Shown here: one piece after another, positions 1 through 64,000 of the stretch
Layout of the letters: every line of letters starts with the position of its first letter
How positions within the stretch are numbered: the first letter of the stretch is position 1
Source of the DNA: Clostridia bacterium
Lineage (GTDB): Bacteria > Bacillota > Clostridia > Christensenellales > UBA1242
Assembly (NCBI GenBank): GCA_017623705.1
Contig: JAGAOQ010000014.1
Coordinates: 383 to 64,382 of the forward strand
Direction: 5' to 3'
DNA length: 64,000 nucleotides
Position numbers and translations under genes: made by a program
Notes under the pieces: model-generated
The model's input: the letters and a program-made list of their open reading frames with translations, nothing else
The model's database searches: none
What the model was told of the DNA's origin: nothing

Positions 1-1927
1 CATACATGATATTATCATAGATAAAACGAATAACTTCCAGAACAGCATCTAAGTTGTTAGTTAAGTTTGGTGCTTCTATATAAGAAATAGCGCCACCTGG
101 ACTCAAACGTTGGAATTCACTTTCTAACTTCAATTTAGAGAACGCATCAATTTCTTCAAACACAGGAACGTGATACGAATTAGTAATATAGTTGCGGTCA
201 GTAATTCCCTTAATTTCACCAAAACGACGTTTTAAGTTTTTAGCAAATTTATAAGTTGTACTTTCAATCGGTGTACCATAAACACTATAATCAATGTTTT
301 CCTCAGCTTTCCATTCTTTACATTTATCGTTCAAACGTTGCAAGACTGCCAAGCCAAATTCTTTACCGACACCGTTATCAGTATGACTATGGTCGGTCAT
401 ATATTTCACACATTCGTACAAGCCAGCATAGCCCAAGGAAATCGTTGAATAACCGCCATGCAACAAGTCATGAATGCTTTGTCCCTTTGGTAAACGAGCC
501 AATGCTCCGTACTGCCACAAGATAGGAGCTACATCGCTGGTTGCCTTAGCCAAACGTTCATGACGAATTTGTAAAGCTTCATGACAAAGTTCCAAACGTT
601 CATCAAGAAGTTTCCAGAACTTGTTCATGTCTTTTTCTGCCGACAAGGCAGCGTCAACTAAGTTAATTGTAACAACGCCTTGGTTAAAGCGACCGTAGTA
701 CTTAGGTTTACCATTTTTGTCGACGTAAGGCGTTAAGAACGAACGACAACCCATACATGGATAACATTGTCCGTCGCCATTAGCATCAATCTTCAACTGC
801 TTCATCATTTTTTCGGAAATGTAATCAGGAACCATGCGTTTAGCAGTACACTCTGCGGCTAACTGCGTTAAATAGTAATACTCGCCCTGTGGATTCATAT
901 TAGCTTCTTCCAAGACATACAACAACTTTGGGAAAGCTGGTGTAATATAAACACCCTTTTCGTTTTTCATACCTTGAATACGTTGACGTAAAAATTCTTC
1001 AATAATCATAGCCAATTCTTTTTTGTATTCATCGGTTTCACCTAAATACATACAAACCGACAAGAATGGAGCTTGGCCGTTGGTTGTGGTCATAGAATTG
1101 ATTTGATATTGGAAAGTTTGCACGCCGTCAGTAATTTCACGTTGAATATCTTCATCAGCAAACTTTTTAGCTTGTTCTTTGGATAAGCCACGTTCTTCAT
1201 AACGACGTAAATAACGTTGGTAGCTATCACGCACAAACGGAGCTAAATGTGATAAGGTAATTGTTGCCCCACCGTATTGACTAGACGATACAGCGGTAAT
1301 CAACTGTGTTGCAATCGTCATAGCCGTTAAGAAACGATGTGGTCGTTCAATCATCACACCGTTAATGTTGGTGCCATGATTCATCATATCTTCCAAATTG
1401 ATTAAGTCGCAATTATGCAAAGCGTTTTGAGCAAAATAATCAGCGTCGTGGAAATGAATAATCCCTTCGTCGTGTGCCTTAACAATCGTTGGTGGCAACA
1501 ACAAACGACGAGTAATATCTGTACTGGTAATCCCCGCAATGTAATCACGTTGCGTGGTTACCACACGAGCATTCTTGTTGGAATTTTCCGTATTCCAATA
1601 TTCGCTTTCGCCGTTAATCAATTCTTTAATTGCAACGTCAGTGGTATTGCTTTGACGTACTAACTCACGAGTATAACGATAAATAATATAACGTTTCGCC
1701 AATTGATAGTGTCCCAAGGTCATTAAGCGTTGCTCAATAATATCTTGAACGTCTTCCACCAGTAAGCGTTTTTTCTTCATACCAGTAATGTGAGCCAAAA
1801 TCCCTTCAATTTCAGCGTCAGTCGCTTGTTCCTTTTCATCAACCTCACGATTCGCCTTTTTAATTGCGATTTTGATTTTGTTGGCATCAAAGTCAACAAT
1901 TTTTCCGTTGCGTTTTACGATTTGCAT
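1..1927 (-). CDS. nrdD: anaerobic ribonucleoside-triphosphate reductase NrdD, long form with N-terminal ATP-cone; C-terminal end runs off the window
   Basis: My own reverse-strand translation from the ATG at 1927 gives MQIVKRNGKIVDFDANKIKIAIKKA..HDEGIIHFHDADY..CYPCMGCRSF.. and stays open to position 1. SD aaaggaag lies upstream. Absent from the ORF track because no stop falls in the window. Confidence 0.9.
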   Translation of the reverse strand, partial: MQIVKRNGKIVDFDANKIKIAIKKANREVDEKEQATDAEIEGILAHITGMKKKRLLVEDVQDIIEQRLMTLGHYQLAKRYIIYRYTRELVRQSNTTDVAIKELINGESEYWNTENSNKNARVVTTQRDYIAGITSTDITRRLLLPPTIVKAHDEGIIHFHDADYFAQNALHNCDLINLEDMMNHGTNINGVMIERPHRFLTAMTIATQLITAVSSSQYGGATITLSHLAPFVRDSYQRYLRRYEERGLSKEQAKKFADEDIQREITDGVQTFQYQINSMTTTNGQAPFLSVCMYLGETDEYKKELAMIIEEFLRQRIQGMKNEKGVYITPAFPKLLYVLEEANMNPQGEYYYLTQLAAECTAKRMVPDYISEKMMKQLKIDANGDGQCYPCMGCRSFLTPYVDKNGKPKYYGRFNQGVVTINLVDAALSAEKDMNKFWKLLDERLELCHEALQIRHERLAKATSDVAPILWQYGALARLPKGQSIHDLLHGGYSTISLGYAGLYECVKYMTDHSHTDNGVGKEFGLAVLQRLNDKCKEWKAEENIDYSVYGTPIESTTYKFAKNLKRRFGEIKGITDRNYITNSYHVPVFEEIDAFSKLKLESEFQRLSPGGAISYIEAPNLTNNLDAVLEVIRFIYDNIMY

Positions 1928-1997
1928 ATTTCTTCCTTTTAATGCCGCCACTGCGACCGTACATATTTATGTTATCATATCTTTTTACAAAGTCAAT

Positions 1998-2048
1998 AAA
2001 AAAACAAACAACATCTTGTGGTCTAAACCAGCAACACACCACAAGATG
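1998..2048 (-). terminator. rho-independent terminator after the histidine phosphatase gene
   Basis: 11-bp inverted repeat catcttgtggt (2012-2022) / accacaagatg (2038-2048), followed on the minus strand by a T-rich run. Confidence 0.7.
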
Positions 2049-2069
2049 CAAATTCACCTTAAATTCAAA

Positions 2070-2612
2070 TTATTTATCAAAAACAACAACTTTGGCATTA
2101 GGAATCTTTAAGGTTGAAAAATCATTTTCTGGTGGTAAGCCATTAAAATACCCCGCCACAGCTCGTCCAATGCAACTATGACCGACGACCAAAATATTTT
2201 TTTGTGGATATGCTTGCAACACGTCGTCAAAGAAATCGGCAACCCGTTGATAAAGCTCCATAATAGTTTCCATTTGCAAAGCTTTGGTTTGTTCGTCGTC
2301 AGCTCCAACTAGCCAGCGGTTAAACGTAATCGCACTGCTCGGTTGGTTCTCCATTTTACCATAATACCTAGCTTTCAAGCGTTCATCATACACAGGAACG
2401 ATGTTCGGGTGATACGCTAGAATTTGCTCACAAGTTTGTTTAGCTCGCATTAAAGGCGAACAGAAGCACGCATCAAACTCAACATCACGCAAAGACAATG
2501 CCGTCTGCTTCGCTTGTTCCAGTCCATGTTCATTAAGACAAACATCTTGTTGCCCCGCAATGATTTGATTTAAGTTACAATCCGTTTGCCCATGTCTTAC
2601 AAAATAGATCAT
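2070..2612 (-). CDS. histidine phosphatase family protein (phosphoglycerate mutase-like)
   Basis: MIYFVRHGQTDCN RHG motif. GGAGG SD lies 5 nt upstream of the ATG at 2612; the track start at 2624 is probably too long. Confidence 0.8.
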   Translation of the reverse strand: MIYFVRHGQTDCNLNQIIAGQQDVCLNEHGLEQAKQTALSLRDVEFDACFCSPLMRAKQTCEQILAYHPNIVPVYDERLKARYYGKMENQPSSAITFNRWLVGADDEQTKALQMETIMELYQRVADFFDDVLQAYPQKNILVVGHSCIGRAVAGYFNGLPPENDFSTLKIPNAKVVVFDK

Positions 2613-2670
2613 TTTTACCTCCACCCCACTTTAACATACTTATATGATAATTAGAAACAAAAATAAGACA

Positions 2671-2702
2671 AGAAAAAACCTAACCAAATTCTTGGTTAGG
2701 TT
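2671..2702 (-). terminator. rho-independent terminator after the small membrane protein gene
   Basis: Stem aacctaaccaa / ttggttaggtt with a 4-nt loop and a T-run on the minus strand. Confidence 0.7.
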
Positions 2703-2726
2703 TTCCCTGCGAATGTTTTAGTTAGC

Positions 2727-3038
2727 TTAAAATAATTCTGTGATATTCGCCCATGTGCCTGGGAAGAATTGGAAAAGAATGATAATTGCTAACAAAATCA
2801 AAAAGACGAGTTTTAAGATAAAACCACGTTTGACCATTGCTTCAAAACTAACAATCAAAACAACACCGAGTGCTGCATAGTTCTTGATAACAAGTAAGAT
2901 GTCGAAGAACAACCCTGCTGGAATAAATGTCCAGTTAGCGTTGATAATCAAAACGGCATAAAGCACAACCGTTAAGACCGCCAAAATCTCACCTAGAATA
3001 TCAAGCACCTTTTCGAGTATTGAATTTTTCTTATCCAT
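2727..3038 (-). CDS. small multi-pass membrane protein, unknown function
   Basis: 103-aa ORF with three hydrophobic segments, flanked by a terminator and an SD-like aggagg upstream. Confidence 0.6.
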   Translation of the reverse strand: MDKKNSILEKVLDILGEILAVLTVVLYAVLIINANWTFIPAGLFFDILLVIKNYAALGVVLIVSFEAMVKRGFILKLVFLILLAIIILFQFFPGTWANITELF

Positions 3039-3194
3039 TGATAAATCCTCCTTTGTATTATCTAGGTAAATTTTACCATGTGAAATTGTTTAAGTCAAAA
3101 ATTTTGATTCAATAAACTGCTAACAAAAATAATAGTCGCATTTGTTATCGGCTTATGTTACACTGGCTTAATCTTTAAATACTTAGGAGGAATT

Positions 3195-4460
3195 ATGTTA
3201 TTGTACATCGACCCAGGCACTGGCAGTATGCTTTTCACAATACTGATCGGTCTTTTCGGTTCATTGTTTTATTCAATGAAAATATTTTTAATTAAATTAA
3301 AAGGTTGGATTGGCGGTGGCAAGGTTGAAAAAATCAACAGAAAAATTCCTTTTGCGATTTATTCCGATGATAAAAGATATTGGGCAATTTTTGAATCAAT
3401 CTGCGAAAAATTAGACAAACTCGATAAAGAAGTTTTGTACCTAGCTGCTTCCGAAGATGATCCAGTGTTTAAGAAAAAATTTAAGAACATTAAAGCCGAA
3501 TACATCGGTAAAAGCAACAAATCGTTTTTCCGCTTGAATTACCTAAATGCGTCCATTTTGCTATCGACCACTCCTGGCTTTGGTGTATATCAATGGAAGC
3601 GATCCAAGAACGTTGATTACTATGTTCACATTACGCACGCAGCCAGCGACATTGCGATGTACCGTATGTTTGGGATTGATTACTACGATGCAATTTTATT
3701 GTCCGGTCAATATCAAGTTGAAGACGTACGGGCTCTCGAATCATTAAGGAATTTACCCGCCAAAGAATTAGTAAAAGTGGGTATCCCTTACATGGACGAT
3801 ATGTTAAAACGGGTCAAAACAGCCAAGCCGATTGCCAAGCACAAAACAACCGTTCTGTTAGCACCATCTTGGGGACCGAGTGCCATATTCAGTGTCTATG
3901 GTGGCACGATAATTAAAGAGTTATTAAAGACGGGTTATCACATCATTGTTCGTCCACACCCACAATCATTTTCAGCAGAAAAAGATTTAATGGAAAAACT
4001 TATGAACGAATACCCTGCGAGTGAAGATTTGGAATGGAATCGTGATAATGATAACTTTGAAGTTTTGAGAAGATCCGACGTTTTAATTTCGGATTTTTCG
4101 GGTGTGATTTTTGACTTCGCTTTAATTTTTGAGAAGCCAGTAATTTATACTAATCCTAACTTTGATACCAGCCCTTATGACATGTGGTGGCTAAACAAAG
4201 CCCCGTGGACGTCTTCTGCCCTACCTAGAATTGGTCGAGAGTTAACTACGGAGAATTTCTCCAAGATTAAAGACCTCGTCAAAGACTGCGTAAAAGATAA
4301 AAAATTATCCAAAAGTTTAGTTGAAGTTAAACAAGAAGTTTGGGAGCATATTGGTGAAGGTGCGGAACGAACCGTCAAATACTTAACCGATAAACTTGAA
4401 GAGATTACAGCGAAAAAGAACGCACAAAAAAACAAAAAAGCAAAAGAAAAGGAAACTTAA
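3195..4460 (+). CDS. CDP-glycerol glycerophosphotransferase family protein (TagB/TagF-like) with N-terminal membrane anchor
   Basis: C-terminal motifs VRPHPQ and SDVLISDFSGVIFDFALIFEKPVIY are typical of the TagF family. SD taggagg precedes the ATG. Confidence 0.8.
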   Translation: MLLYIDPGTGSMLFTILIGLFGSLFYSMKIFLIKLKGWIGGGKVEKINRKIPFAIYSDDKRYWAIFESICEKLDKLDKEVLYLAASEDDPVFKKKFKNIKAEYIGKSNKSFFRLNYLNASILLSTTPGFGVYQWKRSKNVDYYVHITHAASDIAMYRMFGIDYYDAILLSGQYQVEDVRALESLRNLPAKELVKVGIPYMDDMLKRVKTAKPIAKHKTTVLLAPSWGPSAIFSVYGGTIIKELLKTGYHIIVRPHPQSFSAEKDLMEKLMNEYPASEDLEWNRDNDNFEVLRRSDVLISDFSGVIFDFALIFEKPVIYTNPNFDTSPYDMWWLNKAPWTSSALPRIGRELTTENFSKIKDLVKDCVKDKKLSKSLVEVKQEVWEHIGEGAERTVKYLTDKLEEITAKKNAQKNKKAKEKET

Positions 4461-4520
4461 AATTTTATTACACTGCCACAAGAATAATGAAAATAATTTA
4501 GATTAACTAAGGAGAAGAAA

Positions 4521-7367
4521 ATGTCATTTGCAAATATTATTGATTCAATATTTCTCGGGCCACTCAAACTGGTCTTTGAGCTGATTTTCAATCTGTCGTA
4601 CATCGTATCAGAAAACGTTTGGGTGTCGATTATTCTGTTAAGCTTAGCGATGAATTTTTTGGTCCTGCCACTTTATATGTCAGCAGACCGCATGCAAGAC
4701 AGAGCCAAGGAAATTGAAGCAAAACTTAGACCAGGGATTCAACACATCAAGAAGACCTTTAAGGGCGACGAAAGAATGATGATGTTACAAACATACTATC
4801 GACAAAACAACTACTCGCCTTTATCTGCTTTAAGCGGTTCAGTTTCACTGTTGCTGGAAATTCCCTTCTTTATGGCAGCGTACCAATTCTTATCTAATGT
4901 TGGTTACTTAAACGGTGCTTCCATGGGGATTATCAGCGACTTATCCAAGCCAGACGCCTTATTCAGGATTGGCTCATTCCAAGTTAATATCTTGCCATTT
5001 TTGATGACAATTATCAATATCATTGCGAGCGTTTTATACTTGAAAGGTGCACCATTAAAAGCAAAAATTCAACTTTACGCAATGGCAATTTTCTTCCTAG
5101 TATTCTTGTACACTTCGCCGTCAGGTTTAGTTTTCTACTGGACATTAAACAATGTTTTCTCCTTGATTAAAACAATTTTCTACAAATTAAAGAATCCGAA
5201 AAAAGTCTTAAAGATTACCTTTTCCGTTGTTGGTGGCTTATTGTTCTTAATCCCGATATTTGGCAACATTACAGAACTTGCGTTCATTGTCAGCATTGTA
5301 GCGGCTTGTTTATTGCAATTACCTTTAATCATTTATCTACTTAAAGAAAAAGTATTTAGCAAATTAAAAACAAACAACAAACCAAAATATCAACCCAAAG
5401 TTAAGACGCCAAACAGAAAGTTGTTCTTACTCGGTTGTGTCTTCGCAACGCTTTTACTCGGGGTACTAATTCCATCAAATTACATTGCAGCTTCGCCACA
5501 GGAGTACGTTAACGCCTTCTTGGACTTCAACCCTTTAATCTACGTACTATCTTCAACCTGCTTTGCTGCTGGCGTTTTCTTGGTTTGGTTACAAGTCTTC
5601 TACTGGTTGGCTGGGGAAAAAGGCAAAGTCAAATTTGACCGTGTGATTTGGGTTTTATCATTTATTATGCTCATCAATTACATGTGCTTTGGGACAAATC
5701 TTGGTGTCATCTCCTCTGCCCTGAAATACGATAATGGTTTTTCGTTTAGCGTCTTTGAATGCGTCTTGAACACGCTACTGGTCATCATCTTATCAGTTGC
5801 TTTGTACTTCATCGTGGCGAACCTAAAAGTCTTTACAAAGTATGCAATCTTATCAATCATTCTAGTTGCCGTTGTGATGAGTGGTATCAATTTTGTTGGC
5901 ATCAATAAATCGCTAGCAGAATTAAATAAAGCCGACAGTGGCACTGAAATCGAAACTCGTTTCTCTTTAAGCAAGAACAGCAAAAACGTAATCGTTTTAA
6001 TGCTTGACCGAGCGATGGGGGTTTATGTTCCATACATATTACAAGAAAGACCCGAGCTACGAGAAAAGTTAGCAGGATTCACATATTATTCGAATACGAT
6101 TTCATACGGTGGACATACGAACATGGCGTCGCCGGCCTTATTAGGCGGTTACGAGTATACACCAATTAAAATTAACCAAATGAGCAATAAATCACTCAAA
6201 GACAAACAGAACGAGGCACACTTAGTCATGCCAACCATTTTTGAAACAAATGGCTTTGACGTTACCGTTGCTGATACCGTTTACGCAAATTACAACCAAG
6301 GCACTGACTTGTCAATTTTTGATAAAGAACAAAACACGATGCTACAAAACATCGAAAATTATGACTCTATCAATGGAATTGCCCTCAAAGGTAAATTTAC
6401 CGACCAAGAACATATCAAATACCGTTATGCCGCTAACAAAAAGAACTTCTTCCGTTTTAGCTTAATGAAGTCTATGCCCTTGTTACTACAACTGCTACTT
6501 TACGACGGAGCAAAATACCATAATATTTCTGGCGGCGATGAAAGTTTATATGGCGGACAAAAAATTGAATCTATATCAAAAGCAAATGGCTATGACCCTG
6601 CATTCTTGGATAACTATCTTGCACTGGATAACTTGCCAGAAATTACCAAAGTAACAGACTCTAACACAAACACATTTATGTTCATGACAAATGACCTTAC
6701 ACACGAACCAATGCTTTTAGATGAAACCACCTATACCCCAGCGATAAACGTTGACAACACCGAATATGACAAAACTCACGCAGATCGATTCATTAACCAA
6801 ACAACAGGTGATAAGTTAAAAATTAACACCGCAACAGCACTAAAACACTACCAAACTAATGTTGCGACTTTGTTTAAGCTTGCTGAATGGTTTGATTACA
6901 TGCGAAAAAATGACGTATATGATAACACAAAAATTATTTTGGTTTCAGACCATGGTAGCAACAGTGGCGGAAATTTAGATATTTTTAACTATAACAATGA
7001 ATCGTTAGAATTCTATTTTCCACTTTTGATGGTAAAAGATTTTGCCGAAAACCTATCGAGTGATGAAAAGACAACTGTAACCTTTGATAATCAATTTATG
7101 ACAAATGCTGATGTTGTGTCGCTTGCCGTAAAAGACGCTATTGACGGCGAAGTTAAAAATCCATTCACGGGAAAAGCCATTAACACAAACGAGAAAACAG
7201 CACACGATCAATTCATTATGTGTTCTCGCAAACACAGCATTTCAGAAAACAACAAGAACCAATTTCTTGCCTCTGAATGGATTGCAGTCGGTCAAAGTGG
7301 TTTATGGGATACCAGCAAATTAAAATACATCGCAACACCTGTGGTTAAAACAGATTACAATATCTAA
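4521..7367 (+). CDS. fusion protein: YidC/Oxa1-like insertase domain + polytopic membrane region + extracytoplasmic sulfatase/alkaline-phosphatase (LtaS-like) domain
   Basis: N-terminal LPLYMSADRMQ..YYRQNNYSPL..SGLVFYWTLNNVFSLIKT matches the YidC core. About 8 further TM segments follow, then a C-terminal VIVLMLDRAMG..LVSDHGS sulfatase-type domain. SD aaggag. Confidence 0.75.
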   Translation: MSFANIIDSIFLGPLKLVFELIFNLSYIVSENVWVSIILLSLAMNFLVLPLYMSADRMQDRAKEIEAKLRPGIQHIKKTFKGDERMMMLQTYYRQNNYSPLSALSGSVSLLLEIPFFMAAYQFLSNVGYLNGASMGIISDLSKPDALFRIGSFQVNILPFLMTIINIIASVLYLKGAPLKAKIQLYAMAIFFLVFLYTSPSGLVFYWTLNNVFSLIKTIFYKLKNPKKVLKITFSVVGGLLFLIPIFGNITELAFIVSIVAACLLQLPLIIYLLKEKVFSKLKTNNKPKYQPKVKTPNRKLFLLGCVFATLLLGVLIPSNYIAASPQEYVNAFLDFNPLIYVLSSTCFAAGVFLVWLQVFYWLAGEKGKVKFDRVIWVLSFIMLINYMCFGTNLGVISSALKYDNGFSFSVFECVLNTLLVIILSVALYFIVANLKVFTKYAILSIILVAVVMSGINFVGINKSLAELNKADSGTEIETRFSLSKNSKNVIVLMLDRAMGVYVPYILQERPELREKLAGFTYYSNTISYGGHTNMASPALLGGYEYTPIKINQMSNKSLKDKQNEAHLVMPTIFETNGFDVTVADTVYANYNQGTDLSIFDKEQNTMLQNIENYDSINGIALKGKFTDQEHIKYRYAANKKNFFRFSLMKSMPLLLQLLLYDGAKYHNISGGDESLYGGQKIESISKANGYDPAFLDNYLALDNLPEITKVTDSNTNTFMFMTNDLTHEPMLLDETTYTPAINVDNTEYDKTHADRFINQTTGDKLKINTATALKHYQTNVATLFKLAEWFDYMRKNDVYDNTKIILVSDHGSNSGGNLDIFNYNNESLEFYFPLLMVKDFAENLSSDEKTTVTFDNQFMTNADVVSLAVKDAIDGEVKNPFTGKAINTNEKTAHDQFIMCSRKHSISENNKNQFLASEWIAVGQSGLWDTSKLKYIATPVVKTDYNI

Positions 7368-7383
7368 AACAAAGGAGATCAAA

Positions 7384-8460
7384 ATGATAAATTTTACAGT
7401 AGGACCAGTACAATCAAACGAAGATGTCTTAAAAATTGGAGCACAACAAGTACCCTATTTTAGGACAGCGGAATTTTCCGCAATTATGTTGGAAAACGAA
7501 AAGTTGGTCAAAAAGTTTGCCAAAGCAAAAGACGATGCTCGTGTAGTTTTTATTACAGGTTCAGGTACAGCATCAATGGAAGCTGCAATCATGAATTTAT
7601 TTAATCAGCAAACTGACAAACTGTTGGTGATTAACGGTGGTAGCTTTGGACAAAGGTTTGTTGACATTTGCAAAATCCACGAACTGAATTACACCGAAAT
7701 TGCATTAAATTTAGGCGAAAATATTACGCCTGAAATTTTAGCACAGTATGATGGACAAGGTTACACTGGATTATTAGTCAACATTCATGAAACGTCAACT
7801 GGCGTACGTTACAATCTCGATGCAATCAGTGCTTTCTGCCAAAAGAATCACATCTTCTTACTGGTAGACGCCATCAGTTCTTTTTTAGCCGACGAAATTG
7901 ATATGGCTAACAGTCAAATTGGAGCGTTGATTACAGGTTCACAAAAAGCATTAGCATGCCCACCGGGAATATCTTTAATTGTTTTAGCAAAAGAAGGTTT
8001 AGACCGAATAAATTGTAACAAGATTAAATCTTTGTACTTTGACTTAAAACCCGCACTTAAAGACGGCGAAAGAGGTCAAACACCTTTTACGCCAGCCGTT
8101 AGCATTCTGCTACAAATCAATGCAAGATTAAAACAAATTAAACATGACGGCGGAATTGAGAAAGAAATCGCACGAGTTGCCCGTTTAGCAAATTATTTCC
8201 GTGAAAAAGTAAAAGCATTGCCTTTTGAATTAATTACCAACAGCATGTCAAATGCAGTTACTACCCTCTCTCCGAAAAACTGTTCTGCTTACGACATATT
8301 TTTAACACTGAAAAATGAATACAACATTTGGGTTTGTCCTAACGGCGGTAAATTAAAGGATCAACTTTTCCGTGTGGGACACATCGGCAATTTAACCGAA
8401 GCAGATTATGACAAACTGATTGATGCGATGAATGATATGGATAAGAGGGGGCTTTTGTAA
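7384..8460 (+). CDS. class V (PLP-dependent) aminotransferase
   Basis: FITGSGTASMEAA and SQKALACPPG (PLP lysine) motifs; 358 aa; SD aaaggag. Confidence 0.8.
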   Translation: MINFTVGPVQSNEDVLKIGAQQVPYFRTAEFSAIMLENEKLVKKFAKAKDDARVVFITGSGTASMEAAIMNLFNQQTDKLLVINGGSFGQRFVDICKIHELNYTEIALNLGENITPEILAQYDGQGYTGLLVNIHETSTGVRYNLDAISAFCQKNHIFLLVDAISSFLADEIDMANSQIGALITGSQKALACPPGISLIVLAKEGLDRINCNKIKSLYFDLKPALKDGERGQTPFTPAVSILLQINARLKQIKHDGGIEKEIARVARLANYFREKVKALPFELITNSMSNAVTTLSPKNCSAYDIFLTLKNEYNIWVCPNGGKLKDQLFRVGHIGNLTEADYDKLIDAMNDMDKRGLL

Positions 8461-8469
8461 GGACGGCTC

Positions 8470-9816
8470 ATGAAAAAAGTAATTACGTACGGAACTTTTG
8501 ATTTACTGCACCATGGTCATATCAAGATTCTTGAACGAGCAAAAGCGTTGGGTGATTATTTAATCGTTGGGGTAACTTCTGACGATTATGATAAATCACG
8601 AGGAAAAATCAACGTACAACAATCTTTAATCCAAAGAGTACTTGGTGTTAAAGCAACTGGGCTTGCCGATGAAATCATAGTGGAAGAATACGAAGGACAA
8701 AAAATTGATGACATTATTAAGCATGGCGTCGACATTTTTACGGTTGGTTCAGACTGGAAAGGCGTATTCGACTATTTGAACCAATATTGCAAAGTTGTTT
8801 ACCTAAAACGAACTGAGGGCGTTTCCAGCTCACAAATTAGAGAAGAAAACGCTAACTTGAAAATTGGTTTAATTGGCGAAACCAGATTTATGGAAAAGTA
8901 TTATAATGAATCTGCTTTCGTAAATGGACTTAAAGTCGAAACTGTTTACACACTTGACAAAAGCATTTACAACGACCAAAAGGAACTCTTATCTTTCAGT
9001 AACTCTTATGAAGAATTATTAACCAAGGTTGATGCTGTCTATATCGCATCACACCCTACCAAGCATTATCAACAAATTCTACAAGCACTGGAAAATGGGA
9101 AACATGTCCTATGCGAATCACCACTTACCATGTCGGTAAAAGAATCAAAGAAACTATTTGAAATTGCCAACAAGAAAGGATTGATTTTAATGGAGGCAAT
9201 CAAGACGGCCTACTCTACTGCCTATAACCGTTTATTACTACTCTTGAAAAGTGGGAAAATTGGCAAAGTTGTTTCGGTTGATGCAACTTGCACAAGTATC
9301 GAAAAAATTGTTAAAGACGATAAATTGGGTTACGAAAAAGTATGGAATTCAATTTGCTCATGGGGACCAACTGCCATGCTACCCGTTTTACAAGTTTTAG
9401 GAACTAACGTAAAAAATTTGGACATTTCGTCTATTAAGTTGCCTGATGATGCAACGTTTGATATTTTTACAAAAATCAATTTTACATTCAAAGATGCAGT
9501 TGCTTCCATCAAAGTTGGAAAAGGTGTAAAATCCGAAGGTGAACTGATTATCTCTGGGACCAAAGGTTACATCTACGTTCCATCACCATGGTGGAAAACT
9601 GATTACTTTGAAGTTCGCTATGAAGACTTCAATAACAACATCAGGTATTTTAACCAACTAGACGGCGAAGGCATACGCTCGCAATTACTGGCGTTTGTAC
9701 GAGCAATTAAGCACAGCAATCCAAAGACCTATATCGACCAACAAGTTTCGATTGAAATCAGCAAAATCATTGAAACCTACAACAACGGCATGATAACCAA
9801 TTTGAACGCAAAATAA
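8470..9816 (+). CDS. fusion: glycerol-3-phosphate cytidylyltransferase (TagD-like) + Gfo/Idh/MocA oxidoreductase
   Basis: N-terminus is MKKVITYGTFDLLHHGHIKILERAK (HxGH nucleotidyltransferase). The C-terminal 310 aa carry GKHVLCESPL, a Gfo/Idh/MocA signature. Confidence 0.8.
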   Translation: MKKVITYGTFDLLHHGHIKILERAKALGDYLIVGVTSDDYDKSRGKINVQQSLIQRVLGVKATGLADEIIVEEYEGQKIDDIIKHGVDIFTVGSDWKGVFDYLNQYCKVVYLKRTEGVSSSQIREENANLKIGLIGETRFMEKYYNESAFVNGLKVETVYTLDKSIYNDQKELLSFSNSYEELLTKVDAVYIASHPTKHYQQILQALENGKHVLCESPLTMSVKESKKLFEIANKKGLILMEAIKTAYSTAYNRLLLLLKSGKIGKVVSVDATCTSIEKIVKDDKLGYEKVWNSICSWGPTAMLPVLQVLGTNVKNLDISSIKLPDDATFDIFTKINFTFKDAVASIKVGKGVKSEGELIISGTKGYIYVPSPWWKTDYFEVRYEDFNNNIRYFNQLDGEGIRSQLLAFVRAIKHSNPKTYIDQQVSIEISKIIETYNNGMITNLNAK

Positions 9817-9864
9817 AACCTAAACCGACCAGTTCGATTTAGGTAAAAAAATCAATCTTGTTAT
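9817..9864. repeat. direct repeat copy A (terminator hairpin + 20 bp)
   Basis: aacctaaaccgaccagttcgatttaggtaaaaaaatcaatcttgttat is identical to 11006-11054 except for one extra A. The hairpin part recurs at 13681-13708. Confidence 0.9.
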
Positions 9865-9870
9865 ATACAC

Positions 9871-10326
9871 CTAATTACTTTGATATTTATTTATATATTC
9901 ACTAAATTCTAGTAACCGATTCAGTGCATTTCTGCGGGTTCCATGTCCATAATCTCCTAAATCTTTTTTTATTCCATTTAGAGAATATTCTTCACAATAT
10001 CTTTCAATGTTTTTTAACAACACATCAAAACAAATGTTTTCAATTTCACAGATTCTATCAACTGCGTTTACATATTCAAACGAAGTGCTTTTTGCTTCAC
10101 TTTTAGTACTAATTCCATATCCCCTTAACGCTAAATAAATTAAAAAACCATTTCTATTTATTTCAAATTTTTGTTGATATTTGGTAAAAATTTCATAATT
10201 ACTTAATTTATCGTTCCTACTTTTACAATCATTATTTTTTGTTTTGTTGTTCATGCATGATAAACATTTTTCATCATTATCATTTAATATATAGTTAAGT
10301 TCGCAAATTGGACATTTTCTTACCAT
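9871..10326 (-). CDS. zinc-ribbon protein, unknown function
   Basis: 151 aa. N-terminal CPICELNY..CLSC ribbon. Very AT-rich; 60 bp sampled by hand gave about 23% GC. Confidence 0.6.
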   Translation of the reverse strand: MVRKCPICELNYILNDNDEKCLSCMNNKTKNNDCKSRNDKLSNYEIFTKYQQKFEINRNGFLIYLALRGYGISTKSEAKSTSFEYVNAVDRICEIENICFDVLLKNIERYCEEYSLNGIKKDLGDYGHGTRRNALNRLLEFSEYINKYQSN

Positions 10327-10392
10327 TTGTATTATAGCTCCTTGTATGAGTGTAATTTTTTTTTTACTTTTCTAAATTATATCATAATTAAA

Positions 10393-10959
10393 TTATTCTT
10401 TATCATTTTGCGGTCTTAAAAGTTCAATTGTGTTAATGAATTTATAAACTAAATCACTATCTTCTGTTTCAATGTAAAACGATGGAATTCGTATATCGTC
10501 AATTTTCAAAATCAAATGATGCGACATTTTCTTTTTTATACTTTGTTTTTGGTTTGTTATCATAGAACCAGCAATTGCTCCCACTGAACCAAACAAAATT
10601 CCACCAGCTAGCATTGGGATGCTACCATTTTTGTTTTCATAAACAATATTGTTGTCCGTAACGACTTGAACACTTAATAATTTATTTATAACAAAAGGAC
10701 CAAAATTACAAATTTCGCTATTTAAGTTATCAACTTTATCAACTTCAATAGCAAATTTTTTATCTTTACTATTTATAAGAAACAACACATCACCGTTGGT
10801 TTTTGTTTCACCTAAAAGCATACTTATGTCAGGACATAAATTATATTCAGCCACCGACATTTCTTTTCCGCAAAAAATACTTTTACATAAAAGAATGTTG
10901 TCTTGCGTATTTAATAACATTTGTTTTCCACATTTAGGACAAATGTATTTACTTTCCAT
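10393..10959 (-). CDS. zinc-ribbon protein with central glycine-zipper hydrophobic segment, unknown function
   Basis: 188 aa. CPKCGKQ..CKSIFCGKE ribbon and MLAGGILFGSVGAIAGSMI segment. SD ggagat upstream. Confidence 0.6.
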   Translation of the reverse strand: MESKYICPKCGKQMLLNTQDNILLCKSIFCGKEMSVAEYNLCPDISMLLGETKTNGDVLFLINSKDKKFAIEVDKVDNLNSEICNFGPFVINKLLSVQVVTDNNIVYENKNGSIPMLAGGILFGSVGAIAGSMITNQKQSIKKKMSHHLILKIDDIRIPSFYIETEDSDLVYKFINTIELLRPQNDKE

Positions 10960-11005
10960 AGTTAAATCTCCTATTCAAATAGTAACTTATTTTTACAAAA
11001 AAAAC

Positions 11006-11054
11006 AACCTAAACCGACCAGTTCGATTTAGGTAAAAAAAATCAATCTTGTTAT
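11006..11054. repeat. direct repeat copy B
   Basis: Same 48-49 bp sequence as 9817-9864. Its 3' end supplies the -35 of the promoter for the 11085 gene. Confidence 0.9.
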
Positions 11055-11076
11055 TGAACATAACATGCAGTATACT
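11048..11076 (+). promoter_or_regulatory. sigma-A-type promoter, leaderless configuration
   Basis: TTGTTA-N17-TATACT, then 8 nt to the ATG at 11085. No SD. Confidence 0.5.
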
Positions 11077-11084
11077 ATCTAGAT

Positions 11085-12218
11085 ATGAAATTGACGGATT
11101 TATTAGTACCTAGAAAAACCAAAGGCAAAGAAGATGATTTAGTATTTTTATATACTAATCAAGAGTTGAAAGATAAATACAAAATAACAGAATTTAATAT
11201 TGAAAATAGAAGTACGGAAGAAAGAAAAGGTCATAAATTTTGGTTACGTAATGAAAATTTTAGACCTATGCCCCATAATCCCGAGCTAGAAATTGCGGAA
11301 GGTTGTATCGATGAAGAAACCAATCTTCAAAGATTGATTATACATAATAAAAAAACAAATAAATATTTTTTTAATAACAAAGAAGCTGAATCACTTGATG
11401 AATTTTTTACGGAAAACAATTATGGAATTCGTCCTGGTTTAAGTTTTGATATTGATGCATATACCAAAATCAAGCAACAACTAGAAGCTAAGAATGACTT
11501 CACTCACAGTCCATATTTATTTCGTGAAAAATATATGTTGCTAAATTTTGGAGAATATCCAGATTATAACAATGAAGTAGTTCTTGCTAGTGACAAGTAT
11601 AGAGATTCACGATTTACACAGTTCCCACAAGCAACAGGCAAAGAATATTACCACCAATCTAGTTGTACCCTGTTTAATGGTGAGAAAGAAATATATCGTA
11701 ATCGAGAATATTTAATCAAAGGAAAGAAATATGTACATCTCTTTGCAAGTGTTTTTATCCCAGTAACAAAAATTTCTTTTATGATTTTGAATTGGAATGA
11801 TTTACCAAAATCAATCAATCCACAAGGTACTGGAACCGCAAAGACAATTGACTTAATAGCTACAAGAACTTTAAATGAACTACCCTATCAATTTCATCGA
11901 AACAATGTTAAAACTGAAAACAATTGGCTACATAGTTCAATACGTGCTTTCTTAAATGGTAATGCTAACACGAAAGGACAGTTTATCGAAGACTTCCGTA
12001 CTAATAATTTCATCAATCAAGCATTTGAAAATGAAATTACCTTATTAAAGGAAATTGAATTTACCAAAGAACAAACTCAAAAACAAAAAAAATTCAAGCT
12101 AATCATTAAACCTAGTAATTGCGGAATTAAAAATTTATTACCACGGCTAAATAGTAATACTACACAAATCTCAAAAAATCATACTCAATCAACAGACATT
12201 TATGAACGCAATCAGTAG
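11085..12218 (+). CDS. hypothetical protein (377 aa), AT-rich island gene
   Basis: Long intact ORF. Motifs KFWLRN and NWLHSSIRAFLNG are faintly reminiscent of secreted DUF-type domains. No confident family assignment. Confidence 0.55.
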   Translation: MKLTDLLVPRKTKGKEDDLVFLYTNQELKDKYKITEFNIENRSTEERKGHKFWLRNENFRPMPHNPELEIAEGCIDEETNLQRLIIHNKKTNKYFFNNKEAESLDEFFTENNYGIRPGLSFDIDAYTKIKQQLEAKNDFTHSPYLFREKYMLLNFGEYPDYNNEVVLASDKYRDSRFTQFPQATGKEYYHQSSCTLFNGEKEIYRNREYLIKGKKYVHLFASVFIPVTKISFMILNWNDLPKSINPQGTGTAKTIDLIATRTLNELPYQFHRNNVKTENNWLHSSIRAFLNGNANTKGQFIEDFRTNNFINQAFENEITLLKEIEFTKEQTQKQKKFKLIIKPSNCGIKNLLPRLNSNTTQISKNHTQSTDIYERNQ

Positions 12219-12254
12219 AAAAGATTTTCACAAGCATCTAAAATTTGTAATGTA

Positions 12255-12719
12255 TTAGATACTATTTTTATATAATTCATTGGCATTGAAAATTTGAATG
12301 CAAGTTTTGACTTCGTCAGTAATATTTGGATTTGATAATGCTTCTGATGTGGTTTGCCATTTATAAGCATCGTGTTCAGTTAAAATAACTTTTGAGCAAT
12401 CATCTGGAATAATTACAAAGTTAAATTGACGTGTTTTCTTCCCACTCCCCGATAAGTAATCAAAGTAGTCAAGATAACTTTCAATATACGCAATATTCAT
12501 ACCTGTTTCTTCTTTAATTTCACGTGCCATACCTTCTGGTATCGTTTCAGTGTTTTCCAAATGCCCACTTGGAAGTTCGTCTATACCACCTAAGAAATCA
12601 TTTGGTTTTCTAGTAACAACTAAAATTTTTCGTTTATCGTTTAACACAATACCACCGACAACTATTTTCTGTATTCCATCTTTCTTTGCTTTGTCCAAAA
12701 GAAAGTTATAAAAGTTCAT
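12255..12719 (-). CDS. Nudix hydrolase
   Basis: Complete Nudix box GHLENTETIPEGMAREIKEETGM (Gx5Ex7REUxEExGU). Confidence 0.85.
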   Translation of the reverse strand: MNFYNFLLDKAKKDGIQKIVVGGIVLNDKRKILVVTRKPNDFLGGIDELPSGHLENTETIPEGMAREIKEETGMNIAYIESYLDYFDYLSGSGKKTRQFNFVIIPDDCSKVILTEHDAYKWQTTSEALSNPNITDEVKTCIQIFNANELYKNSI

Positions 12720-12724
12720 GATTA

Positions 12725-12753
12725 ATTTTACGGTAAATATTGACTTTTGCCAA
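12725..12753 (-). promoter_or_regulatory. sigma-A-type promoter, leaderless configuration (Nudix gene)
   Basis: TTGGCA-N17-TAAAAT, then 5 nt to the ATG at 12719. Confidence 0.5.
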
Positions 12754-13029
12754 GAAAATATATACCTCTAAATTTATTGTACTATCATATAAATTTTTAT
12801 GTGGTGCCAAACAGATTCTATAAAAAACAAAAACTACCGCAAAGTAATCTCGGGCGTACAAAATATGATTCAACAAACTGTCATAGTTCGTATTGTTTAC
12901 TCTTGGCGTGACGCAGGTAATGTGATTTGTCACTGTGTTTAATCTCGCTGATACGTAAACCTTGATATCTGTAATACATAATTTTTCTACTTTTATTGTC
13001 CTTTGTAAATCAAAATTATTTCGCAAGTT

Positions 13030-13632
13030 TCAAAGGCTTGCACCCGTGCCGATTTTTTTTGTAATTAATTCGTAGGCTTTTTTTACATCATATTCGTCTG
13101 TAATCTTGATTTCCAAGTTTTTTATGGCTTGCAGCATTCGTTCTTTTGCTTGAAGAATAGTTGTACCATCCTTCCCAGCGAAATCTTCCAAATATTCATA
13201 CTCAAGCAACAAACCTAAACCTTCTACATTTTGTAAAGCCAATTCAACACCATCTTTTTCGTAAACCCAGTAATCATATTTGACCTGAACAAGTTCTTGA
13301 AAATGTAACGCCAACAGCAATAATTTTGCTTGCTGAACATCATCAATGTTAACATTAATCTTTTCTTCCGTGAGTGTTACGTCTCCTTGAAAAACTTTGT
13401 TTTTGTATGTTAATTTTTGAAAAACGTCTTCACCGGCACGGATACAACGAACCAGAACACACCGTTTCAAGAAATCAGCAATATTATTTTCTCTTAGCCC
13501 AAATAAACTTGGGCAAAAATAAGTGTCATCTATATACCCTACTTCACGTTGCTGATATCCAAGTTTTAACAATTTTTCTTTGACTTTGTCTATGTTTTCT
13601 AACACACGCGTAGTAATCTCTATTTGTTTCAT
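13030..13632 (-). CDS. CYTH-like domain protein (class IV adenylate cyclase / triphosphate tunnel fold), N-terminal ExExK motif degenerate
   Basis: The layout IEITTRV..LVRCIRAG..KLTYKNK..TEEKINV..LALQNVEGLGLLLEYEY parallels CyaB/CYTH strands. EITTR replaces ExExK. Confidence 0.55.
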   Translation of the reverse strand: MKQIEITTRVLENIDKVKEKLLKLGYQQREVGYIDDTYFCPSLFGLRENNIADFLKRCVLVRCIRAGEDVFQKLTYKNKVFQGDVTLTEEKINVNIDDVQQAKLLLLALHFQELVQVKYDYWVYEKDGVELALQNVEGLGLLLEYEYLEDFAGKDGTTILQAKERMLQAIKNLEIKITDEYDVKKAYELITKKIGTGASL

Positions 13633-13638
13633 AAAATG

Positions 13639-13667
13639 ATTGTATCAAACAAATATTGCTTTGTCTA
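13639..13667 (-). promoter_or_regulatory. sigma-A-type promoter, leaderless configuration (CYTH gene)
   Basis: TAGACA-N17-(TGa)TACAAT, then 6 nt to the ATG at 13632. Confidence 0.5.
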
Positions 13668-13680
13668 TTTCAAATAAAAA

Positions 13681-13708
13681 AACCTAAACCGACAAGTTCG
13701 ATTTAGGT
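13681..13708 (-). terminator. tRNA-Ser terminator hairpin = repeat copy C
   Basis: aacctaaaccgacAagttcgatttaggt has one mismatch to copies A and B. On the minus strand it follows tRNA-Ser and is followed by a T-run. Confidence 0.8.
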
Positions 13709-13714
13709 TTCTCT

Positions 13715-13803
13715 TGGCGGAAGGAGAGAGATTCGAACTCCCGGACCCTCGCAGATCGCCTGTTTTCAAGACAGGTGCATTAGACCAGCTCTGCCATCCT
13801 TCC
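13715..13803 (-). tRNA. tRNA-Ser (anticodon UGA)
   Basis: Reverse complement GGAAGGATGGCAGAGCTGG..CTTGAAAAC..GGTTCGAATC..CTTCCGCCA. It has a long variable arm and an encoded CCA. Confidence 0.9.
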
Positions 13804-13872
13804 AGATATTATATTATACATGATGTACAAATATTTTACAAGTACAAAATATCATTGTAAACTATATTGTTT

Positions 13873-13960
13873 GGAAGAGTCGCATAGTGGTCGAGTGCGC
13901 TCGCTTGGAAAGCGAGTTTGGTGCAAGCCAACGCAGGTTCAAATCCTGTCTCTTCCGCCA
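13873..13960 (+). tRNA. tRNA-Ser (anticodon GGA)
   Basis: GGAAGAGTCGCATAGTGG..CTCGCTTGGAAAGCGAG..GGTTCAAATCC..CTCTTCCGCCA. It has a long variable arm and an encoded CCA. Confidence 0.9.
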
Positions 13961-14000
13961 CTACCCTATACTGGGCATAAAAACAACATAGGAGGTGAAA

Positions 14001-14876
14001 ATGAAAAATGTAGTTATTGTTACGGATTCTAGTTCGGGAATTTCACAAGCCGAAGCACAAGCAAATGGACTTGTTGTTGTACCAATTCCTTTCACGATTG
14101 ACGGTAAAGAATATTTAGAGGATAAAACAATCACTGCCCCTAAATTTTTTGACATGATTGCTAAAACCGATAATGTTAGCACTTCACAAACTTCACGTTA
14201 CACATTAGAAGAAACTTGGAATAAATTATTGGAAGAATACGAACACATTATCTACATACCGATTACCAGTGGTTTAAGTGGTGCATGCTATAACGCAATG
14301 GAATTTGCCAAGTCATACAATGGCCGTGTTCATGTGGTGGATTTGTTGCGTATCTCTGTGCCATTGAAAGTTAGTATTTACGAAGCTTTGAAAATGGCGG
14401 AATTAGGCAAATCAGTCGATGAAATTTTACAATACCTTGAAACAACCAAACATCAATTTTCAATTTATTTAACATTAACCACACTTAAATATTTACGCAG
14501 AGGTGGACGCATCACCCCAGCAGCCGCATTGATTGGCGACATGTTAAAATTAAAACCTATTTTGTTCAGTCGTGGACAAAACTTTGACAAAACTGCCCTA
14601 GTTTTAACCATGGCACAAGCCAAAAAGAAAATGATGGCAGAAATTAAGAAAGAATTGCAAACCGAATTCAAAGAGCCATACGAACAAGGCAAAATGGTAC
14701 TTTTAGTTGCGAACACAACATTACCTGATGAAGAAATCAAAAAATTTCATGCCGAAATTGCAAATGAATTTCCTAACATGCGAATTTTATTTAGCGACCC
14801 GTTGTGTTTAGCTATTGGTTGCCACACTGGACCTGGTGCATTAGGTTTCTGTACATGCGTTTGTAATTATTTATAA
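14001..14876 (+). CDS. DegV family fatty-acid-binding protein
   Basis: MKNVVIVTDSSSGIS..VVPIPFTIDGKEY is a typical DegV N-terminus. GGAGG lies 5 nt before the ATG at 14001; the track start is a GTG at 13995. Confidence 0.85.
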   Translation: MKNVVIVTDSSSGISQAEAQANGLVVVPIPFTIDGKEYLEDKTITAPKFFDMIAKTDNVSTSQTSRYTLEETWNKLLEEYEHIIYIPITSGLSGACYNAMEFAKSYNGRVHVVDLLRISVPLKVSIYEALKMAELGKSVDEILQYLETTKHQFSIYLTLTTLKYLRRGGRITPAAALIGDMLKLKPILFSRGQNFDKTALVLTMAQAKKKMMAEIKKELQTEFKEPYEQGKMVLLVANTTLPDEEIKKFHAEIANEFPNMRILFSDPLCLAIGCHTGPGALGFCTCVCNYL

Positions 14877-14882
14877 TCTAAC

Positions 14883-14913
14883 AAAAAAAGTCAGCGTGCC
14901 AGCTGACTTTTTT
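14883..14913. terminator. bidirectional rho-independent terminator
   Basis: aaaaaaaGTCAGCgtgccaGCTGACtttttt lies between convergent genes. Confidence 0.8.
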
Positions 14914-14926
14914 AAGGCAAATTGAT

Positions 14927-15337
14927 TTAGTTGTTTTCTTTCTCTTGGCTGTCGTTAAACAAACGAGCAACATTGCAAACACCCTCTGGGGTAACATACT
15001 CTTCGACCAAATATTTCTTCCCTTCAACTTTGGACAACTTAAAACAACGCAACTTAAAATTATCTAAATCATCTTGTTCTTGCTCGGTTTGATTTTGATC
15101 TTTCTTATGCATAAAGCGATCACGAATACTTGATAATATTTGTTTGCCAGCAGTATTTTTGCTATCCACTGGTTCAGCCTGCTCTTCTGTTTTTTTAGGA
15201 CCATTGCCCAAAGTAAAAACATAATGTTCTTTTTCGCTAACTGCTTTATGTGCTAGTATCATTTGTGGACCACCACCATTTTCACCTAAATCAAAAGACA
15301 TTAGTTGCAAGTCTTGATTATCGTTCGTTGTTTCCAT
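14927..15337 (-). CDS. hypothetical protein (136 aa)
   Basis: Intact ORF, coupled to the upstream ORF by a TAATG overlap at 15337. Confidence 0.55.
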   Translation of the reverse strand: METTNDNQDLQLMSFDLGENGGGPQMILAHKAVSEKEHYVFTLGNGPKKTEEQAEPVDSKNTAGKQILSSIRDRFMHKKDQNQTEQEQDDLDNFKLRCFKLSKVEGKKYLVEEYVTPEGVCNVARLFNDSQEKENN

Positions 15338-16368
15338 TATATAGTCCTCTCCTCACCTTTTTGATTTATTGCTTGTGCCATGTTTTGATTTTGTTGTTGA
15401 TGGCCAATTTCAACCCCTAAGCGTAATAGACCTTTTACGATACCATCAATTTTGGCATGATCAACTTCTGGATTTTTTTCCGTAGTAACCGAATTTTTAA
15501 CAAAATTCCAAAGATTTTGGATTCCAACGGTACGTTTGATACTAGCTTCTTTCGAATCCCAATCCTGATTAATGATATCACTGAAATTATAGACCTTGTC
15601 ATAACTTGCATACATCTTGTTCAAACATTTAGCGATTACTTTGTCTTCGGTATTATAAAGTTCAGCATTATTCCAACATTGAACCAACCCCTTATCATCG
15701 TGGTAAAGATTATTTTGTTCTGCTGGTGTTGGCTGAACTTCTTCAAAGAAATGAGAATCGTTCAACGGTGATGAGCTAAAACGATTAGTTTTATCATTGA
15801 TTTTATCCATGTTCGACCTAATCAATCTTGCATCTAAGAATTTCCAATTTGCTAACGTCGGGTTAGACTCATCTTGAAATTCATTAGTATAAACACTACT
15901 GTTTAATTTATCCCAATCCAAACCTTCGCTAGAACCTTTCAATAACATTTGATAATGATCCTGTGCAATTTTTGGCGTGTAAGTATTTGTTTTTTCACCC
16001 TCAATCTTATGGTCTTTTAAGCCAAAAATTAAATTTTGCAAAGTGTATAAACACAACGTTTTCTTTTCTTTGGTGATTTCCGTTTCCTTCATATCACAAA
16101 TCATATCAATTTGCTTTTGATATTCCAGTTCCACTGCCCCCAAGCTTTCATAATTTTTAGCATCACGCAATTTCAATAAAGCTTTACCAAAATCTTTTTT
16201 CAATACTGGGTGATTTACAAGAAAAGCTTTCCCCTCTCGCATTGTGCTTTGTTTGCCTGATGAACTCAATAAAAGATTATTTTTAGCTTCCGCATCCAAA
16301 CTTGAAGTTACAATATGGTTAATCAAGTTGTAACTATTTTGGCGTGCTACCCCCGCAGTTGCATTCAT
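15337..16368 (-). CDS. hypothetical protein (about 343 aa)
   Basis: Intact ORF. Start placed at the ATG at 16368 (MNATAGV) because a promoter sits immediately upstream. Confidence 0.55.
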   Translation of the reverse strand: MNATAGVARQNSYNLINHIVTSSLDAEAKNNLLLSSSGKQSTMREGKAFLVNHPVLKKDFGKALLKLRDAKNYESLGAVELEYQKQIDMICDMKETEITKEKKTLCLYTLQNLIFGLKDHKIEGEKTNTYTPKIAQDHYQMLLKGSSEGLDWDKLNSSVYTNEFQDESNPTLANWKFLDARLIRSNMDKINDKTNRFSSSPLNDSHFFEEVQPTPAEQNNLYHDDKGLVQCWNNAELYNTEDKVIAKCLNKMYASYDKVYNFSDIINQDWDSKEASIKRTVGIQNLWNFVKNSVTTEKNPEVDHAKIDGIVKGLLRLGVEIGHQQQNQNMAQAINQKGEERTI

Positions 16369-16374
16369 GTAAAC

Positions 16375-16404
16375 ATGATAGCACAAAAAGTACCGACGTT
16401 GCAA
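16375..16404 (-). promoter_or_regulatory. sigma-A-type promoter, leaderless configuration (orphan two-gene operon)
   Basis: TTGCAA-N18-TATCAT, then 6 nt to the ATG at 16368. Confidence 0.5.
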
Positions 16405-16428
16405 TTATAATTTAACCACAACAAAATA

Positions 16429-17691
16429 TTACGGTTTTAAGCGAGTTGGACCACGGAAGATAAAGCAACTTTCTTTAACGGTTGGTAAATCCAAAAGACG
16501 TGCCATTAAACGTGCTAAACCGATAGCAAAGCCACCGTGTGATGGTGCACCATAGCGGAAAAATTCCAAATACTCTTGCATGTGGTCGGGGTTAATGCCT
16601 TTATCAACAATGTTTTGTTTTAATTGTTCGTAACGATGTTCACGTTGTGCCCCGCTGGTTATTTCAACACCTTTATAGAGCAAATCAAATGAACGGTCGC
16701 CCATAGTATAGAATGCACGTGCATCGTGCGGATAATCGGTAATAAAGACAAAATCCGAACCAAACTTTTCTTTGACATATTCGCTAATTAAACGCTCGCC
16801 ATCGGGGTCAATATCACCTTGTGCGGCTTTTGGCATTTCGTAGTGTTTTTCTTCACGTAAGATTTGATAAACTTCCTGTAAAGTTAAACGGGGAAATTTT
16901 ACTGTCGGCACAGTGATTAAATCGCCAAATTGAGCATGCAATTTTGTTAGCACATCGGTTAATAAATTTTCTTCAATATCCATTACGTCATGATGACTTT
17001 CAATATGAGAAATTTCAACGTCCAACGCCGTAAACTCGGTTGCATGACGGGAAGTAAAACTACTTTCCGCACGGTAACATTCACCAATTTCAAAAGTACG
17101 GTCAAAGCCCGCCATCATGCTCATTTGTTTGTAAAGTTGTGGACTTTGCGTTAAATAAGCGGGTGAGCCAAAGTAATTTTTAATTTCAAAAACTTCACTA
17201 CCACCCTCACTGGATATTGCACTAATCTTGGGCGTATGAATATTGATAAAACCATGCTCAACTAACCAATCCACCATGTAACGTTCTAAGGCAGTTTGCA
17301 CCTTAAAAATTTGTGCTTTTGCTGGATCACGTAAATCTAACCAACGATAATCTAAACGTAAGTCTAAACCACTTTCTTTATCAATCGGTAAAACCGCCGC
17401 TGCCACACTATCGACTACGACTGTTTCGGGAATAATCTCAACACCACCTAATTTTACATAGTCATTTTTTACAGCTGTACCTGTAATGGTTAACACGCTT
17501 TCAACAGTAACGCCATCAATAATTTTAGCAACTTCGGGTAATTTAGCTTTTTCAACTGTTATTTGAATTTTGCCCGTAATATCACGTAAAACAATAAACT
17601 GCATAGCACTTTTGTTACGCAAGTTTTCCACAAAACCAGAAATTTTTACTTTGCAATCTGGCTTAACATTTTGAATTAAAGTTCTTTCCAT
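16429..17691 (-). CDS. aspS: aspartate--tRNA ligase, archaeal/type-2 short form
   Basis: N-terminal OB fold; class II motifs YRAESSFTSRHATEF and GGFAIGLARL; 420 aa; SD aaggag. Confidence 0.75.
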   Translation of the reverse strand: MERTLIQNVKPDCKVKISGFVENLRNKSAMQFIVLRDITGKIQITVEKAKLPEVAKIIDGVTVESVLTITGTAVKNDYVKLGGVEIIPETVVVDSVAAAVLPIDKESGLDLRLDYRWLDLRDPAKAQIFKVQTALERYMVDWLVEHGFINIHTPKISAISSEGGSEVFEIKNYFGSPAYLTQSPQLYKQMSMMAGFDRTFEIGECYRAESSFTSRHATEFTALDVEISHIESHHDVMDIEENLLTDVLTKLHAQFGDLITVPTVKFPRLTLQEVYQILREEKHYEMPKAAQGDIDPDGERLISEYVKEKFGSDFVFITDYPHDARAFYTMGDRSFDLLYKGVEITSGAQREHRYEQLKQNIVDKGINPDHMQEYLEFFRYGAPSHGGFAIGLARLMARLLDLPTVKESCFIFRGPTRLKP

Positions 17692-17705
17692 TTGTTATTT
17701 ACTCC

Positions 17706-19067
17706 TTAACGTAATTCGCCAACGGCACGAGGGTGTAATTGTGTGTCACGAATATTTGTAATACCAGTTAAATACATCAGCATACGCTCAAAACCTAAAC
17801 CAAAGCCACTGTGCGGTACAGAACCATACTTACGTAAATCTAAATAATTGTGATAATTATCAACCTTCATGGAACGAGCTTGCATAGCGGCAACCAGCTT
17901 GTCATAGTCAGCTTCACGTTCACTACCGCCGATAATTTCACCAACCCCTGGAATCAACAAATCTGTCGCTGCCACGGTTTTTCCATCTTCATTTTGCTTC
18001 ATGTAAAAAGCCTTAACATCACGTGGATAATTAACAACGAAGACTGGTTTCTTGAAGTATTCATCAGTTAAATAACGTTCATGTTCAGTTTGTAAATCAA
18101 CACCCCAGCTTACTGGATACTTAAATTCCTTACCCGATTTTTGTAAAATTTCGATTGCTTCGGTATAGTCGACTTCGGCAAAAGCGTTGTCCGCCACTTC
18201 TTGTAATTTTGCAACTAAACCCTTTTCGTAGAAATTATCAAAGAAAGCCATTTCATCAGGACAAGTTGCCAAAACTTCACGAATAATTGATTTAATCATA
18301 TCACGAGCGACATCAATAATGCCGTCGAGTTTAGTAAACGCAGCTTCGGCTTCCACCATCCAGAACTCAGCAACGTGGCGTGTTGTGTTAGAATTTTCCG
18401 CACGGAATGTTGGGCCGAAGGTATAAACACGTCCCAAAGCCATGGCAACTTCTTCGGCTTCTAATTGCCCCGAAACAGTTAAACTTGCGGGTGCCCCAAA
18501 GAAATCACCTTGGTAATCAGGAGCAACCACTTGGAATGATTCACCTGCCCCTTCCGCATCGCCACCTGTAATCAACGGCGTATGCACGTAGAAGTAACCA
18601 CGTTCTTGAAAGAAATGATGAATTGCCATGGATAAAGCATTACGCACACGCATCATTGCCATAAACGTATTCGTACGGATACGTAAGTGCGGAATCGTAC
18701 GTAAAAAATCTAAACTGGTTTTTTTCTTTTGAATTGGATAATCCGCAGCACAATCGCCAATAATGGTAATTTTTTCTGCATTGATTTCTGCATCATTTAC
18801 ATTATGATAAGCCGAAACCACCACACCACTCACAATAACAGCAACGCCCAAGTGCATGACATGATTCAACGTATCTTGACTAATCTTAGCATTTTCTTCT
18901 TTTTGAATTACGATTTGCAATGGCTTAAAACTGCTACCATCATTAAGTTCTAAAAAAGACGTAGTTTTGGATTCACGGAAATTTTTAACCCAACCTGCAA
19001 CTTGCACTGTCTTACCAATGTAATAATCTTTCTTGTCTTTTAAGTTTTGAATTGTAATCTCTATCAT
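17706..19067 (-). CDS. asnS: asparagine--tRNA ligase
   Basis: TFGPTFRAENSNTTRHVAEFWMVEAE and GFGLGFERM are AsnRS signatures. Confidence 0.9.
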   Translation of the reverse strand: MIEITIQNLKDKKDYYIGKTVQVAGWVKNFRESKTTSFLELNDGSSFKPLQIVIQKEENAKISQDTLNHVMHLGVAVIVSGVVVSAYHNVNDAEINAEKITIIGDCAADYPIQKKKTSLDFLRTIPHLRIRTNTFMAMMRVRNALSMAIHHFFQERGYFYVHTPLITGGDAEGAGESFQVVAPDYQGDFFGAPASLTVSGQLEAEEVAMALGRVYTFGPTFRAENSNTTRHVAEFWMVEAEAAFTKLDGIIDVARDMIKSIIREVLATCPDEMAFFDNFYEKGLVAKLQEVADNAFAEVDYTEAIEILQKSGKEFKYPVSWGVDLQTEHERYLTDEYFKKPVFVVNYPRDVKAFYMKQNEDGKTVAATDLLIPGVGEIIGGSEREADYDKLVAAMQARSMKVDNYHNYLDLRKYGSVPHSGFGLGFERMLMYLTGITNIRDTQLHPRAVGELR

Positions 19068-19074
19068 GAGAATT

Positions 19075-19103
19075 ATTGTAACCTATAATTTAAGATTTGA
19101 CAA
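19075..19103 (-). promoter_or_regulatory. sigma-A-type promoter, leaderless configuration (asnS)
   Basis: TTGTCA-N17-TACAAT, then 7 nt to the ATG at 19067. No SD. Confidence 0.6.
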
Positions 19104-19143
19104 ACTCCAATCTATCGGTTATTATAATAGAGTTGACGTGCAA

Positions 19144-19218
19144 GCTCTGGTAGCTCAGCGGCAGAGCAATCGGCTGTTAACCGATCGGTCGTAGGTTCGA
19201 ACCCTACCCAGAGCGCCA
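19144..19218 (+). tRNA. tRNA-Asn (anticodon GUU)
   Basis: GCTCTGGTAGCTCAGCGG..ATCGGCTGTTAACCGAT..GGTTCGAACCC..CCAGAGCGCCA. Confidence 0.9.
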
Positions 19219-19225
19219 ACAAAAA

Positions 19226-19253
19226 AGTGTCGTAATTATGCGACACTTTTTTT
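19226..19253 (+). terminator. rho-independent terminator after tRNA-Asn
   Basis: agtgtcg-taattatg-cgacact followed by tttttt. Confidence 0.8.
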
Positions 19254-19276
19254 ATGTTTTGATTTTAATGAATTAT

Positions 19277-19795
19277 TTATTCATCAAGTTCATCTTCATC
19301 GTCTTCTTCGTCGTCGTCATCTTCGATGCCTAATTCAGCTTTTAATTCGTCATCATCGTCGAGGTCGTCCAATGCGTCATCAATTTCATCATCAATTTCG
19401 TCATCAGCTAAACCGTCTTCCCCGATACCCGCAACGTTCAACAACTCCAAGTCATCGTCATCGACAGGTGTTAAATCGTCATCATCAACGGTATCATCGT
19501 TAACGTTTTCTTCATCGTCATCATCTTTGGCTGCCCCACGGTTATCCCCGTAAATTTCCGAAATTTCTTCATCACTTAAATCTGTTTCCGCATAACAGGT
19601 TGAACACACTGTTTCGTCATCAGTGATGTAATTGATTTTACAAATCGGGCATAAACCCAACTCAGCAACATTACCAGCATCTAATAAATTGCTAGAAATG
19701 GCTTTCATTTTTTGTTTACAACTGGCACAAATTTTTTCTTTTTTAGTGCAATAATTCAAATCGCACTTTGGACATTTAATGTATGCTTCTCCCAT
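19277..19795 (-). CDS. double zinc-ribbon protein with extremely acidic D/E-rich C-terminal tail
   Basis: MGEAYIKCPKCDLNY..CASC and CPICKINY..CSTC, followed by about 100 aa that are mostly D/E. Start placed at the ATG at 19795. Confidence 0.65.
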   Translation of the reverse strand: MGEAYIKCPKCDLNYCTKKEKICASCKQKMKAISSNLLDAGNVAELGLCPICKINYITDDETVCSTCYAETDLSDEEISEIYGDNRGAAKDDDDEENVNDDTVDDDDLTPVDDDDLELLNVAGIGEDGLADDEIDDEIDDALDDLDDDDELKAELGIEDDDDEEDDEDELDE

Positions 19796-19958
19796 AATCG
19801 TACATATATATATTCCCATTTAATAATTATGTCAACAACTATTCATGAGTTAATGTATAAAAATGTATAATGACTCTGCTTGCCTTCTTCGTCTTTATTC
19901 GACAAAATTATATTTATTACGTCGTAAATCGACAGAAAAAATGGGGGAAGATAATTTC

Positions 19959-20471
19959 ATGAACGAAATCAATGGTTTTACAAAAGTCGAATCAGCAATA
20001 GCAATGCTATCACGTGAAGATTTACAAAAAGTGCTACTGACAATGGTGCAATCACCAGAATTGCAATCGTCAGCAGTTCTTAACGAATTCTTTAAGAATT
20101 CTAATTCCGACGAAGGACATTCACTCGATAGACAAATCTCGAAAATTTTTGTGTCAATCGGTATCCCGCCACACATTAAGGGTTATCAATATTTGCGGAC
20201 AGCAATTAAAACTTGCGTCAAGGACACAAGTATTATTTCATCAATCACCAAACGCCTCTACCCTGACGTAGCGAAAGAATACGATTCAACGCCAAGCAAA
20301 GTTGAACGTGCAATTCGCCATGCGATTGAGGTTTGCTGGAACCGTGGCAAAATTGACAGCATTAACAACATTTTCGGCAGTCAAGTTTTCACCAAAAACG
20401 ACCGACCAACTAACGGCGAATTCATCGCCTTGTTAGCCGATAAATTATTACTCGATGATTGTCATGAATAA
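19959..20471 (+). CDS. stand-alone Spo0A C-terminal (DNA-binding) domain protein, no receiver domain
   Basis: IGIPPHIKGYQYLRTAIK..ITKRLYPDVAKEY..SKVERAIRHAIEVCWNRG..PTNGEFIALLADKL is near-identical in pattern to the Spo0A effector domain. Start chosen at the ATG at 19959 behind GGGGGAAG. Confidence 0.8.
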   Translation: MNEINGFTKVESAIAMLSREDLQKVLLTMVQSPELQSSAVLNEFFKNSNSDEGHSLDRQISKIFVSIGIPPHIKGYQYLRTAIKTCVKDTSIISSITKRLYPDVAKEYDSTPSKVERAIRHAIEVCWNRGKIDSINNIFGSQVFTKNDRPTNGEFIALLADKLLLDDCHE

Positions 20472-20475
20472 TTGC

Positions 20476-22077
20476 TTATAACTCAAATTCGCTTTGTGTT
20501 GGCAAAAGTTTAGCAACCGCAGCCACAAACCCTTGGAACAATGGGTGTGGGTGTTGTGGACGTGAAATAAATTCTGGTTGGAATTGGCAAGCAATGAAAT
20601 ATGGGTGGTTTGGTAATTCCACAATTTCCACTAAATCTGCTTGTTGATTAACACCACTCACAACCAAACCAGCTTGTTCAATTTGATTACGGTAAGCATT
20701 GTTAAATTCATAGAAATGATGATGACGTTCTTGCGTCGTCTTTTTGCCGTATAATTTGGCTGTCATAGTTCCATTTTGTAAAGCACAGTCGTACAAGCCA
20801 GCACGTTTTGTGTTGTCATGTGAATGAATAACTGGATTTTTTACCTTTGCATCAACTTCGGTCGTGTTAGCATCTTTAATACCACAAACATGACGTGCAA
20901 AATCAATCACCGCCGCTTGCATACCAAAGCCCATACCCAAGAACGGAATTTGATTTTCACGTACGTATTTAACAGTAGCAATTTTGCCTTCAAGACCACG
21001 ACTACCGAAACCACCGGGCACAATCACGCCATGCACACCTTGTAACCATGCCGCTGCACCATCACGTTCGATATTTTCCGCTTGAACAAGTTTAACATTT
21101 ACTCGTACATCATTAACAATTCCCGCATGTTTCAAAGCTTCGGTAACACTAATGTACGCATCAGCAACTTCGGCATATTTACCAACAATCGCAATCGTAG
21201 CTTCGGGTAAACTATCATCACAAAGCTTATCAACCATAGCACTCCACGAACTTAAATCACATTGATTTAATTTCAAACCCAATTTCTTTAAGACAATCGT
21301 GTCAAAATTTTGTTTAGCAAACATCAACGGAACTTCGTAAATTGTACGGCAATCACGGTTATGAATTACATCTTCTTGATTATCCAAACCACAGAACATA
21401 GCAATCTTATCACGATGTTCTTGTGCTAAATCAACATCAGCAGTAGTACGACAAACCAACACATCAGCGAAAACACCTTGACGTTGTAAATCTTTAACGC
21501 TGTTTTGTGTCGGCTTGGTTTTGATTTCACCACTTGACGCAATGTAAGGAATTAAAGTTACGTGAACCGAAACGCTATTGTTAGCACCTAACTCACGGCG
21601 GAATTGACGAATAGCTTCAATGTAAACGGCTTGTTCCATGTCGCCAACAGTACCACCAATTTCAATGATAACAATATCTTGACCTTCGCCAATGGCACGC
21701 ATGAAGTCTTTAATTTCATTAGTTACGTGCGGCACGATTTGTACAGTGAGTCCACCATATCCACCACTACGTTCTTTGTCCAAAACACTAGTGTAGATTT
21801 GACCCGATGTAATGTCGGATTTATACGAACAGTTAATATCCAAGAAACGTTCATAGTGTCCAATATCCAAGTCAGTCGCTGCACCATCGTCAGTGATAAA
21901 AACTTCACCGTGTTCGTACGGACTCATGGTTGCTGGATCAACGTTCAAATACGGGTCAATTTTTTGAACAGATACTTTATATCCTCTTAACCTTAATAAT
22001 TTTCCTAAACTTGCTGCGGTAATTCCCTTTCCTAAACCGGAAACGACACCGCCCGTTACAAATATATATTTCGCCAT
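20476..22077 (-). CDS. pyrG: CTP synthase
   Basis: MAKYIFVTGGVVSGLGKGI.. and a GATase domain GFGSRG. Confidence 0.95.
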   Translation of the reverse strand: MAKYIFVTGGVVSGLGKGITAASLGKLLRLRGYKVSVQKIDPYLNVDPATMSPYEHGEVFITDDGAATDLDIGHYERFLDINCSYKSDITSGQIYTSVLDKERSGGYGGLTVQIVPHVTNEIKDFMRAIGEGQDIVIIEIGGTVGDMEQAVYIEAIRQFRRELGANNSVSVHVTLIPYIASSGEIKTKPTQNSVKDLQRQGVFADVLVCRTTADVDLAQEHRDKIAMFCGLDNQEDVIHNRDCRTIYEVPLMFAKQNFDTIVLKKLGLKLNQCDLSSWSAMVDKLCDDSLPEATIAIVGKYAEVADAYISVTEALKHAGIVNDVRVNVKLVQAENIERDGAAAWLQGVHGVIVPGGFGSRGLEGKIATVKYVRENQIPFLGMGFGMQAAVIDFARHVCGIKDANTTEVDAKVKNPVIHSHDNTKRAGLYDCALQNGTMTAKLYGKKTTQERHHHFYEFNNAYRNQIEQAGLVVSGVNQQADLVEIVELPNHPYFIACQFQPEFISRPQHPHPLFQGFVAAVAKLLPTQSEFEL

Positions 22078-22087
22078 AACGGAATTT

Positions 22088-22117
22088 AGTATAGAACGAA
22101 TTTTGTCGAAATGTCAA
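22088..22117 (-). promoter_or_regulatory. sigma-A-type promoter, near-leaderless (pyrG)
   Basis: TTGACA-N18-TATACT, then 10 nt to the ATG at 22077. No SD. Confidence 0.5.
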
Positions 22118-22152
22118 AGTTTTTTTATTTCTAAACTTTAATAATTATAGAT

Positions 22153-23637
22153 ATGAACAAAAAAATCAAACGACGAATAATTGCCATTGCCCTAGCGACA
22201 ATCTTAACCATTGCCATTATCAGCAGTGCTTTTGGCATCAGTCAATTATTATTAAAGAAAAATACTTCACCACAAGGACTGCAAGCTGTCGCACAAGATT
22301 ACGGAACAATCACACTGGACTGTCATTACAGTGAAACCAGCCATGCTTTGGCGGTCAACCAAACCACACACTACATCAACCACAGTACCCAAATTCTTTT
22401 CGATGTCAAATTCCATTTATACGCTAATGCTTTCCAAGCTAATGCTCAACACCCTGCCGTTGCCCCCAGTGAAGTTGAACGTGCTTACCCGAACGGCTTT
22501 GACGCTGGTTATGCCAAAGTTACCACCCCACACACCACACTTAACGGTAGCGATAACACAGTTGTAACTGTCCCGATTAAAAACGGGCTGAAACCGGGTG
22601 AAGCTCTGGATATTGACTTACAATACACAATCAAGCTTGCCAATGTGAAACATCGTTTAGGTTACACAGAACACACTGTTAATTTAGGTAATTTCTACGC
22701 CATTCCCGTTGTCTATGATAACGGTTGGCAAACTTATCCGTACAGTTACAACGGTGACCCCTTCTACAATGAGCCATATAATTTTGATGTAACTATTACA
22801 GCCCCCGAGGGATATTTGATTGCAACCAGCGGTACACCCGTAGGTAAAAACCATTACCAAGGTTATTTGCTTCGTGATTTTGCCATCGTCTTATCCCGTG
22901 ATTTCAAAACACTTGCTCGTAATGTCGGGGATACCACAGTAACTTATTATTACCTAAATGACGAAATCCCCGACGTCAGTCTTTACACCGCTTGCAATGC
23001 TTTGGCGTATTTTTCCAATACGTTTTATGACTACCCCTACGCAACGCTCAACGTGGTTCAAACCGACTTTCTACAAGGCGGAATGGAATACGGAGCTTTG
23101 GTATACATTGCTCTCGACGTAACCGACCAACTACAATACCAAAACGTCATCGTGCATGAAATTGCTCATCAATGGTGGTACGGCTTAGTCGGTAACAACC
23201 AAACACGAACAGCATGGATTGACGAAGGATTGGCCGAATACAGTACCGCCGTGTTTTTCGAAACGCACCCACAATATGGATTAACACTGGAAGGCATTGC
23301 CAACCAAAACAAAGCAAGCATTAAAATGTTTGAAGACATCATGGACGAATACAATGTCAGCTACACAAGAGCAATGTACGGCGATTTAATTTCTTACAAA
23401 ATGCCGACCGAATATACAATCAACACTTACGCACGTGGCATGCTGTTATTTTATGAAATTAGCGAAATGATTGGCTACAAAAATTTGAATCAAGCACTAG
23501 CTAAATTTGCGAGTGAAAATTGTTACAAGTTTGCCACAAGTTACCGACTAACACATGCTTTGGAAGACAATTTAGGGTACGATTTAGTGAATTTTATGAA
23601 CAATTATCTTGCAGGAAAACAGAACAACGTGCTATAA
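22153..23637 (+). CDS. M1 family zinc metallopeptidase with N-terminal membrane anchor
   Basis: HEIAHQWWYG..WIDEGLAEY (HExxH-X18-E). Confidence 0.8.
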   Translation: MNKKIKRRIIAIALATILTIAIISSAFGISQLLLKKNTSPQGLQAVAQDYGTITLDCHYSETSHALAVNQTTHYINHSTQILFDVKFHLYANAFQANAQHPAVAPSEVERAYPNGFDAGYAKVTTPHTTLNGSDNTVVTVPIKNGLKPGEALDIDLQYTIKLANVKHRLGYTEHTVNLGNFYAIPVVYDNGWQTYPYSYNGDPFYNEPYNFDVTITAPEGYLIATSGTPVGKNHYQGYLLRDFAIVLSRDFKTLARNVGDTTVTYYYLNDEIPDVSLYTACNALAYFSNTFYDYPYATLNVVQTDFLQGGMEYGALVYIALDVTDQLQYQNVIVHEIAHQWWYGLVGNNQTRTAWIDEGLAEYSTAVFFETHPQYGLTLEGIANQNKASIKMFEDIMDEYNVSYTRAMYGDLISYKMPTEYTINTYARGMLLFYEISEMIGYKNLNQALAKFASENCYKFATSYRLTHALEDNLGYDLVNFMNNYLAGKQNNVL

Positions 23638-23645
23638 TAAAAACG

Positions 23646-24923
23646 ATGAATTTGAAAACTTTTGACAAAGGCACACGCCTCTTAAAACAAGCAGATTTAG
23701 CAATTAACGGACAAACTTTACCACAAGGTAATACAAACGCTACCGTAATTGGAATTTTGGATTGCACTAACCACAGCAACCCAACAATCTTGCAAAATTT
23801 AACTTGCGGAATCCAACAAGCAGGCGGTTTACCATTAACCTTTAATTTAACAAATTTTACAACTTTGCAACGTCTTGCCCCTGCAACCGCAAAATTTGCG
23901 TCAAATTATGTAGACGTTATTGCTACGAATACCGCTGGGATTGCACGTACACAAATGCTCGACGGGATTGTCGCCATTGTCGACAACTGCGTCATGGGAT
24001 TAGGCGTTTTAATCGGTTGTACAAAAACCAACTGCCCTGTATTGTTAATGCCAACTGGGATTATCGAAAATTATAACGACACTATTTTAAGTGCCGCTGG
24101 TAAAATTGCTACTCGTGAAATTAAAGCAGGCGATATTGACCAAGTAGTGAATAACTACCAACACCAAAATGGCACACCAAAAAATGACACATTGACTTTG
24201 GACTTCTTCCGTTTAGCCGAAGCTTTTGAATTGATGTTACCTGGCACTACTACGACACCAACCAATTCTGGTGCATTAGTAAATTTAGCCAAAGAAACAG
24301 CAACCGCAATCTTACAAAGAGCAGATGACATCATCACGACCAAACGTTTAATTAGCAAACGTACCATCAAAGAAAAACTTGAACAATACCAAACTAATGG
24401 TGGCAGTGTTGCTGGCTTATTCATGTTCCAAAAAATCTTTGATTTGGTAGACTTGAAAGTTGCACCAAGCATGTACACAACCTTAAAAACGACTTTGGCT
24501 GACCAAGCTTATGTAGTTTCGGCAAACACTGCTCCGTTGACAATGGAAGGTCAAGCATGGGTCTACCAAAACATTGTTGATGCTATTACCGCACTATGCT
24601 CGAATGCGATTGACAGTGGCATCATTGTTTTACCAAGTTGTACCGGTACAGATGTTTCAATCGTTGCACACACCATTATGGCAATGCAAAAAGCAGATAG
24701 CATTGCAATTATGACGGACGGATTTTGTTCTGCAACACCTGTCTTAACCGTAGCTCACATTAGTCCAGATGGTTATGCCAACGAAGATTTTGCTAACGTT
24801 CAAAACGGCGACACCATTGAAATTGATGTAACCAAAGGACGCATCAATATCAATGTTAACAGTCGTGATATGAAATTACGTGCAAAACGTAATATTTTGA
24901 AAAAACATGAAATCTATTTCTAA
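23646..24923 (+). CDS. IlvD/Edd (dihydroxy-acid dehydratase) family homologue lacking catalytic/Fe-S motifs
   Basis: Colinear with IlvD: GIQQAGGLPLTFN, DNCVMGLGVL..NCPVLLMPTG, C-terminal GDTIEIDVTKGRININV. The NCDK lysine and the CGSCSGMFTAN cysteines are absent. Start at the ATG at 23646. Confidence 0.6.
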   Translation: MNLKTFDKGTRLLKQADLAINGQTLPQGNTNATVIGILDCTNHSNPTILQNLTCGIQQAGGLPLTFNLTNFTTLQRLAPATAKFASNYVDVIATNTAGIARTQMLDGIVAIVDNCVMGLGVLIGCTKTNCPVLLMPTGIIENYNDTILSAAGKIATREIKAGDIDQVVNNYQHQNGTPKNDTLTLDFFRLAEAFELMLPGTTTTPTNSGALVNLAKETATAILQRADDIITTKRLISKRTIKEKLEQYQTNGGSVAGLFMFQKIFDLVDLKVAPSMYTTLKTTLADQAYVVSANTAPLTMEGQAWVYQNIVDAITALCSNAIDSGIIVLPSCTGTDVSIVAHTIMAMQKADSIAIMTDGFCSATPVLTVAHISPDGYANEDFANVQNGDTIEIDVTKGRININVNSRDMKLRAKRNILKKHEIYF

Positions 24924-25671
24924 AAATAAACACTTGTGGCCAGCTTTTATCCGTGCCGTTGAGCAATACCATTTAATTGATGATGGCGACAAAATTGCTG
25001 TCTGTGTTTCTGGTGGAAAAGATAGTTTCGCTTTGGCATTATGTATGCAAGAATTGTGTCGCCAAAGCCGTCTTGCTAAACGCCAAAATTTTGACGTGAT
25101 TTTTTTGTGTATGGACCCTGGTTACACAACCAAAGACCGTGCCACCATTGAGAAAACTGCCCATGAACTAGGGATTCCCTTGGAATTTTTTCAAACACCA
25201 ATTTTCGATGTCGTAACCAAAGCGGGTGGTACGCCCTGCTACCTTTGTGCACGCATGCGTCGTGGCAACCTCTACTCCGCCGCACAAGAACGTGGTTGCA
25301 ACAAAATTGCATTAGCTCACCACATGGACGACATAGCCGAAACAGTGATGATGAATTTAATCCAAAATGCACAAGTAAAAACTATGCCCGTAAAAATTGC
25401 GAGCAAAAATTTCCCCGGCATGACTTTAATTCGCCCTTTTTGCTTAGAACGTGAACGTGATATTGCAAACTGGCGTGATGCGAATGAATTGCATTTTATC
25501 CACTGCGGTTGTCCGCTCGGTGAATGTGAAAATATGGGTAAACGCTACGAAACCAAACAATGGTTATCGCAAATAGAACAAAAGAATCCCGTCGCCATAC
25601 TTAACATCTACAAAGCACTAGACCGCCTCACCGCACCGACAAAAGCAGACCAAACCCCAACGAAAGCGTAA
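24907..25671 (+). CDS. ttcA: PP-loop ATPase, TtcA-like tRNA thiolation enzyme
   Basis: VCVSGGKDSFALA PP-loop, with Cys pairs CYLCARMRRG and HCGCPLGEC. Overlaps the upstream gene by 17 nt. Confidence 0.75.
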   Translation: MKSISKNKHLWPAFIRAVEQYHLIDDGDKIAVCVSGGKDSFALALCMQELCRQSRLAKRQNFDVIFLCMDPGYTTKDRATIEKTAHELGIPLEFFQTPIFDVVTKAGGTPCYLCARMRRGNLYSAAQERGCNKIALAHHMDDIAETVMMNLIQNAQVKTMPVKIASKNFPGMTLIRPFCLERERDIANWRDANELHFIHCGCPLGECENMGKRYETKQWLSQIEQKNPVAILNIYKALDRLTAPTKADQTPTKA

Positions 25672-25728
25672 AATATTTTATAATTTACAAATACAAACAA
25701 GTATGTTAAACTAATTAAAGTTTGACCT

Positions 25729-25804
25729 GCTGTTGTAGCACAGTCGGTAGTGCACCGCCTTGGTAAGGCGGAGGTCACGGGTTCAAGTCCCGTCAACAGC
25801 TCCA
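25729..25804 (+). tRNA. tRNA-Thr (anticodon GGU)
   Basis: GCTGTTGTAGCACAGTCGG..CCGCCTTGGTAAGGCGG..GGTTCAAGTCC..CAACAGCTCCA. Confidence 0.9.
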
Positions 25805-25836
25805 AAAAGCCCAAAAATCAAAGAAAAAATCAAAAA

Positions 25837-25865
25837 ACATGCAAAATCGCTTGCATGTTTTGTTT
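25837..25865 (+). terminator. rho-independent terminator after tRNA-Thr
   Basis: acatgcaa-aatcgc-ttgcatgt followed by a T-rich run. Confidence 0.7.
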
Positions 25866-25880
25866 AGTGCAGTTTATACT
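25851..25880 (+). promoter_or_regulatory. sigma-A-type promoter, leaderless configuration (small membrane ORF)
   Basis: TTGCAT-N18-TATACT, then 5 nt to the ATG at 25886. Confidence 0.45.
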
Positions 25881-25885
25881 GCCCC

Positions 25886-26098
25886 ATGGCACAAAGAGCT
25901 TATTTTGGTTTAGGATTCGTTCCTTCATTACTAATTTCATTGATTCCTGTTTTAGGTTGTATATTTGGTATTATTATTTGTTTCCAAAGAGAACAATACG
26001 GATTTGCCGTTTTACGAATTTTCTTTGGTTGGAACATTTTGTGGATTGTTGACATCATTTGTATGTGCGTACACAAAGATTTAGTTTGGTTAGCGTAA
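25886..26098 (+). CDS. small two-TM membrane protein (70 aa)
   Basis: Two hydrophobic helices and a dedicated promoter directly upstream. Confidence 0.5.
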   Translation: MAQRAYFGLGFVPSLLISLIPVLGCIFGIIICFQREQYGFAVLRIFFGWNILWIVDIICMCVHKDLVWLA

Positions 26099-26099
26099 A

Positions 26100-27281
26100 T
26101 TAAATTTTACGTTTTTCATTAACACCCAAAGCAAAACCGCAAGGGTTAGGACATTTGAAATTCGGGAAGGTGCATTTTGCACCTTTTTGCATGATAGCTA
26201 GTTTTTCTGCCCCGTCATGTTGACTATCAGCCAAAGCTTGTTGATACTTAGTCAAAACACCATTCACAACACGAGTTGTTTCTAACAAAACCGATGAACA
26301 TTTACGTTCAATCGCTTTCAAAATAAAATCTTCTAAATTACCCATTTCGCTAACGTCAACCAACATTGCTTGTGGATAATGATCACGTAAGCGGTCTAAA
26401 TCGGCCAACCATTCCGCCCGCAATGCTGGCTGTTCAGCAATCAATTCTGGAACATAGAACTCCAAATCCTGTGGCACTGCTGGTGTTTTCATATAGTACT
26501 TCAAAGTACGGTGGCGGTTTAAGTGCATATAAACGGCAAAAGAACAACGGAAATTTGTTGCATAAACATCGCCAAAATATTCAGTAACAGGTCGTTCGCA
26601 AAACATGGAAACTTGACGCCCTTTCCCGTTTTGCGTTAAGACTTCATCAACATACCCCGTAGCTTTTAATTGAGCTAAAAACTCAACGATGTACGGATAA
26701 AGTTTCTTTTCAAAAGGATTTTCGCTGTGTGCGATTTTATCCGCATAGTTAGTAAAGAAACCGTACAAGTAATTTAATTGACGATAAGAAATTGTGTGCA
26801 ACATGGAAACCATCGTAAACGAACTGGTCAAATAACGAGCGTTTTCCATAGCCAATTTTTTAATTTTGTTATCGGTAAAAAACTGTGGATAATCTGCCTG
26901 ATATGTTTCCCGAATCAAGACCGTGAACTTTTCTAACCATTTATCATATAGTTGTTGTTCGTCATCAGGTAATGGGTGCAAAGTATATCGCCCACTTTTA
27001 ACCGAAGACACCATGTAGCGTTCATTGTCCAACATGCCCTCTAAAATACGAGGAATACAATGTAAATATAAAGTAATTGTCGCATGGTCATAGACACTAT
27101 GATGTCCGCTAGCTTTGGTTAAATCAGCTCGGCGAAAAGTTTTTGTTTCATCTTCCGCACGTAAGGTTGCAAAGTCATGTGCCATGTAGCACACCCCCGC
27201 CGCCATGCCGCCGAAACGATCTAATTCACGTTTGCTAGTTTGATGATTTGGGTGTGTTGTTGCAATTACTGAAATTTCCAT
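26100..27281 (-). CDS. ThyX (Thy1) fold homologue, non-canonical, with Cys-rich C-terminal tail
   Basis: GHHSVYDHATITLYLHCIPRILEGMLDNERYMVSSVKSGRY aligns with the ThyX core, but RHR is replaced by NER. A separate LNRHRTLKY occurs later. The tail is CTFPNFKCPNPCGF. Start set to the ATG at 27281 because the -10 box abuts 27290. Confidence 0.55.
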   Translation of the reverse strand: MEISVIATTHPNHQTSKRELDRFGGMAAGVCYMAHDFATLRAEDETKTFRRADLTKASGHHSVYDHATITLYLHCIPRILEGMLDNERYMVSSVKSGRYTLHPLPDDEQQLYDKWLEKFTVLIRETYQADYPQFFTDNKIKKLAMENARYLTSSFTMVSMLHTISYRQLNYLYGFFTNYADKIAHSENPFEKKLYPYIVEFLAQLKATGYVDEVLTQNGKGRQVSMFCERPVTEYFGDVYATNFRCSFAVYMHLNRHRTLKYYMKTPAVPQDLEFYVPELIAEQPALRAEWLADLDRLRDHYPQAMLVDVSEMGNLEDFILKAIERKCSSVLLETTRVVNGVLTKYQQALADSQHDGAEKLAIMQKGAKCTFPNFKCPNPCGFALGVNEKRKI

Positions 27282-27290
27282 ACATAACAT

Positions 27291-27318
27291 GTTATAACGA
27301 ATAAAAAACAGTTGTCAA
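27291..27318 (-). promoter_or_regulatory. sigma-A-type promoter, leaderless configuration (ThyX-like gene)
   Basis: TTGACA-N16-TATAAC, then 9 nt to the ATG at 27281. Confidence 0.5.
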
Positions 27319-27344
27319 ACTAACAATTAAAATTCAAAAATATG

Positions 27345-27373
27345 TTGAGAAAAGACATGAAGAGTAGTATACT
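27345..27373 (+). promoter_or_regulatory. sigma-A-type promoter, leaderless configuration (SDR gene)
   Basis: TTGAGA-N17-TATACT, then 8 nt to the ATG at 27382. Confidence 0.5.
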
Positions 27374-27381
27374 ATAATGGT

Positions 27382-28311
27382 ATGAAAAATAAATTCAATT
27401 TAGGTCAAGATGATTACGAAATTGCCACCGACGAACCATTAGATTTGGACGATGCGATTAGCGTATTAGAAAAGCGTTTAGACTCCGAGCAAATCGAATC
27501 GGCAAATAAGCCATTAAGCGATGTTACTGCTTTGGCTGATCCAGCAACATGGCACAAACGTGTTGTTGTGATAACAGGTGCATCTTCGGGAATTGGTTTA
27601 GCGGCAGCACACTGTTTTTCTTTATATGCAGATATTGTTTATAACTTATCACGTGAAAAAGGCAATGACGATAACATAAACTTTATTGAAACTGACGTCT
27701 CGAACCCCGATTCAATCAAAGAATCAATCCGCAAAGTTTACAATAAAGAAGGTCAAATTGACGTTTTAATCAACAACGCAGGGATTGGCTTATCGGGTGC
27801 AGTCGAAGAATTATTAACTACCGACATCGTTAAAGTCATGAACACTAACTTCTTAGGTGCAGTCAGTGCTTGCCAAGCGGTTATTCCGTTCATGCGTGAA
27901 CACCGCAAAGGTAAAATTATTAACATTACTTGTGCCATTGCCAACACTGCCCCAGCTTTCAACAGTATTTATTGTGCAAGCAAAAAAGCATTAGAAACTT
28001 TCACTACTGCTCTCCGCAAAGAAATTGAACCGTTAAAGATTGATGTTACCTCAGTTACTTTGCCAACTTGCAAAACTAATTTTACCGAAAACCGCATTAA
28101 GCAAGATTCAACAAACAAAGCTTACCGTTATCGTATTAGTAACGACATTGGGCGTTTGGAATATGCTGAACAAACTGGTGTTTTACCCGAAACGATTGCC
28201 GAAGAACTTTATCGCATTAGCAATAAAAAAGCTTTTGGTGCAAACACCATTACGATTAAAGGCAAAAACCGTGTGCGTGCATTTTTTGGCAAACTCATGA
28301 CAAAAAAATAA
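27382..28311 (+). CDS. short-chain dehydrogenase/reductase (SDR) with about 55-aa N-terminal extension
   Basis: VVVITGASSGIGLAAA and YCASKKA (YxxxK). Confidence 0.8.
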   Translation: MKNKFNLGQDDYEIATDEPLDLDDAISVLEKRLDSEQIESANKPLSDVTALADPATWHKRVVVITGASSGIGLAAAHCFSLYADIVYNLSREKGNDDNINFIETDVSNPDSIKESIRKVYNKEGQIDVLINNAGIGLSGAVEELLTTDIVKVMNTNFLGAVSACQAVIPFMREHRKGKIINITCAIANTAPAFNSIYCASKKALETFTTALRKEIEPLKIDVTSVTLPTCKTNFTENRIKQDSTNKAYRYRISNDIGRLEYAEQTGVLPETIAEELYRISNKKAFGANTITIKGKNRVRAFFGKLMTKK

Positions 28312-28336
28312 AATCAAAACAAAGGAAAAAAATAGC

Positions 28337-28636
28337 ATGATTGATTTGAAAGAATTACAAAAGAAAATTTATCAAAACAAGGTTGACAAAAATTTTAACT
28401 TGACCAACATTCCACAAGAATTTTGTTATTTACACGGCGAAGTATCCGAAGCTTTTGATGCTTGGTTAAAGAAAAAAGATGTTGAGGAAATCAGTTTAGA
28501 ATTAGCCGACGTTACAATCTTTACACTTGGTTTGGCAGAAATGCTAGGTATTGATTTAGAACAAGCACTGCTAAAAAAAATCGACATCAATGAAAAGCGT
28601 GTTTATGTGAACGGCAAAAAAGTTGAACCCAAATAA
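28337..28636 (+). CDS. MazG-like all-alpha nucleotide pyrophosphohydrolase
   Basis: 99 aa. GEVSEAFDAW..ELADVTIFTLGLAEMLGIDLE is the typical MazG/dimeric dUTPase-like EExxE/D pattern. Confidence 0.7.
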   Translation: MIDLKELQKKIYQNKVDKNFNLTNIPQEFCYLHGEVSEAFDAWLKKKDVEEISLELADVTIFTLGLAEMLGIDLEQALLKKIDINEKRVYVNGKKVEPK

Positions 28637-28652
28637 TTAACCACAAACAGAC

Positions 28653-28679
28653 AAAAAAGCAGGGACACCCCTGCTTTTT
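28653..28679. terminator. bidirectional rho-independent terminator
   Basis: aaaaaAGCAGGGacacCCCTGCTtttt lies between the convergent MazG-like gene and rpsT. Confidence 0.8.
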
Positions 28680-28700
28680 ATAATTAAGCTAAAACTTCAA

Positions 28701-28988
28701 TTAAGCACTTTTTTTGCTTTTTGAATTTTGTGCAGCCGATAAAGCCGCAGCCAATTTTGCTTTTTGACGACTTGCTTTGTTTTTGTGAATTACATTGTCA
28801 ACAGCTGCTGAGTCTAAAACAGAAAATACAACATTTAATTGCATTTCAGCATGCTTTAATTCATTAGCTGCCAAAGCTTCTTTGAACTTTTTAATTTCGC
28901 CACTAATTTTAGTTTTAATTGGACGATTTTGTGATTGTTTAGCTTTCGTCACACTGATTCTTTTGATTGCACTCTTAATATTTGCCAT
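28701..28988 (-). CDS. rpsT: 30S ribosomal protein S20
   Basis: MANIKSAIKRISVTKAKQSQNR. The true start is the ATG at 28988. Confidence 0.9.
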   Translation of the reverse strand: MANIKSAIKRISVTKAKQSQNRPIKTKISGEIKKFKEALAANELKHAEMQLNVVFSVLDSAAVDNVIHKNKASRQKAKLAAALSAAQNSKSKKSA

Positions 28989-28997
28989 ATAATGGCT

Positions 28998-29026
28998 ATT
29001 ATACACGAACTACACTAATTTTGCAA
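28998..29026 (-). promoter_or_regulatory. sigma-A-type promoter, leaderless configuration (rpsT)
   Basis: TTGCAA-N17-TATAAT, then 9 nt to the ATG at 28988. No SD. Confidence 0.6.
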
Positions 29027-29073
29027 GTCTTTTTCTTGTGAACTTTTTGATCATAATTAACCATAATAAATTT

Positions 29074-29796
29074 ATGGAAATTATTTCTGACCTTGCCTGT
29101 GAATTACTCCGCCGTTCGCCCGAAGAAAACCACGGTGTTACAACTTACGAAACTCAAAATGCTGGTATCATCATTCAACAAACCACCATTCAAACTCCGT
29201 TAGCGGCTCAACAAATCGGGAAACCCATTGGTACATATTTCAATCTTGATACCACAAAAGGCAAACCACGCAAGGTTGTCCATGCTTTAAGCCATGCCTT
29301 AAAACCACTGATTAGCGATAACCGTAAAATACTTATTATTGGCTTAGGCAACGACAAGTTCGTCGCTGACAGTTTAGGACCTTGCGTTTTGGAACAAATT
29401 AAGACTAGCGAACAACTTTTGACTTTTGAACCAAGCGTTTTTGGTGTAACAGGTATCAACTCTGTCGACGCTATCAAAGCAATTACACAATTAGTTCACC
29501 CGACCGCCGTAATCGTCATTGACAGTCTGGTCAGTACTACCCCGAGCCGTATTGGAACAAATTATCAAATATGCACCAGTGGAATTACACCAGGGAGCGG
29601 AATTGGACGTGATAATAAAACGATTGATGAAAAATTACTTGGCGTACCCGTGCTAGCAATCGGCGTACCAGTCTGTACAATCATGGCAACGCAAAAACAA
29701 ATTTACCATGTCGTACCCAAAGACATTGATGTTGTCATTCGTGATGCTGCCCGTATCATTGCCCAGAGCATCAATACTCTGGGACAACAAAGTTAG
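29074..29796 (+). CDS. gpr: GPR endopeptidase (spore germination protease), short form
   Basis: [45 protein letters not shown]. The rpsT-gpr synteny matches Bacillus and Clostridium. A CATAATA -10-like box lies 5 nt upstream of the ATG. Confidence 0.75.
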
Positions 29797-32700
29797 TACG
29801 GTGCAACCATGCTTGAACAATTTGTTGTTTACCAAAGACATTCTTTAATTTACCAACACGTGCGACACTAGGAATTTTTTCCACACTACGTGCCAACAAA
29901 TCACCATTAGCTGTCTTAACCACCAAATCATCATCTTTACGTGCAAAGGTTGCGTAAACAATTTCTTCGCCCTTTGCCATACCCGATGCAATGGTTAACC
30001 CCTTACGATAACGTACCATCTTATCAATATCACTCATTGAAACTTTCTTTGCGTTACCTAAATTTGTTACCAAGACAGCATAGCCACCATTTTCCGCCGT
30101 CGCAATACCAGCCAACCAAGCCGAGTCGTCCATCTGCATACCTTTAACCCCAGAGGCAATACGTCCTTGGACTGGAACATCACCCGTCGCCGCATTTAAG
30201 ACGTTACCCACATTGGTAATCATTAAGATAGTACGATTCTTTGGCAAACGTTGAACTGCAAGAATTTCATCTTTACGGTCTTCACGAATTTTATAAACGT
30301 CAAAGACGGATTTAATGACCGAACAAGCATCATTAAATTTTGAACGTTTAATCATACCAGTTTTCGATAACCAAACTAAATGGTATTCCGGTAAGATATC
30401 GGCAACGGTTGGATAAATTGCGATTGGATATTCTTCCGCCAATGCCGTCGGGAATAATTTGCGTAAAGCCACACCACGATCTTTCAAACGACATTCTGGA
30501 ATATCGCCACCATACAACTTGTAACACTTACCTAAGTTTGTAAAGATGTGTAACAACTTATCCGTCTGTGTTAAGACTGCAATGCGGTTAACATCTTGTT
30601 CACGCATACCATCGACAGCATTAGTCTTGCTCATGCTGAAATGTTTTTTGGTTACACGCTTGATGTTACCTGCTGCCGTAATCGTTAAAACAATGTCTTC
30701 CACAGGAACTTCATCGTCATCGGCAGTAATAATCACATCTTCCAGCTTATTAACCACACGAGTACGGCGTTCAACTTTGAAACGTTTTTTAATTGCCAAT
30801 AATTCAGCTTTAACGACATCAAATTGTAATTTCTTGCTACCGATAATTGCCGTTAAGCGTTCAATCAACTCATGTAATTCTTTTAACTCTTGTTCAATCT
30901 TCAAGATTTCCAAATTCGTTAAACGTGCCAAACGCAAATCCAAAATAGCTTGTGCTTGACGTTCGGTTAAGCTGAAACGTTTTTGCAAGCGTTCACGTGC
31001 TTCACTGGTGTGTCGGCTGGTCTTAATAATTTTAATAACTTCATCAATATTTTTGACAGCAACTAACAAACCTTCCAAGATGTGTGCACGTTCCTTGGCT
31101 TGATTCAGTTCAAACACGGAACGTTTGTAAATAATTTGTCGTTGATAGTTTACATAATACTCGATGATTTGTAACAAGCCCATTTGACGTGGCTTACCTT
31201 CCGCAATCGCCACCATGTTGTAGTTAAAGTTACAGCGTAATTGAGTAAACTTATACAACTGCTCAACAATTTTGTAAGGGTCAGTATCTTTACGCAATTT
31301 AATCAAAATACGCATACCAGTACGGTCAGATTCATCACGAATTTCGGTAATATTTTGTAAATCGCCTTTTTTGTTTTCACGCAAATCAGCAATATTCTTT
31401 TGTAATTGTACTTTATTAACTTGATAAGGCAATTCAGTAATGACAATATTACGTTTGTCGCCTTCAACTTCGATATGAACCTTCCCCGACATCACAACTT
31501 TGCCACGGCCAGTTTCATACGCATTGATCATGTTGTCATCAGCCACAATCCAACCTGCGGTTGGGAAATCCGGGCCTTTAACGATTTTCAAAATTTGTTT
31601 CAAGTTAATTTTAGGATTATCAATAAAGGCAATGTGTGCATCAATCAATTCGCCTAAATTGTGTGGTGGAATATTAGTTGCTAAACCAACCGCAATCCCT
31701 GTTGTACCGTTCGTTAACAAGTTAGGATAACGAGCAGGCAATGTGTCTGGTTCAGTGTTACGGTCATCATACGTTAAAGAATACGTTACGGTATCTTTAT
31801 CTAAATCACGCAACATTTCCAACGCCAAAGGTGCTAACTTCGCTTCGGTATAACGCATTGCCGCCGGTGGATCACCGTCGTCCGAACCAAAGTTACCTTG
31901 TCCAGAAACCATCGGCATGTTCATATTGAATGGCTGAGCCATACGCACCATGGCATCATAAACAGAAACATCACCATGCGGGTGGTATTTACCCAAACAC
32001 TCACCGACAATCGCTGCCGACTTACGGAAAGGTTTATCAGGCATCAACCCTAAATCATTCATTGCGTACAAAATACGACGCTGTACAGGTTTAAGTCCGT
32101 CTTCAACACGTGGCAACGCACGATCCAAGATAACGAACTCACTGTATGGAATCATACTTTCGTGCATAATGGTCGCAACAGATTTTTCAATAATTCCATC
32201 TTCGGAATTACCGTCGTTACCATCACCGCCTTCATGATTACTTACCGAACTTGCCACATTATTTGCATCATCAATCGCTGCTTTAATTTCTGTCTTACGA
32301 GTTTCTTTTTCGGCTAATAATTTTTGGCGACGTTCTTCCCTTTCAATAATCGGTTTTAAGATTGCCGCTTGACGTGCTGCCTCAGCTTCCACTTTCAAAT
32401 CATTTTCCGACATCTTAACGACATCATCAATGTTGGCAATTTTTGCATAACTAGCTTGCTCAACCACTTGTGATACTTCATGCGAAATTGCTTCCGTAGT
32501 TACCGCAGTATCTTCATTAACAATCACACTTTCTTCTGCAATGGGTTCAACTTCAACATCAGTTTCGGTTTCTTCGTCTACTACGGGTTCTTCTTCCACT
32601 TCGGTATCTGCTTCGACTTCGGGTTCTTCCCCTAGTGGTGTTTCTGTTACAGTTTCCACTATTTCTGGTGTTTCGGTTACTGCGACAACATTCTCAGTTT

Positions 32701-33136
32701 CACTTGCAACGGTTTCTTCTGCTGGTGTTACTTCTGTTGGCATTTCAGCTACCACTTCTTCCACAACTTCTTCTAAGCTACTTTCCGTTTCACTTACTGC
32801 GGTAGTTTCTTCGGTTGCAACTTCTTCAAATGCTTCGACAAATTCTTCGGTTGCGACTTCTTCAATTTCTTCGGGAACTTCCTCGGTAGTTTCCTCGGTT
32901 ATAGCTTCTTCAACTTCTTCGGCAACTGTTTCATCTTCACCAGCGACTTCATCTTCGTCGACATCAAGACTTTCAGTTTCCTCTACACCATCGCTTTCCG
33001 TAGTTGCAATGACTTCGTCGTCAACATTTGACGCCATAGTTCCTGCAACTGCATTAGTTTCAATGTTTGTATCGTCTGTTTCTTCACCAAAACCAACTGA
33101 ATTTTCGTCATCGATTAAATCATCAAACTCACCCAT
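29771..33136 (-). CDS. parC: type IIA topoisomerase subunit A (ParC-like; no GyrA box) with about 315-aa acidic N-terminal extension
   Basis: [32 protein letters not shown]. No QRRGGKG motif. A strong AGGAGG lies 5 nt before the ATG at 33136 and overlaps the end of parE. Confidence 0.85.
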
Positions 33137-35141
33137 TTGTACCTCCTAATTTACTCTTTACCGCTTTGGTTGCTGTGTCATCTTGCTTATTAAAGTTAGC
33201 ATGCTTGCTGATGTAATTACGACGACTTTCAATATCATCACCCATCAATGTCGTAATCAAACGTTCCGCTTCGGCAGCATCACTCAACGTAATACGACAA
33301 AGCTTACGTGTTTTAGGATTCATGGTCGTATCCCATAACTGGTCAGCATTCATTTCACCCAACCCTTTATAACGTTGCACACTACAACCTTTAACTTTTT
33401 TCGTAACTTCTTTTAATTCGTTATCATCGTAACAATAACGACTAAAATCTTTCTTGTAAACTTTGAACAACGGAGGCATACCCGTATAAACATGCCCCTG
33501 TGCAATCAAGTCTTTCATATAACGGAAGAAGAACGTCAAAAGAATAGAACGAATATGGCCACCGTCTTGGTCAGCATCGGCCAAAATAATAACTTTGTGA
33601 TAACGTAAATTATCAATGTTAAAATCTTCACCAATACCCGTACCCAACGCACCAATCAAAGTACGGAACTCGTCATTTTCCAACACTTGGTCGATACGCT
33701 TCTTTTCCGCATTTAAAGGTTTACCACGTAACGGTAAAATTGCTTGAATACTGCGATCACGACCTTGTTTAGCTGTACCACCCGCACTATCACCCTCAAC
33801 GATAAAAATCTCATTCATTTCAGGTCGACGTCCACTACAACTTGCCAATTTACCAATTAAGACGCTACCGTCAATGCTGTTTTTACTACGAGCAATATCT
33901 TTGGCTTTACGAGCTGCTTCACGAACACGAGCAGCAGCTTTTGCTTTGTTGATAATGATTTCTAACAGTGATTTCTTTTCGGCTGACTTATCAGCGTCCT
34001 TAAAGTATTCAATTAAATTGTTATAAGTAAAAGTTTCAACGGCAATTTTTGCTTCGGGATTACCTAATTTAGTTTTGGTTTGTCCTTCAAATTGCACCTC
34101 ATGCATCTTGATTGATAATACGGCGGTCATACCTTCACGATAGTCTTCACCCTGCAAAGCATTATCTTTTTCCTTGAAAAAACCAAACTGCTTACCAAGT
34201 TGGTTAAACGCACGAGTAATTGCACTCTTGAACCCAGTTTCGTGAGTACCACCTTCCGAAGTAGGAATGTTATTAACGTACGAGAAGATACTTTCCACAA
34301 AACCATCAGTATGTTGGATAGCAAAACTAATCGGCATTTTATCACTTTGCCCGCTAATAATGAAAGGTGTTTTATACAAAGTATTTTTACCTTCGTTCAA
34401 GTAAGTAACAAAGTCGGCAATACCGCCATCAAACTTATAGACGCATTCACGAGAAAACTCTGCGTCATCAGCCGAAATCCGTTCGTCGATTAAAGTAATT
34501 TCCGCACCTTTATTCAAGAAAGCCAATTCTTCCAAACGTTGCGAAACAATTTTATAGTCGAATTGATTATGATTAAACATTTCACGGTCTGGTAAGAAAT
34601 GCACCCTTGTTCCGTTTTTCAAGGTACGCCCCACAACTTTCAACGGAGCATCGGCAATCCCCCAGTGCATTTGTCCATCGGCTGGATCAATGTGTGGTGA
34701 AAAGCGGACATAGTGTTCTTTGCCGTCTTTGTAAACAGTAACTTCGCAATATTCCGAAAGTGCATTAACGACAGACGCACCAACACCATGCAAACCACCC
34801 GAGAAGCTATAATTTTTATTATCGAACTTACCGCCAGCGTGTAGTTCAGTGTAAACCATCTCAACACCGGAAATTTTTAATTCACGGTGAAGATCAACAG
34901 GAATACCACGACCATTATCTTCGACGGTAATGGAATTATCTTGATGAATAGTAACTAATAATTTAGTCCCGTAACCATTTGCAATTTCGTCGATACCATT
35001 ATCAACAATTTCCCACAACAAGTGATGCATACCTTTTGAACCAGTAGTTCCAATGTACATACCTGGTCTTTTACGGACAGCATCTAACCCTTTTAAGAGG
35101 GTCAAATTACTTGCGTCATAACTTTGTTTTTCGTTTGCCAT
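33129..35141 (-). CDS. parE: type IIA topoisomerase subunit B (ParE/GyrB family)
   Basis: [24 protein letters not shown], Toprim EGDSAGG, PLRGK. Confidence 0.9.
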
Positions 35142-35148
35142 ACATTAC

Positions 35149-35176
35149 ATTATAGCACTTTTCAAAAATCAATCAA
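35149..35176 (-). promoter_or_regulatory. sigma-A-type promoter with extended -10, leaderless configuration (parE)
   Basis: TTGATT-N16-TGcTATAAT, then 7 nt to the ATG at 35141. No SD. Confidence 0.6.
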
Positions 35177-35187
35177 AATGGTTATTT

Positions 35188-35205
35188 TATACAACATATT
35201 GTATA
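35188..35205. promoter_or_regulatory. palindrome TATACAA-CATA-TTGTATA (NrdR-box-like) between nrdG stop and parE promoter
   Basis: 7-bp perfect arms. It resembles the NrdR box core (acaCaAtATaTtGtgt), but only one copy was found. Confidence 0.25.
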
Positions 35206-35207
35206 TC

Positions 35208-35876
35208 TTATACTCCTTTAACCACAATATATACTGCGTATTGTTGCAGTTTTGACACAATTTTTCTCACTTCGGCGACCGAATACGCCCCAGCAACCCG
35301 ACATTGTTGAATTTGCCAAATTGTTGCTCCGTTAATCAATTTTTTACCCATCGCAACCATATCATCAAGACTCAAACGAGGACTTAAAGTTGTACGTAAC
35401 ATGTACGGAACACGTTTTTGTTGTTTAAGATAGTTAAGCGACACCAGTACTTCATCAATCGGCATACCTGTCATTGCAACATACTGCTCTTGCGGGGCTT
35501 TAATATCCAAAGCAACATAGTCCACCAATCCTAATTCAATAACTTTTTTCAAGACTTGCGGACGAGTGCCGTTCGTATCAAGTTTAATCAACAGGTCAAG
35601 CGTTCTTAGTTGTCTTAATAACGGGATTAAAAACGGATAAACAGTTGGCTCACCACCACTAACCACCACTGCATCTAAAAAGTTTTTTCTTTTCCGCAAC
35701 TCGTCAAGCACTTCCCGTAAAGGAATTTGATTACAACAAGAATCCAAGATATGGTGGTTATGACAGTAATGACAACACATATTGCACCCTGCGATAAAAA
35801 TTACACTGGCGATTTTTTCGGGATAATCAATTAACGATACTTTTTGCCAACCAGCAATTTTAATTTCCCTAGCCAC
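35208..35876 (-). CDS. nrdG: anaerobic ribonucleotide reductase activating protein (radical SAM)
   Basis: GCNMCCHYCHN cluster and GGEPT, directly downstream of nrdD. Confidence 0.85.
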   Translation of the reverse strand: MAREIKIAGWQKVSLIDYPEKIASVIFIAGCNMCCHYCHNHHILDSCCNQIPLREVLDELRKRKNFLDAVVVSGGEPTVYPFLIPLLRQLRTLDLLIKLDTNGTRPQVLKKVIELGLVDYVALDIKAPQEQYVAMTGMPIDEVLVSLNYLKQQKRVPYMLRTTLSPRLSLDDMVAMGKKLINGATIWQIQQCRVAGAYSVAEVRKIVSKLQQYAVYIVVKGV

Positions 35877-35879
35877 ACA

Positions 35880-37685
35880 TTACCTTGCCTGCGAATCAAA
35901 TAGACGATATTTTTTACGGTCTTGATATTCTTGCCGTTTACCAGCATGATAATTAGCAACAGGACGCAGAAAACCCACTACCCGACTCCATACTTCGGTT
36001 ACTTGCTTGCAAGACGGACACCGCCAATGTTCACCTGCCAAGTACCCATGCACAGGACAAATTGAAAATGTCGGTGTCAATGAAAGATATGGCAGTGAAT
36101 ATTGAGCAAAAATCTTTTTAATTAAACCTTTCACCGCTTCAACATCGTCCAACTTCTCACCCGTATATAAATGCACTACTGTTCCACCGGTATATAATTT
36201 TTGCAGTTCATCTTGCAAAGTAATCATTGCAAACAAGTCATCGGTATAACCTACGGGCAGTTGCGTGCTATTCGTATAATATGGTACATCGCTTGTTCCT
36301 GCGGTAATAATTTGTGGATAAAGCTTACGATCCAAATTTGCCAAACGACTTGCAGTACTTTCTGCTGGTGTTGCTTCCAAGTTATACATGTTGCCAGTTG
36401 TTGTTTGGTAATAACTTAACTTATCCCGCAAAAAGTTCATCACACGCAAAGCAAACTGTTGCCCACTTGCGGTTTCAATCCCGACTTGTTTGAGATTCAA
36501 CAAACATTCGTGCATACCGACTAAACCGATCGTACTAAAATGATTTCCCCAGTAACTACCAGTACGTTCTTTAACGCCTTGCAAATAATAAGCACTATAC
36601 GGATAAAGTCCCGCCAACGTTTGCTCCTCAACGAAACGACGTTTAATTTCCAAACTTTCCTTGGCTAAATCCGCCAACTGTCCCAAACGAACAAAGAAAT
36701 CGTCTTCATCACGAGCTTCATAGCCAAGCCGTGGCAAATTCAAAGTTACTACCCCAATACTGCCCGTCAACGGGTTAGAGCCAAACAGCCCACCGCCACG
36801 CTTTCTTAATTCACGTAAATCCAAACGCAACCGACAACACATCGACGTCGCATCTTCGGGGCTTAAATCCGAATTGACGTAATTAGCAAAATAAGGAATC
36901 CCATATTTTGATGCCATTGCCGTAATTTGCGTCATGACAGGACTATCCCAGTCAGTTGCTTTGGTAATATTAACAGTAGGAATCGGGAAAGAAAAGACTC
37001 GACCATGACTGTCGCCCGCCAACATCACTTTACAAAAAGCCAAATTCAGTCGATCCATTTCGTTTTGATAGTCGCCATAAGTAGTTACTTGCAAAACTCC
37101 ACCAATCACGACAGGAACATCACGTAAACTTTGCGGGCACACCACATCTAAGGTCAAATTAGAAAACGGACATTGAAAACCAGTCCGTGTCGCAACGTTC
37201 ATGTTAAACAAAAACTCCTGCAATAATTGTTCCAAAGCTTGATCGTCTAAATTATCGGCACGGACAAAAGGTGCTAAATACGTATCAAAAGACGACCACG
37301 CCTGAGCCCCTGCCGCTTCACCTTGCAAAGTAAAAGTTGCGTTAACAATTTGCCCTAACGCTGTTGATAAATGTTTTGCTGGTGATGCCGAAACTTTACC
37401 CGCAACGCCAGTAAATCCTAACAAAAGTAATTGTCGTAAATCCCACCCGACGCAATAAGGACCGAAAAAACCTAAATCGTGCAAATGAAAAGCTCCACTT
37501 CGGTGTGCATTAGCAATCTCTGGCGGATATACTTCACTTAATACATACACTTGCGTAATCGACTCTCGAAGATGTAAATGCAACCCCGCTACCGAACGTT
37601 GCATGTTGGCATTATTTTTAACCGCAAAATCATCACCCTTTAAGTACTGATTAAATAATTCACGAACCATTTGTTGACTATCCAT
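35880..37685 (-). CDS. nrdD: anaerobic ribonucleoside-triphosphate reductase, short form without ATP-cone
   Basis: C-terminal Zn ribbon CPVHG..CPSCK and glycyl-radical motif SRVVGFLRP. Confidence 0.85.
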   Translation of the reverse strand: MDSQQMVRELFNQYLKGDDFAVKNNANMQRSVAGLHLHLRESITQVYVLSEVYPPEIANAHRSGAFHLHDLGFFGPYCVGWDLRQLLLLGFTGVAGKVSASPAKHLSTALGQIVNATFTLQGEAAGAQAWSSFDTYLAPFVRADNLDDQALEQLLQEFLFNMNVATRTGFQCPFSNLTLDVVCPQSLRDVPVVIGGVLQVTTYGDYQNEMDRLNLAFCKVMLAGDSHGRVFSFPIPTVNITKATDWDSPVMTQITAMASKYGIPYFANYVNSDLSPEDATSMCCRLRLDLRELRKRGGGLFGSNPLTGSIGVVTLNLPRLGYEARDEDDFFVRLGQLADLAKESLEIKRRFVEEQTLAGLYPYSAYYLQGVKERTGSYWGNHFSTIGLVGMHECLLNLKQVGIETASGQQFALRVMNFLRDKLSYYQTTTGNMYNLEATPAESTASRLANLDRKLYPQIITAGTSDVPYYTNSTQLPVGYTDDLFAMITLQDELQKLYTGGTVVHLYTGEKLDDVEAVKGLIKKIFAQYSLPYLSLTPTFSICPVHGYLAGEHWRCPSCKQVTEVWSRVVGFLRPVANYHAGKRQEYQDRKKYRLFDSQAR

Positions 37686-37731
37686 CAGTTTATCTTATTG
37701 AGATTCAAGCTTTTTGGTGTATAGTGTCAAC

Positions 37732-37998
37732 TTATTGTGCTTCGTTCAATGCTTGCGTTAAAGCATTAGCCAACTGGTCTGGACAACTTGTACCACGGCC
37801 ATGACAGTTAATTCCCTTTAATTTTGTAATTAAATCTTGTGCTTTCTGCCCTTCTGCCAAAGTTGCAATTCCCACAGTATTGCCTGGACAACCGCCCATA
37901 AACTGCACGTTATGAACTATGTCTTGTTCGTCTAATTCAAAACGAATTTGCATGCTGCAAACACCTTTGGGTTGATAACTAAACTGTCGCATTTTCAT
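37732..37998 (-). CDS. TSCPD-domain small protein (four-Cys family)
   Basis: GVCS..GGCPGN..INCHGRGTSCPDQLA. Confidence 0.7.
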   Translation of the reverse strand: MKMRQFSYQPKGVCSMQIRFELDEQDIVHNVQFMGGCPGNTVGIATLAEGQKAQDLITKLKGINCHGRGTSCPDQLANALTQALNEAQ

Positions 37999-38554
37999 GA
38001 TCCTCCTGCTCGACTAAATGATTATAAATATACTCAAAAACTTCGGGAGCTTTATCTTTCCACCGTGCCGCAGCTCGGATTGCGTCAGCACGTGAAGGCA
38101 CACGCAACTTTAATTCCATTAAATTATGTGGACCCGTATAATCTTTAATCATAAAAACTACGGTTTGCGTGCCGTCAGTATTTTTGAAATAATCAATACG
38201 GTATTCCTGACTACGCTTCATACGTAATTTATTCTCATCTGTGTACTTAATTATACTTTCACGAATTGAAGCAGGAATTTTCGTCCAAAAATGAGCTAAA
38301 CAATCACGCCCATCTTTGGCAAGTTGGTACATCAAATCCCCCGAAACAGTTTTTGCCACAACGAACTTAACATCGACAATCTTTGCCAAAGCTTCACGGT
38401 AATCCATGTATGACATCAAATCAGGGTTAGACATAATAATTTCGGACAAAGTATTTTCCGACAATGGAATTTCCATCTTTTCAAAGATAAACAGTAAAAT
38501 AATTTTACGTGTAATTTCGTCAGCAACAAAATAAGTACTTCGATTGTTATTCAC
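37979..38554 (-). CDS. hypothetical protein, possibly DUF4364-type winged-helix protein
   Basis: 191 aa. Overlaps valS (8 nt) and the TSCPD gene (20 nt). Family assignment is from memory of the N-terminal pattern only. Confidence 0.45.
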   Translation of the reverse strand: MNNNRSTYFVADEITRKIILLFIFEKMEIPLSENTLSEIIMSNPDLMSYMDYREALAKIVDVKFVVAKTVSGDLMYQLAKDGRDCLAHFWTKIPASIRESIIKYTDENKLRMKRSQEYRIDYFKNTDGTQTVVFMIKDYTGPHNLMELKLRVPSRADAIRAAARWKDKAPEVFEYIYNHLVEQEDHENATV

Positions 38555-40694
38555 CAGTCAAATTATATAACAGTTCCTTAAACTTAGCAAGTTTCTCTTG
38601 CTCTTGTTGAACCAAAGTCGCTGGGGCTTTTGCCATGAAACCTTGATTATTTAACAAGTTTGTCGCACGTGCAATTTCCGCACGGTAGAACTTTGCTTGT
38701 GCTTCCGTATCAACAGGTTTTTCCACCTTTTCGACTTTTGGTTTGGGTTTATCTTTACATTCTTCAATATAACGATCACAGAAATCAGTCCAGAACCATT
38801 GTTGTAGTTCATTAGCAGCAACACCAAATTCATACTTCTCGTAACGACGGGTAATGGTACGGATAATTTTGTTCAAACTAACTTGCATCCAGTGTTTCTT
38901 ACCTTTAATTGCGGTTGGAAATGGTTCAAAAGCTAATTCAGTATCATGCCCCATTTCATGCCAAATTTGTTCCGTAATGTAAGGTGCAATCGGGTGCAAC
39001 ATCTTAATAAAGCATTCCAAAGCAGTTACTAATAACTCGTTATCTTTGTGCATTAAAACGAACTTAGTAGCGTTCCAAATTTTATTCATAAAATAACGTG
39101 ATTTAGTAATTTTTTCATCGCCATAATTAGGATCACGATCCAAACTTGAACCAAACAACAAAGAATAACGCAAAACATCACAACCATGTTGTTCGATAAT
39201 ATCAATCGGGTCAATCCCATTACCCAACGACTTACTCATTTTGCGTCCCTGACTATCACGGACTAAACCGTGGAACAAAACAGTATGGAACGGTAATTTT
39301 TTGGTATGATAAATTGCTGAAAATACCATACGAATTACCCAAAAGAAAATAATTTCATAAGCAGTTACCAAAACATCAGTTGGATAAAAATAATCAAAGT
39401 CAGCTTGATTTTTATTCAAAGTAACGAACGGCCACAAGGCGGACGAAAACCAAGTATCCAAAACGTCAGTTTCGCCTTCAATCGGGATACGGTGCCCCGA
39501 AATCAACTGACGAGAAATACACCAGTCCTTAATGTTATTTAACCAGTGTAAATACATTTTTTGGAACTTTTTAGGAACAATAACTAACCCATTATTCAAC
39601 GCTTGAATTGCTGGTTGAGCTAAATCGTGCATTTTAACAAACCATTGTTTAGAAATAGCCGGTTCAGCAGTTTGATGACAACGATAACATTCACCAATTT
39701 TTGAAACATGTTCTTTGGTAGCAACTAACAACCCTGCTTTTTCCAAATCCGCCACCACAGCATTACGAGCATCAAGCACGGTCATGCCTGCATATTTACC
39801 AACATCACCGCACATCAGTCCTTTTTCGTTGATAACTTTAAGATGACCTAACTGATGACGTTCACCGACTTCATAGTCGTTGTGGTCATGTGCCGGCGTA
39901 ATTTTCACTGCCCCAGTACCAAATTTCATATCAACCGAATCGTCAGCAATAACTGGAATTTCACGGTTTGTCAACGGCAACGGCACAGTTTTACCAATCA
40001 AATTTTGGTAACGCTTGTCATTGGGATTAACCGCAACCGCAACATCGCCAAACAAAGTTTCTGGACGTGTTGTTGCCACACGCAACGGTCCGTATTGAAT
40101 TGTCCAAATTTTACGCTTAACTTCCCGATATTCAACCTCAATTTCGGACAAAGCGGTATGACAGGTTGGACACCAGTTAATCATACGTTCGCCTTGATAA
40201 ATATAACCGTCATTATATAAACGATGGAAAGCTTTATTGACTTCTTCCTTGCAATGGTCTTCCATGGTAAAAGTAAAACGAGACCAATCACAAGACAAAC
40301 CTAAACGTTTGAACTGATTACAAATAATACCTTGGTAGTGGTCATACCAATTTTGGATACGCTCCATAAATTGTTCCCGAGTTAAGTCTTGTTTAGTTAA
40401 ACCTTCTTTTTTTAATTCTTCCACAACCTTAGCTTCGGTAGCAATCGCCGCATGGTCTGCCCCTGGTAACATTAAAGCTTCATAACCTTGCATGCGTTTG
40501 AAACGCACCAAAGCATCAATAATTGTACAGTTAAAAGCATGACCAATATGCAATTTACTGGTGATATTTGGTGGCGGCATAATTACCGTAAAAGGTTTTT
40601 TATCACGGTTGACGTTAGCCCGAAAAACTTGATTATCCAGCCACTTTGCATTGTAATGAGCTTCACACGCCTTGAAGTCGAAATTTTTATCCAT
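38547..40694 (-). CDS. valS: valine--tRNA ligase, unusually short (715 aa) with rearranged anticodon-binding region
   Basis: PPPNITSKLHIGHA (HIGH), TTRPETLFGD editing domain, KMSKSLGN, C-terminal coiled coil NQGFMAKAP. Confidence 0.85.
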   Translation of the reverse strand: MDKNFDFKACEAHYNAKWLDNQVFRANVNRDKKPFTVIMPPPNITSKLHIGHAFNCTIIDALVRFKRMQGYEALMLPGADHAAIATEAKVVEELKKEGLTKQDLTREQFMERIQNWYDHYQGIICNQFKRLGLSCDWSRFTFTMEDHCKEEVNKAFHRLYNDGYIYQGERMINWCPTCHTALSEIEVEYREVKRKIWTIQYGPLRVATTRPETLFGDVAVAVNPNDKRYQNLIGKTVPLPLTNREIPVIADDSVDMKFGTGAVKITPAHDHNDYEVGERHQLGHLKVINEKGLMCGDVGKYAGMTVLDARNAVVADLEKAGLLVATKEHVSKIGECYRCHQTAEPAISKQWFVKMHDLAQPAIQALNNGLVIVPKKFQKMYLHWLNNIKDWCISRQLISGHRIPIEGETDVLDTWFSSALWPFVTLNKNQADFDYFYPTDVLVTAYEIIFFWVIRMVFSAIYHTKKLPFHTVLFHGLVRDSQGRKMSKSLGNGIDPIDIIEQHGCDVLRYSLLFGSSLDRDPNYGDEKITKSRYFMNKIWNATKFVLMHKDNELLVTALECFIKMLHPIAPYITEQIWHEMGHDTELAFEPFPTAIKGKKHWMQVSLNKIIRTITRRYEKYEFGVAANELQQWFWTDFCDRYIEECKDKPKPKVEKVEKPVDTEAQAKFYRAEIARATNLLNNQGFMAKAPATLVQQEQEKLAKFKELLYNLTGE

Positions 40695-40706
40695 TGTAAC
40701 AGTTTA

Positions 40707-43475
40707 CTATAATCCGTAAAGTTCCGCAACCTGTTCACGAGTAATCAAGACTTCACGTGCTTTACCATTACCGAAATCAGCACCCACAAAACCCGCACGC
40801 TCTAATTGATCCATAATACGCCCTGCCCGACCAAAACCAACCGAGAACTTACGTTGAATTTCGGAAATAGACAAGGTACGGCGGACGTTACCATCACGCA
40901 CAGCGTAGCGTAAGATTGCGACGAATTTCGGGTCTTGTTCACTAACACCACCACCGTCGTCATCAAAGCCCGTCATACTATTATCTGGAATACCGTTCAA
41001 AATCAAATCTTCAATTTCACGGTTGTAATCTGGCGGATTCTTTTCTCTTACGTAATTAGTTACACGGTGAATTTCATCATTCGTCATGTAGCAACCTTGA
41101 ACACGTTCAATACCTTTGGCAGTCATGAACAACATATCACCACGTCCCATCAAAGTTTCTGCACCTACGGTATCCAAAATCGTACGACTATCAAAACCAC
41201 TTAACACACGGAAAGCAATACGAGTACCAATATTAGCTTTAATTACCCCACCGATGACGTCGACACTTGGTCTTTGTGTCGCCAAAATAATGTGAATACC
41301 AGCAGCACGAGCTTTCTGTGCCAAGTTTTGAATACTGTCTTCAACTTCTTTTTTATTACGGGACATCAAGTCCGCCGTTTCATCAACCACCATCACGATA
41401 TATGGCATCGCTGGAATTTGTCCATTTTTATATGCCGGCAAAGCATGATACAAAGCAATATTATTAACCCGTTGCCCTTGCAATAAATCATAACGATGAT
41501 CCATTTCACGAATCAACCACTTGAAAGCGTTAACCGCATGCGTTGCGTCGGAAATACATCTTTCCACCAACATGTGTGGTAAACCGTTATACATACCAAG
41601 TTCGACCCCACCCTTCATGTCAATTAAGAGCAACTTTAATTCTTCGGGGCTAGATTTGAAAATCAAACTTGTCAAAATGGTATTGATACAAACCGATTTA
41701 CCCGAGCCAGTAGTACCCGCCACCAATAAGTGTGGCATATCCGCCAAATCGGCAACAATCGGCTCATCGTTAATATTTTTACCAACACAAATTGCCAACG
41801 GGCTTTTATGCAATAAGAACTCACGAGAACCAAGCAAATCTTTAATTGAAACCGTACCAATCGTATGATTAGGAACTTCAATCCCAATCGCATTTTTACC
41901 TTCGATTGGACTTTCCATACGAGTGTTATTTGTCTTCAAAACAAAGTTCATGTCATCTCGTAGATTTTCGATTTGAGCAACACGTGTTCCTAACTCTGGC
42001 ACAATTTCAAAACGAGTTACCGCTGGTGCCACGCTAAAACTTTGTACTTTGGCACGCACGTTATATTGTTGAAACAATTCGTTAAGCTTATTTTCTTTCT
42101 CACTGGCTTCTGCATTGAACTGGCTTAAATCCATACTTTGGGTTTGAATTAAATCCAAAGTTGGCTTATGATAACGCTTGTTTTTGAAAGTATCCGCAAC
42201 CGGCTCAGGTGCAGATGTTGGTGTCGTGTTTGAATTATCAAAAGTAAAGGTTGTTTGACTGTTCAAATTTTGAATTGCTGCCGCATTACGACGACGTCCC
42301 ATTGCTGGATTAGTTTGAATTTCTGAATTATTCACAGGGGCACTCGGCGGTGTCCAATTAGAATTAGCACCTTGCCATTGCATGCCAGTTGGTTGTGCCC
42401 AAGTATTAGCCGGAGGAACAGGAGAAACTGGTGGAACTGGTTGGACAGGAGGCACAATTCCATTTGCCAATGGCATAGTTGGTGATGGCATATATGGATA
42501 ATTAGGCGTACCCATGACCGGCATTTGCGGTACAGTTGGTGTAACAGGTGTTACCGGAGCAACGGGTGTAACTGGTGTCAAAGGAACAGGCGTTGATTGT
42601 GGATTTGCCCAAGCACTACTGTCCACAGTTTGCCACGGAATGGCAACACCGTTATTATAAATGTTCAAACCCGCAGGCATTACCCCAGCCCCGGTTGCCG
42701 ATGCCTGCGTAATTCCCTCTGGTGTCGTTAAATTTTTCAAGGCAACAGGACTATCCGCCTTAACTTTGCTAGTTTCTTTTTTTGGCAAAGCACCAAGTCC
42801 TAACAAACTTTTGCTAGCTTCAAATTCACGACGATTTTCCCGCATGAGTTCTTTACTGCTTGCTTGTAATTTTTCGTATAATTCGGCGGTTGTAGTCGCA
42901 AAATCACGCAACACGGTTTCTTGCGGTTGTTTTGCTTCCATGGTAATCAAATGCTTTTCGTAGCTTTTGGTAATGACACGGTTAACAACCAAAATTAAAC
43001 CGACCAAGAAAAACACACTTAACAACAAATAAGCACCGGTTGTGCCAGAAACGACTAACAACAAATACGAAGGCAAGGCGAACAAAACACCACCCGGAGT
43101 TAAATTCTTACTAGAAAAACAATAACTTAAATATTCACCCAAGGTAGCACTTTCGCCGTTATTAACAACTGTTTGCGTAAAGCCAACATGCATGGCAGTA
43201 AAGAAAGCAAACAGCATAATTAACGCCCCCCATAGATACTGGGCATTAACTTTGATTCTTTTGCCGTTGCGTAAGCAAATACCAAAAACGGCAGTCAAGA
43301 TAAATACACAATAAACATAAATTCCAGCAACACCATACAAAAAATTGGTAACAAAATCAAACAAACGGAACAAGACCAATAAGGCGAAAATTCCAGACGC
43401 CCAAATAATAACGTCCCCCACTGGAAATGGCCGTTTCTCAATTTGTTGCTTAGTGCGATGGATAGTGCCGTCCAT
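40707..43475 (-). CDS. ftsK: DNA translocase FtsK/SpoIIIE
   Basis: N-terminal TM segments, P/V/T-rich linker, VAGTTGSGKSVCIN Walker A, C-terminal gamma wHTH. Confidence 0.9.
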   Translation of the reverse strand: MDGTIHRTKQQIEKRPFPVGDVIIWASGIFALLVLFRLFDFVTNFLYGVAGIYVYCVFILTAVFGICLRNGKRIKVNAQYLWGALIMLFAFFTAMHVGFTQTVVNNGESATLGEYLSYCFSSKNLTPGGVLFALPSYLLLVVSGTTGAYLLLSVFFLVGLILVVNRVITKSYEKHLITMEAKQPQETVLRDFATTTAELYEKLQASSKELMRENRREFEASKSLLGLGALPKKETSKVKADSPVALKNLTTPEGITQASATGAGVMPAGLNIYNNGVAIPWQTVDSSAWANPQSTPVPLTPVTPVAPVTPVTPTVPQMPVMGTPNYPYMPSPTMPLANGIVPPVQPVPPVSPVPPANTWAQPTGMQWQGANSNWTPPSAPVNNSEIQTNPAMGRRRNAAAIQNLNSQTTFTFDNSNTTPTSAPEPVADTFKNKRYHKPTLDLIQTQSMDLSQFNAEASEKENKLNELFQQYNVRAKVQSFSVAPAVTRFEIVPELGTRVAQIENLRDDMNFVLKTNNTRMESPIEGKNAIGIEVPNHTIGTVSIKDLLGSREFLLHKSPLAICVGKNINDEPIVADLADMPHLLVAGTTGSGKSVCINTILTSLIFKSSPEELKLLLIDMKGGVELGMYNGLPHMLVERCISDATHAVNAFKWLIREMDHRYDLLQGQRVNNIALYHALPAYKNGQIPAMPYIVMVVDETADLMSRNKKEVEDSIQNLAQKARAAGIHIILATQRPSVDVIGGVIKANIGTRIAFRVLSGFDSRTILDTVGAETLMGRGDMLFMTAKGIERVQGCYMTNDEIHRVTNYVREKNPPDYNREIEDLILNGIPDNSMTGFDDDGGGVSEQDPKFVAILRYAVRDGNVRRTLSISEIQRKFSVGFGRAGRIMDQLERAGFVGADFGNGKAREVLITREQVAELYGL

Positions 43476-43483
43476 TATCTTAA

Positions 43484-43512
43484 ATTATATACAAATTTTT
43501 GACTTTCGTAAA
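43484..43512 (-). promoter_or_regulatory. sigma-A-type promoter, leaderless configuration (ftsK)
   Basis: TTTACG-N17-TATAAT, then 8 nt to the ATG at 43475. Confidence 0.45.
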
Positions 43513-43515
43513 ATA

Positions 43516-44751
43516 TTATTTACCAACTACGACTGTAATCATATTTTCTACCACTAAATACTTTTTAATGACGGCGTTAAGGTCTGCGACGGTTAAAGCA
43601 TCAATAATTTTCAATTCATCTTCAAGACTAATGATGCGGTTATGAACGGAAACTACTTCCATCATGCGGTTGTTTACCTTGCTAGTAATTTCACTACCAA
43701 ACAAGCACTGCATGTGCCATTGATTACGATATTTAGCCAATTCATCTTCACGAACACCATTACGCAACAAATTATCAATTTCTTGCTTAACAACATCAAT
43801 AACCTTTTGCGTGTTTTGTGGTGTGCACGAGAACACGACCCTTGAACTACCGCCGATGTCGCTAGTTTCTAATTCGGTATGAATCGAATAAACCAAACCA
43901 AGTTTTTCTCGCACGTTAATAAACAAGCGACTACTCATATCACCGCCAAACAACAAGTTGAACAAAGATAACGCATAGCGGTCATTGTCGTATTGATTAC
44001 AAACAGGAAACGCCAAAGCGACATGTTGTTGCTCTGTGTCCTTTTTAACTTGCAGACGTGATGACTCGGGTTTAATTGCTGGGCAATTTTCACGTTGCTT
44101 TGGTGTTGCTGGTTGCGTCGTTAAATAAGGCAAAAAGTATTTGTTAACCAAAGCTTCTGCTTGCTCAACCGTAATGTTACCCGCAAAAGCCAGAATAGTA
44201 TTTGGTGCGATGTAGTGTTTTTTGAGATATTGATAAATATCTTGTGGTTGATACTTTTTAATTGCCGTCGCATTTCCTGCTACGGGGTGTTCGTATTTTG
44301 TTCCACGATAAAATACCGTATTCAAACGATCGTACATTACCGAAGTCGGGTTATCTTCGTGCATGGCAATTTCCTGCACAATTACATCGCCTTCTTTATC
44401 AAAGTCTTCCGCTTCAAATTTAGTATTAAAGTACATGTCGGCATATAAATCGACACAAGCTTCAATATTTTCGGCAATCGACTTGGTGTAATAACAAGTC
44501 GCACTTTCGCTAGTCCACGCATTGTAATAAACACCTAAACGAGAAAACTCATCAATAATTTGTTGTCCTGTACGGTTAGTTGTGCCTTTGAACAACATGT
44601 GTTCACAGAAGTGCGATAAACCTTCTTCGGTTTTAGTTTCATCACCACTACCCGCCATTACCATCATATTAAAAGCAATACTTTTGAAATTTTCCATTGG
44701 CGTTACAACTAAACGCAAGCCGTTGGGATAAGTTTTAATGATTGTTTCCAT
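43516..44751 (-). CDS. M16 family (insulinase-like) zinc peptidase
   Basis: GLSHFCEHMLFKGT (HxxEH). Synteny with pnp and the deacetylase matches B. subtilis pnpA-ylxY-mlpA. Confidence 0.8.
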   Translation of the reverse strand: METIIKTYPNGLRLVVTPMENFKSIAFNMMVMAGSGDETKTEEGLSHFCEHMLFKGTTNRTGQQIIDEFSRLGVYYNAWTSESATCYYTKSIAENIEACVDLYADMYFNTKFEAEDFDKEGDVIVQEIAMHEDNPTSVMYDRLNTVFYRGTKYEHPVAGNATAIKKYQPQDIYQYLKKHYIAPNTILAFAGNITVEQAEALVNKYFLPYLTTQPATPKQRENCPAIKPESSRLQVKKDTEQQHVALAFPVCNQYDNDRYALSLFNLLFGGDMSSRLFINVREKLGLVYSIHTELETSDIGGSSRVVFSCTPQNTQKVIDVVKQEIDNLLRNGVREDELAKYRNQWHMQCLFGSEITSKVNNRMMEVVSVHNRIISLEDELKIIDALTVADLNAVIKKYLVVENMITVVVGK

Positions 44752-44757
44752 AAGAAT

Positions 44758-44786
44758 ATGATAGCCAAAATCATAAAATTAGGCAA
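44758..44786 (-). promoter_or_regulatory. sigma-A-type promoter, leaderless configuration (M16 peptidase)
   Basis: TTGCCT-N17-TATCAT, then 6 nt to the ATG at 44751. Confidence 0.5.
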
Positions 44787-44806
44787 ATCATAATATCTAT
44801 AAAGAG

Positions 44807-45520
44807 ATGCCAAACAAAAAAATTGTCATTACGAATAGTATTATCTGTTGCGTGCTACTTGTTTTAGGTTTCCTTGTTAGCACAATCAACGTCAATCAAA
44901 CTTATCTAACGGTTTCGTCCCCGCTTTCCAATGGCGACCGAGAAAGCAAACAAATCGGCTTAATGTTTATCATCGACGAAAACGAATTAGCCAACAATCT
45001 CCCGAACATTTTAACCACTCTCGACAAAGCAAAATTCAATGCGACCTTTTTCTTCACAGGAACCACCGCCATCAACAACCTGGAACTGCTCGAAAATCTA
45101 GCTCAACAACACGAGTTAGGTAATTACGGCTTCTCAAATACCAAACTAAATATCGCCGACAAAAATTTAATCACCGACGAAATTCGTTTAGCCGACGCAC
45201 TCATTAACTCACTCACACAAACACAGATGAAAGTTTTTACACCACCGCACGGAGCATTCAACAAGCACACACTCGCCATGGCAGACAATTTAGGTTACAC
45301 CACTGTACTACCCACGAACCGAGATGTTGTCATTGATTGGCAAACCGCAGATAGCAACTTAGTCTTATCTTACGCTACCTACCAAATACAAAGTGGCGAC
45401 ATTATAGCATTAAAGCCAACTATCGCCACCATGCAATGTTTTGCACAAATTATTACGAATTATACCAGTAACGGACTAAAAGTTACTTCGCTGGAACGTC
45501 TGTTTCAGTTGACGGAGTAA
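44807..45520 (+). CDS. NodB-homology (polysaccharide deacetylase-like) protein with degenerate catalytic motifs
   Basis: FIIDEN (vs TFDD), GNYGFSN (vs HSxxH), TPPHG (vs RPPYG), IDW. N-terminal anchor. The 3' end overlaps pnp by 38 nt. Confidence 0.65.
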   Translation: MPNKKIVITNSIICCVLLVLGFLVSTINVNQTYLTVSSPLSNGDRESKQIGLMFIIDENELANNLPNILTTLDKAKFNATFFFTGTTAINNLELLENLAQQHELGNYGFSNTKLNIADKNLITDEIRLADALINSLTQTQMKVFTPPHGAFNKHTLAMADNLGYTTVLPTNRDVVIDWQTADSNLVLSYATYQIQSGDIIALKPTIATMQCFAQIITNYTSNGLKVTSLERLFQLTE

Positions 45521-47591
45521 CAATACGTTGTAAATCAACACGTCCTTTTTCGTCAATCTTGATAACTTTAACTTTGATTTTTTCGCCAACCTTAACGACG
45601 TCTTCCACTTTGTTGACACGTTCCTTTGCTAATTTAGAAATATGAACCATACCTTCCAAAGCTTCGGTTAGTTTTACGAAACAACCAAAGTCCAAAATCC
45701 GCACAACTGTTCCTTCAAAAATTTGACCAACTTCTGGTTCTAAAACAATATCCGCAATAATCGCTTTGGCTTTTTCAACCATTGATGATTCAGCCCCACC
45801 AATGAATACCTTACCATCGTCTTCAATATCAATTTTGACACCAGTTTGGTCGATAATTTTGTTAATAACCTTACCACCACTACCGATAACATCTTTAATC
45901 TTTTCAGGGTTAATTTTGAAAGTTACTACCTTTGGTGCGTATTTAGAAATTTCTTTCGCTGGAACTTTAATTTCAGCGTTCATGATTTTCAAGATTTTCA
46001 TACGACCTTCACGAGCTTGTGCCAAAGCAGTTGTGATAATTTCTTTATCAATACCCGCAATTTTAATATCCATTTGAATTGCAGTAATGCCCTTTTCTGT
46101 ACCAGCAACCTTGAAGTCCATATCGCCGTAGAAATCTTCAACGCCTTGAATATCGGTCAGTACGGCAACTTTACGACTGTTCTTATCTTTAATCAAGCCC
46201 ATTGCGATACCAGCAACTGCGGACTTAATTGGTACACCTGCGTTCATCAAAGACATTGAGCTACCACAAACCGAAGCCATTGATGAACTACCGTTACTGG
46301 AAAGCACTTCACTTACTGTACGGATTGCGTATGGGAATTCTTCTTCACTTGGCAAAACTGGAACTAACGCACGTTCTGCCAAAGCTCCGTGTCCAATTTC
46401 ACGACGCCCAGGAGCACGTAATTGACGAGCTTCACCCGTCGCATAAGGTGGCATATTGTATTGATGCATGTAGCGTTTTGCTTCTTCATCGTCAATACCG
46501 TCCAACTTTTGAGCATCACTCAACATACCCAAAGTACAAACGTTTAAGACTTGTGTATTACCACGAGTGAACACAGCTGAACCATGAGTGCGTGGCAATA
46601 AACCAGTCGAAACCCAAATTGGACGAATGTCTTTCGTACCACGTCCATCTGGACGAATACCTTGATTAAGGATTTTTTCACGAACAACTTCTTTTTTGAT
46701 TTTGTTCATGACAGCAATAATATCCGCTTTGTTATCGTCCCAAATATCAGCAAATTGGTCAGCAACAATCGTTTCAACTTTATCTTCTTCCACACGACGT
46801 TTAATTGTGTCAGTTTCTTTCAAAGCTGTTTCAATAAAACTGGTCGCAAAAGAACGAACCTGTTCTTCTAATTTAGCATCAATCGTATGTAAAGCAACTT
46901 TACGTTTTTCTTTACCAACTTTTTTGGCAATACCAACTTGGAATTCACACAAGTTTTTAATTTCTTCGTGAGCAAACATAATTGCATCAATCATATCCGC
47001 TTCACTAACTTCGTTAGCACCAGCTTCCACCATTAACACAGCTTCGCTAGTACCACTAACGGTCAAGTGCAAATCACTTTGACTTTGTTCTAACGCTGTT
47101 GGATTGCAAATAAACTTACCATTAACACGAGCCACTTGCACCGCACCAGTTGGTCCGTTCCACGGAATATCACTAATTGTCAAAGCTACCGATGAAGCCA
47201 ACATACCCAAAGGTTCAGGAGCAACATCAGGGTCAACCGATAAAGTTGTAACCACTACTGCTACGTCGTTGTGTAAATTCTTATCAAACAAAGGACGCAA
47301 AGGGCGATCGATTAAGCGACTTGTCAAGATTGCCTTGTCGCCACCACGCCCTTCACGCCTTGTAAATCCGCCAGGAATTTTACCAACTGAATATAATTTT
47401 TCTTGGAAATCAACACCTAATGGGAAAAAGTCAATTCCATCACGTGGTTGATCCGCCATCGTTACATTTGCCATAATGACAGTTTCGCCACAGCTAACCA
47501 AACACGTTCCATGAGCTAACCCACAAAGTGCACCTGTTTCCACTGTTACCGTACGATTACCAATCGTCGTCGTCCATTTTTTATTTTCCAT
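45483..47591 (-). CDS. pnp: polyribonucleotide nucleotidyltransferase (PNPase)
   Basis: Two RNase PH domains, plus KH and S1 (GQIFEGTVVRILDFGCFV). Confidence 0.95.
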   Translation of the reverse strand: MENKKWTTTIGNRTVTVETGALCGLAHGTCLVSCGETVIMANVTMADQPRDGIDFFPLGVDFQEKLYSVGKIPGGFTRREGRGGDKAILTSRLIDRPLRPLFDKNLHNDVAVVVTTLSVDPDVAPEPLGMLASSVALTISDIPWNGPTGAVQVARVNGKFICNPTALEQSQSDLHLTVSGTSEAVLMVEAGANEVSEADMIDAIMFAHEEIKNLCEFQVGIAKKVGKEKRKVALHTIDAKLEEQVRSFATSFIETALKETDTIKRRVEEDKVETIVADQFADIWDDNKADIIAVMNKIKKEVVREKILNQGIRPDGRGTKDIRPIWVSTGLLPRTHGSAVFTRGNTQVLNVCTLGMLSDAQKLDGIDDEEAKRYMHQYNMPPYATGEARQLRAPGRREIGHGALAERALVPVLPSEEEFPYAIRTVSEVLSSNGSSSMASVCGSSMSLMNAGVPIKSAVAGIAMGLIKDKNSRKVAVLTDIQGVEDFYGDMDFKVAGTEKGITAIQMDIKIAGIDKEIITTALAQAREGRMKILKIMNAEIKVPAKEISKYAPKVVTFKINPEKIKDVIGSGGKVINKIIDQTGVKIDIEDDGKVFIGGAESSMVEKAKAIIADIVLEPEVGQIFEGTVVRILDFGCFVKLTEALEGMVHISKLAKERVNKVEDVVKVGEKIKVKVIKIDEKGRVDLQRIVTPSTETDVPAK

Positions 47592-47598
47592 AAATGGA

Positions 47599-47627
47599 AT
47601 TATATCATAAGTTCATAACTTGTGCAA
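47599..47627 (-). promoter_or_regulatory. sigma-A-type promoter with extended -10, leaderless configuration (pnp)
   Basis: TTGCAC-N17-TGaTATAAT, then 7 nt to the ATG at 47591. No SD. Confidence 0.6.
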
Positions 47628-47748
47628 TTTGTTATTCGCTTTCCTTTGTTTCGTCTTTGTGCTTACTGCAATGCACGAAACAAAAAACGTGCATGATAAC
47701 TGCCCAAAGTTTACGAAAAAAGTTAATTACACATGCTTTCATTCAAGA

Positions 47749-48603
47749 TTACCCCTTTTTACCATAAGCTACAATCGCCGACAAATCCGACACCGCAACA
47801 TCACTACCACTCGTGTTGGAAAGTGTAAGTGCTAACTTGAACTGATCACCATTGAGGTTAATTTTAATTTTCTGCACATTATCACTCGCCCGAATTAAAA
47901 CGTTGCGTTGCGTACGATTCGACAAGACTGTCAAAACCAAATCCACATTAGTTTTCAAAAAAACTTCACGTAAAGTTTGCGTATTCGTAGCGTAACCCAA
48001 ACTAAACCAATCACTTTCCCAACGACAATTATTTGTACCAACTAAGTTTGCTTTCAAGACATCACTATCATCGGATAAATGTTCCAAAACAAAATTACGG
48101 TTAATGGTAAACAAACCATTTTCGCAAATTGCTAACAGCTTACCACGATAGTAGCGAATATCCCAACATAGCCCATAATCAGCGGGAATAAAAACTGCAC
48201 TTTCCAAAAAAGAGCCGTTCGCCCATTCCCCCATCAAGTCAACCGAATAAGTGATACGATCACGGTTAACCCCCAGCATAAACAAACGGTCATTAACTAC
48301 CGCAATTTGCTTGGGAAAAACTAATTGGTCCAGAATGGTAAATTTTTGTTCATACTTATTGGCATAATACAAACCTTCTTGATTTGAAGCAAAAATATAT
48401 AAACTCCATTGAACGGCATGATCATACCCATAAGTTGGTTGTGGTTCCAGCAAAGATAATTGCTTAGTCCCTTTTAATCCTTCTAAATAACTTGTGTAAA
48501 TTGTGTTTTTCTTTTTAGTAACAACCACGGGCAAGGCGAAGTTGTCTAAGTTAAAACGTACACTGCGATAGTTAGTGAATCGGCAAGATTCTGGATTTAC
48601 CAT
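47749..48603 (-). CDS. hypothetical protein, last gene of phage-like module (about 285 aa)
   Basis: Intact ORF. Start is uncertain: the ATG at 48603 (MVNPESC) was chosen so the overlap with the upstream ORF is 32 nt. Confidence 0.5.
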   Translation of the reverse strand: MVNPESCRFTNYRSVRFNLDNFALPVVVTKKKNTIYTSYLEGLKGTKQLSLLEPQPTYGYDHAVQWSLYIFASNQEGLYYANKYEQKFTILDQLVFPKQIAVVNDRLFMLGVNRDRITYSVDLMGEWANGSFLESAVFIPADYGLCWDIRYYRGKLLAICENGLFTINRNFVLEHLSDDSDVLKANLVGTNNCRWESDWFSLGYATNTQTLREVFLKTNVDLVLTVLSNRTQRNVLIRASDNVQKIKINLNGDQFKLALTLSNTSGSDVAVSDLSAIVAYGKKG

Positions 48604-48904
48604 GCTGTGCCTTAAACAAACCTGCGTTGTATTTTTCTTGCCATACTTTCCATTCGTTAAACATACCAGCGACAAAAGCGTACTCCGATGAAATACCATA
48701 AACAACTGTGGCATTATCTAAACCGTAATCTTCCACCATAATGTTAGTATTGTTCGAGATTGCCCAAACCCCTGTTAGAGTATTCAACACTAAACGAGCA
48801 CAGGCGAACAGTTGTTGATAATTATCGTCGTTAGCCGTATCTTCCCAGTTGATGGTTAAGCCAAGAATTTCATTGGCACTACTAATTAAATCTTTCAAAA
48901 TCAT
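48572..48904 (-). CDS. possible head-tail connector/adaptor-like protein (110 aa)
   Basis: The position after the capsid gene and the N-terminal pattern MILKDLISSANEILGL..DD..L resemble gp6-type connectors. Weak evidence. Confidence 0.45.
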   Translation of the reverse strand: MILKDLISSANEILGLTINWEDTANDDNYQQLFACARLVLNTLTGVWAISNNTNIMVEDYGLDNATVVYGISSEYAFVAGMFNEWKVWQEKYNAGLFKAQHGKSRILPIH

Positions 48905-49205
48905 ATTTTACATAATCCTTTATTTGGGCTTTCATTGCCTGAATTTTTTTGGCTTGTGCTTGGAAAATTGATGCGTTAGCTTCGTCAATTTCCCGTTCAA
49001 TGTCATCAGCATTTTCACGGCGAGTACGTTGTGTATATTGCAACGTGCGTACATCGAGTTCATCGAACGGGACGACGAAAGCAAATTTACCATGCCAAAA
49101 TACTTCAAAGCGATTTAATTGTTCGTTCCAAAAAATTTCATAGAACGGATCAATTTGCAATATGCGTTCAGCAATATGAAATAAGTCATGATAAATTTTT
49201 TGCAT
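48882..49205 (-). CDS. hypothetical protein of phage-like module (107 aa)
   Basis: Intact ORF with SD aaggag 8 nt upstream. Confidence 0.5.
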   Translation of the reverse strand: MQKIYHDLFHIAERILQIDPFYEIFWNEQLNRFEVFWHGKFAFVVPFDELDVRTLQYTQRTRRENADDIEREIDEANASIFQAQAKKIQAMKAQIKDYVKYDFERFN

Positions 49206-49219
49206 ACAAATTTACTCCT

Positions 49220-50428
49220 TTACTCTGCTTTCCATTTCAAAGCCGAGTAACCACTACAACGACCTTGCAAGAACGGTTTGTCGCAAATTAAGTCTGCGTA
49301 TTTAACCAAAGTTGCCATATAAGTAGCTTTACCAGGTAATTGTTTCAAGATGCTACCATCTTCATTTGACAACCAAGTCCAATCGCAAAGTTGGTGCATT
49401 GCAAATGACTTACTATTCAAAGCATACAAGTTACCAGCTTTACATTTTACATCGCTGTAAAGTGGGATACCGTTAAAGGTGAAACCACGGAAACCGCCCG
49501 CCAACTCAGTTGTCGCAATGTTTGAACGAGTACTTTTCAACGATTCAAAAATTGACTTTTTAACACGTGGGTGCGTCAAAATAATATCCGCAGGCATACT
49601 TTGGCAATGTTCTTCGTAAAGATCCAAGAACTCTAATACCGCTTCTTCATCTAAGACTTTAAGTTCGTCACTGTTTTCACGGAAATTACATGGAGCAATT
49701 TCAGGATAATCAGAGATATTAACGCCATAAATCTTTTGGAAGAAAATACTATCAATACCATTCATGCTGGTTTTATCGTCGTTGTAATTGTAGATGTAAA
49801 GACGATCAGCTTTGGTTTCCATTAAGTCATCACTTAATGTAATTACTTCGGCATCAACGTTTACTTCGGTAACGGTATTATCACAATCAATATCCGTAAC
49901 ATAAGCATCGCTGTTGGTTAAAATTGTTAATTCCATACCAACCTTGAAGTTGTTAATGTATTTACCAACTTTAAGCATGCGACGAGAATCCATGACAAAA
50001 TCATTACCACCGATTACAGCTAACAAGGTTCTACCATTACCATACAACATGTTAGTTAAATTGTTTTGAGCTGCGGAAACCAAATTTTGCATTTCACCGC
50101 CTAATAAAGAAGCAAAAGCATTTGGATCTAATGAAGCTGCTTTTAATGCCTTATCACTAATTTGGAAAGTACCATATAAGTTTTTCAAAGGCACAGATAA
50201 TTCCACAGATTTTTGATTATCGCCAGTAGGCAAATCACCTGTTTCAGTTCCAGCACCAACCGCCGCTTGACCACAACGCACACTAACTTTGGCGTTTTTA
50301 CCGCTGGCAATACGAGTATTTTCTTCGACCATAGTTAAGAATGGATTTGTTTTTTTGTTAATGTCATTGATGACAGTATCTAAATAAATATTTTTTAATG
50401 CGTTTTCCGCTGTTGAGATTGTAATCAT
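49220..50428 (-). CDS. putative major capsid protein (HK97-fold-like)
   Basis: 402 aa, positioned after the scaffold gene. The C-terminal GGFRGFTFNGIPLYSD..GNLYALN pattern is typical of phage MCPs. Confidence 0.65.
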   Translation of the reverse strand: MITISTAENALKNIYLDTVINDINKKTNPFLTMVEENTRIASGKNAKVSVRCGQAAVGAGTETGDLPTGDNQKSVELSVPLKNLYGTFQISDKALKAASLDPNAFASLLGGEMQNLVSAAQNNLTNMLYGNGRTLLAVIGGNDFVMDSRRMLKVGKYINNFKVGMELTILTNSDAYVTDIDCDNTVTEVNVDAEVITLSDDLMETKADRLYIYNYNDDKTSMNGIDSIFFQKIYGVNISDYPEIAPCNFRENSDELKVLDEEAVLEFLDLYEEHCQSMPADIILTHPRVKKSIFESLKSTRSNIATTELAGGFRGFTFNGIPLYSDVKCKAGNLYALNSKSFAMHQLCDWTWLSNEDGSILKQLPGKATYMATLVKYADLICDKPFLQGRCSGYSALKWKAE

Positions 50429-50799
50429 TATTTAAGAACTCCTTTTTTGAAATATTCACAAACCAACCGATCAGCTTGAACTAATGTCGTTGGTTTCTTT
50501 TCTTTCGCAAAGTCAAAGGCAGATGAAGAACTGGTTAACACCGTCGGTACCTCAACGCTGTTATGCTTTAATAAATACTCCCGAATTATATCCTCCCGGC
50601 TGGGCATGGAGTTTATTTTTTGTTCCAGTTCTTTATACGCCTGTGCCTTTTTGGTGAATGCACTTTGCAATTCACTATAAGACTTTTGGAGTGCCTTAAT
50701 ATCCACAGTGGGTTGTATCTCGGCTTGTTCCAAAGTTACTGGCGACGTTTTTTCGTCCACTTCCTTAGTTGTAACTTCATTTTGATTTTCCATCTTCAA
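50428..50799 (-). CDS. putative scaffolding protein
   Basis: 123 aa, charged and helical, lying between portal and capsid. TAATG overlap with the capsid gene. Confidence 0.5.
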   Translation of the reverse strand: MKMENQNEVTTKEVDEKTSPVTLEQAEIQPTVDIKALQKSYSELQSAFTKKAQAYKELEQKINSMPSREDIIREYLLKHNSVEVPTVLTSSSSAFDFAKEKKPTTLVQADRLVCEYFKKGVLK

Positions 50800-51844
50800 C
50801 TCCTAAAATTGCTAAAATTTTTTGTCCAACTTGTTCGTAAACATCTTCAATACTTTGAATCGGGCGACGTAGTTGACGTTTAGCCAATGAATTGTAAATA
50901 TTCAATGTTCCCTCGCCGACCGACGCACGACTCGCCAAACTGGTTAATAAATCACCACCACAACTAATCGTGTTAAATTCCGCCAACAAGCGATCTTCTT
51001 CTTTGGTTAATTCGTCAGGAATAACCCCTGCTTCCATGAATTTTGGTTCTCGATATCCTTGTTGATAGACAATCACTTTACCAGGACATAAACCGTCCAC
51101 TTCCAAGCTGTCAATATCCACACTGCCATCTTCCACCGCCACCACACCACAAGCCATACGACTCATAAATTCGGCACGACGGTTTTTAATGGCATTGTAG
51201 GCACGTTGCACTGGAATTACACGATCGACAACCGACTTACCAAAAAACTGTCCCGCAACTAATTCACTGGTACCACGGACAAACGGGAAAGCATACGGTA
51301 ATGGACCATCGTAAATCAACTTTTGATCACGGATAATCGTCAAGCGTTCACGTGTCCATTTTTCAATAACTAATTGATCATCAACGTGCTTGGCATGGAT
51401 AATTGAACCGATTTCCGCTAAATTAGAAACATCTAAACGATCAGGATAAATTTCAAAAGGCGAACAGACAGTAACAATCGGCTGGTTATCTTGTTTACTA
51501 ACTTTGTAGAAAACCGAACCCGTAACCTCTTGCCAAAAGTTACCTTCTTCAATTAAGCGTTTGAAACGGATTTTATCAAAAACGCTTTGCACTAATTCAT
51601 CTTGAACAACGGGATCAACTTCGGCTAAAATTGCTAAACGGTTTTCAACCAAAGGACCAATGTGGTTAAAGCTTTCCGTCGATTGCCAGTAATACTGCTT
51701 GTAATAATCAACGTGTTGATCACCATTGTAAAAATTCAAATTGTTTTTCCATTTGTTTTCTAAATCAAGACGTGCTTCTTTCCGTGCTTCGTAATCGTTT
51801 ATGATTGCATCAATGATTTGTTTTTTACTTTGCTTGCTTTGCAT
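50777..51844 (-). CDS. putative portal protein (short, 355 aa)
   Basis: Position after TerL. The N-terminal ..ARLDLENKWKNNLNFYNGDQH.. resembles portal N-termini. Confidence 0.55.
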   Translation of the reverse strand: MQSKQSKKQIIDAIINDYEARKEARLDLENKWKNNLNFYNGDQHVDYYKQYYWQSTESFNHIGPLVENRLAILAEVDPVVQDELVQSVFDKIRFKRLIEEGNFWQEVTGSVFYKVSKQDNQPIVTVCSPFEIYPDRLDVSNLAEIGSIIHAKHVDDQLVIEKWTRERLTIIRDQKLIYDGPLPYAFPFVRGTSELVAGQFFGKSVVDRVIPVQRAYNAIKNRRAEFMSRMACGVVAVEDGSVDIDSLEVDGLCPGKVIVYQQGYREPKFMEAGVIPDELTKEEDRLLAEFNTISCGGDLLTSLASRASVGEGTLNIYNSLAKRQLRRPIQSIEDVYEQVGQKILAILGVEDGKSK

Positions 51845-51867
51845 TTTCCCTCCACGCCAGTATTAAA

Positions 51868-53346
51868 TCACAACTTTTTCGACATAAAACGTTTTCCTGC
51901 CAACTTTTTGATTAAATCTTTTTTTCCCTGTCCCAGCGTGTTCAAACCAACTACCTGCTCATGACTAACCCTTCGCCAATCCATCACGACATAACGTAAA
52001 GCATCAATCGTATGGTCATTGACTTTTTGCGGTTGTTCACCATCACCCCAATAATAGCCCCGCAACTCACTAATCAAATGCACACAGTTTTTGAAAACAT
52101 ACAAACTACGTTTTTGATTGGCATCACAAAAACAAGTCTTCATTTCCAATAATCCTTGTGCCAAATTTTTGTTAACATTTGCATCGACCGCTAAACCATG
52201 GTTACGGTACTGCATTGCCGTCGAAACTTCACACGCCGAAGTTTTTTGATTTGCAGCACTGTCAATGAGAATCCGTACTTGTTTCAAGTCCCAGCCCAAT
52301 TCACTGGTCCGCTGTAAAATAGCTTGACTATGGTCCGCAACCGTCAACCCCGCAACTTCATAATCACTCACCACGTAAAGATTTTCACCGACTGCCACCA
52401 CCCAGACAACACCCGTCGGGTTACGGTAACCAGGGTCAATCGCTAAATAATATCCGTCAGCTTGTTCAATCAATTTTGGTTCAAGAATATTCGCCTCGGT
52501 AAAGTTACCAAAAACTAAACCTTCGGCTGCTACAAAATGCCCATGCTGGCGACTTTCCAAAACATCTGGCGATAAGTTGGCGATTAGGAACTGTTTTTCT
52601 TCCTGCGACAAATACGGGTTATCGTCCCAACTCATCCAAAAACAAGCTAACTCCGGTAAACGTTCCTGCCGTAAATAAATACGGTTATACACCCAACTGC
52701 GACCTTTTAACGGCGTCATCGTTACCCAATGCACCCCGCCCCGATCTAACAGTCGTAACAAACATTCATCATAAATGTCTTCGGGTGGTTCTTCGTCAAA
52801 CCAGACATAGTCCAATGAAACGCCTTGAAAACGCTCACGTCCCTGTTCGCAATTACGAAAACCAATTTTACTAACCGTGCCAAAAACATTCCGTACTAAA
52901 ATAAAATCAATCACACCATGAGCTGGCGTAAAAGAACTCCCCGAAACCATCACCGTTTTCACAATCCATTCGGGCGGTAAGTATTGTAAAATTTTTGCTT
53001 GGGCGACATCTCTTTGCACTTGCCGAGTTAAACTCACCACCCAACCATCACATGCGTGATCAATTTTTATAAACGGGTGCAAGCCCGTTGCATACCAAAT
53101 AGTTTCCATTGCTCCACAAACACTTTTTCCCGTACGATTACCACCAAACACAAACCGACTTTTCGCCAACGATTGATGGAATGCTAACTGCTTGCGATGT
53201 TGCCGAGGCACACTGGAAGTTTTTTGCTGTTCATTTTTTACCACAGACCGTACTTGCGGTTGCACCGATAAATTAGGCCAATCGTTATAATGTAGCAAAG
53301 GTGCATCTGCCGACAAATTTTTTAGATCAATGACATCATTTTCCAT
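51868..53346 (-). CDS. terminase large subunit
   Basis: Walker A FGGNRTGKSV, Walker B-like YVWFDEEP, and a nuclease-domain pattern LAIDPGYRNPTGVVWV..LYVVSDYE. Start at the ATG at 53346 behind GGGAG. Confidence 0.8.
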   Translation of the reverse strand: MENDVIDLKNLSADAPLLHYNDWPNLSVQPQVRSVVKNEQQKTSSVPRQHRKQLAFHQSLAKSRFVFGGNRTGKSVCGAMETIWYATGLHPFIKIDHACDGWVVSLTRQVQRDVAQAKILQYLPPEWIVKTVMVSGSSFTPAHGVIDFILVRNVFGTVSKIGFRNCEQGRERFQGVSLDYVWFDEEPPEDIYDECLLRLLDRGGVHWVTMTPLKGRSWVYNRIYLRQERLPELACFWMSWDDNPYLSQEEKQFLIANLSPDVLESRQHGHFVAAEGLVFGNFTEANILEPKLIEQADGYYLAIDPGYRNPTGVVWVVAVGENLYVVSDYEVAGLTVADHSQAILQRTSELGWDLKQVRILIDSAANQKTSACEVSTAMQYRNHGLAVDANVNKNLAQGLLEMKTCFCDANQKRSLYVFKNCVHLISELRGYYWGDGEQPQKVNDHTIDALRYVVMDWRRVSHEQVVGLNTLGQGKKDLIKKLAGKRFMSKKL

Positions 53347-53379
53347 AATTCTCCCTACCATAAACATTATCTTATCAGC

Positions 53380-53598
53380 ATGTATCCACTGTACTTTTAC
53401 ATTTGTTTAATCGCTTCGGTTGCCAGTGTAGTCATTTTAATTTTACTTGCGGTCTTTCCAATTAACATTCCGTTCGTACCGAAAACGCCCAAAGCCAAGC
53501 ACACACTGGTTAGTCAACGTAAGGCACGTAGTCCAACACCCCGTCCACAAGTGGTTAGTTACTGGGATCCATTAAACGATGACAACGAAAACTTATAA
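53380..53598 (+). CDS. possible small membrane protein (72 aa)
   Basis: One clear TM helix followed by a basic tail. No SD or convincing promoter, so it may be non-coding. Confidence 0.3.
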   Translation: MYPLYFYICLIASVASVVILILLAVFPINIPFVPKTPKAKHTLVSQRKARSPTPRPQVVSYWDPLNDDNENL

Positions 53599-53610
53599 AC
53601 CTTAACACAC

Positions 53611-53637
53611 AAAAAAGCAGTTACCACAAGTAACTGC
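53611..53637 (-). terminator. rho-independent terminator after sigK
   Basis: gcagttac-cacaa-gtaactgc with a T-run on the minus strand. Confidence 0.8.
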
Positions 53638-53658
53638 CACCAAAAATGATTTTGTTTT

Positions 53659-54369
53659 TTAGCGGAAATCTTTGAACGATGGTTGCCGAACAATTTGTTG
53701 AGCAACCTCTAAGGCGTGTTTTTCAATGCGTGAAATGTAGCTACGACTAATGTTTAATTGTTTTGCAACTTCCCTTTGCGGTAAAGCAATGTGGTCCTGC
53801 AAACCGTACCGTAAAGTAATGATTTTGAACTCACGATCGGTTAAGTGTTTTTTTAACTCACTAACTAACTTTTGCATTAAGTTGCGGTGAATAGCTAAAT
53901 CAATATCGGATTGCTCACGGTCTTCGGTGATAATATCCACCAGCGAGATTTCATTGCCATCATGATCATCGCCCAAACTTTCATTCAAAGAACCAACTTG
54001 TTGATGTTTTTTGGATACACGCAGGAACATCAAAACTTCATTTTCAATACACCGTGAAGCGTAAGTCGAAATCTGTGTGCCTTTGTCAGCTTTGAACGAA
54101 TTGATTGCTTTAATCAAACCAATCGTACCGCAAGAAATTAAATCATCAGCTTCCGCTGCCCCGTTGTACTTTTTAACAACGTGAGCTACTAAACGCAAGT
54201 TATGACGAATTAAAATATCTTTTGCTTGCAAATCACCCTGCCAAAATTTTTGAAAATACACTAATTCATCTTTTTTGGAAAGCGGTTTCGGGAACGAGTT
54301 GCGGTCATTAACTAAACCCGAAAAGAAAAGTACTTTGCTTAAAAAAGTGATGAAATTTTCAAAAATCAT
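53659..54369 (-). CDS. sigK: RNA polymerase sporulation sigma factor SigK (pro-sigma-K), uninterrupted
   Basis: MIFENFITFLSKVLFFSGLVNDRNSFPKPLS pro-sequence, HNLRLVAHVVKKY, ISRSYISRIEK. Confidence 0.85.
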   Translation of the reverse strand: MIFENFITFLSKVLFFSGLVNDRNSFPKPLSKKDELVYFQKFWQGDLQAKDILIRHNLRLVAHVVKKYNGAAEADDLISCGTIGLIKAINSFKADKGTQISTYASRCIENEVLMFLRVSKKHQQVGSLNESLGDDHDGNEISLVDIITEDREQSDIDLAIHRNLMQKLVSELKKHLTDREFKIITLRYGLQDHIALPQREVAKQLNISRSYISRIEKHALEVAQQIVRQPSFKDFR

Positions 54370-54375
54370 ACCACA

Positions 54376-54403
54376 CTCTATATGCAACAGGCATGAAAAG
54401 TGT
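54376..54403 (-). promoter_or_regulatory. candidate mother-cell (sigma-E/K type) promoter of sigK
   Basis: AC-N17-CATATAGAG, then 6 nt to the ATG at 54369. Partial match to AC-N16/17-CATAnnnTA. Confidence 0.35.
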
Positions 54404-54405
54404 GC

Positions 54406-55881
54406 TTACAATAAGATACAAATAATGCCACCCTTACCGTTGTTAACCACCTTACCAATGGTACGTTTCATTTGCTTCATTGCATTTGCAGGCATGTTCG
54501 CTATTTTAGCCCCAACGCCTTCTTGCATGATTTCATCTAATGATTTGCCAAAGATTGGTGTCTGCCAAACTGCTTCTTTGTTTGTTTGGTATTCACGTTC
54601 CAAAAACTCTAACATTTCTTTGGATTGTTCTTGCGTGCCAATCGTCGGTGTAACTTCACTGCCGACATCGACTTTAATAATGTGCAAGCTCGGTGCAGTT
54701 GCACGTAATTTCAAACCGTAATTGCGACCATGTTTGTACAACCGTGGCGTATCTAATTTGTAACTATCCAAGGTTGGGACAACTACGCCGTAACCTTTGG
54801 TTTCGGCATCATCAATCGCACTTTTTAATTTATCGTATTCTTTGGCTTTACCAGCAGCTTGTTGAATGTAAGCCATTAAGTGTTGTTCATTTTGGATATT
54901 CAAACCGCTTTCCTGCGAAATTAGTTTGAAATACAAATCATTTTTTGGCACTAGATTATAAACAATCGTTCCCGTCGCCACATCAATTTCGCTGGTTTCC
55001 ACCGCATTGAAGTATGGACTATCCGCACAGATTGTGGCAGGATTATTATCGGCAACACGTCGCACAGATTTTGTATATCGACGTAAACGTTCCACAGCAT
55101 CGACTATTACAGCATGGTTAGCTGGCATGACTTGCAACCATTGTGGCATATTGACTTTGAAACCAGTAACTGGGAAATCCGCCAAAACACCATCAAAGAT
55201 TTGCGAAATTTCGTTAGTCCCCATGTTAGCTAAATCAATTCCTAAAACTTGAACGTTAAACTTTTCACGGATTTCATCACAAACTTTACGGCAGTTTTCA
55301 CTTTGCGGGTCTTTACTGTTAACAACAACGACAAAAGGTTTACCATATTGTTTTAGTTCAAAAATAACTTTGGCTTCGGCAGTAACATAATTCTCACGAG
55401 CTAAATCAGTAATCGTACCATCAGTCGTTACAACGACAGCGATTGTACTGTGGTCGACAATAACTTTACGTGTCCCAATTTCTGCCGCTTGATCAAACGG
55501 CATCTCTACATCACTCCAAGGTGTTTTGACATTACGGATACGTCCACCGTCTTCTAAGCCACTGACGCCATCAACCATATACCCGACACAATCAATCAGG
55601 CGTACTCGCATATTCGCATCGCCAACTTTAATTTTGACTGCCCGACTAGGCACAAACTTTGGTTGCGTAGTCATAACCGCTGTTCCATCAGCCGACTGTG
55701 GCAATTCATCGATAACACGTTGCTGTTCGTAACTGTTCTCGATATTGGGAATTGCTAACTGTTGCATAAACTTTGTGATAAAAGTTGATTTACCACAACG
55801 CACTGGCCCGACTACCCCTAAATAGATGTCGCCATTGGTGCGAGTTGCAATGTTTTCAAAAACCTGATTATTCATAATCAT
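54406..55881 (-). CDS. spoIVA: stage IV sporulation protein A
   Basis: NQVFENIATRTNGDIYLGVVGPVRCGKSTFITKFM is near-canonical SpoIVA. The true start may be the ATG at 55875 (MNNQ). Confidence 0.9.
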   Translation of the reverse strand: MIMNNQVFENIATRTNGDIYLGVVGPVRCGKSTFITKFMQQLAIPNIENSYEQQRVIDELPQSADGTAVMTTQPKFVPSRAVKIKVGDANMRVRLIDCVGYMVDGVSGLEDGGRIRNVKTPWSDVEMPFDQAAEIGTRKVIVDHSTIAVVVTTDGTITDLARENYVTAEAKVIFELKQYGKPFVVVVNSKDPQSENCRKVCDEIREKFNVQVLGIDLANMGTNEISQIFDGVLADFPVTGFKVNMPQWLQVMPANHAVIVDAVERLRRYTKSVRRVADNNPATICADSPYFNAVETSEIDVATGTIVYNLVPKNDLYFKLISQESGLNIQNEQHLMAYIQQAAGKAKEYDKLKSAIDDAETKGYGVVVPTLDSYKLDTPRLYKHGRNYGLKLRATAPSLHIIKVDVGSEVTPTIGTQEQSKEMLEFLEREYQTNKEAVWQTPIFGKSLDEIMQEGVGAKIANMPANAMKQMKRTIGKVVNNGKGGIICILL

Positions 55882-55926
55882 GATTATGAATAACGCAACA
55901 AGGTTATAACTTAAATTTTAGATTTT

Positions 55927-56598
55927 TTATTTTTCAACCGCATCAGTAGTTGCAGCTGGTTGATTTTTCTTCAAAATGAATTTATTCTCTTTGCCTGTAA
56001 ACAAACGGACAAGATTTTTACGATGCGAAAATAAAATTATTGCCACACAAACGCAATACATCACAATAACAGGAATCGTTAAAGGAGCTTCCAACCACAA
56101 CGATAAACCCGCCCAAGTAATAACGCCCAAAATCGTTGATAAAGACATAATGCGAGTAATTGCTAACAAAGGAATGTAGATTGCGGCAACAACTAACATC
56201 ACTAATGGATTCAAGAAAAAGGATAACCCAATCCAAGTCGCCAAACCTTTTCCACCCTTAAAGCCATACCAAACAGGGAAAATTGAACCAAAAATAGCAC
56301 TCAACCCCATCGCCAAAATTACGATGTAATGACTTTCATGATAGTACGTAAAAGCCCCCGTGTAGTAACTCACGAACAGATAACCGATTAACGAAACACC
56401 AACGCACTTCAAACATTCTAAAACGGTTACCAATAAGAACCACTTAAAACCCATTGCCCGCCCAACGTTAGTTGCACCAGCATTACCCGAACCGACTTTG
56501 GATAAATCAACATGACGAATCTTAGTAACCGTCTTCGCAACATTGAAGCCACCGATTAAATAAGCGACTGGACAAAGTAGAAATAACCACCAAAACAT
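55927..56598 (-). CDS. plsY: glycerol-3-phosphate acyltransferase PlsY
   Basis: GSGNAGATNVGRA motif; multi-TM. Confidence 0.85.
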   Translation of the reverse strand: MFWWLFLLCPVAYLIGGFNVAKTVTKIRHVDLSKVGSGNAGATNVGRAMGFKWFLLVTVLECLKCVGVSLIGYLFVSYYTGAFTYYHESHYIVILAMGLSAIFGSIFPVWYGFKGGKGLATWIGLSFFLNPLVMLVVAAIYIPLLAITRIMSLSTILGVITWAGLSLWLEAPLTIPVIVMYCVCVAIILFSHRKNLVRLFTGKENKFILKKNQPAATTDAVEK

Positions 56599-57929
56599 TA
56601 CTCTTTCTCCCGATTTCTTAAAAGCAGTCTAACAGGCGTCCCGGAAAAGTCAACCGATTTACGTAAAGTATTTTCCAAATAACGCAAGTAAGATTTTTCC
56701 ACAATATTTTTATTATTAACAAACAAAGCAAAAGTCGGTGGTGCGACAGTAATTTGAGTTGCATACAAAAACTTAGGACGCTTACCTGCTCTAAATGGCG
56801 GTGGCGTCATTGCCACAGCATCTAGAATCAAATCGTTCAACTGTCCCGTTGTAATGCGTTTTTCTGTATTTGCTAAAACACGTTCCACCGTCGCCATAAC
56901 TTCACCCAAACGTTGCCCCGTCAAAGCCGAAATATAAATCGGCTGAAAGTACGGCATAAAAGCCAAATCCGCTGCCAATTTTTTATCAAACTCTAATTGA
57001 GTATAACTATCCTTAACAACTAAGTCCCATTTGTTAATAACAATTACCGACGGACGACCGGCTTCGTGAATGTACCCTGCCAAGCGTACGTCCTGCTCCG
57101 TCAATCCCTGTGTTGCATCAACAACTAACAAGACGACATCACTATTTTTGATACTATGAATCGCACGCAAGACACTGTAATACTCCACAGTTTCAACTTC
57201 AACGCTACGCTTGCGACGAATACCAGCAGTATCAGTCAAAATGTACGGCTTACCGCAATAGTTAAATGGGCTATCCACTGCATCACGTGTTGTCCCCGCA
57301 ACATCACTCACCATGACCCGCTTTTCGCCGAGCAAGGCATTAACCAACGAACTTTTCCCAGCATTAGGACGACCAATAATTGCAATCCGTTTTACGTCCT
57401 TTGGCGGTTGTGAACGTAATAAATTTTTCAAACGTAATTTTTGCACGACTGAATCCAATAAATCACCAAGTCCCGTTTTTTGTGCACAGGATACCGGTAG
57501 CGGATCGCCAATTCCTAAACGATAAAATTCCGCCAAGGTTGTATCTCGCAACTGTTGGTTATCCAACTTGTTTACGCAAAGAACAATCGGTTTACCAAAA
57601 GTACGCAATAACTTAACCACCTTCATGTCGTCAGTGGTAACACCAACCATACCGTCGACAACAAAAATTACCACGTCAGCAATACCAACCGCAATCTCGA
57701 CTTGTTCCTTAATGTGTGCATTGAAAGCACCTTCCTCAAAAGAAACACCACCAGTATCAACTAACGAGAAATTATTACCCACCCACTCGCAATCCGCATA
57801 AATGCGATCACGAGTTACACCAGGCATATCATCAACAATACTTTGACCGTTTTCGGAAATCGTATTGAACAATGTCGACTTACCGACGTTAGGACGTCCA
57901 ACCAAAGCTACCACAGGAGTTTTAGCCAA
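56598..57929 (-). CDS. der: ribosome-associated GTPase Der/EngA
   Basis: Two GTPase domains, GRPNVGKSTLFN and GRPNAGKSSLVN, plus a KH-like C-terminus. Confidence 0.9.
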   Translation of the reverse strand: MAKTPVVALVGRPNVGKSTLFNTISENGQSIVDDMPGVTRDRIYADCEWVGNNFSLVDTGGVSFEEGAFNAHIKEQVEIAVGIADVVIFVVDGMVGVTTDDMKVVKLLRTFGKPIVLCVNKLDNQQLRDTTLAEFYRLGIGDPLPVSCAQKTGLGDLLDSVVQKLRLKNLLRSQPPKDVKRIAIIGRPNAGKSSLVNALLGEKRVMVSDVAGTTRDAVDSPFNYCGKPYILTDTAGIRRKRSVEVETVEYYSVLRAIHSIKNSDVVLLVVDATQGLTEQDVRLAGYIHEAGRPSVIVINKWDLVVKDSYTQLEFDKKLAADLAFMPYFQPIYISALTGQRLGEVMATVERVLANTEKRITTGQLNDLILDAVAMTPPPFRAGKRPKFLYATQITVAPPTFALFVNNKNIVEKSYLRYLENTLRKSVDFSGTPVRLLLRNREKE

Positions 57930-58347
57930 CTTGCACCACCTTTAAGCCCGCATGACGAGCAATAGCATCACTGTGTTGGTCGGGATAACCATGCTTATAA
58001 TAAACCGCATCAACACCAATGACTGCCAAATTTTTCATACAAATAATACACGGACGATGCGTACAGTAAACGGTTGCCCCTTTCAACGCAATCCCATCAC
58101 GTGCAGCTTCACAAACGCAACGAGTTTCGGCACAAACTGCGTTACAAAACCCCGCCGACGTTCCGCTCGGGATATGGTGAATTTCTCGCAAGCAACCACC
58201 AATTTCGGCACATTGCTCTGCCCCTTCCACTTGTCCATTAACTGCGGAGACCAAAACTTTACCATCACGTACCATCACGCAACCCACATGATTACGTCCA
58301 CAACGTGAAGTCTTTGCTAATTCTTCCGCCATTTGCATATAGTCCAT
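57922..58347 (-). CDS. cytidine/deoxycytidylate deaminase family protein
   Basis: CAE..PCIIC zinc motifs; 141 aa. Confidence 0.7.
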   Translation of the reverse strand: MDYMQMAEELAKTSRCGRNHVGCVMVRDGKVLVSAVNGQVEGAEQCAEIGGCLREIHHIPSGTSAGFCNAVCAETRCVCEAARDGIALKGATVYCTHRPCIICMKNLAVIGVDAVYYKHGYPDQHSDAIARHAGLKVVQVG

Positions 58348-58433
58348 GATTTAGAGTATAGACGAAAATTGGGTGGCAGTAAAACGATTGTTCACAAACT
58401 TTCCGTGTTATGTTACGGCAAGGAGAGAAGAAA

Positions 58434-58691
58434 ATGAAAATTAAACCATTGTTTGATCGAGTACTTTGTAAACCGATCATTGAACACACCAGCGAAGGCG
58501 GTATTTACATACCAACCACAAATGCAGAACGCCACCAAATCATGACGGTGGTAGAAGTCGGGACAGCATCACCTGTGTCAATTAACGACAAAATTATCAT
58601 CAACAAATATGCCGGGGCAGAAATTTCGGCTAACAACGAAAAACTATACCTAGTCCAAAACTTTGATATTATCGGGGTGATTTATGAATAA
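58434..58691 (+). CDS. groES: co-chaperonin GroES
   Basis: MKIKPLFDRVL..GGIYIP. SD aaggag lies 6 nt upstream. Confidence 0.85.
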   Translation: MKIKPLFDRVLCKPIIEHTSEGGIYIPTTNAERHQIMTVVEVGTASPVSINDKIIINKYAGAEISANNEKLYLVQNFDIIGVIYE

Positions 58692-60078
58692 AGCACAAAA
58701 AGCATTATACCGTGGCGTTAACAAACTCAACGACATTGTTAAAATCACAATCGGGCCAAACGGCAGAAATGTAATTATCGACCGTAAAAACAGCAGTCCG
58801 TTAATCACAAACGACGGCGTAACGATTGCCAAAGAAGTAATACTCCCCAACCATGACGAAAATCTAGGTGCGGAAGTCATTAAACAAGCCAGCTTAAAAA
58901 CCAATACCGAAGCTGGCGACGGAACGACTTCGGCAATCGTTTTAGCTACCGCAATTACCAATCACGCACGCCGTGCCATTAGCCGTGGACACCAACCAAT
59001 CAAAGTCAAAGATGCTTTGTTCAACGCAGCACGCAAAGCGTTAGATTTACTACCCCAACATGTCCGCCAAATTCACAAATTTACAGACTTACGGCGTGTA
59101 GCTATCAACAGTTGTGCTAACGAAGAAGACGGCACAATGGTTGCCAAAGCTTTATCCAAAGTCGGTGCGGACGGCTTAATTTCCTTAGAAATGAACCAAA
59201 CTGGGACAACCGAACTAACTTTTGCCAACGGCGTAAAATTACAAGCAACGATTACTTCGCCTTACTTACAGACCAAAAATCTACACGACGCCAAAGTGTT
59301 GGTTACCGACGGAACAATCAAATCAATCCAAGAAATTCTACCGATTTTGGAAAATGCAATTAAGACTAACAGTCCCTTGCTGATTGTCGCCGATGACTAT
59401 ACTAACGAAGTAGTTAACGCTTTGGTTTTGAACCGTGCCAAAGCTGGCTTGCAAGTTGTTGCCGTCCGTTCAACCGCAACAACCGATTGTGCGGTAATCA
59501 CGAATGCAACTTTAATTTCACCACAAAATGATTTAACACTACCGCAAGCAACAGCAATACACTTAGGACATGCCAGCCAAATCATCTTTGACGGCGAGTA
59601 CATGACAATTTTGAGCGATGAAAAAAGTGATGCTTTTGAAAATCATATTGAAAGACTAAGAAACGAACTGAAACAAACCACAGATGATTATCGTCGTACT
59701 CGGTTGAAAGAACGGATTGCCAACCTAACCACCACTGCTGGTTTAATTAGTGTTGGTTGTCCGACCGAAGCCGCAACAATGGAAAAACGGTTACGCATTG
59801 AAGATGCTGTCGCCGCAACCAGTAATGCCATGCGAGAAGGTGTCGTAATCGGTGGTGGCATAACCTACCTAAAAATTGCGAAAGAATTAAACCGCAATGA
59901 CATTGGCGAGCGTATTCTCAAACAAGCTTTACCCGCCATCTATCGCCAAATTAACCGCAACTATCGTTTTGACCCCGCAACTTGCAACGTAATCGACGCC
60001 GCAACTGTGATTAAAAGTGTCATTAAAAATGCAACATCGGCAGCTGCCATTTTAATTACTACCGGCACAATTATTTAG
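58684..60078 (+). CDS. groEL: chaperonin GroEL homologue, shortened (464 aa) and divergent
   Basis: ITIGPNGRNVIID, ITNDGVTIAKEV, AGDGTTSAIVLA, EDAVAATSNAMREGVVIGGG. Lacks the GGM tail and has several internal deletions. Confidence 0.75.
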   Translation: MNKAQKALYRGVNKLNDIVKITIGPNGRNVIIDRKNSSPLITNDGVTIAKEVILPNHDENLGAEVIKQASLKTNTEAGDGTTSAIVLATAITNHARRAISRGHQPIKVKDALFNAARKALDLLPQHVRQIHKFTDLRRVAINSCANEEDGTMVAKALSKVGADGLISLEMNQTGTTELTFANGVKLQATITSPYLQTKNLHDAKVLVTDGTIKSIQEILPILENAIKTNSPLLIVADDYTNEVVNALVLNRAKAGLQVVAVRSTATTDCAVITNATLISPQNDLTLPQATAIHLGHASQIIFDGEYMTILSDEKSDAFENHIERLRNELKQTTDDYRRTRLKERIANLTTTAGLISVGCPTEAATMEKRLRIEDAVAATSNAMREGVVIGGGITYLKIAKELNRNDIGERILKQALPAIYRQINRNYRFDPATCNVIDAATVIKSVIKNATSAAAILITTGTII

Positions 60079-60424
60079 AACGTGATTTGAAAATCATACC
60101 GACAACTAAACCCGAAACAATCGCAACGGCAATACCTGCCGACATCGCAGTTAGTCCACCCGTAAAAATACCAAGAAAACCATACTTGTCAATGTTTTCA
60201 AAAGTACCTTTTACTAACCCTGCTCCGAAACCAGTAATCGGGGTACTAACACCTGCACCAGCAAATTCCTTTAATGGTTCAAAGACTGTACAGACCTGCA
60301 ACAAAGCACCCAAGACAACAAAGGAAACCAAAATTCTAGCAGGTGTCCAATTCGTTTTCAAAATCAATATTTGCCCCAAAACACAGATGAAACCACCAAC
60401 TAAAAATGCCCAAAGAAAATTCAT
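60071..60424 (-). CDS. spoVAE: stage V sporulation protein AE (SpoVAEB-type)
   Basis: MNFLWAFLVGGFICVLGQ. Operon position after spoVAD. Confidence 0.8.
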   Translation of the reverse strand: MNFLWAFLVGGFICVLGQILILKTNWTPARILVSFVVLGALLQVCTVFEPLKEFAGAGVSTPITGFGAGLVKGTFENIDKYGFLGIFTGGLTAMSAGIAVAIVSGLVVGMIFKSRSK

Positions 60425-61410
60425 TCTGTTACCTCCTCAATCACTACGGCATTTGCAATCCCAGGAATCGACTCACCTTGAAAACAAGTTGTCGGGGATA
60501 ATAATGCTCCTGTCGCCATAAATAAGACTTTATGGTATTCGCCTTGCTGAAACTTGTCCAAGATAAACCCATTCAAAGTAACCGCACTGCAACCACAACC
60601 AGAACCACCCATGTCGACTTTTTGTTCGCCGTAGTAAATTAACTTACCGCAGTCGTAATAATTTTCGCCCAGCGGATAACCTTTCTCTTTCATTAAATCT
60701 CGCAAAGCTTCTTCGCCAATCTGTCCCAAGTCCCCAGAAAAGATAGCGTCGTAATCCCCAGGTTGCGTGTTAGTGTTTTTGAAATGTCGTTCCAAAGTAT
60801 CCGCTGCGGCAGGTGCCATACACGCACCCATATTGTTAACATCTTTTATGCCATAATCAACTACCCGTCCAATCGTCGCACAAGTTACACCAATCGATGA
60901 AGTCTTTGCACTCGATAACACAGTCGCACCCGCCCCAGTTACTGTCCACTGCGACGTAGGTGGTCTTTGGTTACCGAACTCTAATGGTGTGCGATATTGA
61001 CGTTCGGCAGTCGCAAAATGCGAACCCGCCGCCGCCACAGTTGTTTGCACTAAGCCAGCATCAACATAAGTGGCAGCGTTAATGATGGACAATGCCATTG
61101 TTGAACAAGCTCCGTAAATTCCCACATAGGGCAACCCAATATCACGCATGGCAAACGAAGATGAAACAATTTGATTCAATAAATCACCAGCAAAAACAAT
61201 GTCGGGTTGAACACCCGCCGATTGAATTGCACCTTGAATGGCGGTAACGAAAAATTTTCTTTCCGCCATTTCGTGTGTCTTTTCGCCAAAGTATTCATCG
61301 GTTACAATGCGTGAAAAAGTTTCACGCAACGGACCTTGACTTTCCTTTTTCCCTGCCACAGAATACCAACCGATAATTCTCGGCTTTTGCTTAAAAATAA
61401 TTGTACTCAT
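60421..61410 (-). CDS. spoVAD: stage V sporulation protein AD
   Basis: Thiolase-like fold with KPRIIGWYSVAGKKESQGPL. ATGA overlap with spoVAC at 61407-61410. Confidence 0.85.
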   Translation of the reverse strand: MSTIIFKQKPRIIGWYSVAGKKESQGPLRETFSRIVTDEYFGEKTHEMAERKFFVTAIQGAIQSAGVQPDIVFAGDLLNQIVSSSFAMRDIGLPYVGIYGACSTMALSIINAATYVDAGLVQTTVAAAGSHFATAERQYRTPLEFGNQRPPTSQWTVTGAGATVLSSAKTSSIGVTCATIGRVVDYGIKDVNNMGACMAPAAADTLERHFKNTNTQPGDYDAIFSGDLGQIGEEALRDLMKEKGYPLGENYYDCGKLIYYGEQKVDMGGSGCGCSAVTLNGFILDKFQQGEYHKVLFMATGALLSPTTCFQGESIPGIANAVVIEEVTE

Positions 61411-61853
61411 AAAAACAACCCCACAATAAAATATCCCAAGCCACACAACATCGCTACGGCAACGCCAACAACAATTACTGGTCCAGCAATCTTAAACATA
61501 TTGGCACACGTTCCAAAGATAATACCTTCCTTGCGGAATTCCATTGCGGCACTGGTAATGCTGTTTGAGAAACCAGTAATCGGGACAATCGAACCGCCAC
61601 CAGCAAAATAGCCAATTTTATCGTAAACCCCAATCCCCGTTAAAATTGAAGCAATTAAAATCAAAGTACATGAAACCAGCGAACCAATTTGCGTTTGGTC
61701 ATAAGCTGGCAACCACAGCTGATACAAAGCACCTAACCCCTCACCTACCAAACAAATTAAACCACCAACCAAAAACGCACGTAGCAAGGAACTCCAAACT
61801 TTACTTTTTGGCGAAATTTTTTTAATGTACTGTGCATATTGCTGTTCGTCCAT
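61407..61853 (-). CDS. spoVAC: stage V sporulation protein AC
   Basis: LLRAFLVGGLICLVGEG and the four-TM pattern typical of SpoVAC. Confidence 0.85.
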   Translation of the reverse strand: MDEQQYAQYIKKISPKSKVWSSLLRAFLVGGLICLVGEGLGALYQLWLPAYDQTQIGSLVSCTLILIASILTGIGVYDKIGYFAGGGSIVPITGFSNSITSAAMEFRKEGIIFGTCANMFKIAGPVIVVGVAVAMLCGLGYFIVGLFL

Positions 61854-61872
61854 AGACCAATTATTGCCAAAA

Positions 61873-63762
61873 TCAAGTAAACAATACGATGGGTTCGCCT
61901 TTTTTTACCACGGTATCAACAACAGGAAACGAGCCAGTTACCACATCGCCATCACCCGCCACTTCAACGAAGAAGCCCGCCTTTTGTAATAAATTTACTG
62001 CCGCTTCGACGGTAGAGTTGACAACCGCTGGCACACTAATCATAATTGTCCCCGTCCCGTTATCATAAGCCGAATTAAAAGGAAATTTTTGGTATTCGGT
62101 GATTTGCCGAAAGATTTCCCCAACGTAAGGTGCAGCAACAATACTGCCATAATAAACGCCCGTACTTGGTTCATCAACGTACAAATAACACGCATACCGA
62201 GGTTGACTGTCAACTGACAAATACCCCAAGAAGGAAGATACATATTTACCCGCAGCAATATGTCCATCGGCATACTTTTGTGCTGTCCCCGTCTTACCAC
62301 CAATTTGGTAACCAGCAACTGCCGCTTTCTTACCACTGCCTTGATTCACAACACCGTACAGTAGTTGACTTAACGTCGCACTGGTTGCCGACGAAACCAC
62401 ACGTTGTTTTTGATTAGAACCCATTGGCGTAGCACCAATCTGTTTCACGTAACGAGGTGTCCGCAAAATACCGTCGCCAACCAAAGCACTTACGGTTGCG
62501 ATAAATTGAATTGGCGAAACAGCAATTGCTTGCCCGAAACCAATCCGAGCTAAATCGACATCTCGCACACTTTTTTTACTTAACAATAACCCCGACGGTT
62601 CACCATAAAAATCAACCCCAGACTTTTTACCAATCCCAAACTTTTCTAAATAATGATAGTAACGCTCTACCCCCAAACGTAAAGCTAAATCCATAAACAC
62701 ACAGTTACACGAATTGTTAACACCTTCCGCCAAAGTTTGCGTGCCATGACCTTTGGTCTTCCAGCATTTAATCCGTTCACCAGCAATCGTACGACTTCCA
62801 CTGCACCCGAATTTATCATCTAAGCTGACAACCCCTTCTTCCAAAGCTGCCGCCAGTGTAATAATCTTGAAAGTTGAACCAGGTTCCAGCACGTTAATCA
62901 TCGGCGAATTTTTAATTTGAGCCAACAAAGTTGCGACGTCATCACGTGGTTGTTCATTCAAATCATAATACGGAGCACTGGCAGATGCAACCACACCACC
63001 GTCAACAATATCATAAACAACGGCGGCAACACTTTTTGCTTGATGTTCCAAATAAGCACGGGCAATTACATTTTGGACAATGTTTTGGATTCCCGCATCT
63101 AAGTTCAACTGTAAATCTTGTCCCGCCACCGACGGTACATAATACTCAACTCCATCTTTAATTTTAATTCCCCGTAAATCACTTTGCGTAGCAATCCGTC
63201 CATCAATACCACGCAACGCATCGTCATAGTAAGCTTCTAATCCTTCTTGCCCGTGATTATCAACACTCACGATGCCCAAAACTTGGGCTCCAACACTGCC
63301 CACGGGGTAAGCACGTTGATAAGTTTGACTCAAATAAACCCCGTCTAAATTTGCCGCCACTAATTGCAGTGCTGTATCTTTATCCACTTGCATTTTGATT
63401 AACCATTCACTGACCGTAGTACTACTTGCTTTTTGCAGAACTCGTTCGTAAGATAAATCTAAAATGTCGGCTAACGTGCGGGCAGTTTTTTCCGGATCAG
63501 TTACCGCAACCGGACGCAAATAAACGCTGTACGTTAAAGTTGAAGTTGCCAAAACTAAACCATTACGGTCATAAATTGTACCCCGTTTTGCCATGAGTGG
63601 TAAATCTCGATACCATTGGTCGGCAGCACGCACTTGCAAAGCTTGCCCAGTCAAAATTTGCAACCAAATTAACCGCCCACACAAAACCACAATGATTGCC
63701 ATTGCAACGCAAAAAAAAGCGAACAGGCGTCGCTTTTCACTAGTTGCTGTATACAAACGCAT
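61873..63762 (-). CDS. spoVD: class B penicillin-binding protein (SpoVD/FtsI type) with C-terminal PASTA domain
   Basis: GSTFKIITLAAAL (SxxK), SCN, KTGTA, single PASTA. Confidence 0.8.
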   Translation of the reverse strand: MRLYTATSEKRRLFAFFCVAMAIIVVLCGRLIWLQILTGQALQVRAADQWYRDLPLMAKRGTIYDRNGLVLATSTLTYSVYLRPVAVTDPEKTARTLADILDLSYERVLQKASSTTVSEWLIKMQVDKDTALQLVAANLDGVYLSQTYQRAYPVGSVGAQVLGIVSVDNHGQEGLEAYYDDALRGIDGRIATQSDLRGIKIKDGVEYYVPSVAGQDLQLNLDAGIQNIVQNVIARAYLEHQAKSVAAVVYDIVDGGVVASASAPYYDLNEQPRDDVATLLAQIKNSPMINVLEPGSTFKIITLAAALEEGVVSLDDKFGCSGSRTIAGERIKCWKTKGHGTQTLAEGVNNSCNCVFMDLALRLGVERYYHYLEKFGIGKKSGVDFYGEPSGLLLSKKSVRDVDLARIGFGQAIAVSPIQFIATVSALVGDGILRTPRYVKQIGATPMGSNQKQRVVSSATSATLSQLLYGVVNQGSGKKAAVAGYQIGGKTGTAQKYADGHIAAGKYVSSFLGYLSVDSQPRYACYLYVDEPSTGVYYGSIVAAPYVGEIFRQITEYQKFPFNSAYDNGTGTIMISVPAVVNSTVEAAVNLLQKAGFFVEVAGDGDVVTGSFPVVDTVVKKGEPIVLFT

Positions 63763-63792
63763 AAGCTATGTATATGAAGACGAAGTTAAAAA

Positions 63793-64000
63793 TTAACCAA
63801 ATAACCGACTTAACGAATGGCACAACCAATCAAAGAAGGAACTGCTTGCCGTGGTTGTAACTGCTGGTGTGTAGGTACTTTCGGCCTCCACATAATAAGT
63901 TTCACGACTCACACTGTTAGCTTTATCGGTCGCCACTTGCCGAGCTTGTTCCAGATTAGCCATTTCTTGGTCCAGTGTTTCATGCAAAGCTGTTGATTCT
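63793..64000 (-). CDS. hypothetical protein, N-terminus outside the window
   Basis: The reading frame stays open to the window edge upstream of the TTG listed in the track. Its position upstream of the PBP suggests an FtsL-like role, but no TM segment is visible. Confidence 0.35.
   Translation of the reverse strand, partial: ESTALHETLDQEMANLEQARQVATDKANSVSRETYYVEAESTYTPAVTTTASSSFFDWLCHSLSRLFG

Follow-up and report, generated by a model that had tools for sequence, protein, structure and literature searches.

A cytidylyltransferase fused to a degenerate dehydrogenase fold, with an aminotransferase partner, and a candidate CDP-serinol route to the cell envelope of a gut Clostridia bacterium

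The enzyme set of this locus raises the question of whether an aminated glycerol phosphate is made and activated here and, if so, in which order the steps would occur. The host has a tiny gut Clostridia genome, represented by an assembly that is 74% complete. The ORF list of the window (the whole 64,000-nucleotide stretch that was analysed) contained four linked, co-directional genes on the + strand, at exactly the coordinates given in the earlier note and with the domain content described there. This gene content, like the residue states and conserved gene pairings reported below, was observed directly. The features are as follows.

3195..4460, + strand: gene 1, TagF-like CDP-alcohol phosphotransferase (421 aa; PF04464 50.9 bits)
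4521-7367, + strand: gene 2, YidC/polytopic/alkaline-phosphatase-fold membrane protein (948 aa)
4521..5195, + strand: gene 2 aa 1-225, YidC/Oxa1-like domain (PF02096 87.9 bits, TIGR03592 90.8 bits)
5196..5927, + strand: gene 2 aa 226-469, polytopic linker region (about 7 hydrophobic segments by hydropathy scan)
5928..7367, + strand: gene 2 aa 470-948, extracytoplasmic alkaline-phosphatase-superfamily domain of LtaS/EptA type (invariant residues)
7384..8460, + strand: gene 3, class V (AGXT/PhnW-like) PLP aminotransferase (358 aa; PF00266 77.8 bits)
8470-9816, + strand: gene 4, whole cytidylyltransferase fusion ORF (448 aa)
8470..8847, + strand: gene 4 aa 1-126, TagD-like cytidylyltransferase domain (1COZ, E 3e-39)
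8857..9816, + strand: gene 4 aa 130-448, Gfo/Idh/MocA-fold domain (PF01408 68 bits)
9818..9844, no strand assigned: hairpin directly 3' of gene 4, probable operon end

The intergenic gaps were 60, 16 and 9 nt in gene order. Strong Shine-Dalgarno sequences, which had been claimed for all four genes, were present for genes 1-3 (TAGGAGG, AAGGAG and AAAGGAG), while the site of gene 4 (AAGGA) was weaker. The hairpin, which probably marks the end of the operon, is one copy of a repeat that recurs at about 11006. The promoter scan was uninformative, since 32 promoter-like sites were expected and 34 were seen. The locus contained no glycosyltransferase, flippase or ABC exporter, and primer, export and ligase genes were likewise absent there. 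TagO, TagA, TagB, TagGH and an LCP context were not found in the 74%-complete assembly, nor were an LCP ligase and DltD; at this level of completeness, these absences from the assembly are weak evidence.

The N-terminal half of gene 4 (PF01467, residues 5-125) aligned end to end with PDB 1COZ, one of the structures (1COZ/1N1D) of Bacillus subtilis TagD. The motifs HHGH (14) and RTEGVSSS (114) were retained, and R44/K46 occupied the sites of the phosphate ligands Lys44/Lys46. Two TagD features were altered, W74 to E75 and GDDW to GSDW, and both changes were invariant across the fusion family. E75 was considered as a marker of an amine substrate and rejected, as the fusions with canonical dehydrogenase motifs have it too. 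The match to TIGR01518 (116.5 bits) fell below the equivalog cut-off of 165.4, and the match to ethanolamine-phosphate cytidylyltransferase (E 1e-15) was weaker than that to TagD. No other TagD-like sequence was found in the assembly. The near-canonical TagD half is therefore suited to a three-carbon phospho-alcohol, and the HxGH/RTxGxS cytidylyltransferase chemistry of the TagD/TagF pathway would be shared.

The second half of gene 4 departed from its family in a different way. The PF01408 match covered the N-terminal Rossmann fold (residues 131-242), in which the glycine loop GxGxxG/A was replaced by G-E-T-R-F-M. CESP stood in the place of EKP, and WNSICSWGPT in the place of the GGx..D/E..Y/H motif. 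The same state was found throughout a sample of 80 species-representative fusion loci from several phyla. The EKP lysine was kept in 0/80 orthologues, with Ser, Ala or Thr instead, and all 80 had a degenerate glycine loop and a conserved W-G-P-T stretch at the catalytic acid/Tyr motif. Hence, of the TagD-oxidoreductase fusion described in the earlier note, the union of both folds in one polypeptide stood, whereas the catalytic signature of an oxidoreductase was missing. Across phyla, 64 positions of this half were at least 95% conserved, which argues that it retains a function, although the half appears from its residues to have lost the redox machinery. Active Gfo/Idh/MocA members whose glycine loop has no second Gly are known (1,5-anhydro-D-fructose reductase and KijD10), and the degenerate loop was for that reason not taken alone as proof of inactivity. 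Biliverdin reductase A is active with EYP in place of EKP. The argument for inactivity is drawn from the fact that the EKP lysine and the catalytic motif are lost together, and from the correlation with aminotransferase adjacency described below; it leaves room for a non-canonical redox activity. In five related fusions (G037, G304, G400, G378 and G142), the EKP lysine, the acid/Tyr motif and the glycine loop were all kept.

The identification of gene 3 as a class V PLP aminotransferase was upheld by the PF00266 match and by the presence of the PLP lysine K188 (in GSQK) and the pyridine-N aspartate D162 (in LLVD). Its best NCBIfam matches, PhnW-AepZ (TIGR03301, 160 bits against a cut-off of 360.8) and BhcA, were all below cut-off, and the uncharacterised aminotransferase PDB 3F0H matched at E 3e-135. 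Fusion and aminotransferase were also tightly paired across genomes. An aminotransferase lay within 1.5 kb of the fusion in 72 of the 80 loci (47 class V, 23 HisC-like and 2 with both), and within 3.4 kb in 3 further loci. LicD was the usual neighbour (45/80). A GNAT N-acetyltransferase was near the fusion in Ruminococcus albus 7, a Eubacterium MAG and others, which fits an amine product. The carriers included Clostridia, Segatella, Bacteroides, Coriobacteriia, Akkermansia, Treponema and a Methanobrevibacter MAG, and cultured carriers were R. albus 7, Segatella copri, Bacteroides intestinalis AF14-32, Hugonella massiliensis AT8 and Collinsella. The plasmid collection yielded one useful cultured example of the fusion, on pRUMAL01 of R. 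albus 7; its other matches were plain TagD genes. Among 40 close relatives searched, the fusion turned up in just two genomes, one from the same genus and the other from the same order, and the class V aminotransferase and the YidC fusion were found in none of the 40.

A syntenic relative from the metagenome index (L024, which is not among the 40 close relatives) was informative about the aminotransferase. Its TagF-like, YidC-fusion and cytidylyltransferase-fusion genes were 88%, 80% and 84% identical to those described here, and its aminotransferase was a HisC-like gene on the opposite strand. The aminotransferase is thus swapped in place, from class V here to HisC-like in the relative. The use of two unrelated aminotransferase classes in one slot argues for the need of a real transamination. 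The HisC-like partner fell short of the TIGR01141 cut-off (246 bits against 276.6), and histidinol-phosphate aminotransferases were its nearest structures. The HisC and AGXT/PhnW-like families act on small phospho-compounds, and DegT-type aminotransferases on nucleotide-linked keto substrates. The natural substrate of HisC is a 2-oxo-3-phosphooxypropyl ketone, which resembles dihydroxyacetone phosphate.

These partners bear directly on the step order proposed in the earlier note, in which TagD would form CDP-glycerol, the fused oxidoreductase would oxidise it at C2 to CDP-dihydroxyacetone, and the aminotransferase would then aminate the nucleotide-linked ketone. The two-domain fusion, its tight coupling to an aminotransferase and the strong conservation of the dehydrogenase fold are what such a route would show, and a G-x-[ST] nucleotide-binding loop is known among active Gfo/Idh/MocA members, but the redox residues on which the oxidation would depend are those lost in 80/80 orthologues. 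Furthermore, an aminotransferase stood alongside 0/5 canonical-motif fusions and 4/5 degenerate fusions in the same even sample of the class, the opposite of what oxidation followed by amination predicts, and the partners were HisC-like or AGXT/PhnW-like rather than DegT-type sugar-nucleotide aminotransferases. This route was judged quite improbable. The CDP-2-aminoglycerol donor itself fared better: it would also be the product of a route from dihydroxyacetone phosphate, which differs in step order and in the role of the fusion, and as CDP-serinol it stays the best guess.

The HisC-like and AGXT/PhnW-like partners and the lost redox residues make it most likely that amination precedes cytidylylation and starts from dihydroxyacetone phosphate. 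In the sequence of steps that we favour, the gene 3 aminotransferase would convert dihydroxyacetone phosphate into serinol phosphate (2-amino-2-deoxyglycerol phosphate), and the TagD-like domain of gene 4 would join the latter with CTP to give CDP-serinol. The fused Gfo/Idh/MocA fold would carry out no redox step now; it would descend, as a conserved relic, from an ancestral reductase-cytidylyltransferase that obtained its substrate by reduction of the same ketone, and would probably serve in binding or assembly. Among relatives of the fusion, the canonical (active) ones are similar to TarJ-TarI, where a reductase and a cytidylyltransferase are also paired. Substrate and product were assigned from family membership and gene context, and the step order is likewise what we infer. 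That serinol phosphate and CDP-serinol are made from dihydroxyacetone phosphate and transferred to the envelope by genes 1 and 2 was considered about evenly balanced between right and wrong. An enzymatic precedent, similar in function, is Campylobacter jejuni Cj1437, which transaminates dihydroxyacetone phosphate to (S)-serinol phosphate for the HS:2 capsule (PMC11800397), so that serinol phosphate for a surface glycan is drawn straight from the glycolytic ketone. In C. jejuni, by contrast, an ATP-dependent ligase joins serinol phosphate to glucuronate as an amide, the phosphate is then removed, and neither CDP activation nor a phosphodiester is involved.

The same arrangement of genes could serve another head group, namely CMP-2-aminoethylphosphonate, CDP-ethanolamine, or CDP-activated phosphoserine or aminopropanol phosphate, with the PLP enzyme supplying the amine as an aminotransferase or a decarboxylase. 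PhnW-AepZ was the best NCBIfam match of gene 3, although at 160 bits against a cut-off of 361. In PntC-AEPT (Treponema denticola Tde1415, PDB 6PD1), a class V aminotransferase is joined to a cytidylyltransferase, and with LicC/LicD the logic of making, activating and transferring a small phospho(no)-amine by an aminotransferase, a cytidylyltransferase and a LicD or TagF-type enzyme in turn is shared with this locus. The nucleotidyltransferase of that system has the LicC/GlmU fold instead of that of TagD, the kinship of its class V aminotransferase to gene 3 is distant (E 1.4e-15), and its phosphonate substrate needs PEP mutase. PEP mutase was found neither in the 74%-complete assembly nor in 4/5 isolate genomes with the fusion, and the aminoethylphosphonate reading was largely rejected by these searches. 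Anaerovibrio (L101), one of the four PEP-mutase-negative isolates, had no aminotransferase adjoining its fusion. For the remaining head groups, ethanolamine-phosphate cytidylyltransferase is a relative of TagD, but the domain in gene 4 is much nearer to TagD itself (E 3e-39 against 1e-15); HisC-like enzymes are close to CobD threonine-phosphate decarboxylase, but two different PLP folds would then both need to act as decarboxylases. A head group of this kind was regarded as unlikely.

An ordinary glycerol-phosphate system is a further alternative, in favour of which the cytidylyltransferase half of gene 4 is very TagD-like and the sole one in the assembly. The fusion would then make CDP-glycerol, or CDP-2-glycerol as in pneumococcal Gtp1-3/WchX, and the aminotransferase would be unrelated or accessory. 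The wchX-gtp1-gtp2-gtp3 genes of serotypes 15 and 23 are a precedent for a glycerol-phosphate side group and resemble the present locus in that a TagF-like transferase goes with a donor cassette of three functions, namely a reductase, a nucleotidyltransferase and a third enzyme (PMC1391919, PMC5581491). Their product is glycerol 2-phosphate, with no amine. Gtp1-3 are annotated as 'glycerol-2-phosphate dehydrogenase', 'nucleotidyl transferase' and 'phosphotransferase', and no aminotransferase is named in these published annotations (PMC3493582). The sub-cut-off score on TIGR01518 does not fit an ordinary TagD, and the near-obligate aminotransferase, the in-place swap of two classes and the occasional GNAT would stay unexplained. 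The chance of such a system was thus rated as slim. Compared with the TagD/TagF pathway itself, the cytidylyltransferase here is fused to a degenerate dehydrogenase fold, falls below the TagD equivalog cut-off and has an aminotransferase as near-obligate partner (72/80 loci); the TagF-like protein, at 421 aa, is short and has a YidC-fused ectoenzyme as its partner.

The donor would be used by the products of genes 1 and 2. Gene 1 was found to be a membrane-anchored TagF-family protein, as had been proposed. Its PF04464 (Glyphos_transf) match exceeded the cut-off of 22.1 over residues 179-324, spanning only profile positions 147-297 of 367, and the family motifs APSW (223), RPHP (253) and SDFSGVIFDF (299) were present. 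A single N-terminal hydrophobic helix (about residues 10-34) was located by hydropathy scan. Gene 1 scored far under the cut-offs of the TarF and TarL equivalog profiles, and weakly matched the TagF-like polymerase Cps3D (PDB 8QOY), an example of the TagF-family GT-B transferases with CDP donors that the two systems would have in common. It is predicted to transfer an activated phospho-alcohol at the cytoplasmic face.

The description of gene 2 as a YidC-polytopic-sulfatase fusion was likewise borne out, with both YidC profiles above cut-off (84.3 for TIGR03592), the hydrophobic segments of the linker and the residues of an alkaline-phosphatase fold; PF00884 itself gave 21 bits on the C-terminal domain, under its cut-off of 25. 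At the position of the positive residue in the YidC groove (TM1), gene 2 has Asn44, which is the consensus of its family, and the separate YidC of the genome on contig 6 aligned with Lys there (groove stretch LSLAMNFLVLPL in gene 2 and FTLFIKLMLSPL in the contig 6 YidC). A separate true PF00884 match (85 bits) was located on contig 7. D496, T533, H728, D810 and H811 were invariant among 29 gene 2 family members with 35-49% identity, their assignment as ligands or nucleophile being by motif position only. PDB 2VQR matched weakly at NVIVLMLDRA and ILVSDHG. The invariance of the Thr nucleophile and the metal-binding residues makes the ectodomain look active, and it is predicted to be a phospho-group transferase. 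The polytopic anchor and the outward alkaline-phosphatase-fold domain with Thr nucleophile and Asp/His ligands are shared with LtaS/GacH/EptA. Unlike these, gene 2 adds an N-terminal YidC fold without the groove arginine/lysine, gives a sub-cut-off PF00884 match and is paired with a TagF-like gene, which suggests a donor other than bulk phospholipid.

Genes 1 and 2 form a separate conserved pair, which stands elsewhere beside other donor genes. They were adjacent in 3/3 distant homologues checked, next to different donor genes or to none; L024 and L099 showed the same adjacency. We infer the roles of both genes solely from adjacency. The membrane-anchored TagF-like enzyme would use the CDP donor at the inner face to load a lipid-linked acceptor with serinol phosphate, either unit by unit or in the form of a short chain. 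The YidC-fold/polytopic part of gene 2 may carry the lipid-linked intermediate across the membrane, and the outward LtaS/EptA-like domain may hand the phospho-amino-alcohol to the final envelope acceptor, possibly lipoteichoic acid from the separate LtaS-like enzyme of the genome. The envelope would thereby gain a zwitterionic motif, in the form of a free amine linked by a phosphodiester. The widest reading joins a CDP-serinol pathway shared by horizontal transfer among microbes of gut and rumen with a TagF-like/YidC-LtaS flippase-ectotransferase, both undescribed, to give a zwitterionic teichoic-type polymer without D-alanylation; within it, the aminotransferase would have taken the place of the reductase step in a reductase-cytidylyltransferase fusion and left a pseudo-dehydrogenase domain. 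Taken whole, this reading was regarded as doubtful.

The earlier note knew of no description of such a pathway, and the literature search agreed, as no paper in the literature searched names 'CDP-serinol' or ties serinol to teichoic acids. The route would be new nucleotide-alcohol chemistry. The split between active and degenerate fusions would clearly illustrate, in nature, how an enzyme domain is retired once a pathway has been rewired, and the TagF-like/YidC-fusion pair hints at the export or attachment of phospho-alcohols without TagGH, Wzx or LicD. The cultured carriers, from R. albus 7 to Collinsella, make these proposals directly testable. Zwitterionic surface glycans have strong immunomodulatory effects and influence cationic peptide resistance. 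Should the product be a phosphodiester-linked free amine, the fusion and its aminotransferase would mark a genetic route to such glycans in many gut commensals.

The domain content of the four-gene operon, originally read by eye, was borne out by Pfam and NCBIfam. The genes are listed below.

3195-4460, plus strand: gene 1, TagF-family (PF04464) protein by Pfam/NCBIfam, with one N-terminal hydrophobic helix
4521-7367, plus strand: gene 2, 948 aa, with an N-terminal YidC core, ~7 further hydrophobic segments and a C-terminal alkaline-phosphatase-superfamily domain
7384-8460, plus strand: gene 3, class V aminotransferase, with the PLP lysine K188 and the aspartate D162 present
8470-9816, plus strand: gene 4, 448 aa, TagD-like cytidylyltransferase (1-126) fused to a Gfo/Idh/MocA fold (130-448)

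The intergenic gaps were 60, 16 and 9 nt, a ribosome-binding site was recognisable before each gene, and a hairpin was located directly 3' of gene 4. The host was a Clostridia-type MAG of small size, with 0.64 Mb assembled and a completeness of 74%, in which Spo0A_C and DegV genes were found near the operon. A 202-aa protein (19863-20471, plus strand) had the Spo0A C-terminal domain (residues 92-195) as its sole Pfam match, and two neighbouring class II (Asp/Asn/Lys-type) tRNA synthetase genes occupied 16429-19067 on the minus strand; both features are notable given a genome of ~0.9 Mb. A histidine-phosphatase-family gene (PF00300; 2070-2624, minus strand), with weak PspA and CobC-type matches, was divergent from the cassette. 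Such a gene also adjoined the cassette divergently in L024, a syntenic metagenomic contig (4455-4997), and was near the module in the locus L026 (20293-20934). This arrangement could reflect a link to phospho-alcohol metabolism or chance adjacency.

One genome per species was scanned for the fusion, giving at least 593 confirmed loci, and the best 80 (54-64% identity) were analysed further. The ORFs neighbouring the fusion in these loci were called and classed by BLAST. The coupling of fusion and aminotransferase, on which the earlier note had built its pathway, was found across genomes: an aminotransferase was within 1.5 kb of the fusion in 72 of the 80 loci, nearly always directly upstream, and within 3.4 kb in 3 further loci, while 2 of the remainder ended at contig edges. 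The partner was a class V enzyme like gene 3 in 47 loci, a class I/II enzyme (~352 aa) in 23 and both in 2. The class I/II partner scored 228-248 bits on the hisC model, slightly below the cut-off of 276.6, and the structures closest to it were histidinol-phosphate aminotransferases. Other neighbours in the best 80 loci included LicD-family (45 loci), TagF-like (5) and GNAT (6) proteins. On the plasmid pRUMAL01 of Ruminococcus albus 7, the order was LicD, class V aminotransferase, fusion, LicD, GNAT and LicD, within a Wzy-type capsule locus.

Gene order on the contig L024 matched that of the window, with NrdD, a histidine phosphatase, the cassette, DegV, two class II tRNA synthetases and Spo0A_C. 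The identities were 88% for the TagF-like protein, 80% for the YidC fusion and 84% for the cytidylyltransferase fusion. No class V gene separated the YidC fusion from the cytidylyltransferase fusion in L024, which instead had a HisC-like gene in convergent orientation just downstream. A HisC remnant was looked for in the window, and none was found. Orthologous cassettes thus fill one slot with two non-homologous PLP enzymes, which strongly supports transamination as an integral step. The flanking housekeeping-type genes were less similar between the two stretches (histidine phosphatase 68%, DegV 76%) than the cassette proteins, which suggests stronger constraint on the cassette or its more recent exchange. 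The hairpin-containing sequence at 9817-9865 recurred ~1.19 kb downstream at 11006-11055, and the two copies bracketed two minus-strand zinc-ribbon genes (151 and 188 aa; enclosed span 9871-10959). The G+C content was 26-30% over 10000-13000 of the window versus ~37% in the flanks. The counterpart of the bracketed space in L024 held the HisC-like aminotransferase and a 231-aa gene. Hence, the different content in L024, together with the repeats and the low G+C in the window, marks this region as a hot spot for replacement.

The motif states of the dehydrogenase-fold half were read from an alignment of 22 fusions and then of 80 more. In the degenerate fusions, the glycine-rich loop was G-[ED]-[STA]-x-x-[LVIM] in place of GxGxxG/A, and a conserved W-N-S-x-x-x-W-G-P-T replaced the catalytic GG..[DE]..[YH] stretch. 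At the lysine position of EKP, none of the 80 orthologues had Lys, and 79 had Ser, Ala or Thr. A homologue with 48% identity in the genome G037 (L012:9710-11053) kept IIGTGRIAHRF, CEKP and GG..E..Y, and was situated between queA and a ZIP transporter without an aminotransferase. In the class-wide sample, an adjacent aminotransferase was found for 0 of 5 canonical-motif fusions and for 4 of 5 degenerate-motif fusions. Active family members are known in which the glycine loop is without its second Gly or EYP takes the place of EKP, so the degenerate loop alone proves nothing. Rather, the lysine and the catalytic pair are lost together, and the canonical motifs correlate inversely with the presence of an aminotransferase; on these grounds, we read the dehydrogenase-fold half as having probably lost its canonical redox function and retained some other role. 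In the degenerate domain, 64 positions were conserved at 95% or more, with a median identity of 52% to the window protein; this domain is still under constraint. The G037 homologue belongs to a sister subfamily (with L113, L114, L115 and L116) in which GxGxxA, EKP and the catalytic Tyr were kept and the aminotransferase neighbour was absent; this subfamily is probably active as a reductase-cytidylyltransferase. In two genomes (G142 and G378), a canonical fusion was followed by a 330-aa paralogue comprising only the dehydrogenase fold, with degenerate motifs.

The cytidylyltransferase half aligned over its full length with TagD of B. subtilis (E 3e-39) and S. aureus (E 2e-35), kept HxGH, RTxGxSS and two basic phosphate ligands, and scored below the TagD equivalog cut-off. 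The near-TagD alignment and the kept motifs indicate that the substrate is probably a phospho-alcohol of the size of glycerol-3-phosphate. By family assignment, the partner aminotransferases belong with enzymes for small phosphorylated or phosphonylated molecules, not with the DegT-type enzymes for nucleotide-linked ketones. Histidinol phosphate, threonine phosphate, aminoethylphosphonate and phosphoserine are substrates in such families, and dihydroxyacetone phosphate is the hydroxymethyl analogue of imidazole-acetol phosphate, the HisC substrate. Cj1437 of C. jejuni is described as transaminating dihydroxyacetone phosphate to (S)-serinol phosphate (PMC11800397). The most economical scheme would be one in which the aminotransferase turns dihydroxyacetone phosphate into serinol phosphate, from which the TagD-like domain then makes CDP-serinol. 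The canonical fusions may represent the ancestral form, in which the reductase would make glycerol phosphate from the same ketone for the attached cytidylyltransferase, in the manner of TarJ-TarI, which serves ribitol; at a later stage, supply of the substrate would have passed to an aminotransferase. The earlier note had proposed that the fused oxidoreductase acts at C2 of (CDP-)glycerol before transamination, giving CDP-2-amino-glycerol. The product remains plausible and is kept in the new scheme, but the oxidation-then-amination route is probably wrong, since the redox motifs are lost and the canonical fusions are without an aminotransferase. Aminoethylphosphonate was also considered as a product and is unlikely because PEP mutase was not found in the 74%-complete host assembly or in 4 of 5 isolate genomes with the fusion. 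A literature search gave no paper with CDP-serinol and none linking serinol with teichoic acids.

The pathway logic is shared with the TagD/TagF, LicC/LicD and PntC-AEPT head-group pathways. Compared by annotation, the closest in shape among described cassettes is the pneumococcal wchX-gtp1-gtp2-gtp3 locus, for which glycerol 2-phosphate is given as the product (PMC1391919, PMC5581491) and dehydrogenase, nucleotidyl transferase and phosphotransferase as the annotations (PMC3493582).

The architecture of gene 2 defined a large family of 1350 cluster representatives (E <1e-30), mostly 850-950 aa and matching over the full length. In all 3 distant members whose contigs were inspected, the homologue adjoined a 405-439-aa TagF-like gene, whereas the donor genes beside these pairs differed (none; IspD-like cytidylyltransferase, racemase and methyltransferase; NTP_transferase). 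The pair occurred together with the aminotransferase and the fusion in L024, and a Galactobacillus MAG had the order aminotransferase, fusion, TagF-like, YidC fusion. The ectodomain had an invariant Asp, Thr and Asp-His pair at the metal-ligand and nucleophile positions of LtaS/EptA-type enzymes. The YidC-like part had Asn in the groove helix, versus Lys in the separate YidC of the genome. Relative to the fused domain, this stand-alone YidC (host contig 6, 56060-56983) carried a hydrophilic insertion of ~150 aa, and its groove residue was Lys rather than Arg. A separate true LtaS-like gene was present in the host assembly (85 bits, contig 7); no DltD, LCP ligase or second TagF-like gene was found in this 74%-complete assembly. 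From the pairing kept beside differing donor genes and the conserved residues, genes 1 and 2 are considered a putative transfer pair that is independent of the donor. On the inner side, a lipid-linked acceptor would receive the phospho-alcohol from the TagF-like enzyme, as a polymer or a single-unit decoration; the YidC-fold/polytopic part of gene 2 would carry the loaded acceptor across the membrane, and its ectodomain would hand the phospho-alcohol to the final acceptor.

A protein search gave more than 8000 full-length relatives of the fusion, the best 120 of which had ~59-99% identity to it. In an even sample of the host's class, a homologue was present in 9 of 399 genomes, this genome included. 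The best 80 of the scanned loci came from Clostridia, Coriobacteriia, Negativicutes, Treponema, Akkermansia, Elusimicrobia, Synergistetes, one Methanobrevibacter MAG and Bacteroidales (Segatella copri, Bacteroides intestinalis, Prevotella and Muribaculaceae), a range that, at such identities, points to wide horizontal spread. Cultured strains with the module include R. albus 7, S. copri, B. intestinalis AF14-32 and H. massiliensis AT8. The aminotransferase and fusion occurred as a pair at 55-60% identity in the Methanobrevibacter MAG (L053), an Akkermansia MAG (L105), Elusimicrobiaceae (L050) and Treponema (L074), which implies that organisms of the gut and rumen have extensively exchanged the pair by horizontal transfer, with binning errors possible. 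The interest of the proposed pathway is moderate to high because many gut microbes would share it and some of its carriers can be grown in culture for testing.

Follow-up and report, generated by a model that had tools for sequence, protein, structure and literature searches.

Are the phage-type structural and packaging genes lying between pnp and sigK in this Clostridia bacterium the remains of a prophage, or do they form a particle-building system that the host maintains? The locus was analyzed within the window, that is, the whole 64,000-nucleotide stretch of DNA considered here, and was compared with the corresponding loci of related species. A preliminary description had proposed that the genes may form a domesticated system for making particles and not a prophage in decay. 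This proposal held: the module was found intact and syntenic in each related-species locus that was retrieved.

Organization and Composition of the Locus

The ORF map bore out the seven intact, tightly coupled, co-directional ORFs previously described on the minus strand (47749–53346), together with the stop/start TAATG overlap at 50428 (the junction of the scaffold-like and capsid genes) and overlaps of 23 nt between the portal and scaffold genes (50777–50799), 23 nt between o107 and o110 (48882–48904), and 32 nt between o110 and o284 (48572–48603). An eighth conserved gene, o72 (53380–53598, plus strand), had been missed, and the locus in full spans 47749–53598, about 5.9 kb with eight genes including the divergent o72. 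The flanks are as first reported: pnp on one side and, on the other, the sigK terminator, sigK, and spoIVA. The intrinsic terminator after sigK (53616–53638, minus strand) is a conserved hairpin, also located just beyond the o72 stop codon on the opposite strand, and divides sigK from the module. The GC content of the module is 39.3%, not the ~45% given earlier, although it is still host-like (host, 40.3%). Codon usage is also host-like, with an RSCU correlation of 0.95 between module and host genes, compared with a host-versus-host baseline of 0.96 and a value of 0.68 for the AT-rich island.

According to the ORF map, the module contains no integrase, repressor, replication, protease, or lysis genes and no small terminase, and no att-like repeats were found flanking it. 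Genes encoding a receptor-binding protein, fiber, tailspike, endolysin, or regulator were not detected at the locus, and no other phage-like cluster was evident from the ORF map elsewhere in the window; fiber, lysis, and regulator genes, if they exist, would presumably be located outside the window. No operon promoter was identified in the region upstream of terL, including the sigK–terL spacer alignment, and neither a promoter nor a regulator could be assigned to the module.

Packaging Genes and the terL–o72 Spacer

The large terminase (TerL, 51868–53346, minus strand, 492 aa) comprises ATPase and RNaseH-like nuclease domains matching Terminase_6N, Terminase_6C, and phrog_2 (2e-32). Its motifs, namely Walker A (GGNRTGKS), Walker B (LDYVWFDEE), and three nuclease acidic motifs, are kept in distant relatives, out to 46–54% identity. 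Among solved structures, 5oe8 is the closest (E 1.8e-8), and identity to podophage TerLs is 25–30%. The start codon is likely at 53346, because a GGGAGA ribosome-binding site lies upstream and the position agrees with the gene calls of relatives.

Upstream of terL, only the divergent o72 is found and no TerS-like ORF. The o72 gene (53380–53598, plus strand), whose start codon is 33 nt from that of terL, encodes a 72-aa protein that crosses the membrane once, through an N-terminal TM helix, and continues into a basic central part and an acidic tail. Family searches returned no match for it. Its position and orientation are kept in all close relatives, with identities of 44–74% and 99% in the closest relative (L036), and a distant lineage encodes a 74-aa protein of o72-like architecture at the equivalent place. 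An alignment of the sigK–terL spacer from 13 species revealed a TAnnnT (−10-like) hexamer (53368–53373, plus strand) conserved exactly 6 nt upstream of the o72 ATG, where no SD sequence is present, which may point to a leaderless o72 transcript. The same alignment contains a 22-nt element, GAATTATGGAAAATGATGTCAT (53330–53351, minus strand), that spans the terL start and is nearly invariant, with a single substitution (in L024), while synonymous sites are otherwise saturated among the species compared. This element may be involved in translation initiation or regulation common to the divergent terL and o72.

Structural Proteins

The portal (50777–51844, minus strand, 355 aa) matches phrog_156 at 4e-10 and shows weak, sub-threshold similarity to the SU10 and P22 portal Pfam families. 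Longer homologues were found by BLASTP, those of the deeper lineage measuring 489 aa and that of an Oscillospiraceae relative 606 aa, and next to these the protein of the window reads as a miniaturised form. Between the portal and capsid genes, a 123-aa protein (50428–50799, minus strand) appears by eye to be helix-rich with an acidic N-terminus; it had no above-threshold family match and is weakly homologous to a 154-aa protein at the equivalent position in locus L037 (E 3.5e-4). Its position, composition, and weak homology lead us to infer a scaffold.

The major capsid protein (49220–50428, minus strand, 402 aa) belongs to a podovirus-type HK97-fold family, scoring 157 bits against NF033394 capsid_maj_Podo (cutoff, 80 bits) and 3.5e-28 against phrog_14242, with an insertion of ~90 aa relative to the family profile. 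It has 3051 homologues; among the best 120, identity falls from 100% to 49% and many lie on contigs of 0.1–0.65 Mb. Identity to any sequenced phage is just 21–24%. Short variants of 287–309 aa align in two stretches separated by a gap near the I-domain region, consistent with capsid proteins without an I-domain. The large terminase, short portal, and capsid-like protein proposed earlier thus all stood in profile matches and motifs.

Two small proteins follow. The o107 gene (48882–49205, minus strand) lies directly after the capsid gene, and its homologues trail that gene in all lineages, even at 34% capsid identity. The N-terminal half of the protein is conserved and the C-terminal half appears helix-like by eye; family and PDB searches gave no match, and a role in head completion or as a connector is presumed. 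The o110 product (48572–48904, minus strand) is a small protein modeled by AlphaFold2 with four helices (pLDDT 86). Its alignment with the 175–188-aa proteins of deeper lineages showed a shortening by an internal deletion of ~65 aa, and gene order, the only indication, makes it a candidate portal adaptor.

The last gene of the operon, o284 (47749–48603, minus strand), encodes a 284-aa, mostly beta-strand protein with a conserved C-terminal beta region (AlphaFold2 pLDDT 77). The structural check that had been recommended at the outset was informative for this protein and not for o110, whose model had no significant Foldseek match in PDB or BFVD. The best nine PDB matches of o284 each correspond to a nozzle or hub chain of a podovirus (E 2e-6 to 1e-4, probability 0.99–1.0, with low TM-scores of 0.2–0.33), among them Pan3, Pa223, crAss001 muzzle, Kp7, Kp9, P22 gp10, and E1004, while Sf6, PhiM1, and T7 gp12 occupied ranks 11–14. 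Homologues of 330 aa and 444 aa occur in deeper lineages. The model supports o284 as a miniaturised homologue of the tail nozzle or tail hub. The module had been described as head-only, rightly as regards small terminase, protease, lysis, integrase, repressor, and replication genes; since o284 appears to fold like a podovirus tail nozzle, the description fails for the tail.

Conservation and Co-Divergence with the Host

All module genes covered by contigs were intact and in unchanged order in 21 loci from related species, extending the earlier observation that the ORFs of the window are intact. The exact order across distinct GTDB species representatives is der-plsY-spoIVA-sigK-(o72)-terL-portal-scaffold-capsid-o107-o110-nozzle-pnp-pdaA-pepM16-ftsK. 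Identities of module proteins (49–90%) are comparable to those of the housekeeping neighbors. The dN/dS test suggested earlier gave values not near 1: against the closest relative they were 0.033 for terL, 0.029 for portal, 0 for scaffold, 0.139 for capsid, 0 for o107, 0.093 for o110, 0.12 for nozzle, and 0.055 for o72, a range (0–0.14) similar to that of the flanking housekeeping genes (0.007–0.09). Protein distance matrices of the module and the host flanks were strongly correlated (r = 0.977, Mantel p = 1e-4, slope 1.07), and their NJ trees had 8/9 splits in common. In IMG/VR, only four short contigs carried the capsid clade of the window. One relative, L015, departs from the shared gene order: portal to o110 and a holin gene occur there in another genomic context with no adjacent terL or nozzle, and the gene set is therefore not invariant everywhere. 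These comparisons argue that, throughout a whole clade of gut Clostridia not yet in culture, the module is inherited vertically and maintained by purifying selection. Being vertically inherited and intact under selection, it is most likely a host-owned particle system and not a dead prophage.

Acquisition and Reduction of the Module

Lineages whose pnp is 67–75% identical to that of the window carry a larger module upstream of rpsO-pnp, plus a BhlA-type holin, whereas the module is absent from all 78 loci with pnp at 52–62%, some of which offer <10 kb upstream. As the module is present at 67–75% and missing at ≤62%, the distribution indicates that the clade acquired it once, beside rpsO-pnp, and that domestication, progressive miniaturisation, and gene loss came afterward. 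The holin, a DUF7934-like protein, a small ORF between terL and portal (with no TerS signature in the deeper lineages), and the local rpsO were lost along the way, and the shortening of proteins corresponds to in-frame deletions retained across the clade. The adjacency to sigK occurs only in the clade to which the window belongs and not in the deeper lineage. Loci L012, L013, and L024 have kept both this adjacency and the holin, while the window's subclade has no holin.

The sigK gene itself is a single uninterrupted 242-aa ORF (236 aa in the gene call of the closest relative) with its own terminator. A skin-like element interrupting sigK was rejected, given the intact, separately terminated gene and the absence of a recombinase; the analogy with skin elements drawn at first is irrelevant here.

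Proposed Function and Alternative Explanations

The favored, moderately probable reading of the locus (47749–53598) is that of a host-maintained, phage-derived operon building a very small, short-tailed (podovirus-type), GTA-like particle. The capsid protein would assemble around the scaffold on the 355-aa portal, double-stranded DNA would be driven into the capsid and cleaved by the ATPase and nuclease of TerL, o107 and o110 would close or extend the portal vertex, and the nozzle homologue would form a stub tail. Given that small terminase, replication, integration, and regulation genes are missing and that the module has diverged in step with the chromosome while purifying selection acted on it, the particle would most likely carry headful lengths of host DNA measuring a few kb, which would make it a gene-transfer-agent-like viriform. 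Particle formation, packaged content, release route, and any delivery of DNA are predictions from the gene set. The GTA-like option raised earlier fits what was found: chromosomal phage-derived structural and packaging genes occur without replication, integration, or lysogeny modules; and synteny, dN/dS, co-divergence, and the clade boundary reflect vertical inheritance and purifying selection. The podovirus virion set in the module includes TerL, portal, HK97-fold capsid protein, and a scaffold recognized by position and weak homology only. GTA-type packaging of ~4–6 kb fragments has been reported for Christensenellaceae MAGs, the genes not being identified (PMC12946183). Several module relatives are labelled Christensenellaceae, and the module is a concrete gene candidate for this packaging, the link to those MAGs consisting of NCBI labels only.

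Host-maintained particles might instead serve a function other than gene transfer, such as acting as an anti-phage decoy or interfering with assembly, killing in a bacteriocin-like manner, releasing extracellular DNA that supports biofilms or nutrition, or taking part in a sporulation-linked process. This explanation is rather unlikely, yet the evidence from conservation fits it equally well, being silent on what the particles are for, and both the locus without a fiber or receptor-binding gene and the loss of the holin in the window's subclade agree with it. However, selection acts no less strongly on the DNA-packaging parts (the portal and the ATPase and nuclease of TerL) than on the capsid, which argues against a purely structural or decoy role, and no PADLOC defense model matched. 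The position directly after sigK and spoIVA in the window's clade would suit a sporulation-coupled role, but the deeper lineage does not have this adjacency and a scan of three species detected no promoter matching the sigmaK or sigmaE consensus, so the link to sporulation suggested earlier gained no ground. A separate possibility, which seems improbable, is that the window's subclade possesses a sporulation-coupled, holin-less GTA, its particles being produced in the mother cell and released when that cell undergoes programmed lysis. The module would have settled directly behind spoIVA-sigK and then lost its holin, an order of events compatible with sporulation-timed release because L012, L013, and L024 keep the holin despite their sigK adjacency.

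A satellite resembling capsid-forming PICIs (cf-PICIs), with small heads of its own and tails borrowed from a helper phage in order to spread, is very unlikely. Such satellites are a known class, and the window has essentially a head and packaging set with no fiber or lysis genes. This option of the preliminary description nevertheless conflicts with the lack of an integrase, att repeats, replication, regulatory, or small-terminase genes, and mobility, and with a fixed chromosomal site, strict co-divergence with the host, and host-like codon usage. In addition, a TerS and prohead protease of its own would be expected and neither was found, o107 and o110 are only candidate connectors, a nozzle homologue is encoded in the module, and its closest relatives are almost absent from viral contig collections. 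Finally, an inert prophage remnant decaying neutrally would account for the many missing phage functions and for proteins shorter than those of relatives, but it is hardly tenable and is refuted as neutral decay by the low dN/dS, co-divergence with the host, genes intact in 21 species-level loci, catalytic motifs kept at 46–54% identity, and in-frame deletions retained across the clade.

Comparison with Known Systems

The closest counterpart of the proposed GTA-like particle is FpGTA of Faecalibacterium prausnitzii, a podovirus-like GTA validated by Borodovich et al. 2026 (PMC12946183), whose particles of ~40 nm have no visible tail and contain ~8.5 kb of host DNA. Like the module, it is a conserved chromosomal operon of podovirus-like TerL, portal, scaffold, and capsid genes in gut Clostridia, and neither has replication or lysogeny genes. 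The FpGTA capsid is annotated as N4-gp56 in the supplement of that paper, in contrast to NF033394 capsid_maj_Podo here, and the family search gave no N4-gp56 match for the capsid protein of the window. Because the capsid families differ (for FpGTA, by annotation), the module appears analogous and not orthologous to FpGTA. FpGTA I has 10.5 kb, ten ORFs, and a TerS-like gene, compared with 5.9 kb, eight genes, and no TerS, and FpGTA has a known second operon for fiber, RBP, holin, and endolysin, whereas none is known for the module.

The RcGTA-type GTAs of Alphaproteobacteria are vertically inherited under purifying selection, have host codon usage, and have no replication or integration genes, all of which the module shares. 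Accessory genes of RcGTA can be at other loci. However, RcGTA is siphovirus-like, with a long tail, protease, TerS, and ~15 kb, and is unrelated in both origin and host phylum. Virion modules of P22-like and T7-like podoviruses have in common with the module the gene order TerL–portal–scaffold–capsid–(small proteins)–nozzle, the nozzle fold, portal family hints, and the TerL identity given above, but every part of the module is smaller, and tailspike or fiber, ejection proteins, TerS, and the remaining phage genome are missing. The cf-PICIs, which likewise supply their own capsid and packaging functions but lack a full tail, are mobile, helper-phage-dependent islands with integrase, regulation, and replication modules, and none of these features, nor mobility, was found here. 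PBSX of Bacillus subtilis is a domesticated, myovirus-like particle packaging host DNA, with ~28 kb including tail and lysis genes; it and the skin element resemble the module in that they derive from phages and lie close to, or within, sporulation genes.

The independent domestications of phages into GTAs known so far amount to no more than a handful, and validation of the first one in gut Clostridia dates from 2026. The stepwise reduction described here can be followed through a clade whose uncultured members come from gut, rumen, and termite gut, and the minimal portal–capsid–terminase–nozzle set may be of interest as a small packaging chassis. With a different capsid family, an unusually small size (~5.9 kb, eight genes), and a datable single origin with stepwise reduction, the locus looks like a further, independent domestication.

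Gene Content and Organization of the Module

Seven co-directional ORFs occupy positions 47749-53346 on the minus strand in the ORF map of the window. The first encodes TerL (51868-53346, 492 aa), which possesses Terminase_6N and Terminase_6C domains, matches phrog_2 at 2e-32, and starts at an ATG at 53346 preceded by a GGGAGA ribosome-binding site. It is followed by a portal protein (50777-51844, 355 aa; phrog_156 at 4e-10, with weak SU10 and P22 portal matches), a scaffold-like protein (50428-50799, 123 aa) assigned by position, composition, and weak homology only, and a major capsid protein (49220-50428, 402 aa), which matches phrog_14242 at 3.5e-28 and scores 157 bits against NF033394 capsid_maj_Podo, a model with a cutoff of 80 bits. 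The last three genes encode the small post-capsid proteins o107 (48882-49205) and o110 (48572-48904) and the 284-aa protein nozzle (47749-48603). The tight coupling reported in the preliminary description was borne out, with a TAATG stop/start at 50428 and overlaps of 23 nt (o107/o110) and 32 nt (o110/nozzle); the portal and scaffold genes also overlap by 23 nt. The same applies to the flanks: pnp borders the module at one end, and at the other lie sigK with its conserved terminator and then spoIVA. The count of seven had missed an eighth gene, o72 (53380-53598, plus strand). It encodes a single-pass membrane protein and is divergent from terL, the two start codons being 33 nt apart. This gene is kept in all close relatives, and a 74-aa protein with an o72-like architecture occupies the equivalent position in a distant lineage. 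No TerS, replication, integration, or repressor genes were found at the locus, and no fiber, endolysin, or regulator genes within the window. The GC content had been estimated at about 45% and host-like; the value proved lower (39.3%), but the likeness to host genes (40.3%) stood. Together with the eighth gene and the nozzle homologue described below, this makes three corrections to an observation that was essentially right.

Conservation, Selection, and Co-Divergence with the Host

Homologues of the capsid protein number 3051. Among the 120 listed, identity falls in a smooth gradient from 100% to 49%; many are on contigs of 0.1-0.65 Mb, and the labels are Clostridia, Eubacteriales, or Christensenellaceae. 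Scanning GTDB species representatives yielded 35 loci, and the synteny is fixed, as all close-clade loci spanning the region have the order der-plsY-spoIVA-sigK-(o72)-terL-portal-scaffold-capsid-o107-o110-nozzle-pnp-pdaA-pepM16-ftsK. Protein identities to the window of 64-86% for TerL, 71-90% for the portal, and 69-81% for the capsid, set against 56-80% for host FtsK, 54-76% for PepM16, and 51-83% for PlsY, indicate that the module is conserved equally to its housekeeping neighbors. The intactness of the ORFs extends to 21 loci, in which every module gene covered by the contig is intact; a seeming TerL stop among them is a natural stop, four codons earlier.

Comparison with the closest relative, L036 (dS ~0.02-0.2), gave dN/dS values of 0.033 for terL, 0.029 for portal, 0 for scaffold, 0.139 for capsid, 0 for o107, 0.093 for o110, 0.12 for nozzle, and 0.055 for o72, with 0.007-0.09 for flanking genes. 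The module thus lies at 0-0.139, instead of near 1 as proposed for an inert remnant. The Walker A, Walker B, and three nuclease motifs of TerL are retained in relatives down to 46-54% identity. Protein distances of the concatenated module follow those of the host flank (r = 0.977, Mantel p = 1e-4, slope 1.07), and the corresponding neighbor-joining trees have 8/9 splits in common. Codon usage (RSCU) correlates with that of host genes at 0.95 for the module and at 0.68 for the AT-rich island; the baseline among host genes is 0.96. The island (~9800-13700, 26-30% GC) ends at a divergent tRNA-Ser pair (13715-13803 and 13873-13960) and seems to be a separate element of recent acquisition. Around the module, the only att-like repeats were chance repeats inside coding regions, and in IMG/VR the capsid clade occurs on only four short contigs.

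Neutral decay, by which the module would be a degrading prophage, and repeated integration at a hot spot are both excluded by the selection, co-divergence, codon-usage, att, and IMG/VR evidence. Intact genes, low dN/dS, and co-divergence with the host support the initial proposal of a domesticated particle system over a decaying prophage, and the module is very probably maintained by the host, being neither a remnant nor a satellite.

Putative Control Signals around terL and o72

Sigma-70-like promoters were found at chance level (18 vs 18.4 expected), and the sigmaE, K, F, and G consensus had no full match in the three species scanned. Conservation near -40 is accounted for by the o72 start codon. 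Across the terL start, the 22-nt block GAATTATGGAAAATGATGTCAT (53330-53351, minus strand) is nearly invariant in 13 species, with one substitution only, in locus L024, and with synonymous sites otherwise saturated. This pattern suggests that terL and the divergent o72 share an overlapping element for regulation or translation initiation. Exactly 6 nt separate a conserved TAnnnT hexamer (53368-53373, plus strand) from the o72 ATG downstream, and no Shine-Dalgarno sequence is present; judging by sequence, o72 may be translated from a leaderless mRNA.

Structure Searches with the Post-Capsid Proteins

The AlphaFold2 model of nozzle (28 homologues as input, 284 aa, pLDDT 77) changes the view of the module as head-only, since the model of this last ORF resembles podovirus tail nozzle/hub proteins. 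Its best nine PDB matches are all of this class, the top ones including Pan3, Pa223, the crAss001 muzzle, Kp7, Kp9, P22 gp10, and E1004, and ranks 11-14 include Sf6, PhiM1, and T7 gp12; E-values range from 2e-6 to 1e-4 with probabilities of 0.99-1.0, but TM-scores are just 0.2-0.33. By gene order, o110 is a candidate portal adaptor; Foldseek against PDB and BFVD returned nothing significant for it. Compared with PDB sequences, the o107 and o110 profiles had matches at chance level only, and sequence searches revealed no solved structure near the capsid or portal. The annotations of Microbacterium phage Shocker and a Manatee Spring podovirus provide no names for post-capsid genes.

Evolutionary History of the Module

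MAGs of termite-gut Bacillota and Christensenellaceae with 67-75% pnp identity to the window carry a larger version of the module upstream of rpsO-pnp, where nrdR and a surface protein of 932 aa, in place of sigK, form the context. The first genes of this version encode a divergent 74-aa membrane protein, TerL, a 75-78-aa ORF, and a 489-aa P22-type portal, followed by a 154-202-aa scaffold, the capsid, proteins of 141, 187, 330, and 297 aa, and a BhlA-type holin. A TerS identity for the small terL-portal ORF of deeper lineages found no support. BLASTP related o107 to the 141-aa protein, o110 to the C-terminal part of the 187-aa protein (with a ~65-aa internal deletion in the window's clade), and nozzle to the 330-aa and 444-aa proteins, while the 297-aa protein, with a weak DUF7934 match, is lost in this clade. 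Neither the window nor its closest relatives have the holin; as nearer relatives L012, L013, and L024 keep one of BhlA type between the nozzle gene and pnp (about 12665-12848), this lysis gene was lost recently.

In the window, rpsO is absent upstream of pnp, though every more distant relative has it there, and it was not found anywhere in the 64 kb. As to pnp itself, a TG-extended -10 promoter-like site of its own (47626-47599), preceded by a 7-bp hairpin, is present (within 47592-47748), and its convergent 3' end (minus strand) overlaps that of the polysaccharide deacetylase gene (plus strand) by 38 nt (45483-45520), an arrangement kept in relatives.

The outer boundary was drawn from a pnp-anchored metagenome scan. 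At pnp identities of at least 67%, module genes lie upstream in 2/2 loci; L046 has a near-complete module set there, and L045, with just 1.1 kb of upstream sequence, the end of o110 and nozzle. At 52-62% the module is absent upstream in 78/78 loci, in sequence of up to 10 kb and short in some, and most show plain rpsO-pnp. The simplest history is a single acquisition beside rpsO-pnp in the clade ancestor, followed by domestication and stepwise miniaturization; the adjacency to sigK is a later rearrangement, specific to the clade.

In the termite-gut lineage, the 74-aa o72 counterpart adjoins a conserved 930-960-aa protein (L037/L038, 3179-5977; L018, 3142-6033) with an N-terminal signal/TM segment, a C-terminal TM anchor, and a large middle that reads beta-rich by eye. 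The L018 homologue has no Pfam match, nor was there any PHROG or PDB match, and the protein may serve the particle system as an accessory or act as a surface receptor. On the Christensenellaceae MAG contig L015 (2808-6528), portal-scaffold-capsid-o107-o110-holin lie elsewhere, between RNase HII and GT2-TPR genes on the upstream side and a T4SS pilin gene downstream, and neither terL nor nozzle is adjacent; the cluster may have been split or rearranged in this lineage, or the contig misassembled. Capsid proteins of ~287-310 aa from some termite-gut relatives (L028, 10001-10948; L032/P0186) align in two stretches and, from the gap between them, appear to have no I-domain-like insertion (window residues ~130-218), which looks dispensable in part of the capsid family. 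In L031 (3770-9652), with a capsid identity of just 34%, a portal-capsid cluster directly follows rpmE-prmC-prfA with no terL between; in L037, the same trio is found upstream of the module, a few genes away. This hints at an even older chromosomal association, or at reuse of the site.

Proposed Function and Comparison with Known Systems

The components under selection are all those for building a capsid, pumping and cutting DNA, and closing the portal vertex with a stub tail, and defense-system models gave no match to the module. On its genes, the best-supported mechanism would be a GTA-like particle with host DNA as cargo. It is reasonably plausible that the module packages and transfers DNA in the manner of a GTA, a candidate role that gives it clear interest as a minimal, datable, and testable candidate GTA in uncultured gut Clostridia.

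The readings as a skin element, raised from the position beside sigK, and as a cf-PICI both fail on defining features, as does membership of PBSX. In the literature, no paper describing the module was found, and the search turned up one close precedent, the Faecalibacterium FpGTA (Borodovich et al. 2026, PMC12946183). It comprises a conserved podovirus-like operon of 10.5 kb that encodes capsid, scaffold, portal, and TerL proteins along with a TerS-like one. Genes for fiber, RBP, holin, and endolysin form a second operon, ~125 kb off in the only strain whose genome is complete, and the ~40 nm particles carry ~8.5 kb of host DNA (PMC12946183). The same study reports GTA-type packaging in Christensenellaceae, of ~4.1 kb (HGM11616) and ~6.3 kb (QANA01), with the genes not named (PMC12946183). 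FpGTA has a capsid annotated to the N4-gp56 family, the window one of capsid_maj_Podo, a distinction drawn from family names only; as these names differ, the two modules are taken to be analogous, not orthologous, and the window locus looks like a domestication independent of FpGTA.
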